DNA of 29,264 nt from Chthoniobacteraceae bacterium (GCA_031409655.1 JANNXQ010000247.1:1-29264), one strand, 5' to 3'. Positions 1-29,264 are shown, counted from the stretch's first letter. The notes: generated by a model from the sequence alone, not told the origin. Translations and numbers: made by a program.

Positions 1-324
1 ATCAACGCCGCCGAGCACTTCGTGAAAGGCAAACGCCAGAACCAACTGACGGAAGAGCACATCGCCAAGATCATCGACACCTACAAGAACCGCACGGAAG
101 CGCCCCGCTACTCCCGCCGCGTGGAGATGGCCGAGATCGAGAAGAACGATTTCAACCTGAACATCTCCCGCTACATCAGCACGGCGGTGGGGGAGGAGGA
201 GATCAGCCTGGAGGCGACGAATGCGGAGTTGGTGGAGATTGAGAAGGCGGTGCTGACTGCGACGGCGAAGCACAATGAGTTTCTGACGGAGCTGGGCTTG
301 CCGCTGCTGCCAGCGGCCGATTGA
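1..324 (+). CDS. hsdM: Type I restriction-modification methyltransferase subunit M, C-terminal part (5' end outside the window)
   Basis: Frame is open from base 1. INAAEHFVKGKRQNQLTEEHIAKIIDTY...EIEKNDFNLNISRYI...HNEFLTELGL matches the typical HsdM C-terminus. Confidence 0.9.
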   Translation: MNAAEHFVKGKRQNQLTEEHIAKIIDTYKNRTEAPRYSRRVEMAEIEKNDFNLNISRYISTAVGEEEISLEATNAELVEIEKAVLTATAKHNEFLTELGLPLLPAAD

Positions 325-455
325 ACCGCGTCGTCCGCGGTGGGCAGGGTTTGGGATGTTGGAGAGTCCGGGCTTTCCATCACCGGTAACTCCCGGCGAA
401 CCCGGCGCGTCATGGCCTGCGCCGCCGCCCTTGCTGACCGCAGATTGGATTTTCC

Positions 456-2795
456 TCAGCGATAGAGGAGGAAAGCTTCGCGCCGGGCACGGAAAGGTTC
501 GCGCGCTTCGGCCCAGAGCGCCTTGATCTCGTCGAGCGATTTGCCGGCCTGGATCGCGGCGAGCGTCGGCGGATGGGCGAGCAGGCGGGCGAGGCGCTCG
601 ATCTTTAGTTCGCTGGGATGACTGCGGTGCAGCGCCGTGGCGAGGACGATGCCGAGATCCAGTGGGCTGAAGGCGTCGCGCGCGGTGACGATCATCTGCA
701 CGCCGCGACATTCCTTCCCGGAAAAGACGCTCGTGGTGGGGGTGAAACGAACGGGCACAAAGCGGATGCCGGGCAGAGCGGCAGCGGTGAGCGTGGCGGC
801 GAGCGCGCGGTCGTCGAGATACGGCGCGCCGAGAAATTCAAAGGGACGCTCGGTGCCGCGTCCGACGCTGACGTTGCAAAACTCGAGCAGGCCGACGCCG
901 GGATAGAGGGTCGCGGCGGTGAGGCTGCGCATGTTGGGCGAGGGGTTCACCCAGGGGAGGCTGGTCTCATCGAACCACGCGGCGCGGGTCCAGTCCGCGC
1001 ACGGGACGACGGTGAGATCGACTCCCGGCGCGCGTTCCGCCGCGAACATTTTTGCGAGTTCGCCGACGGTCATGCCGTGTCGAACGGGCAGTTCGTGCCA
1101 GGCGGTGAAACTGCGTTCGGCCGCAAGCATCGGCCCCTCGATCCGGGTGCCGCCGATGGCGTTCGGACGATCCAGCACGATGAACTTTTTCCCCGCGCGC
1201 TGTGCGGCGACGAGGCCTTCGCCGAGCGTGGAGATGTAGGTGTAGAAGCGACAGCCGATGTCCTGGATGTCGAAGACCAGTGCGTCGAGGTCGGCGAGTT
1301 GTTCGGCGCTCGGGGTGCGTGTCGCGCCGTAGAGACTGTGGATGGGCAGGCCGGTGCGTTCGTCGCGCGAGTCGGCGATCTTTTCATCCAGTGCTCCGCG
1401 GATCCCGTGCTCGGGACTGAAGAGTGCGACGAGGGTGACGCCGGGCGCTTTGTGGAGCAGGTCGATGGTCGGGCGGCGCGCGTGGTCGATGCCGGTGTGA
1501 TTGGTGATGAGTCCGACTTTCAGGCCGCGCAGTGGGGCGAAGTTTTCTCGCACGAGCACGTCGATGCCGGTGAGGACTTCGGCGCGCGGAGCGGGCGCGT
1601 CTCTGGTCGTGGCGCCGCCGGGCTGCCACGCGAGGGCACCGGGGACGTGGAGGAAATTGAAGTCGCGGACGGCTTCGGCGGCGAGCGTGCCGAGGGCGCG
1701 GCGGAGCGGGAGGACGCTGCCGGTTTCCGTAGGATGATTTCGATTCGAGAGGAAGATGACGAAGGTGCGCGAAAACGGATCGATCCACAGCGAACCGCCC
1801 GTCCAGCCGGTGTGGCCGTAGCTGCCGATGGGAAACCACGCGCCGCGTGGCCCGGCGTAGGGAGAGTCGATGTCCCAGCCGAGCCCGCGTCGCGCCGGAA
1901 CCGTGCCGGGAGTTTGCACGCTGGTCATTTGCGCGACGGTTTCCGGTTTCAGGATCCGGACGCCGTCGAGTTCGCCGCCCGCGAGGAGCATCCGGGCAAA
2001 GCGCGCGAGATCCGCCGCGGTGGTGAAGAGCCCCGCGTGGCCGGCGACGCCGCCCATGCGTCGCGCGGTGGGATCGTGGACCACGCCACGCAGGTAGGCT
2101 CCGGCGATCCGCTCGGTGGGTGCGACGCGGCTCGGATCGCGCGGCAGGAAGCCGCTGTCGCGCATCTTCAAGGGTCCGAAAATTTCCTCCGCGCAATAGA
2201 CATCGAGCGTCCGTCCGCTGACCCGGCGCACGATTTCCCCGAGGAGGATGAAATTGAGGTCGCTGTAGCGGAAGGCGCTGCCCGGGGGATTCGGCAGCGG
2301 CTCTGCGCAGGCGCGGGTGACCGCCGCTTCCGCGCCTTGCCAAGCGGGCGCAGCGGGGATGCCGGGCCTCAGCCCCGAAGTGTGCGTGAGCAGTTGCCGG
2401 AAGGTGATCGCTTCCTTTCCCGCGCCGCGAAACTCCGGGATCACGCTGCTCACCGTGGCTTCGAGCGGGAGGCGGCCACGCTCGACGAGTTGCAGCACCG
2501 CCGTCGTCGTCGCCACGACTTTCGTGAGCGAGGCGACGTCGAAGATCGTCTCTTCCGTCATCGCTTCCCGCGCCGGCGCCACCGCGCGATCGCCGTAGGC
2601 TTTGTGATACGCCGCGCCATCCCGCTCGAGCCAGAGCACCCCGCCGGGACAGCGCCCATCCGAGATCGCGAGGGAGATTGCGGCGTCCATCTGCTCCAGC
2701 TTCGTCGCGTGGAAAGTATCGAAAACTTCCGCCGCGTGCGCGCGGACCGTGAAGGTGATCGCAAGAAGAGGGACCCGAAGCGTGCGGAAATTCAT
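456..2795 (-). CDS. Secreted fusion of a beta-lactamase-family serine hydrolase and a DUF1343/NamZ exo-beta-N-acetylmuramidase
   Basis: N-terminal half: SxxK (FDVASLTKV), LLTHTSG, YSDLNF and HTGWTG. C-terminal half: GLITNHTG, FSPEHG, FDIQDIGCRFYTY, HGMTVGELA and PSPNM. The start was moved to ATG 2795 (MNFRTLRVPLLAITFTVRAHA, a signal peptide). Confidence 0.88.
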   Translation of the reverse strand: MNFRTLRVPLLAITFTVRAHAAEVFDTFHATKLEQMDAAISLAISDGRCPGGVLWLERDGAAYHKAYGDRAVAPAREAMTEETIFDVASLTKVVATTTAVLQLVERGRLPLEATVSSVIPEFRGAGKEAITFRQLLTHTSGLRPGIPAAPAWQGAEAAVTRACAEPLPNPPGSAFRYSDLNFILLGEIVRRVSGRTLDVYCAEEIFGPLKMRDSGFLPRDPSRVAPTERIAGAYLRGVVHDPTARRMGGVAGHAGLFTTAADLARFARMLLAGGELDGVRILKPETVAQMTSVQTPGTVPARRGLGWDIDSPYAGPRGAWFPIGSYGHTGWTGGSLWIDPFSRTFVIFLSNRNHPTETGSVLPLRRALGTLAAEAVRDFNFLHVPGALAWQPGGATTRDAPAPRAEVLTGIDVLVRENFAPLRGLKVGLITNHTGIDHARRPTIDLLHKAPGVTLVALFSPEHGIRGALDEKIADSRDERTGLPIHSLYGATRTPSAEQLADLDALVFDIQDIGCRFYTYISTLGEGLVAAQRAGKKFIVLDRPNAIGGTRIEGPMLAAERSFTAWHELPVRHGMTVGELAKMFAAERAPGVDLTVVPCADWTRAAWFDETSLPWVNPSPNMRSLTAATLYPGVGLLEFCNVSVGRGTERPFEFLGAPYLDDRALAATLTAAALPGIRFVPVRFTPTTSVFSGKECRGVQMIVTARDAFSPLDLGIVLATALHRSHPSELKIERLARLLAHPPTLAAIQAGKSLDEIKALWAEAREPFRARREAFLLYR

Positions 2796-2844
2796 GGAGT
2801 GTCCGTTGCCGATCGAGCCAGCGCGAAGGTCACGCCCTCGTTGC

Positions 2845-5800
2845 TCACGGGGTGAGATTGCGGGAGTAGATCGAGCGGAAGCGGACCTCGTCATCGGCTG
2901 AGTCGGCGGTGCCGCGATTGTTGACGTAACGCTCGATGATCGCCTGCTGGCGCTGCTCTCCGGTGATGACGAGGCGGCCCTGCGGGGTCTGCTTCAAGGC
3001 TTGGCCGATGGTGTAAATGCTGAAGACGCTGCCGCGCGCGGTGATGAGGCTGGCGACCTCCCGGACGAGGTCTTCGCTCTTTTCGCCGCCGTCCGCGACG
3101 CCCTTGATCTCGCAGATCTCTCCGGGGGTATCGAAGGCATTACTCGCGACGCCGATGGCTGGCTTCCAAGGGTAGCCGTAGATTTTTCCCGGGTTGGCCC
3201 CGGTCGCCAGCGTGCGGTTGTAAATGTTGGCCGCGATCTTTTCCGCGGCAGCCGGCGAAGTCAGGTGCGAGGCACCGGTGAGCAGGGCGACGAGGCCGCG
3301 GTCGCGCACCAGCTTGTCAAAGGGTTCGACGTGGGAGTTCACATTGACCCGACCGCCGACGCTGGTGCCGTGCGGGGTGAGGATGGGCTGCGGACCGGTG
3401 GCGGCGAGATTGGGCACGGTGAAAAGGTCCATGAAGGCCCAGTCAGGAAGCGTCTTTGAGTCTGCATAGTTATTCGGCTGAAGGCGGATGGTGCGCCAAG
3501 GGGTGCTGCCGACTTTCGCGTTGTTGCCGGTGTGGATGTAGCCGAGTTCGGCAATGGATGTGAGGCGGCCATCGTCTTGCGCCGGGCCATTGCTGGCCTC
3601 GCCTCTCGGCGGCGGCATGTAGAAGCTGAAATCGGAGACCTTGCCGTCCGCGTCGGTGTCTTGTTGCGGCCGGAGGTTGAGCGGGGCGCTGCCGACCGAG
3701 AACCAGGAATTGGTCCCTCCCAGAGTGTGTTTTCCGGTCTTGGTGAGCTTCCAGTCTTTGGGGTGGATGTTGCAGCGCGGGTCGTCGCTCTCCAGCGAGA
3801 CGGCGTCGTCGATCAAGACCTTGGACGGATCGCTGATGAGGTAGGGGATTGCGCCCACCTGGGTGCCGATGTTCACGCGCGGCCAGCGATTCAGTGGCGT
3901 GGCGAGCAGGCCGTCGGTGCCGGACTCGCCACGAAAGAGTACGCCGCGGATGTCGAGCGTCGTGTGTTTGGACCACGGGTTGTCGCGGTAGAAAAGCTTG
4001 GTCACGACGACGAACTTTCCAGGGTTGAGGATGGATTTATTCGGCCCGTCACCGTTGAGGTCGCCTTTCATGATCCGCACCGCATTGGTGCTGTGAGTTT
4101 GCATGAGCACCATCTGGCCATTCGGGCTGTGGAACCAATACTTCGACTTCTTCGGGTCGCGCGTTTCCGTCCAAGTGGCAAACCAGCCGACCGAGCCCGC
4201 TGCCGGCTTCACGCTGATATCGGGCACGAGGTCGATGCCCACGGCCTTGCCGTCTTTGACGAAGCCGTAATTCGGCGGGAGGTAAAACTCGGCTCTGAAG
4301 TAGGCGCGATGGAGCTTCATCGGCTGGCCGGCGGCATCGTTTGGCCAGCCGGCCGGCGGCGGCGTTGTGGGTGGGCCCACGGGGTTCAATTCCACATAGG
4401 TCTGCATCTCGGTGAGGTAAGGCGCGCGACAGACTCCCTGGTAGGAATTGGCCGCGCCGTAGGCGTAGGTCGGATGGATGGTGAACTTGTTCTTGTTGTC
4501 GCCCGTGGCATTGGACGGCCCGACGGCAAAGCGGAGCGGAGCGATGAGCAGCGTCGGGGATTCTTTGGCCCGGACGTAGTCGATGATATTCACCGCGATC
4601 TGGCCGAGCTGGCCGTCGCTGTCGGTGGTGCCGGGGTAATACTTTTCCTTGAAGCTGACGTCGGTGCCCGTGGGTGAAAGCGGCCACTTCTTTTCGCTGA
4701 TGTAGCGCATCAAGGTGCGGACTGCGGTGTCGAATTTATTGGGCAGGAGGATTGCTCCAGTCTTATCCGCGCTCCAGTCTGGCTGGCCGCCGGCGAGGTG
4801 TTCGAGGATGCCGGGGTCGAGCTGTTCCGGCAGACGGTCGTCGCGCAGGATGTCGAGGAATTTGCGCGCATAGGTGCCGTCCGGATTCTTCGGCACCAGC
4901 TCCCGCCGGGTGGTGAGCAGGATGCGATCTTCGCCAAAGAAGGTGGTGTCCGGGTCGTGGTTGTAGTGGGTGAGTTCAAATTTATTGAACTCGAGCATCC
5001 GGGTGAAGCGGGCGCGCTCCTCGTTATCGAGGATTTGCTCACTCGCCTGCCGGGCATCGGCGTAGGAGTTGAAATAGCGCGCGGGCGTTTCTGTGGTGAA
5101 GTGATGGACGACGTCGGCCATCGATTCGGTAAGCTGCCCGCCCCCCGGAAGCGTCAGACCCATGAGATTGATGCGGCTCGGGTGCGCCTCGTGCGCGAGA
5201 TTCGGGTTCTTCGAGTGAGCGGGATTGCGCTTCCAGGCGAGGTTGTAGTTGATCTTGCTGCTCTCGTCGTCGGCCCAGTAGGCAAAGCGCCCGACGATGG
5301 GGTTGGCCTGATCGGTGGTTCGCGGCGCCTCGATCGCGGCGCCCGTTTCGTCGAGTTCCTCGGTGCCGTCGGCGCGCACGTAGATCCAGCGCAGCCGCAT
5401 GGCCGCGGGCTCACCGGTGTCCTCGTCGCGCCGGTCGGTGATGAGGTAGGCGGGCGGGTTTTGATCGACCAGCGTTTGCACATTGAGATTTGGCGGCTGG
5501 AGCACGGGGTCGAGATCCGAGCGGGCGAGGAATGCGGGGCTCGGTGCGCCCGAGGAGAGCGGGATGATCGTCTGCAGTTGCTTCTGATCCGCCGGTGGAT
5601 CGGCGGCGACGATCAGCGCGCCAGGCTGGCTGATCCAGTTGCGTTTGCGGTTTTGAAAGACTTCGGGGAGTTCATTCAGTTTCTTTGGGGGATCGACGGT
5701 TTCGCGGCGCAGCGTGGCCACGGTGCGCTCGATGCCTTCGCGGGCGAAAGTGGCGGCCCGCGTGCGCTCGAAGTGCGTGCCTGCAACCGCGCGCTCGATG

Positions 5801-5916
5801 CGGACGCTATCGAGGTATCCAAGCGTCACGATGGTGCAGATGACGACGAAGAGCAGGGTGATGACGAGCGCGGAAGCAGGCGCGCGTCCGGTCTGGCGGG
5901 AAGGGTGGCGTTTCAT
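2845..5916 (-). CDS. vccA: Verru_Chthon cassette protein A-like (large protein with a PilX/GspK-like N-terminus)
   Basis: N-terminal SALVITLLFVVICTIV helix without Glu5, plus NWISQPG, VGRFAYWADDESSKINYN, GRVNVN and C-terminal ITARGSVFSIYTIGQAL. It is the last of four overlapping pilin-like genes. Confidence 0.75.
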   Translation of the reverse strand: MKRHPSRQTGRAPASALVITLLFVVICTIVTLGYLDSVRIERAVAGTHFERTRAATFAREGIERTVATLRRETVDPPKKLNELPEVFQNRKRNWISQPGALIVAADPPADQKQLQTIIPLSSGAPSPAFLARSDLDPVLQPPNLNVQTLVDQNPPAYLITDRRDEDTGEPAAMRLRWIYVRADGTEELDETGAAIEAPRTTDQANPIVGRFAYWADDESSKINYNLAWKRNPAHSKNPNLAHEAHPSRINLMGLTLPGGGQLTESMADVVHHFTTETPARYFNSYADARQASEQILDNEERARFTRMLEFNKFELTHYNHDPDTTFFGEDRILLTTRRELVPKNPDGTYARKFLDILRDDRLPEQLDPGILEHLAGGQPDWSADKTGAILLPNKFDTAVRTLMRYISEKKWPLSPTGTDVSFKEKYYPGTTDSDGQLGQIAVNIIDYVRAKESPTLLIAPLRFAVGPSNATGDNKNKFTIHPTYAYGAANSYQGVCRAPYLTEMQTYVELNPVGPPTTPPPAGWPNDAAGQPMKLHRAYFRAEFYLPPNYGFVKDGKAVGIDLVPDISVKPAAGSVGWFATWTETRDPKKSKYWFHSPNGQMVLMQTHSTNAVRIMKGDLNGDGPNKSILNPGKFVVVTKLFYRDNPWSKHTTLDIRGVLFRGESGTDGLLATPLNRWPRVNIGTQVGAIPYLISDPSKVLIDDAVSLESDDPRCNIHPKDWKLTKTGKHTLGGTNSWFSVGSAPLNLRPQQDTDADGKVSDFSFYMPPPRGEASNGPAQDDGRLTSIAELGYIHTGNNAKVGSTPWRTIRLQPNNYADSKTLPDWAFMDLFTVPNLAATGPQPILTPHGTSVGGRVNVNSHVEPFDKLVRDRGLVALLTGASHLTSPAAAEKIAANIYNRTLATGANPGKIYGYPWKPAIGVASNAFDTPGEICEIKGVADGGEKSEDLVREVASLITARGSVFSIYTIGQALKQTPQGRLVITGEQRQQAIIERYVNNRGTADSADDEVRFRSIYSRNLTP

Positions 5917-6902
5917 CGTGCGTTGGTGAGCTGCACCTCAGTGGCGTAGATGCGCAGACCGGGAAGCAGCGAAGCCCAGACCGCGCTGGATTGCGCGAGC
6001 AGGCGGCAGCCTTCCTGAAACTGCGCCGCATCGCGGATTTCCGAGGAACGAGTGAGCGCGCGCAGGGACGCTCCAACGAGGTCGAGGCGCGGGGCGTGTC
6101 GGGAGTCGATCTGGGCGAGAGAGATTCGCACCGTGGCCGGCAGGTGGCGTCGCTCGGTCCTTTCCCCGATGGCGCCCGAGGGGTCGTGGAAAGTGTGCGT
6201 GTAGTCGTAGCCGGTCCGGGAATCGTAGCCGCGCGGCAGCTCCTTGCCATCCAGGCCAGTGGCGCGGACCCAGAGGCCGAGCACATTGTCGCCAAAGAGT
6301 CCGGTGTAGCCGTCGGCCCTGCGCGCGGGTGCGACGCTGTCGAGCAGGCTCTTGCTCAGCCAGGCTTTCGGGTCCACGGGATCGTAGATGCGGAAGTCCG
6401 GGTTGGCGATGATCTGCCCGGGATTCTCGGGATCTTCCCGCGAGGGATTGACGAAGAAGCGGCAGAGCGTGGGCCGCGACGCCGCGGTCGGGGTCGCCGA
6501 GACCCACTTCACAAAATAACCGATCTCCGCGATCTCACCGAGACTCGTCTCGGTCGCGAGCGGCGCCTGCCAGAAGATGGCGTCGGCGTGCCGGTATTCG
6601 TCCGGCACCTGTTTCGCCGGAGGATTGATGACCAGTTGAAGATTCGACTGGCCCATTTTGCTTTCACCTTCGATGGGCAGCATGGCGGCCTGCAGTTCGA
6701 CGGCGATGAAGTCCGCCAGCGCCCGCACATTTCTCCGCTGCTCGATCTGCCCCTCGCCGCGCATCCACGTCCGACTCACCTGATCAAACACGGTGCTGAG
6801 CATAAGCACCAGCAAAGTGAAGACGGCCATGGACACGAGCAGCTCCACAAGCGTGAAACCGCTGCGGCGCGCCAGTAGTTCAGTAGCGCGAGACGCTCGC
6901 AT
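5913..6902 (-). CDS. vccC: Verru_Chthon cassette protein C-like, with prepilin-type N-terminal cleavage/methylation motif (PilW-like)
   Basis: RSG|FTLVELLVSMAV type III signal; IFWQAPL and EIGYFVKW motifs; 4-bp overlap with the A gene. Confidence 0.75.
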   Translation of the reverse strand: MRASRATELLARRSGFTLVELLVSMAVFTLLVLMLSTVFDQVSRTWMRGEGQIEQRRNVRALADFIAVELQAAMLPIEGESKMGQSNLQLVINPPAKQVPDEYRHADAIFWQAPLATETSLGEIAEIGYFVKWVSATPTAASRPTLCRFFVNPSREDPENPGQIIANPDFRIYDPVDPKAWLSKSLLDSVAPARRADGYTGLFGDNVLGLWVRATGLDGKELPRGYDSRTGYDYTHTFHDPSGAIGERTERRHLPATVRISLAQIDSRHAPRLDLVGASLRALTRSSEIRDAAQFQEGCRLLAQSSAVWASLLPGLRIYATEVQLTNAR

Positions 6903-7407
6903 CGAGTCTCCTCTGATTGGGCCGCCGCTCCGGGGTTTGGCTCGCCACGACCGGCCAGGTGAAAAGCAACTTCACACGCAGACGATTGAAGACACCCTCT
7001 TCGCGCGCCTGGGTCTGCAGATCGGGCAGCTTGTGGACGAGGCATTCGTAATGCGCGGCGGGATCATCCGGCACGGTCTCGAAAGGCAGCGGCATCCCTT
7101 CGTGCGTGAAAAGGTAGCGCGTGGGCGGCGGGGCCTCGGCATCGTTCGCCGGCGTAGCATCGTGGGCAGCCCACGGTTCTTCGCTCCAGAGCGCATCGAA
7201 GGGGCGCGCCCGCAAATCTTGCAACACCCGGGTGGACATCGTCGCGAGCACCGTCTCGTCGCCGGCCGTGCCATTCGCGCCGAGGCCGACGCCGAGCACC
7301 CCGACGATCGAGACGAGCGCCACTGCCGCGACGGCGAGAGCGAGCGAGAGTTCGATGAGGCTGAAACCGTGGCGCGCTGTCTGGCTGGAAGAGCGTGCTG
7401 CCTTCAT
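6880..7407 (-). CDS. vccB: Verru_Chthon cassette protein B-like (PilV-like minor pilin)
   Basis: RHG|FSLIELSLALAVAAVALVSIVGVLGVGL; YLFTHEG and FTWP motifs; 175 aa. Confidence 0.75.
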   Translation of the reverse strand: MKAARSSSQTARHGFSLIELSLALAVAAVALVSIVGVLGVGLGANGTAGDETVLATMSTRVLQDLRARPFDALWSEEPWAAHDATPANDAEAPPPTRYLFTHEGMPLPFETVPDDPAAHYECLVHKLPDLQTQAREEGVFNRLRVKLLFTWPVVASQTPERRPNQRRLDASVSRY

Positions 7408-8066
7408 GGGCGGAAGACTTTCGTGATGCCGGTCGCGCCGAGGATCGTGAGATCGTAGTAGTTCGCCGGCTGGCCTCCGGCTCCGCGCCGGGTGTGTGTG
7501 ACCAGGCCATGGTTTAGGACGCCTTCGACGATCCGGATCTGCGCCGGATGCTGGGGATTGAGCAGCCCGCCGCCGGGAAGAAAAATGCGGGCGGCGTAGC
7601 CCGGCACATCGAGGACGTCACGCCCCTGATAGACGAGCGGCGGGTTTGACTGCTGCGGCGGACCGCTCAGAAATGGGAATGGACGTGGGGAGTTGAGGAG
7701 GAAAGTCGAGGCCAGAGGCGGTGACGGATCGACCACGATACCGGTGGGCAGGGTCTTCCAATCCGTGATCTGCGACCACCCCTGACCGGGGCGATATTCC
7801 GCCACGGTGAAGGCGCGGAAATCCTCCTCCGTCCCTTGCGCTCCGAGGAGCACGAGCGCCGCCATGGAATTCCGGGCGATTGCCGTCTGGCGGGCAAGGG
7901 CGGCGAGATTTGCCACCATATTCCCGCCCGCCGCGAGGGCTGTGGAGCGTCCGTAGCTGCTCACCGCAGGCACGGCAACCGCGACCAGGGTCGAGACGAT
8001 GGCCAAGGCGGCCAGCATCTCCACCAAAGAAAACGCCCGCGGGATGGGGGCATGCTTGGGGGTCAT
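7404..8066 (-). CDS. vccD: Verru_Chthon cassette protein D-like (FimU/GspH-like minor pilin)
   Basis: RA|FSLVEMLAALAIV; LARQTAIARN (GspH/FimT-like); C-terminal NYYDLTILGATG. Confidence 0.75.
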   Translation of the reverse strand: MTPKHAPIPRAFSLVEMLAALAIVSTLVAVAVPAVSSYGRSTALAAGGNMVANLAALARQTAIARNSMAALVLLGAQGTEEDFRAFTVAEYRPGQGWSQITDWKTLPTGIVVDPSPPLASTFLLNSPRPFPFLSGPPQQSNPPLVYQGRDVLDVPGYAARIFLPGGGLLNPQHPAQIRIVEGVLNHGLVTHTRRGAGGQPANYYDLTILGATGITKVFRP

Positions 8067-8117
8067 GTTCGGGAGGGACTATCCTTGTTAGAGAAAAACA
8101 GCACTTTCCGCGAGGGA

Positions 8118-8139
8118 TATTCACCCCGGGGTGTGAATA
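8118..8139. promoter_or_regulatory. Inverted repeat TATTCAC-N8-GTGAATA upstream of the pilin cassette (candidate regulator site)
   Basis: Perfect 7-bp arms at 8118-8124 and 8133-8139, 52-73 nt upstream of the D-gene ATG. Confidence 0.35.
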
Positions 8140-8167
8140 GATGTGCCGCGTTGCGGGATGCTCGCGG

Positions 8168-8239
8168 CGTCCCGGAGGGGCGATCGAGATTAGCCGGTGG
8201 CGTCAGCCACCGGCTAACCTCCGCGGTCCCTCCGGGACG
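8168..8239. repeat. REP/REPIN-like nested palindrome
   Basis: Outer arms CGTCCCGGAGGG (8168-8179) and CCCTCCGGGACG (8228-8239). Inner 12-bp stem TTAGCCGGTGGC-gtca-GCCACCGGCTAA (8190-8217). Confidence 0.75.
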
Positions 8240-8311
8240 ACAGACTTCGCTGCTCCACATTTAAGCACACCCTTCACACCGCCTCCAAACCGGCGATCCG
8301 ACGCGTGGGCG

Positions 8312-8857
8312 TTATGCCTTCGCCGCGATCATGCCGCTCTTGCGGGCGTAGTTGAAGATGCCGCCGGCGTCGATCACGGGGCGCACTTCGCCAAGGGGCT
8401 TGAGGGAGTAGGTGGTGCCGCCGACGGTCAGAGTGTCGGCGTCAAAGTCGAGGGTGGCAATGTCACCGGTCTGCACCTTGTCGCAGAGGCGCTCCTTCGC
8501 GTCGTAGGGGTAGAGTTCGCCAGTGGCCACGCAGTTGCGGAAAAAAATGCGGGCAAAGGATTCCGCGACGACGACCTCGACGCCGGCTGCGCCCATCGCG
8601 ATGGGCGCATGTTCGCGCGAACTGCCGCAGCCAAAGTTGCGTCCGGCGATGACGATCTTGAACGGCGTCTTCAACTCATCCGGCGGCACGAAACGCGTGG
8701 GGTAGGTGTCGTCGGGCAGGCCGATCATCGCGTAGCTCCCGAGCTTCTCGTATTCCTCGGCGATCGTCGGCACGAGCGTGAGATACTGCGCGGGGATGAT
8801 CTGGTCGGTGTCGATGTTGTCCTTGCAGACGTAAACGGGGCTGGTGAGGGAGGCCAT
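8312..8857 (-). CDS. leuD: 3-isopropylmalate dehydratase small subunit
   Basis: DNIDTDQIIPA, GRNFGCGSSREHA, SFARIFFRN and AGGIFNY. Confidence 0.9.
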   Translation of the reverse strand: MASLTSPVYVCKDNIDTDQIIPAQYLTLVPTIAEEYEKLGSYAMIGLPDDTYPTRFVPPDELKTPFKIVIAGRNFGCGSSREHAPIAMGAAGVEVVVAESFARIFFRNCVATGELYPYDAKERLCDKVQTGDIATLDFDADTLTVGGTTYSLKPLGEVRPVIDAGGIFNYARKSGMIAAKA

Positions 8858-8867
8858 GGGTGAGGAG

Positions 8868-8996
8868 GTTGAGAGTTGAGAGTTGAGAGGCCGCCACGGA
8901 GCCTCAGTTTGGTGCGCTCCGCGCGGAAGATTTCATTCTGCGAATCGCGCTGAGCTCACACTTCAGCGGAAACGCGCCGGACTCTCAACCCTCAAC
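8868..8996. repeat. Inverted heptamer tandem repeats: (GTTGAGA)x3 ... TCTCAAC-CCTCAAC
   Basis: Three GTTGAGA units at 8868-8888 and complementary units at 8983-8996 bracket the SH3-leuD intergenic region. Confidence 0.6.
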
Positions 8997-9007
8997 TTCT
9001 TTTCCCC

Positions 9008-9577
9008 TCAGCCGCGGAACTTCGGCGTCGTCTTCGCCTTCGGTTCCGGTGCGGCGTCGCGACTCGGGGGAGCGGCGCGGAACTCCGGCCGCAATTTCGG
9101 CGGAGCTTCGTCTGGCATCGGCAGTGGTACGTCGTTCACATTGAAAAGCGGATCGTTCGGATTGCCCAAAAACTCTGGGACCTCCCGGCGCGAGCGGGAC
9201 GAAGAGCCGCCGCGGGATGTGCCAATCGGTAGCGCGGAACTGCGGGTCGAGGCGATCCGTGGGGTGGGGGGTGCGGGTGCGGGCTCAATGTCCTCGGTCG
9301 CGATGTAGCCGGCCACGCCATTCTCCGTGAGCACGCGACTGAATCCCCAGTCGCGGTTCAACATCGTCACGCGCTCGCCTTTCTTAAGCATGAAGTCAGG
9401 GCCGAAGCTCTGCGCGGGGCCATACTTGAAAAACTCCGCGGTGTGCGAACTCACGACGAAGAAGCCGGTCTTCGGCAAAGCACTCGCGTTTTTCGAGGCG
9501 CAGCCCGCCGACGCCAGCACAAAGGCCAGCGCAGCAGGCAGGAGGTGACGGCTCGTGAACAGGGAAGACACGGCCAT
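9008..9577 (-). CDS. SH3-domain lipoprotein with a Pro-rich tail
   Basis: Lipobox-like LASAG|C; LKKGERVTMLNRDWGFSRVLTENGVAGYIATEDI resembles a bacterial SH3 domain. Confidence 0.7.
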   Translation of the reverse strand: MAVSSLFTSRHLLPAALAFVLASAGCASKNASALPKTGFFVVSSHTAEFFKYGPAQSFGPDFMLKKGERVTMLNRDWGFSRVLTENGVAGYIATEDIEPAPAPPTPRIASTRSSALPIGTSRGGSSSRSRREVPEFLGNPNDPLFNVNDVPLPMPDEAPPKLRPEFRAAPPSRDAAPEPKAKTTPKFRG

Positions 9578-9597
9578 TTATCTTCCTCCGGTAATGG

Positions 9598-10968
9598 TCA
9601 ACTCACAAACTCCCGGGGATCTGTGATCCTCCCGGTGAGGGCGCTCGCGGCCACGGTGTACGGACTCGCGAGGTACACTTGCGACTCTTTGTTGCCCATG
9701 CGGCCGGGGAAGTTTCGGTTCGTGGCGCTGATGCATTTCATCGGCGTATTCAGCCGGCCAAAGGTATCCACCGGTCCACCGAGGCACGCTGCGCACGACG
9801 CGTTTTCCGTCATCCGCACTCCGGCGCTTTCGAGAATGCTCCAGACGCTTTTTCCCGCCCACATGGTGTCCTTGAGTTCCTGCACGACCTTGGTGGTCGC
9901 GGGCACGCCGAAGGTGTCGATCTTCACCGTCTTGCCATTCACGACATGGGCAAAAGCGAGGAAGTCGCTCGTCTTACCGCCAGTGCAGGAGCCGATGTAA
10001 GCGCGGTCCAGGGAGACGTCGCCCATCTCCTTGGCGAGCTTGCGCTGGCCCGGATCGGGATGGCACGCCACGGTCGGTTCGAGCTTCGAGAGGTCGAACG
10101 TCTTGTCGTAGATGAAGGTCTGGTCGCGGTCCACTTCCGCTGGTTCAAATGCAGACTTCGTGCCGTTCTCGGCCACGCGTTCGCGCACATAGGTGCCGGT
10201 CTTTTCGTCGTAGGGGAAGATACCGTTCTTGCCGCCGGCCTCGATCGCCATATTCGCGATGGTCATGCGGTCGTCCATCGTCATCGCGTGGACGCCAGGG
10301 CCCTCCCACTGCATCGCGCGATAGGTGGCGCCGTCGAAACCGATATCGCCGATCACGTGCAGGATCACGTCCTTCGCCATCACCCCGGGGAGCATTTCGC
10401 CCTCGAGGAAAAAGCGCATCGTTTCCGGCACCTTGATCAGCAGCTTGCCGGTGCCGAGGATGAACCCCGCGTCGGTATTGCCGATGCCCGTCGCGAATTC
10501 ATTGAACGCACCCGCCATGCAGGTGTGCGAGTCCGTGCCGAAGAGCACTTCGCCCGGCCGGGTGTGACCCTTCCACGGCAGCGTCGTGTGACACACGCCG
10601 GTGTAGTTTTTCCCGTACTGCTTCTTGAGTTGCCCACGGTCGGCGTCGAATTTCCAGTGCCCGTTCTCATCGTCGATCACATCGTAAAAATACGGCAGTC
10701 CCTGCTCGCGTGCGAAGTCGCGGAGGATGTCCACGTTGCGGTTCGACAGCGAGTCCGCGGTGAAAATGTAGTGGTCGGGGATGATGACCAGTTTCTTCGG
10801 GTCCCAGACCTTCGCGTCCTGGCCAAATTCGCGCTTGAAGACGCCGATCGTGCCCGGGCCGCAAACGTCGTGCGTCATCAGGATATCGGTATTCACCCAC
10901 ACATTGTCCCCCGCAGCGACACGGGCTTTGCCACTGGCGCGAGCGAGGATCTTTTCGGTCAAAGTCAT
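9598..10968 (-). CDS. leuC: 3-isopropylmalate dehydratase large subunit (aconitase family, plant/archaeal-type clade)
   Basis: MTLTEKIL, PDH, GTDSHTC, [4Fe-4S] ligands in IGSCTGG and SCAACLG, TNRNFPGRMG and YLASP. Confidence 0.92.
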   Translation of the reverse strand: MTLTEKILARASGKARVAAGDNVWVNTDILMTHDVCGPGTIGVFKREFGQDAKVWDPKKLVIIPDHYIFTADSLSNRNVDILRDFAREQGLPYFYDVIDDENGHWKFDADRGQLKKQYGKNYTGVCHTTLPWKGHTRPGEVLFGTDSHTCMAGAFNEFATGIGNTDAGFILGTGKLLIKVPETMRFFLEGEMLPGVMAKDVILHVIGDIGFDGATYRAMQWEGPGVHAMTMDDRMTIANMAIEAGGKNGIFPYDEKTGTYVRERVAENGTKSAFEPAEVDRDQTFIYDKTFDLSKLEPTVACHPDPGQRKLAKEMGDVSLDRAYIGSCTGGKTSDFLAFAHVVNGKTVKIDTFGVPATTKVVQELKDTMWAGKSVWSILESAGVRMTENASCAACLGGPVDTFGRLNTPMKCISATNRNFPGRMGNKESQVYLASPYTVAASALTGRITDPREFVS

Positions 10969-10977
10969 AGGGCGGGG

Positions 10978-11006
10978 ACTATCGGTCGCGGCTGCGAGGG
11001 AGGCAA
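10978..11006 (-). promoter_or_regulatory. Putative sigma70-like promoter of leuC (TTGCCT-N17-GATAGT, 9 nt before ATG)
   Basis: On the + strand, AGGCAA at 11001-11006 and ACTATC at 10978-10983, with a 17-nt spacer. Confidence 0.4.
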
Positions 11007-11067
11007 ACGGAATGTCGGCCGGCGGCTCGGCGCGGGTGTGATTAAAGGCGGTGCAGCGAGGTCTGTA

Positions 11068-11097
11068 GTCCCAGAGGGACAGCGGAGATCAGCCGGT
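11068..11097 (+). repeat. Partial copy of the 8168-8239 REP-like element
   Basis: GTCCCAGAGGGACAGCGGAGATCAGCCGGT aligns without gaps to GTCCCGGAGGGGCGATCGAGATTAGCCGGT (8169-8198). Confidence 0.55.
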
Positions 11098-11125
11098 CCC
11101 CCTGCCATTGCGAATGCCTTAACTC

Positions 11126-11319
11126 AGCCGGAACGATACCGCTGGAAGGGTGCGGCGTGGTTGGAAAACGCAGAGACGCAGAGACGCGGAGCACGCAGAG
11201 TTCGGGATGGAATTCGGACTGTGCGCTGTGCTGCGTTCCCGACCCTTTGCGAACCCGGCGTCTCTGCATCTCTGCGTTTTGCAAACCGCACCTCCCATTT
11301 CACCCGGATCGTTCCGGCT
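11126..11319. mobile_element. MITE-like palindromic element (194 bp)
   Basis: 12-bp perfect terminal inverted repeats AGCCGGAACGAT/ATCGTTCCGGCT. Inner arms GGTGCGG/CCGCACC, and AAAACGCAGAGACGCAGAGACGC (11165-11187) vs GCGTCTCTGCATCTCTGCGTTTT (11258-11280, one mismatch). Confidence 0.6.
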
Positions 11320-11345
11320 TAGCACCATTCGGGGCAGGGCGTGCT

Positions 11346-12521
11346 TCAGCGCTTCAGCGCATCGAGCAGCGATCCGCGGCCGGCGGCTTGCGTGCGCCAG
11401 AGCGGGCCATTGAGGTCGCAGTTGGGAAAGGGTGCGCCATCGCTCTTCGGGGTCTTCACATTGGCGAGCCGGAAGAGCGGCAGCTTTTCGGACTTCGTCC
11501 CGGATGGCTGCGCCATGAGAACCGCCCAAAAGCGCCCGCCCGGCCGCTCACCGATCACCACTTCCATGTCGGCCCAGGAGGTGCCGCTGAGGTGGACGCT
11601 TTCGCCGCGGATGTAACCCTTGCGCGGAAAGCCGGTGTATTGCGGCGGGATGACTTCTTCGGGCTGGAGCGCTGACGACGCGGCCCACGAGGCATCGAGC
11701 ACGAGCTTGCCGTTCACCTTGACGAGCAGCACGTCGTCGGCGGCGCCGATGAAGTGGTAGTTGCCTTCCTTCGGCGGCTGCACCTTGCCGCGATACACGG
11801 CCAGCCATTGCGCGGGCTTTACATTCTTTTCCACGTCGAACGCCTTCGGCGCCTCATCCGCGGACATATTGGGAATCATGAATTGCGCCGCCGACAGCGT
11901 GGCGGGTGCCTTGAAATATTTTGCCAGCTCGCTCTCGCGCATGCCGCCATCGACCCACTGGCGCACGATGCCGGTGTAGTTGTTCGCGTTCACGCCCGAC
12001 GCCTTCTTATCCTGCGTCTGCTTGAGATCGTAGAATGTGCCCGTGAGTCCGGTCCCCGCGCCGCGGAAGCCAAAGAAGCTCATCCCGCCTCCTCCTCCGC
12101 CGCCCCCGCCCATGCCACTGCCCATGCCGGCTCCGAAGCCCATGCCGGTGCCGATGCCCGCGCCACCCATCCCGGCCATCATGCCGGGGACCACGTTATT
12201 CGCGCTGGAGATGGTCGGCAGATCGGGCAGCGCGACCTTGGCGATCCCGGCGCTGACGATGCGCTTGGCCTGCGGCGGTGCGCCGCCGGTTTTCTTCTTC
12301 TGCGCCATCGAGACTTTGTGTTCCAGCGCACGCTTGCTGGGGTTCACCGACGGCGGCCCGCCTTGGAAGGTCACCTTCCGTTTCGCCTGGATGCGCTGGA
12401 CGATGAAGTAAGTCGCGCCCACGCCAAAGAGCAGATGCACGACGATGCTCACGAAGAGAAACTTGCTCGCGAGGATCTTCGCCCAAAGACCGCGACGTGG
12501 GTGGGAGCCGGAGTTACTCAT
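11346..12521 (-). CDS. TonB/TolA-type anchored protein with a C-terminal PA14-like domain
   Basis: TM helix FVSIVVHLLFG (SxxxH) and a Gly/Met linker, followed by GLTGTFYD...YRGKVQPPKEGNYHFIGAADDVLLVKVNGKLVLD (PA14 pattern). Confidence 0.7.
   Translation of the reverse strand: MSNSGSHPRRGLWAKILASKFLFVSIVVHLLFGVGATYFIVQRIQAKRKVTFQGGPPSVNPSKRALEHKVSMAQKKKTGGAPPQAKRIVSAGIAKVALPDLPTISSANNVVPGMMAGMGGAGIGTGMGFGAGMGSGMGGGGGGGGGMSFFGFRGAGTGLTGTFYDLKQTQDKKASGVNANNYTGIVRQWVDGGMRESELAKYFKAPATLSAAQFMIPNMSADEAPKAFDVEKNVKPAQWLAVYRGKVQPPKEGNYHFIGAADDVLLVKVNGKLVLDASWAASSALQPEEVIPPQYTGFPRKGYIRGESVHLSGTSWADMEVVIGERPGGRFWAVLMAQPSGTKSEKLPLFRLANVKTPKSDGAPFPNCDLNGPLWRTQAAGRGSLLDALKR
12160..12485. repeat. 326-bp direct repeat, copy 1 (constant N-terminal module)
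   Basis: Ungapped match to 13264-13589 (12 mismatches by hand count) and to 14299-14624 (about 17). Confidence 0.95.
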
Positions 12522-12530
12522 TTCCTCACG

Positions 12531-13625
12531 TTACTTCACTTCCTTGAATTCGCCGCCGTTTCGCTTGGCGAGGTCGCGCATAAATTCTCGTGCGTTATCG
12601 AGTTCCTCAGCAGCCTTGCCCTTGCCGGTGTCGCCCAATTTGTAGGCGAAGGTGTTGATCCGGGTGGCAGGGGATTTGGCGGCGATCTGGCTCGCGTCGG
12701 TCGATGGTTTTTGCAGGCCGGCGATGCGCTTGAGTAGCATCTCCAGCAAGGCATTTTGGTCGCCTTTGAAACCAGGCGGCTTGGTGGGCATGCCGTCGGA
12801 GACCCAGATGATCATGTCCGGCTTCAATTCGAACGCGCGGTCCACGGCCAGATCCATCCGCGTCCCAGCGTGGCCGGCAAAGTTGACTTTGCCGCCGCCT
12901 TCCAGCGCCGTCGCCACGCTGTAGTCCTTGATAAATTGCTCGGCGCTTTTCACGTTCTCCGGCGTGCCTGGGACCAACTTTTCCTGGAAGGTCCAGAGCT
13001 TCGGTGCATACAGGATTATGCCGAAGCGGCTGGCGGGATTGAGCAGCTTGAGGGCTTTGAAGACTTCCTTCTCCAACTCGCGGTAGGTCGCGGGACTTTT
13101 ACCCCCTCCGGCCACGTTGGACTGCGAGGAATCGAGGACGAAGAGGATGTTCTTCGCCTGCGAACGCATCCCGAAGAAGTTGATATTGGAGAGTCCACCG
13201 CCCCCGCCGCCACCCATCCCGCTCCCCATGCCAGCGCCGAAGCCCATGCCGGTGCCGGTGCCTGCGCCACCCATCCCGGCCATCATGCCGGGCACGACGT
13301 TATTCGCGCTGGAGATGGTCGGCAGATCGGGCAGCGCGACCTTGGCGATCCCGGCGCTCACGATCCGCTTGGCCTGCGGCGGTGCGCCGCCGGTTTTCTT
13401 CTTCTGCGCCATCGAGACTTTGTGTTTGAGCGCACGCTTGCTGGGGTTCACCGACGGCGGCCCGCCTTGGAAGGTGACCTTTCGTTTCGCCTGGATGCGC
13501 TGGACGATGAAGTAAGTCGCGCCCACGCCAAAGAGCAGATGCACCACGACGCTCACAAAGAGAAACTTGCTCGCAAGGATCTTCGCCCACAGCCCGCGAC
13601 GTGGTTGGGTGCTGGAGTTACTCAT
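12531..13625 (-). CDS. TonB/TolA-type anchored protein with a C-terminal vWA domain
   Basis: Same N-terminal module (SVVVH). vWA MIDAS: ILFVLDSSQS...GT...IIWVSDG, then RINTFAY and LAKRNGGEF. Confidence 0.8.
   Translation of the reverse strand: MSNSSTQPRRGLWAKILASKFLFVSVVVHLLFGVGATYFIVQRIQAKRKVTFQGGPPSVNPSKRALKHKVSMAQKKKTGGAPPQAKRIVSAGIAKVALPDLPTISSANNVVPGMMAGMGGAGTGTGMGFGAGMGSGMGGGGGGGLSNINFFGMRSQAKNILFVLDSSQSNVAGGGKSPATYRELEKEVFKALKLLNPASRFGIILYAPKLWTFQEKLVPGTPENVKSAEQFIKDYSVATALEGGGKVNFAGHAGTRMDLAVDRAFELKPDMIIWVSDGMPTKPPGFKGDQNALLEMLLKRIAGLQKPSTDASQIAAKSPATRINTFAYKLGDTGKGKAAEELDNAREFMRDLAKRNGGEFKEVK
13264..13589. repeat. 326-bp direct repeat, copy 2
   Basis: See copy 1. Confidence 0.95.
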
Positions 13626-13634
13626 CTTCCCACT

Positions 13635-14669
13635 TCACTTGATGTCTTTGAATGCACCGCCGTTATCCTTCGCGAGCTTGCTCATGAAATCGCCACCCGC
13701 GTCTGCCTCGTAGGCAATCGCGTTGATAGTGACCTTCCGTGGCATCGCTTTCTGCCACTCATCGACGTTCTTGAGGATGGCCGGCGGCCTGGCGTCGGTC
13801 GGTTCACCGTCGGAGACGAAGAAGATGAGCGCCGGCTTCAACTCAAAGGCGCGTTTGAGCGCCCCGTTGCTCCCAGTGCCCATGTGGCGCTTGCCCTTCT
13901 CGGATTGCCACACCGTCCTGTTCCCACCCTTCACGCCGTTGGGGAGTGCATTGCACGGACTGTAGCTCTTGAGCCAGTTGATCGCGCGCTGTTTGTCCGC
14001 AGATCCGGCGCTGACCATGGTTTCGCTGAAGACGTACGGCTCGCGAGAGAAGGCGATGAGGTTGAGCTTCGAAGCGGCCGAGAGGCCGTTGATCGCCTTG
14101 ATCGTTTCCTTCTCGAGCCGGTCGTAGGAGTCCCGGTCTTTTTTCCCAGAGATCATGCTGCCGGAGATATCGATCACGAAGACGGTACTCGGCGCCGCCC
14201 CGCGGAAGCCGAAGAAGGACATGCCACCACCACCGGCGCCGCCGCCACCCATGCCACTGCCCATCCCGCTGCCAAAGCCCGTGCCGGCACCGAAGCCCGC
14301 GCCACCCATCCCTGCCATCATGCCGGGCACCACGTTGTTCGCGCTGGAGATGGTCGGCAGATCGGGCAGCGCGACCTTGGCAATCCCGGCGCTGACGATG
14401 CGCTTGGCCTGCGGCGGTGCGCCGCCGGTTTTCTTCTTCTGCGCCATCGAGACTTTGTGTTCCAGCGCACGCTTGCTTGGGTTCGCCGACGGTGGCCCGC
14501 TCTGGAAAGTCACCTTCCGTTTCGCCGAGATGCGCTGGACGATGAAGTAAGTCGCGCCCACGCCAAAGAGCAGATGCACCACGATGCTCACGAAGAGAAA
14601 CTTGCTCGCAACCAGCTTCGCCCAGAAGCCACGGCGGGAGCCGGTGTCGTTCGGAGACGGCGGGTTCAT
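13635..14669 (-). CDS. TonB/TolA-type anchored protein with a C-terminal vWA domain
   Basis: Same N-terminal module (SIVVH). vWA MIDAS: VFVIDISGSM...GT...IFFVSDGEP, then INAIAY and LAKDNGGAF. 4-bp overlap with exbD. Confidence 0.82.
   Translation of the reverse strand: MNPPSPNDTGSRRGFWAKLVASKFLFVSIVVHLLFGVGATYFIVQRISAKRKVTFQSGPPSANPSKRALEHKVSMAQKKKTGGAPPQAKRIVSAGIAKVALPDLPTISSANNVVPGMMAGMGGAGFGAGTGFGSGMGSGMGGGGAGGGGMSFFGFRGAAPSTVFVIDISGSMISGKKDRDSYDRLEKETIKAINGLSAASKLNLIAFSREPYVFSETMVSAGSADKQRAINWLKSYSPCNALPNGVKGGNRTVWQSEKGKRHMGTGSNGALKRAFELKPALIFFVSDGEPTDARPPAILKNVDEWQKAMPRKVTINAIAYEADAGGDFMSKLAKDNGGAFKDIK
14299..14624. repeat. 326-bp direct repeat, copy 3
   Basis: See copy 1. Confidence 0.95.
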
Positions 14670-15115
14670 TCTTCGTCGCTCACGGTGAAGGTGACGTTTT
14701 CGATCTGCGCCACGGCGAGCGCGTCGAGCACATCGACGGTGCGGCTGTATTTCGCCTCGGGTTCGCTGACCACGGTCACGAGGGTGGGCGCTTTGGCGGC
14801 GTCGCTGCCTTGCTTGAGCCGGAGCAGGGTGCCGCGGAGTTGCGTCATGTCCTTGCTCGTGGGTGTGTCCATCGGCTCGTCGTTCAGCAGCACCTCGCCG
14901 TTCTCGGCGATGTTGATGATGATCTCGTCCACGAAGTCCGTCGGCCCACTCGTCTCCGCGGTACCGGGCAGTTTGGTGTTCAGCTCGCGTTCCACTTTCA
15001 CCGCGCCGGCCATCACCATGAAGAAGAGCATGATGACGAAGACCACGTCGATCATCGGCGCGATCTGGAAGCCGAGGTTGCCCTCGCCGCCGACGTTGGG
15101 ATCGAAGCGTTTCAT
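14666..15115 (-). CDS. exbD: ExbD/TolR family biopolymer transport protein
   Basis: IAPMIDVVFVIMLFFMV with the essential TM Asp; AKYSRTVDVLDAL. Confidence 0.9.
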   Translation of the reverse strand: MKRFDPNVGGEGNLGFQIAPMIDVVFVIMLFFMVMAGAVKVERELNTKLPGTAETSGPTDFVDEIIINIAENGEVLLNDEPMDTPTSKDMTQLRGTLLRLKQGSDAAKAPTLVTVVSEPEAKYSRTVDVLDALAVAQIENVTFTVSDEE

Positions 15116-15119
15116 CGGC

Positions 15120-15578
15120 TCAATTCCGGTTCGCAGCCGAGAAGGAGATGTCGGTGACGCCGGCCTCGGCGGCGGCGTTCATCGCGCGGGAGACGCTCAT
15201 GGCACTCGCTTCGCGGTCGCCGCGGATCACGCAGCGAAAAGTCGGGTTTGAGCCCTGGGTGATCTTGGTCTCGCCGAGTTTCTTCGCCGCGGCGAGCGCC
15301 TTGGTCAGCTCAGGCAGCTCGGGGTAAGCGCGATCGTCCATGGTGTAGGTCGCTTTCTTGGCGGCCGGATCCCACTTCACGTTCACGATGGCTTCGGCGC
15401 GCTGGTTGTCTTTCTTCAGCGAATTCGCCGAGACCGGCAGCTCGATGGTCTTGTCCACCTTCAGCACCTGCGCGCTGGTGATGCTCATGAAAAAGATGAG
15501 CAGCACGAGCAGCACGTCGATCATCGGCGCGATCTGAAACTCCGGTTCGCCGTCTGCGCCTCCGCCTCCGCCGGCCAT
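15120..15578 (-). CDS. exbD: ExbD/TolR family biopolymer transport protein
   Basis: IAPMIDVLLVLLIFFM; IELP; VIRGDREA...AGVTDISF. Confidence 0.9.
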   Translation of the reverse strand: MAGGGGGADGEPEFQIAPMIDVLLVLLIFFMSITSAQVLKVDKTIELPVSANSLKKDNQRAEAIVNVKWDPAAKKATYTMDDRAYPELPELTKALAAAKKLGETKITQGSNPTFRCVIRGDREASAMSVSRAMNAAAEAGVTDISFSAANRN

Positions 15579-15620
15579 ATCAGCGAGGGAAAAGTTGAGG
15601 GTTGAAGGTGCGCAGGTTCA

Positions 15621-16460
15621 TCACGCTTGAGCGGGGGTGGTTTCGCCTTCCGCGTGGTGTTCGCCGGTCCACCACTCGGGATCGGCGGCGTAGAGTTCCT
15701 CGTCGCCGATGTGCGCCCCGGCGATCTTGTCGTAAGGCATCTTGCGGAGCAGTCCGGCCATGGTGTCTTGGATGTCGTGCAGCACTTTGGCCGCGCGATT
15801 GCGCAGATAGTAAAACGCACTGAACGCCGGGATCGCGATGAACAGGCCGGAGGCCGTCGCCACGAGCACTTCCCCGATGGCCGCGGAGAGCGACGAGGGA
15901 TCGCCGATGCCCTGGCTGCCGAGCACGGCGAAGGCCTTGATCATTCCCGTGACCGTGCCGAGCAGCCCGATCATCGGCGTACAAACACCGATGACCGAGA
16001 GGTAACTAATCGAGGTTTGCATCCGCGAATTTTCCTTCGCCATCTCGGCCATGATGCCTTCCTCGACGGCGGTCTTGCCTTCGCCGAGCTGGCTCACCGC
16101 CACCCGGCAGACGTTGGTAAAGGCGGACGAGTTCTCTTTGCAGTAGTTGTAGGCATTGACGTATTTCCCCGCGCGGAAGAAGCCGCGCACCGCCTCGACG
16201 TGCTCCGGGGGGAGCAGCTTCTTGGGGCTCGTGACGCGGATGATGCCGTCGCCGATGAGATAGAGCGTGAGCACCGAGCAGAGGCCGATGGGGATCATCA
16301 CCCAGCCGCCTTCCTTGATTTGTCCCCACAATGATTTGTTGTGGACGGCGGGCGCGGCGTCGGCCGCGGGCGGTGCCTCCGCGGCGTGGAGGCAGGCACC
16401 GGTGAGCAGCGCGCTGGCGGTGAGCGCGGCGAGGAGTTTGGTGTTGGCTTTGATGTTCAT
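15621..16460 (-). CDS. exbB: MotA/TolQ/ExbB proton channel protein
   Basis: GGWVMIPI, PMIGLLGTVTGMIKAF and EVLVATASGLFIAIPA; cleavable signal-like N-terminus. Confidence 0.92.
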   Translation of the reverse strand: MNIKANTKLLAALTASALLTGACLHAAEAPPAADAAPAVHNKSLWGQIKEGGWVMIPIGLCSVLTLYLIGDGIIRVTSPKKLLPPEHVEAVRGFFRAGKYVNAYNYCKENSSAFTNVCRVAVSQLGEGKTAVEEGIMAEMAKENSRMQTSISYLSVIGVCTPMIGLLGTVTGMIKAFAVLGSQGIGDPSSLSAAIGEVLVATASGLFIAIPAFSAFYYLRNRAAKVLHDIQDTMAGLLRKMPYDKIAGAHIGDEELYAADPEWWTGEHHAEGETTPAQA

Positions 16461-16481
16461 GGGTTGGTGGAAGGGGATGAG

Positions 16482-17416
<935 letters not shown>

Positions 17417-17420
<4 letters not shown>

Positions 17421-20290
17421 ACCGCCCCCCAATCCACGAGCATCTTCGCCGCTCGCTTAGTCTCCGGAAAATCCCGCAGCTTCTCATTGCGCATCATCTC
17501 CTTGAGGTGGCCCACGGCCTCGGGGCGTTTGCCGAGTTTATCAAAGCAATCCGCACTCCGCACATACGCCTTGGCCGCCCACGGCAGGAATTTCTGATAG
17601 GCCACAAACACGCGCTGGTAGTGGGCGACGGCTTCGGCCCAGCGGCCTTGCTGCGCCTCAATCTCGCCGAGGTAAAAAATCGCTTGCGCCGTCGATTCGC
17701 CGCGCCACTCGCGGATCCCCGCCACTTGCTCAAAGCCCTTCTTTGCCTCGGCATACTGTTTGAGTTCGAGCTGCGCGCGCGCCCGTCCGATCGTCGCCTC
17801 CTTGATCTTCGAGGCCGCGATCTCATCCGCGGCGTGGGTGAAAAGTTCGAGCGCCTTTTTGGGATCACCTGCCGCGAGCGCGAGTTCGCCGAGGCCGACG
17901 TAGGCATAGTCGAGGTAGTCGCTTTTCGGATAATCCTCGCGCAAATCTCCGAACATCCTGGCCGCTTTGTCGCGGTCGCCTTTGGCCAGCGCGTAGTCCC
18001 CGACGCTGGCGAGCAGCACCGGGCTCAGGGACTCGGGCGGAAAACGGTTCGCCAGTTCGATGAACAGATCCGGCGTCTCGGCTTCGCGCTTGAGCAGCTT
18101 CAGGAGTTCGATCTGGGTATAGACCAGCCGCGCTTTGCCCGTGTTGTTCGCAATTTCGTCGAGCGGTGCGACCTGCTTCTTCAGCTCCGCCACAGCATCG
18201 TAGGGTGGCAGCGGCGCCGGGGTTTCGGGCGGGGGTAAAGGTGCGGCACCGGGCGCGGCAGTCGGCGCGGGTGGCGGTGTTGCGGGCCGCGGACGCTTCG
18301 AGCAGAGCTGCGCGAGTTGCTGGAGCAGTTGCTCGACGGCCTCGCGCTTCGGCTCGTTCAGGTAACGCTTGAGCTGCTCGACCAGGAACGTCTTCGCCTC
18401 CTCGGTCTTACCCTCGCGCGCCTTCGCCTTGCCGATCCAAAACATCGCCGCGACCACCGTCGGATGATCCGGCTTCGCCTGCACGAACTCCTCGAACATC
18501 TGCGCGACCTCGGGCCACTTGCCCTGCTTCTGGAGTTGCTTGCTTGCCTCGAAGATCGCGTAGTTCAGCACCTCGTCGCTGGTCGCGCGCTGATACGACT
18601 GCTGGTACGCTTCCGCCGCCTCCTCCGTCCGGCTCTCCGCCGCGAGCGCATCGCCGAGCAGGGAAAAAACCTCACCCGCGATGAGATCGTTCGGATACGC
18701 CTGCTGCCAGGCCTGGGCATCGGCGATAACCTCGTTGTAGAGCGACGCCGCGTATTTGCAGACCATCACGCGGTAACCTGCATCGCCCGCAAAGGCGCCC
18801 CCTTTATACTCCTGGAGATAGGCATTCAGCTTACCCAGCGCCTCTTCGTATTTCCCCTGAAAGAGCAGGGTCAGCGCCTCGCGATACGCAGCCTCCTCGG
18901 CAAAGCCACCCTTCGGAAAATCCTTCACATATCGCGCGTATTGCTTCCGCGCTTCCTCGAACTCGCCCTGCATGAACTGCGCATTCCCCAGCAGGAAACG
19001 CATCTGCTCGCGGAACTCACTGTCCGGCTGCTGCTCGAGCATCATGCCGAAGAAGGACACCGCACTTTTCGGATCGTTATTCTGTAACGCGGACGCACCC
19101 TTGAGATAACCGACGGTCGCGGCGTTCGGCCCTTTCGGATACTTCGCGAGATACTCGTCGCAGAGCTTCAGCGTGCGCGCGGAGCGATTCAGATCGGCGT
19201 AACACACCAGCGTCGAATAGAGCGCCGGTTCGCTTTCCTTCGCCTCGGGGTGCTCGGTCAGCAGCCGGTCAAAGGCCACGATCGCCTCCCACTTCTTATC
19301 CCAGTCGTACCAGACCTTGGCATTGCGGAAGAGGATCGCCGGCCAGTAGTCGGGCAGCTTCGAGAATTCCTCGAGCAACTGCTTCGCCTGCTCCTGCTGC
19401 AGCTCGATCTCCCGGTTCGCGCCCGTCGCCGCCAAAAAGGCCTGCGGATTGCCTCGCGCGGCGTCGAGATTGGCCTGCATCCGTTTGTCCATCGCCGCGA
19501 TGCGCGCGCCTTGGAAAGCGAGCACCTGGTCGCGCGTCCGCACCACCCGGTAAGCCGCCAGCGCCTGGGTGTAACTCTTCTTCTCCGCGAGTTCGTCGCC
19601 GAGCTTCACGGTCAGCGCATTCAGCGCGACCACGTTGTCCACCAGCGCCACGCGGGCGTGCAGGGTGTTGATCAGGGCGAGCACTTTGTCGGACTCGTTC
19701 TTCGTCAGGTAAAGTTCGGCGAGTGTCACCGCGCTCGTCGCCTGCACCGGCGATTTGATCTCCGGCTGGATGAGCTTCTCGATGACCCGGATCTGGTCGT
19801 CGGGCCGGTTGAGCTGCTTGAAGCATTCCGCCTGCGCCGCCAGCGCCTGATCGCGCAGGGCCGGCGCCGACTCCAGCGCCGCTAAGGCCTTCGCCGCACC
19901 GTCGTAGTCCTTGCTCAGAAACATCGCCCGCGCGCTGGCCAGCCGCGCTTCCCCGACCCGCTCCGCCTGCGGATACTGCGTGAGGTAGGTCTTAAAGGTC
20001 GCGATCGCCTTGGCGTAGTTCTTCCCATTGAAGTACGCCGCGCCGAGCGTGAAGAAGAGCGGTCCGATCTTCGCTCGCTCGACCGGATCGGTAATCGTCG
20101 CAATCACCTTCTCGAGCCCCTCCGCCGCTTCCGTCCACTTGCCCGCATTGAACGCCGCTAGGGCCGCATTGTGCATCGCCGCGAGTTCCATCGCCGCCGA
20201 TTGCTGTAGCGCCGGCTGCTGCGCCGATCCAGGCGCGATCCAGGCCAGGAGCGCTGCGGCAAAGAGCGGGGGGAGTGAAGTGAGGCGCAC
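17417..20290 (-). CDS. Large exported TPR-solenoid protein (about 957 aa)
   Basis: Many TPR/BamD-like repeats (YLTQYPQ, LLTEHPE, YLAKYPKG, YVKDFPKG, LREDYPKS). Probable GTG start at 20290 gives a signal peptide (MRLTSLPPLFAAALLAWIAPGSA|QQ). Internal Pro/Ala linker. Confidence 0.8.
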
Positions 20291-20390
20291 TGGGGAGATG
20301 TTCGTTATATCAGGACGACCGTTGGGGTAAAGCCCCAAGGATTCGGCTGCTGCGTTCGGAATCAGACAGGCGAAGAATTGCGCGTCGAGT

Positions 20391-20768
20391 TCAACGCTGA
20401 AGGCGTGGCAGAATACAGACGGGGGTGCAGCGAGGGAAGAGCGCAACCTCGCAAAAAAGCGGCGCGCGCCCCGAAGCTGGCGCACAGAGCGAATCGAACC
20501 CTTCCATCGCCGATCCGGCGGGCACGTCTTCCCACGTCTGCGCCTTCGTCGCCTTGTACCTCTTCCCGAACCTCGCAATGTCCGGCACCAGCACTGGCTC
20601 CGTTCCCTCGCGCTGGAGCCAGTAGTTGCGGCTCTCGTTCCGAGCCGGACCGCCGAAGATGGCTTCGTCAAACGGCCCCTCGAATTCCCCTCCGGGACCG
20701 CCCATGAGCACCACCGCGCGTTGCCCCGGTCGGACTTCCCGTCCGTGCTGGAAGAAGCGATTGCACAT
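20391..20768 (-). CDS. Hypothetical protein with a SRAP-like N-terminus (MCNRF), possibly truncated or degenerate at the 3' end
   Basis: ATG at 20768. MCNRF and ARNES resemble SRAP MCGRF and NARxET. The tail after SAMEG does not look conserved. Confidence 0.4.
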   Translation of the reverse strand: MCNRFFQHGREVRPGQRAVVLMGGPGGEFEGPFDEAIFGGPARNESRNYWLQREGTEPVLVPDIARFGKRYKATKAQTWEDVPAGSAMEGFDSLCAPASGRAPLFCEVALFPRCTPVCILPRLQR

Positions 20769-20868
20769 GGCGGGAGCCAGCCTACGTGCAGACGACCTCT
20801 TGCGGCAATGGGGAGCCGGGAAGAAAGAGCCATTCGCTCTGTCCGTTTTCCTGCTTACCCAAGACAGC

Positions 20869-21020
20869 CTACTGCGGCGGAAACACGGTGAAGGGCAGAT
20901 GCGCCTCGGTGAGCACGGCCTTGAAATATTTTTCGGCGCTTTGCGGGCGCGCAGTTCGCGGCGTGCGGTGTGGAAGTCACCCTCCGCTTTGCTGACCCAC
21001 TTCGCCGTTTCCGGATTCGT
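20869..21020 (-). pseudogene. HEPN-domain toxin remnant
   Basis: (ACG)NPETAKWVSKAEGDFHTARRELRARKAP, then AEKYFKAVLTEAHLPF in another frame. The start is ACG, an internal segment is missing and there is an early stop. Confidence 0.75.
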
Positions 21021-21185
21021 AGCGGGGCGAGCCGCGTTCGAGAATCTTGTGCACGAAGCCGTCGCCGGTCGCGAGCCGGTTTCGGACCGGCGCTCAGGGG
21101 AGCGAACCAGCAAGTCGAGCGGAAACCCGGCCGGCACTTTGAGTTCGAACTCCGCGGGTTGGTAAGCCAGATGACCGCGTCGCGA
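20977..21185 (-). pseudogene. Minimal nucleotidyltransferase (MNT) antitoxin remnant
   Basis: RGHLAYQPAEFELKVPAGFPLDLLVRSPER, a frameshift, then VRNRLATGDGFVHKILERGSPRYE. The N-terminal GS...DxD part is absent. Confidence 0.7.
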
Positions 21186-21277
21186 TCTGCCCGTCGAAGA
21201 ATCCCGTTCGATTTTCAAACTTCCGGACCGTTGCCGGGTTGTGCCAGGGCGCCGTGGCGCTTAACCTTACTTCTTCC

Positions 21278-22837
21278 ATGATCCGCCTGCTCCTCCTTCT
21301 TTCATTTGTTCTCAGCCTTGGAGTCCGCGCTGCCGAGCGCCCGAATATCCTCTTCATCATTTTCGACGACTGGAATGGCAGCACCCATGCCAGCGCTTAT
21401 GGCTGCGAGTGGGTGAAGACGCCGAACTTTGACCGCGTCGCCCGCGAAGGCGTGCTTTTCAAAAACGCCTTTACCTCGAACCCAAAGTGCAGCCCGTGCC
21501 GCGCGAGCATCCTCACGGGACGGAATACCTGGCAGCTTGAGGAGGCGGTTTCGCACGGGGGTTATTTCCCAAAGAACTATGAGGTCTATCCCGATCTGCT
21601 CGAGACGGCGGGCTACGCGGTCGGCCTCACGGGGAAAGGGTGGGGGCCGGGTGACTTCAAGACGCTGGCGGGGCGCACGCGCAATCCGGCGGGGCCGGGC
21701 TTTGATACAAAGACGCAGGCGGTGCCGGCGACGGCGATTGGCAATAAAGACTACGTGGGCAACTTTGAGGACTTCCTCAAGCAGCGGCCCGCGGACAAAC
21801 CTTTCTGTTTCTGGATGGGCTTTACGGAACCGCACCGCGCCTACGAACCTGGCTCGGGGCTGCGGCTCGGGAAAAAACTGGAGGAAGTGAAGGTCCCGGC
21901 GTTTTTACCCGACACGGAGATCGTGCGCAGCGATCTGCTGGACTACGCCGTGGAGGTGGAGTGGGGCGACACCCAGATCGGCCGTGCGCTCGAAGTGCTG
22001 AAGGCCGCGGGGCAGCTCGACAATACGCTGATCGTCGTCACGTCCGATCACGGGATGCCGTTTCCTTTTGTGAAAGGGCAGATCCACGAGGATGCCTTTC
22101 ACCTGCCGCTGGCGATGCGCTGGGGTGCGGGGATCAAGCCGGGGCGGGTCGTCGAGGACTTTGTCAATGTGCGCGATTTTGCGCCGACTTACCTGGAACT
22201 CGCGGGCCTCCAGCCGCCCGCGCAGATGACCGGAAAGAGTCTCGTGAAGATCATCCGCTCGGAAAAAAGCGGCTGGATCGAGAACCGCAACACCATGCTC
22301 GCCGGCAAAGAACGCCACGACCTCGGGCGACCGAACGACTGGGGTTACCCAGTGCGCGCATTGCGGACAAAGGAGTTTCTCTACGTTCACAATTTCCATC
22401 CCGAACGCTGGCCGGCGGGCAATCCCGAGACGGACTTCGGGAACTGCGATCCCGGCCCGACGAAGGAAGTCGTGAAGGCGCTCGGCGGTTACTTTTACGA
22501 TCTCTCCTTTGGCAAGCGCCTGCCGGATGAACTCTACAACATCGTGCGCGATCCCGAGTGCGTGATGAACCTGGCCAACGACCTCGCGCACACTGAGACG
22601 CTGCACGCGCTCAAATATCAGATGATGGAAATGCTCAAGGCAGACCAAGATCCGCGCGCGCTCGGCAACGCGGCGATCTTCGATACCTATCAGTATGTGG
22701 GCAGTCGTACCAAGGGTTACGAGACCTGGCTCAAAGCGCAGGAGCCGAAACTCCAGGAAGCGGTGCAGGCCGCAGCCGAGCAGCAGGCCGCCCAAAAAAA
22801 GGGCCGTAAAAAAGGCGCGCTGGCCCCGGAGAACTAA
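21278..22837 (+). CDS. Secreted Cys-type sulfatase (N-sulfoglucosamine sulfohydrolase-like)
   Basis: Signal peptide; RPNILFIIFDD; CSPCRASILTG (CxPxR); GKGWGPG; EPHR; TSDHG; ELYN. Confidence 0.92.
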   Translation: MIRLLLLLSFVLSLGVRAAERPNILFIIFDDWNGSTHASAYGCEWVKTPNFDRVAREGVLFKNAFTSNPKCSPCRASILTGRNTWQLEEAVSHGGYFPKNYEVYPDLLETAGYAVGLTGKGWGPGDFKTLAGRTRNPAGPGFDTKTQAVPATAIGNKDYVGNFEDFLKQRPADKPFCFWMGFTEPHRAYEPGSGLRLGKKLEEVKVPAFLPDTEIVRSDLLDYAVEVEWGDTQIGRALEVLKAAGQLDNTLIVVTSDHGMPFPFVKGQIHEDAFHLPLAMRWGAGIKPGRVVEDFVNVRDFAPTYLELAGLQPPAQMTGKSLVKIIRSEKSGWIENRNTMLAGKERHDLGRPNDWGYPVRALRTKEFLYVHNFHPERWPAGNPETDFGNCDPGPTKEVVKALGGYFYDLSFGKRLPDELYNIVRDPECVMNLANDLAHTETLHALKYQMMEMLKADQDPRALGNAAIFDTYQYVGSRTKGYETWLKAQEPKLQEAVQAAAEQQAAQKKGRKKGALAPEN

Positions 22838-22840
22838 TCA

Positions 22841-22864
22841 AGGAGCAGGGGTGCCCTGACTCCT
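22841..22864. terminator. Hairpin between convergent genes
   Basis: AGGAG-CAGGG-gtg-CCCTG-a-CTCCT; no clear U-tract. Confidence 0.35.
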
Positions 22865-22869
22865 GGCCT

Positions 22870-24147
22870 TTAGAACTTCAGGTTCGCAAAGACGCTGCCT
22901 TCATCCCCGGAGGACAAATTCCGACGGATGTCGCCCCGCGCGTAACTTACCCCGATCGTCAGGTTGCGATTCAGGCGCGCGCTCAGGGTGTAGCGCCCGG
23001 AGAAGTGATCTTCACCCGAGGGGAGCAGATCGGAGTAGGCGTAGCTACCAGTCAGGCTGGAGACGAGCCACTCGGTGTGGTGGTGGTAAAGCTGGAGAAC
23101 GGCGGTGACCTGATCACCTTGCAAATCCCCGACGCCGGCATCCCAAAAGTGCGTGTAATCCAGCTCGGCGAGCAGGGTCCACTTTGGCGAGATCCCCCAG
23201 CGCACATACGGCCCGATCCGGAGACGATTCGACTCGTCAGCGAAACCCATGAGCCCCTGCACCCCGAGCACGAGGCGCGTGGTGGGATATCGTTCGTACA
23301 TAAAGCCCGCGCCGTATTCACGGCGCTTTTCCTCTTCCTCGAAAGTGGGCGCAAAGACAAAGGCCGACGTGAGCCAGTTTTTCTTCCATGCAAAATACTT
23401 GAGCTGCAAAGGGAAGTCGTAAATCCCGTCCCGATTCAGATGCAGGAAGTAACTCGTGTAATCGTCGAGTTGAAGCCCGAGCGGGAGATAGTCGCGCCCG
23501 ATCGCCACTTCGCTGCCGCCGCTTGCGCCTTTGCCTTTGATGCGCCACTCGAGCATTAGCTTCTTGAGGAAGACATTTCGCCCACCCGTCGCCGTGAGAT
23601 GCGGTCCGAGCTTGGTGTCGTGGAGTTCCGTGTCGCGCAGGCCCACCTCGTAGTTCACGCGAAAGTTCTGCTTCGCTCCGACAAAGATGATCTGCCGAAA
23701 CAGGGCCGAAAACGTCGGATCCGTTTTGTTCGCGTCGAATTCCTGATTGATCCGACCGGTCAGCACCAGATCCGTGAGCACGTTGCCAAACTGCCCGTCC
23801 CAATCGCCCGTCGCGTACTTTGCATCGATGATTTTCCCCAGGGCCTGTGCCGTGAAATCGAGGTCGGACAAACTCTGCTCCATGTCGATGCCGCGCCCGT
23901 AACCCTTCAGCAGGCCGCGACCTTGCACCGAGACGTGGCAGGCGATGCAACTCGTGTGACCGTAGCTGATCATCCGCGGATGGGCGTCCACGCGTGCCGC
24001 CGGCAGCAGGGTCAGACCGGTCACCGCCGCGAGTGCGCTGCGGAGAGCGCGGAGCAGGGGATTTGGAAGTGCGGGTTGGTTGAATTTCACGAGCGAATAT
24101 TTTTGTTCAGAGCGAACGGCGGTATTTCGGCTCCACGTTTGCCTCAT
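22870..24147 (-). CDS. Outer-membrane beta-barrel protein with an N-terminal monoheme c motif (cytochrome-porin fusion); start may be GTG 24090
   Basis: Signal ...AARVDA|HP; CIACH at 23935-23949; alternating amphipathic strands; C-terminal VFANLKF. Confidence 0.7.
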   Translation of the reverse strand: MRQTWSRNTAVRSEQKYSLVKFNQPALPNPLLRALRSALAAVTGLTLLPAARVDAHPRMISYGHTSCIACHVSVQGRGLLKGYGRGIDMEQSLSDLDFTAQALGKIIDAKYATGDWDGQFGNVLTDLVLTGRINQEFDANKTDPTFSALFRQIIFVGAKQNFRVNYEVGLRDTELHDTKLGPHLTATGGRNVFLKKLMLEWRIKGKGASGGSEVAIGRDYLPLGLQLDDYTSYFLHLNRDGIYDFPLQLKYFAWKKNWLTSAFVFAPTFEEEEKRREYGAGFMYERYPTTRLVLGVQGLMGFADESNRLRIGPYVRWGISPKWTLLAELDYTHFWDAGVGDLQGDQVTAVLQLYHHHTEWLVSSLTGSYAYSDLLPSGEDHFSGRYTLSARLNRNLTIGVSYARGDIRRNLSSGDEGSVFANLKF

Positions 24148-24241
24148 GCTGATCCTGAGGTCACTGCAAATCCGGGAATTGGATCAAACCTCATCCAAAT
24201 CCCGGACCCGAAGCGTGAGGATCACGCCGGGACCGCTGGCT

Positions 24242-26878
24242 CTACCGGTTCTCGACTTTGAACCGCTTCGCCACGATCGCCGTGGCTTCCTCCAGTCCCG
24301 TCTTCGCAGGCAGGCCGTAGTAGATGGAGACGTAGGTGTGGTCGCGGGCAGCGTGCGCGCTGAGGGCGTAGATGTTTCCCTCCAGATGGCGAAAGACTTT
24401 GTAGGTCAGCGCGTAGATCGCGCCGTCGGCATTGTGCGCGGTCTCGAAGCGCAGGCATTGCTTCCCGGCGCGCGTTTCCGTGACGGTGAAGCGGCCGTCG
24501 ATCCGCGGCAGGTTCGCTTCGTCGGTGTCGGCGACGTGGCGTCGGGCGCGGATGGCGTCTTCGACGATCGCGGGCAGATCCCGGCGGAGCGGCTTTTCGC
24601 TAGGGGCGAGGTGGAAGAAGTCGAGCGCGAGGCCGTGGTTCATGGCGGAGAAAAGATGCGCCTGCCGGAGATCGACCCCGCTGTGCCAGAGCGCACCGGC
24701 GATCGACGCAGCCACCCCCCGATAGTCCCGCGCGGCGACGCCGAGCATGATCGAGGTGCCGTCGGGGATGAGGGCGGCCTTCGGTCCAGCGGGGTCCGCG
24801 GGATCTGCCAGCCGGATGAGATGCGACCCAAAGCGGATGGCGTGCAGACCATACGAGCCGCTGAAAAAATCCTCGCCGATGTCGCGCAGGATGGTGAGTT
24901 CCTCCTCCCCGTAGCCGTCGGCCATCAAGGCGCGGGCGCGATCCGGCCGGGGGCGAAAGGTCGCCGAGGACTTGGCGTAAAGCTCGCGGATGTTCCACCA
25001 ACGCACCGGCTCGGCCACGGCGGATTCCCAGTCCGCGCGATCCGCACAGGTAAAGACGAAGAGCGCCCGCAACCGCTGTTCATCGCGGCAGCGCTGCGCG
25101 AAATCCAGCACCCGCTCGTCGTCGTTGACGCCAGCCTCGGCCACTTCCTTAAAAGTGCGCCGGTTCGCCACCAGGAACCGCACGATCTCCAGGGTCGCGG
25201 GGGTGAATTCGCACTCGGATTCGTAAGGCGTGAAGTAGTCCGGCAGTGAGATGCCGGAAAAGCCCGAGGCATGGCGCTCGTGCAGCGGACGCGTGAGGTC
25301 CGCGCGGGCAGCCACATCGTCTGGGGTCAGCGGGAGTCTCTTGGTCTTGAGCGCGAGTTTCACCGCCGCACGGTGGTCCGGATCGAGCAATGCTGCCTCG
25401 ATCGCCCGCATCGCGTAGTCATCCTCAGCGGCGGTCTTTTCCAGAGAGACAGAGGTCGCGAGGAGTTGGGTGCCCTCGATCACGTATTGCTCGAGGACGT
25501 GCATCTTCTGCCGCTCAAGTGCGCCGCGCAGCGACTGGCGCTCACTCATCACCCGGCCATCGAGCGAGGACTCAAATTTCCCGTAGCCAGAAAAGAGCCG
25601 ATCCTCAGCGCCGTCGATCTGGGCGAGGAACTCGAAGGACTTTGCGAGGCTGCCACGCGGCTCGTAGAAGAGCTCCGAAACCTCCGGCACGCGGACCAGC
25701 CAATCACCGGCATTGCGAAAGGTGGCGTGCAACTCCGCCAGATCGATCTCCACACCGTAACGCTGCGAGGCGAGGAGCAGCGAGAGCGCCGCGCGGCTTC
25801 GTTCCCGCGCCGATTGACCCTGGTCGGAGGTCGAGTGGCGGAGGCCGTTGCTCCCGTAGATGATGGCACTCCCCGGCACCACTGCGCGCCCGGCACCCAG
25901 TTCGCGTTCGATCACCCCCTTCGTAAATACGGCCACCCGCCGCCTCGCGGAGAGCAGGCGCGAGCGCACCACATCGGCAAACTCAAACCGCGTCCCCACA
26001 TCGCTCTGCGGCCCGAGCATTTCTCCGTAAGCCACCGAATCCTCAAACCTCAATAGGTCTTCGGGATGATTGCCCTCCTTACCCCCACGGCCACCGGGCG
26101 GACGACGGAGATGCACCCAGGCCCGGATGCGCAGCAGGAAATCATAAGCCGCCAGGTCGCGCGGATCCTCCAGCGTGCGATAGACCTCTTGGCTGTGGCT
26201 GAAGGTCTTTCCGGCGAGCGTCCAGATCCCCCCGAGAAAAACGCGCAGACCGTCATTCTTGATATCAAAGCGATCCAGCCGTTCGCTCCCGGCACCGGCG
26301 GCCTCCCACTGATCTTCCCAAAATCCGCGCAGATGCAGGAAGTGCTCAAACGGATCGTAAGTCGCCCGGATGCGTTCGCGGAAGCGCTCCGTCAGCCCCC
26401 CCGGATCGAACACCGCGCGCATGTCGAGGAAGGAGTTGAGCTGCTTTTCCGCCAGGGCCGGTACGTCATCAAGGCCAAAGGGCAGCGCGGCGTAGCCGAA
26501 GCCATACTGCTCGCGGAATTCCTCCGTGTGCAGGGTCTGCCGCTGGAGTTCGAGCAGGAAGGCATTGCCCTCGATGGCCTCATCGAAAAGAAACGCTAAG
26601 TCCAGGTCCGAACACGGCGTCACCTCCGCGCGACCCGTCCCGCCGAGCGCGACCACCGCAAAGGGTTTCGAGTACCCGTGCATTCGCAGTTGCGCCTCCG
26701 CCCAGTGGGCGATCAGAGCTGTATGGATGGCCGTACGCGCGTTGACCAGCGCCCGGCCATTCTCGAGTTCCGCGCCACGGATCAGGGCATCGTTTTCGGC
26801 GATCAGCCGACGATACGCCTCCAGCGGCCCGCCTTCGCGGAGCACTGCGAAGACGTGAGCTTCGTCTGCGACGATCAT
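24242..26878 (-). CDS. Divergent GlnD-like [protein-PII] uridylyltransferase
   Basis: VALGGTGRAEVTPCSDLDL (NTase); DIKNDGLR; AYDFLLRIRAWVHL; LRALFVFTCAD; ACT-like RDYRGVAASIAGAL. 878 aa, a GlnD-like size. Confidence 0.7.
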   Translation of the reverse strand: MIVADEAHVFAVLREGGPLEAYRRLIAENDALIRGAELENGRALVNARTAIHTALIAHWAEAQLRMHGYSKPFAVVALGGTGRAEVTPCSDLDLAFLFDEAIEGNAFLLELQRQTLHTEEFREQYGFGYAALPFGLDDVPALAEKQLNSFLDMRAVFDPGGLTERFRERIRATYDPFEHFLHLRGFWEDQWEAAGAGSERLDRFDIKNDGLRVFLGGIWTLAGKTFSHSQEVYRTLEDPRDLAAYDFLLRIRAWVHLRRPPGGRGGKEGNHPEDLLRFEDSVAYGEMLGPQSDVGTRFEFADVVRSRLLSARRRVAVFTKGVIERELGAGRAVVPGSAIIYGSNGLRHSTSDQGQSARERSRAALSLLLASQRYGVEIDLAELHATFRNAGDWLVRVPEVSELFYEPRGSLAKSFEFLAQIDGAEDRLFSGYGKFESSLDGRVMSERQSLRGALERQKMHVLEQYVIEGTQLLATSVSLEKTAAEDDYAMRAIEAALLDPDHRAAVKLALKTKRLPLTPDDVAARADLTRPLHERHASGFSGISLPDYFTPYESECEFTPATLEIVRFLVANRRTFKEVAEAGVNDDERVLDFAQRCRDEQRLRALFVFTCADRADWESAVAEPVRWWNIRELYAKSSATFRPRPDRARALMADGYGEEELTILRDIGEDFFSGSYGLHAIRFGSHLIRLADPADPAGPKAALIPDGTSIMLGVAARDYRGVAASIAGALWHSGVDLRQAHLFSAMNHGLALDFFHLAPSEKPLRRDLPAIVEDAIRARRHVADTDEANLPRIDGRFTVTETRAGKQCLRFETAHNADGAIYALTYKVFRHLEGNIYALSAHAARDHTYVSIYYGLPAKTGLEEATAIVAKRFKVENR

Positions 26879-27028
26879 GGCGGAACTCTCGCACCGAATC
26901 GGCGCACGTCACAAGCATCGCGTGCTCCTATTGCGGCGAGCCAAAAATGGAGCGACGACACTTTCGGCCAAGAAAGGCGGGGCAAAATCGGCGGCGACTT
27001 CTATTTACTCCTGCACCTTCATCTTCCT

Positions 27029-27667
27029 ATGAAATCCAAACTCCTCCTCTTCACCACCCTCAGCCTCACCGCATCCGTCGCTTCCTGCCTGGCCGAAAAA
27101 GCCGCGGATCTGAAACCCACCCTGGTCAAGCCCGGCAAAGTGATCGTCGGGGACGGCTTTGACGCTGCCGCGCTCGGCAAAAACTGGAGTGCCGCAAAAG
27201 GCGACTGGCAGCCCCGCGAAGGAACGCTGGTCGGGAAGGAAAAGAAGGAGGACAAACATGCGGCAGTGCTCATGCTCGCGCAGCCAAATCGGAACTCGGT
27301 CATCCGCTTTGCCTTCAAACTCGATGGCGTAAAGTCGATGGCCTTGAGCTTGAACTCCGCGAAAGGTCATCTCTTCCGCGTCACCATCCAGCCTGAGTCC
27401 CTGTCCCTGAACAAAGACAAGGATAAGAAGGATCCAGCCTCAAAGACGGAAGTGCTCGGCAAGGCCGCGGCGAAATTTGGCGACGGCCAGTGGCACACGC
27501 TCCTCCTGGAGATGCAGGGCGCGAACGTTGCCGTGCAGACCGACAACGGCGTGAAGCTCACGGCGACAAATGCCGGACTCGATGTGGACAAGACGGGTTA
27601 CCGCATTGTTACCGCGGGGGAGTCGCTGCTCGTGGACGACGTGAAAGTGTGGGAAGCGCTTCCGTGA
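27029..27667 (+). CDS. Secreted ConA-like/DUF1080-like jelly-roll protein
   Basis: ATG at 27029 with signal MKSKLLLFTTLSLTASVASCLA; GDWQPREGTLVG, DGQWHTLLLEMQG and VDDVKVWE. Confidence 0.65.
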   Translation: MKSKLLLFTTLSLTASVASCLAEKAADLKPTLVKPGKVIVGDGFDAAALGKNWSAAKGDWQPREGTLVGKEKKEDKHAAVLMLAQPNRNSVIRFAFKLDGVKSMALSLNSAKGHLFRVTIQPESLSLNKDKDKKDPASKTEVLGKAAAKFGDGQWHTLLLEMQGANVAVQTDNGVKLTATNAGLDVDKTGYRIVTAGESLLVDDVKVWEALP

Positions 27668-27750
27668 TGGTAACTCCGCCGGGGCGCGGCGGCGCTCCGT
27701 GACGGCCGCGCGCCCGAATCAATGGCGAGGGATGGGTGATCGCGGAGGGT

Positions 27751-28602
27751 TCACGGATGCAATTCGTTGATGCCCTTCGGCAGCGCGAAGATTTGTTTTA
27801 CTTCCGCGTCGCACAAGGCGCGGTTGAAGACGGCGAGGTCATCCATGTGACCGACAAACGCTGCGCCCAGCACCAGGAGCACCTGCGCCGGATCCCAACC
27901 GAGCGTGAGGTCCCAGTTCTCGATCCGGCCTTGGAGTTCGCCATTGAGATACAGCCGCCCGACCGACTGCTTGTTCTTGTCGTTGAGATTTTCAAACGAG
28001 AACACGACCTGCGTCCACGCAGCGTGCGAAAACGGGGCGCGCTCGACTTGCACCATCGGGCGTTTCGCGGTCGGGATGTCCGCCCACTGGACGTTGTCGG
28101 GATTCCAGATGTGCAACAACGGCCGGACGGCAAAGCGGAACAGCCGCGGCGTCTCGTCCTTCGACCATTCGAGGAAGATGAAACCCTTCTTCTGGTCTTC
28201 GCCGATGATCTGCACCGGGTCGCAGTAGCCGGGAGCGAGGTCCTTGTCCGGGTCCAGCTTCAGCCACACGGACACCGTCGCGCTCCAGTTCGTGTCGTTG
28301 TAGCCGAGCACGCCATCGCCCTTGAACTGCGGGCGAGTCGTTCCCTTTTTCGGGAAGTGCAGCGCGCCGCCGAAACGTCCCGCATCCCGGACCAGCAGGA
28401 TCTCGTCGTTCAACACCGCCGGCACGGCGAGCTTTCCCTGGCGGATGGAGCAGGCCTTGTCGCCGAGGGAAAAATCCGCGTCGAGTCCAGTGTCGAAAGA
28501 TGCGTGAAAGGTGAGGGCGCGACTCAGGTCATCGGCCTGCGAATCGCTCGCCAACGGGAGCAGCGTGGCCATCAGGAATGGGCGGAGCCAGAGACGTTTC
28601 AT
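27751..28602 (-). CDS. Secreted LamG/concanavalin A-like domain protein
   Basis: Signal peptide; FHASFD, GRFGGAL, TVSVWLK, WTQVVFSF, LYLNGELQG and GHMDDLAVFNRAL. Confidence 0.85.
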   Translation of the reverse strand: MKRLWLRPFLMATLLPLASDSQADDLSRALTFHASFDTGLDADFSLGDKACSIRQGKLAVPAVLNDEILLVRDAGRFGGALHFPKKGTTRPQFKGDGVLGYNDTNWSATVSVWLKLDPDKDLAPGYCDPVQIIGEDQKKGFIFLEWSKDETPRLFRFAVRPLLHIWNPDNVQWADIPTAKRPMVQVERAPFSHAAWTQVVFSFENLNDKNKQSVGRLYLNGELQGRIENWDLTLGWDPAQVLLVLGAAFVGHMDDLAVFNRALCDAEVKQIFALPKGINELHP

Positions 28603-28789
28603 GGTGGGTGGGTCAGGGGTTCAGACGGGTCATATCAGCCGTGACCATGTCTTTGCCATCCTCCGCATCGTGCGATGCAAAGCGATACTTTGACTCTCAC
28701 TGACCATCCGCCGCATCCTGCCCCCCAGCTTCCTGCTTTGGCGAGGCGGTACTATGCTTCACTGACTGCGTAGCTTTTGAGTTCACGAC

Positions 28790-29263
28790 TTATTCCTCCA
28801 AGCCGTAGCTCTTCATCCACCATACCAGACGTTCGGCGTCGGTGGGCTCAGGCTTTTGCGTGCGCGCCTTCCACGCGCGCTGATAGTCGGCGCGTTTGTC
28901 TTTTTGGATCTGGGCCATCGGCGGCTCCGTGGCCGGATCCCCGGAGGCGCCGCGATCCTTACTGCCCCTGATCCAGGCGGCGAGTTGCTGACGCAGCGCG
29001 GCGACGGTCGCGGCATGTTCGGGATTCTGCGCGACATCGTGCAGACCCTGCGGATCCGTCTTCAGGTCATAAAACTCGATCTCCGGTCGAGTCGGAGCCA
29101 GCCACCGAGCTTGCAATGAATCGAGGCCACCGGACGCTTGCCGCACCCGCAGCAGCGGCATTTCGGGATAGCTGGTTTCTTTGTAACTCGACCAATTGAG
29201 TCGCGAGAGATCGGGGTTGAAACTCTGCACGAGCCACGAGTCCTGGCTGATCACCGCGCGGAT
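28790..29263 (-). CDS. Sulfatase C-terminal part (5' end outside the window)
   Basis: IRAV...RPEIEFYDLKTDPQGLHDVAQNPEHAATVAALRQQLAAW; frame is open to the window end. Confidence 0.8.
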   Translation of the reverse strand: MRAVISQDSWLVQSFNPDLSRLNWSSYKETSYPEMPLLRVRQASGGLDSLQARWLAPTRPEIEFYDLKTDPQGLHDVAQNPEHAATVAALRQQLAAWIRGSKDRGASGDPATEPPMAQIQKDKRADYQRAWKARTQKPEPTDAERLVWWMKSYGLEE

Positions 29264-29264
29264 G

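Follow-up and report, generated by a model that had tools for sequence, protein, structure and literature searches.

The window analysed here, a stretch of 29,264 nucleotides from a Chthoniobacteraceae bacterium, is a complete contig of a 6.85-Mb bin (G000; 306 contigs, 5.3% contamination) and carries on its minus strand a compact operon in the order large TPR, small TPR, exbB, exbD1, exbD2, g1, g2 and g3 (Table 1). The genes g1, g2 and g3 are spaced 9 nt apart, and the stop codon of exbD2 overlaps the start codon of g1 by 4 nt. A promoter scan returned no sites and terminator-like sites occurred near the shuffle level, while no specific NCBIfam model matched g1–g3 and the window showed no recognisable immunity genes, silent cassettes or recombinase.

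Table 1. Coordinates of the operon genes, the repeated modules and the similarity switch in the window
Feature	Position	Strand	Description
g3	11346..12521	-	391 aa: membrane helix, stalk and PA14-fold head (Asp-Asp 11733-11747)
Module in g3	12160..12485	-	326 bp; Ser-x3-His 12435-12449
g2	12531..13625	-	364 aa: membrane helix, stalk and vWA head type b (DSSQS 13119-13133)
Gly-rich tract of g2	13195..13240	-	change-over between window-type stalk and L043-type head; putative crossover interval
Module in g2	13264..13589	-	326 bp; Ser-x3-His 13539-13553
g1	13635..14669	-	344 aa: membrane helix, stalk and vWA head type a (MIDAS-type DISGS 14157-14171)
Module in g1	14299..14624	-	326 bp; Ser-x3-His 14574-14588
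exbD2	14666..15115	-	ExbD/TolR family; membrane Asp23 invariant (20/20 aligned)
exbD1	15120..15578	-	ExbD/TolR family; membrane Asp21 conserved
exbB	15621..16460	-	MotA/TolQ/ExbB proton channel family
Small TPR protein	16482..17270	-	start codon not fixed, open frame reaches 17432
Large TPR protein	17417..20275	-	YbgF/CpoB-like repeats; start codon not fixed, open frame reaches 20833

Each of g1, g2 and g3 contains, in frame within an intact ORF, one copy of a module that encodes a membrane helix bearing Ser-x3-His, a motif of the TonB/TolA type, and after it a stalk of ~110 residues. A preliminary description of this DNA had reported a gapless three-copy repeat with 12 and about 17 mismatches counted by hand, and both counts stand: over 326 nt, the module of g3 differs from that of g2 at 12 positions (96.3% identity) and from that of g1 at 17 (94.8%), and the modules of g2 and g1 differ at 23 (92.9%), in every case without gaps. 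The accompanying remark that the differences are mostly synonymous applies to g2 and g3 (10/12 in synonymous codons), but not to the pairs involving g1 (only 9/17 and 14/23). No fourth copy was found in G000 by blastn, tblastn or profile search.

The module supplies the single hydrophobic helix of each protein, and among the best 150 of 635 representatives its His is present in 148 and its Ser in 138. Ser-x3-His corresponds to the part of the SHLS motif that, in the available text of PMC12215075, touches ExbB in the structures of TonB and TolA; only the Ser and His are kept here, with Ala and Val/Ile at the Leu and second Ser positions. Docking of the His onto the motor has been modelled for the same operon type in the available text of PMC12204202. 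The stalk, which runs from the helix to the head, has a basic, Gly-rich composition (22% Gly, 7% Pro), which suggests that it is disordered. At the protein level it is conserved across the family, including a segment E-H-x-V-x-M whose likeness to the alternating D-box pattern in the part of PMC10907165 available was judged by eye only; this segment may be a counterpart of the motor box with which the transducers of PMC12204202 would bind the ExbD/TolR dimer. The term motor-docking stalk used in the preliminary description is thus consistent with the conserved Ser-x3-His, with synteny and with the modelling in PMC12204202, the binding itself being predicted; a complex prediction combining the periplasmic domains of ExbD1 and ExbD2 with the stalk scored 0.00, which counts neither for nor against binding. 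Separate TonB_2 genes and TonB-dependent receptors are encoded on other contigs of G000.

The head of g1 is a vWA domain by Pfam as well as by predicted fold (pLDDT 90), and the head of g2 aligns with it at 33% identity over 219 columns (E 7e-27), with DxSxS and SDG kept in both. The two vWA heads are therefore full-length homologues, which refutes the earlier view that they are similar at the level of motifs only. That the third head has a different fold is, on the other hand, borne out: the head of g3 matches Pfam PA14 at 26.8 bits (cut-off 24), and its predicted fold (pLDDT 87) finds sugar-binding PA14 domains as top matches (Foldseek E 1e-7), the closest being PA14 domains of adhesins, with a structural alignment to 6m8m of Z 13.2, rmsd 3.1 and 162 aligned. 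A profile of the PA14 head gave no matches among PDB sequences, and it was the fold searches that settled the fold. The Asp-Asp pair of this head appears to resemble the calcium site of PA14 lectins.

As read from the sequences, the anchor-stalk and the heads of the window have separate histories, which makes it likely that recombination swaps heads onto the shared part. Loci L046–L048 and L051 were left out as duplicates of L021–L023 and L025. When a tree was built from the 19 stalk genes closest to the window among 41 listed, the three window stalks formed one clade with support 100/99; they also have 16 states in common that are absent from the seven stalks compared. The nearest relative of every window head sits in another genome, being L042 gene 2 for g1 (60% aa), L043 gene 2 for g2 (83% aa and 87.5% nt, with the stalk of the same pair at 77.8% nt) and L042 gene 3 for g3 (80% aa). 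For all three genes, AU tests reject a pairing of the stalk with the stalk of the head orthologue (p 1e-75, 2.5e-4 and 6.3e-4). As few sites were available and the genomes are related to one another, p values in these comparisons are overstated.

Compared with L043 gene 2, g2 shows fourfold differences at 19/89 sites in the head and 25/50 in the stalk (Fisher p 6.5e-4); the four operon genes of G000 and of the L043 genome differ at 142/381 such sites, and the head of g2 is closer than these (p 0.004), which suggests that it was imported later. Since g2 tracks g3 to about 13240 and L043 from about 13194, the switch sits in the Gly-rich tract. The PA14 head has itself a mosaic appearance, as L042 gene 3 follows L043 gene 3 to ~residue 280 and then drops to 40–52%, while remaining 64–84% identical to g3.

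Such a pattern could also result from one-off shuffling, in which a window-type stalk was recently duplicated twice and fused to imported heads with no continuing conversion. This would account for the stalk clade, for the short N-terminus without a SAM domain that g2 and g3 share, and for the breakpoint in the Gly tract, and it sits well with the several relatives that lack homogenisation and with the contigs of four related runs from one study, which yielded no population variants and in which no rearranged window array was demonstrated. The stalk of g1 argues against it, however, as 9/14 of its private sites agree with the stalk of its head orthologue, including 5/5 in one 24-nt patch that contains silent sites and adjoins a 95-nt run identical to g3, whereas the five PA14-type stalks compared match at 3–5 of the same 14 sites. 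This retained patch is more readily explained by patchy conversion than by newly made copies, though the numbers are small. In addition, the homogenisation pattern recurs in three further genomes (G007, G081 and G082), and we regard a one-off event as unlikely. On these comparisons, past recombination is well supported and putative ongoing gene conversion moderately so, and changes in the copy number of the array may occur.

Homogenisation is not general within the family. The nearest stalk lies in the same genome for 14 of 28 copies from nine multi-copy genomes, a count that depends on the closeness of the sampled relatives: this holds for 3/3 copies in G000, 4/4 in G007, 4/5 in G081, 2/2 in G086 (marginal) and 1/3 in G082, and for 0/4 in G083, 0/3 in G097, 0/2 in G080 and 0/2 in G114. 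The tandem copies at L023 in G007 combine stalks that are 99.4% identical in DNA with heads that are 37% identical in protein; the four G007 stalks form no supported clade among the 19 rows (97.4/74), so that the G007 values are to be read as pairwise ones. Stalks attached to alpha-barrel heads are orthologous between genomes (86–96% nt), and the tandem pair of L093 is only 83.7% identical. Thus, the initial proposal of recombination with a homogenised stalk and exchanged heads retains its basis in the discordant histories, the Gly breakpoint and the other head sets found on the same stalk, but not as a rule, given the 14/28 copies and the orthologous barrel-head stalks.

Polymorphic toxins and similar systems have a conserved N-terminal region that acts as a homology arm and C-terminal domains that are exchanged by recombination. 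The likeness to polymorphic cassettes suggested at the outset extends to the constant N-terminal region and the exchanged C-terminal domains of the window, but the analogy is loose, because none of the three genes is a silent cassette, all being intact members of one operon with close spacing; moreover, the heads are binding folds and not toxins.

The stalk was detected in 78 of 151 family genomes (E below 1e-15), while in three congeners (74–97% complete) no stalk and no close orthologues of ExbD2 or the large TPR protein were found. The order of the operon is conserved, and the gene after exbD2 encodes a vWA, a PA14 or an alpha-barrel head, the last a squalene-cyclase-like repeat, depending on the genome. 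The heads follow one another as vWAa-vWAb-PA14 in the window, barrel-vWAa-PA14 in L042, barrel-vWAb-PA14 in L043 and vWA-PA14 in L093. Across the best 150 of 635 representatives, 81 heads are PA14-like, 26 vWA and 10 barrel, with 26 too short and 7 other; L060 holds one broken stalk fragment. Scattered copies in relatives adjoin lectin, polysaccharide-lyase and PEP-CTERM genes, a weak hint of glycan targets.

The same 150 representatives include 31 with an N-terminal SAM domain, which is also found on copies of G081, G083 and G007, and in 3 of the 14 proteins scanned the helix and stalk follow a Ser/Thr kinase. These fusions would be expected if the proteins were motor-attached receptors, with heads that sense periplasmic ligands rather than chiefly pull on a target and with cytoplasmic domains that signal, and such a role would be compatible with head swapping. 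The window copies are, however, almost without a cytoplasmic part, a search with positive controls found SAM neither in them nor elsewhere in G000, and the N-termini are short in most of the 150 representatives. As an account of function, we regard a receptor role as unlikely.

Operons of this type are known from PVC bacteria, where their products have been predicted to be vWA force transducers of unknown function (Williams-Jones et al. 2025, PMC12204202), and coupling to the motor is therefore not new. In the available text of that paper, the transducers follow TPR genes, a tolQ-like gene and two distinct tolR-like genes, as the window genes do, and g1 and g2 share with them a helix with a conserved His, a linker of ~100 residues and a C-terminal vWA domain. 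The g3 protein, with a PA14 fold and no C-terminal vWA, is a variant of this plan. The same portion of text makes no mention of PA14 or barrel heads, tandem arrays, stalk homogenisation or SAM and kinase N-termini, the term PA14 having no occurrences there or in the supplement. It was the sole paper on this operon among those listed in searches of the open-access literature, which brought up no head swapping or conversion in such proteins. As far as open-access text goes, what is new here is the exchange of heads, the PA14 and barrel heads, the fusions to SAM and kinase domains and the homogenised stalks of the tandem arrays.

With TonB-ExbBD and TolA-TolQR, as portrayed in the available text of PMC12215075 and PMC10907165, the window operon shares an ExbB/ExbD-family motor with a membrane Asp and a partner helix bearing Ser-x3-His. 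It differs in that g1–g3 lack the C-terminal domain of TonB or TolA and end in vWA or PA14 heads instead, in having other residues at the Leu and final Ser of SHLS, in the presence of two different ExbDs, and in a linker that is Gly-rich and not Pro-rich, unlike the stiff linker of TonB.

A further comparison is with Myxococcus Agl-Glt, which in the text available from PMC11761067 and PMC11135422 has a three-gene motor, more than one membrane transducer and TPR partners. The transducers of that system carry the cytoplasmic interaction domains FHA and GYF, where relatives of the window carry SAM. A surface-adhesion or gliding machine of this kind, with the heads as adhesins, has also been proposed in PMC12204202 and would fit the parallel of the TolQ-like and two TolR-like proteins, the several transducers and the TPR proteins with AglRQS, GltG/GltJ and GltD/E (PMC11761067), as well as the adhesin PA14 domains that best match the head of g3. 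Against this, the heads are tied to the inner membrane by ~110 residues, the vWA domain is part of an inner-membrane protein and not a separate lipoprotein, and among the operon genes we recognised neither an outer-membrane Glt complex nor an adhesin of the outer-membrane barrel or lipoprotein kind. We consider gliding or adhesion an improbable function.

Collapsed or chimeric repeats in the assembly of a metagenome bin would be a more trivial source of near-identical modules, and the fragmentation and contamination of G000, together with the absence of a contig piece spanning the array among the matches listed, could be taken in that sense. Yet the three copies differ at 12–23 sites and remain in frame, and separate contigs of run X1, possibly the source sample, are identical over 11970-12222, 12411-12660, 13520-13998 and 14555-14840, as is a contig of run X2 over 13520-13998. 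The X1 contigs cross four stalk-flank junctions and that of X2 one, all four runs being from one study. Moreover, a full-length g3 is present at 91% identity in another assembly, and G007, assembled as 5 contigs, has the same pattern. An artefact is, on this evidence, very improbable. Contig joints such as that from 13214 to 14227 were set aside, as their short side measured 20–38 letters at 88% likeness.

Judged from silent sites, the likeness of the stalks is beyond chance and beyond selection alone. The three window stalks differ at 9/62, 6/59 and 10/59 fourfold sites (10–17%), whereas saturated sites with the codon usage of ten window genes would be expected to show ~33–35 differences (~56%; p 1e-10 to 1e-13). 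Old whole-gene duplicates held alike by purifying selection and GC-biased codon use, which the family-wide conservation of the stalk protein and a G+C content of 85–94% at fourfold sites might have suggested, are already refuted by this saturation test (p below 1e-9) and by the 37–58% fourfold divergence of the window stalks from all nine equally conserved stalks of G081 and G083.

We thus favour, with a probability of roughly 70%, a reading in which recombination probably keeps the anchor-stalk DNA uniform inside the genome and the Gly-rich junction is the place of head exchange, and in which g1–g3 are predicted to dock on ExbB-ExbD1-ExbD2. The three proteins would then be alternative single-pass partners of one motor, which have anchor and stalk in common and differ in their heads. 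The membrane Ser-x3-His may dock on ExbB as in TonB and TolA, and the stalk may carry force into the periplasm, where the PA14 head would grip a glycan and the vWA heads a protein partner through their metal site, such that g1–g3 pull on, or are pulled by, the periplasmic targets that their heads hold. The constant stalk would serve twice, as a requirement of the motor and as a homology arm by which incoming or neighbouring heads are fitted to the resident motor. The likeliest job of the system, which we put forward tentatively, is to pull, powered by the PMF, on glycans and proteins of the periplasm or outer membrane, with the varied heads widening the range of targets. With slightly less assurance still, we suggest a polymorphic force-transducer system, in which one proton motor serves interchangeable heads that grip glycans or proteins, are traded among Chthoniobacteraceae and are fitted anew to the resident motor through recombination in the homogenised stalk, and in which some members are motor-coupled mechanoreceptors wired to SAM and Ser/Thr kinase domains.

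The known TonB and TolA systems have one kind of pulling domain, whereas here a constant motor-facing half is combined with variable heads that pass from one genome to another. Should the predicted docking prove true, the targets of ExbBD-type motors would extend beyond TonB boxes to glycans and a variety of proteins. Fusion to SAM and kinase domains hints that PMF-driven motors and signalling may be connected, and the array offers a natural set of chimeras with which to find the targets of the uncharacterised vWA transducers of PVC bacteria.

No close matches to the operon of the window, in which the stalk-family genes follow those for two TPR proteins, ExbB and two ExbD proteins, were found in the three congeners G001, G002 and G003, whose leuC genes are 92–93% identical, and the operons closest to it are located in another genus. 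On this distribution, the operon would thus either have been acquired by the present genome (G000) or lost from its three congeners. A second exbB-exbD-exbD set is present on contig C214 of the same genome (L040:6957-10575), where it displays ~40% identity to the set of the window, and no stalk-family gene was recognised behind it.

Additional features of the window are listed in the table. The two repeat regions are possibly REP-like elements. Genes similar to the pilin-like A gene are also observed near scattered stalk genes in loci L052 and L054.

Additional features of the window
Feature	Position	Remarks
Pilin-like cluster, four genes	2845-8066	resemble Verru_Chthon cassette proteins A-D, all under curated cut-offs
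Imperfect inverted repeat, 78 nt	11123-11322	downstream of g3
Inverted arrays of 7-nt unit	17312-17404	between both TPR genes
Divergent GlnD-like uridylyltransferase	24242-26878	scores far under curated cut-offs

The N-terminus of stalk proteins in the genomes G081, G083 and G007 comprises a SAM domain on the cytoplasmic side together with a Pro-rich linker (L060:1579-11928, L077:5339-10627 and L021-L023), and all Pfam SAM matches in these genomes fall on SAM-bearing stalk genes or on one neighbour gene. Immediately following the array in G083 is a gene without the stalk (L060:5698-6876), which encodes a SAM domain, a Pro-rich part, a membrane helix and a CBM6-like part. At the same locus, a broken stalk fragment (L060:17923-18135) is flanked by a second exbD pair and the large TPR gene; its His is substituted and the reading frame stops after ~65 codons.

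In the stalk-family proteins P0013, P0016 and P0026, a Ser/Thr kinase is fused N-terminal to the Ser-x3-His membrane helix, the stalk and a PA14-like head, with SAM also present in two of the three. These fusions are candidates for motor-coupled receptor kinases.
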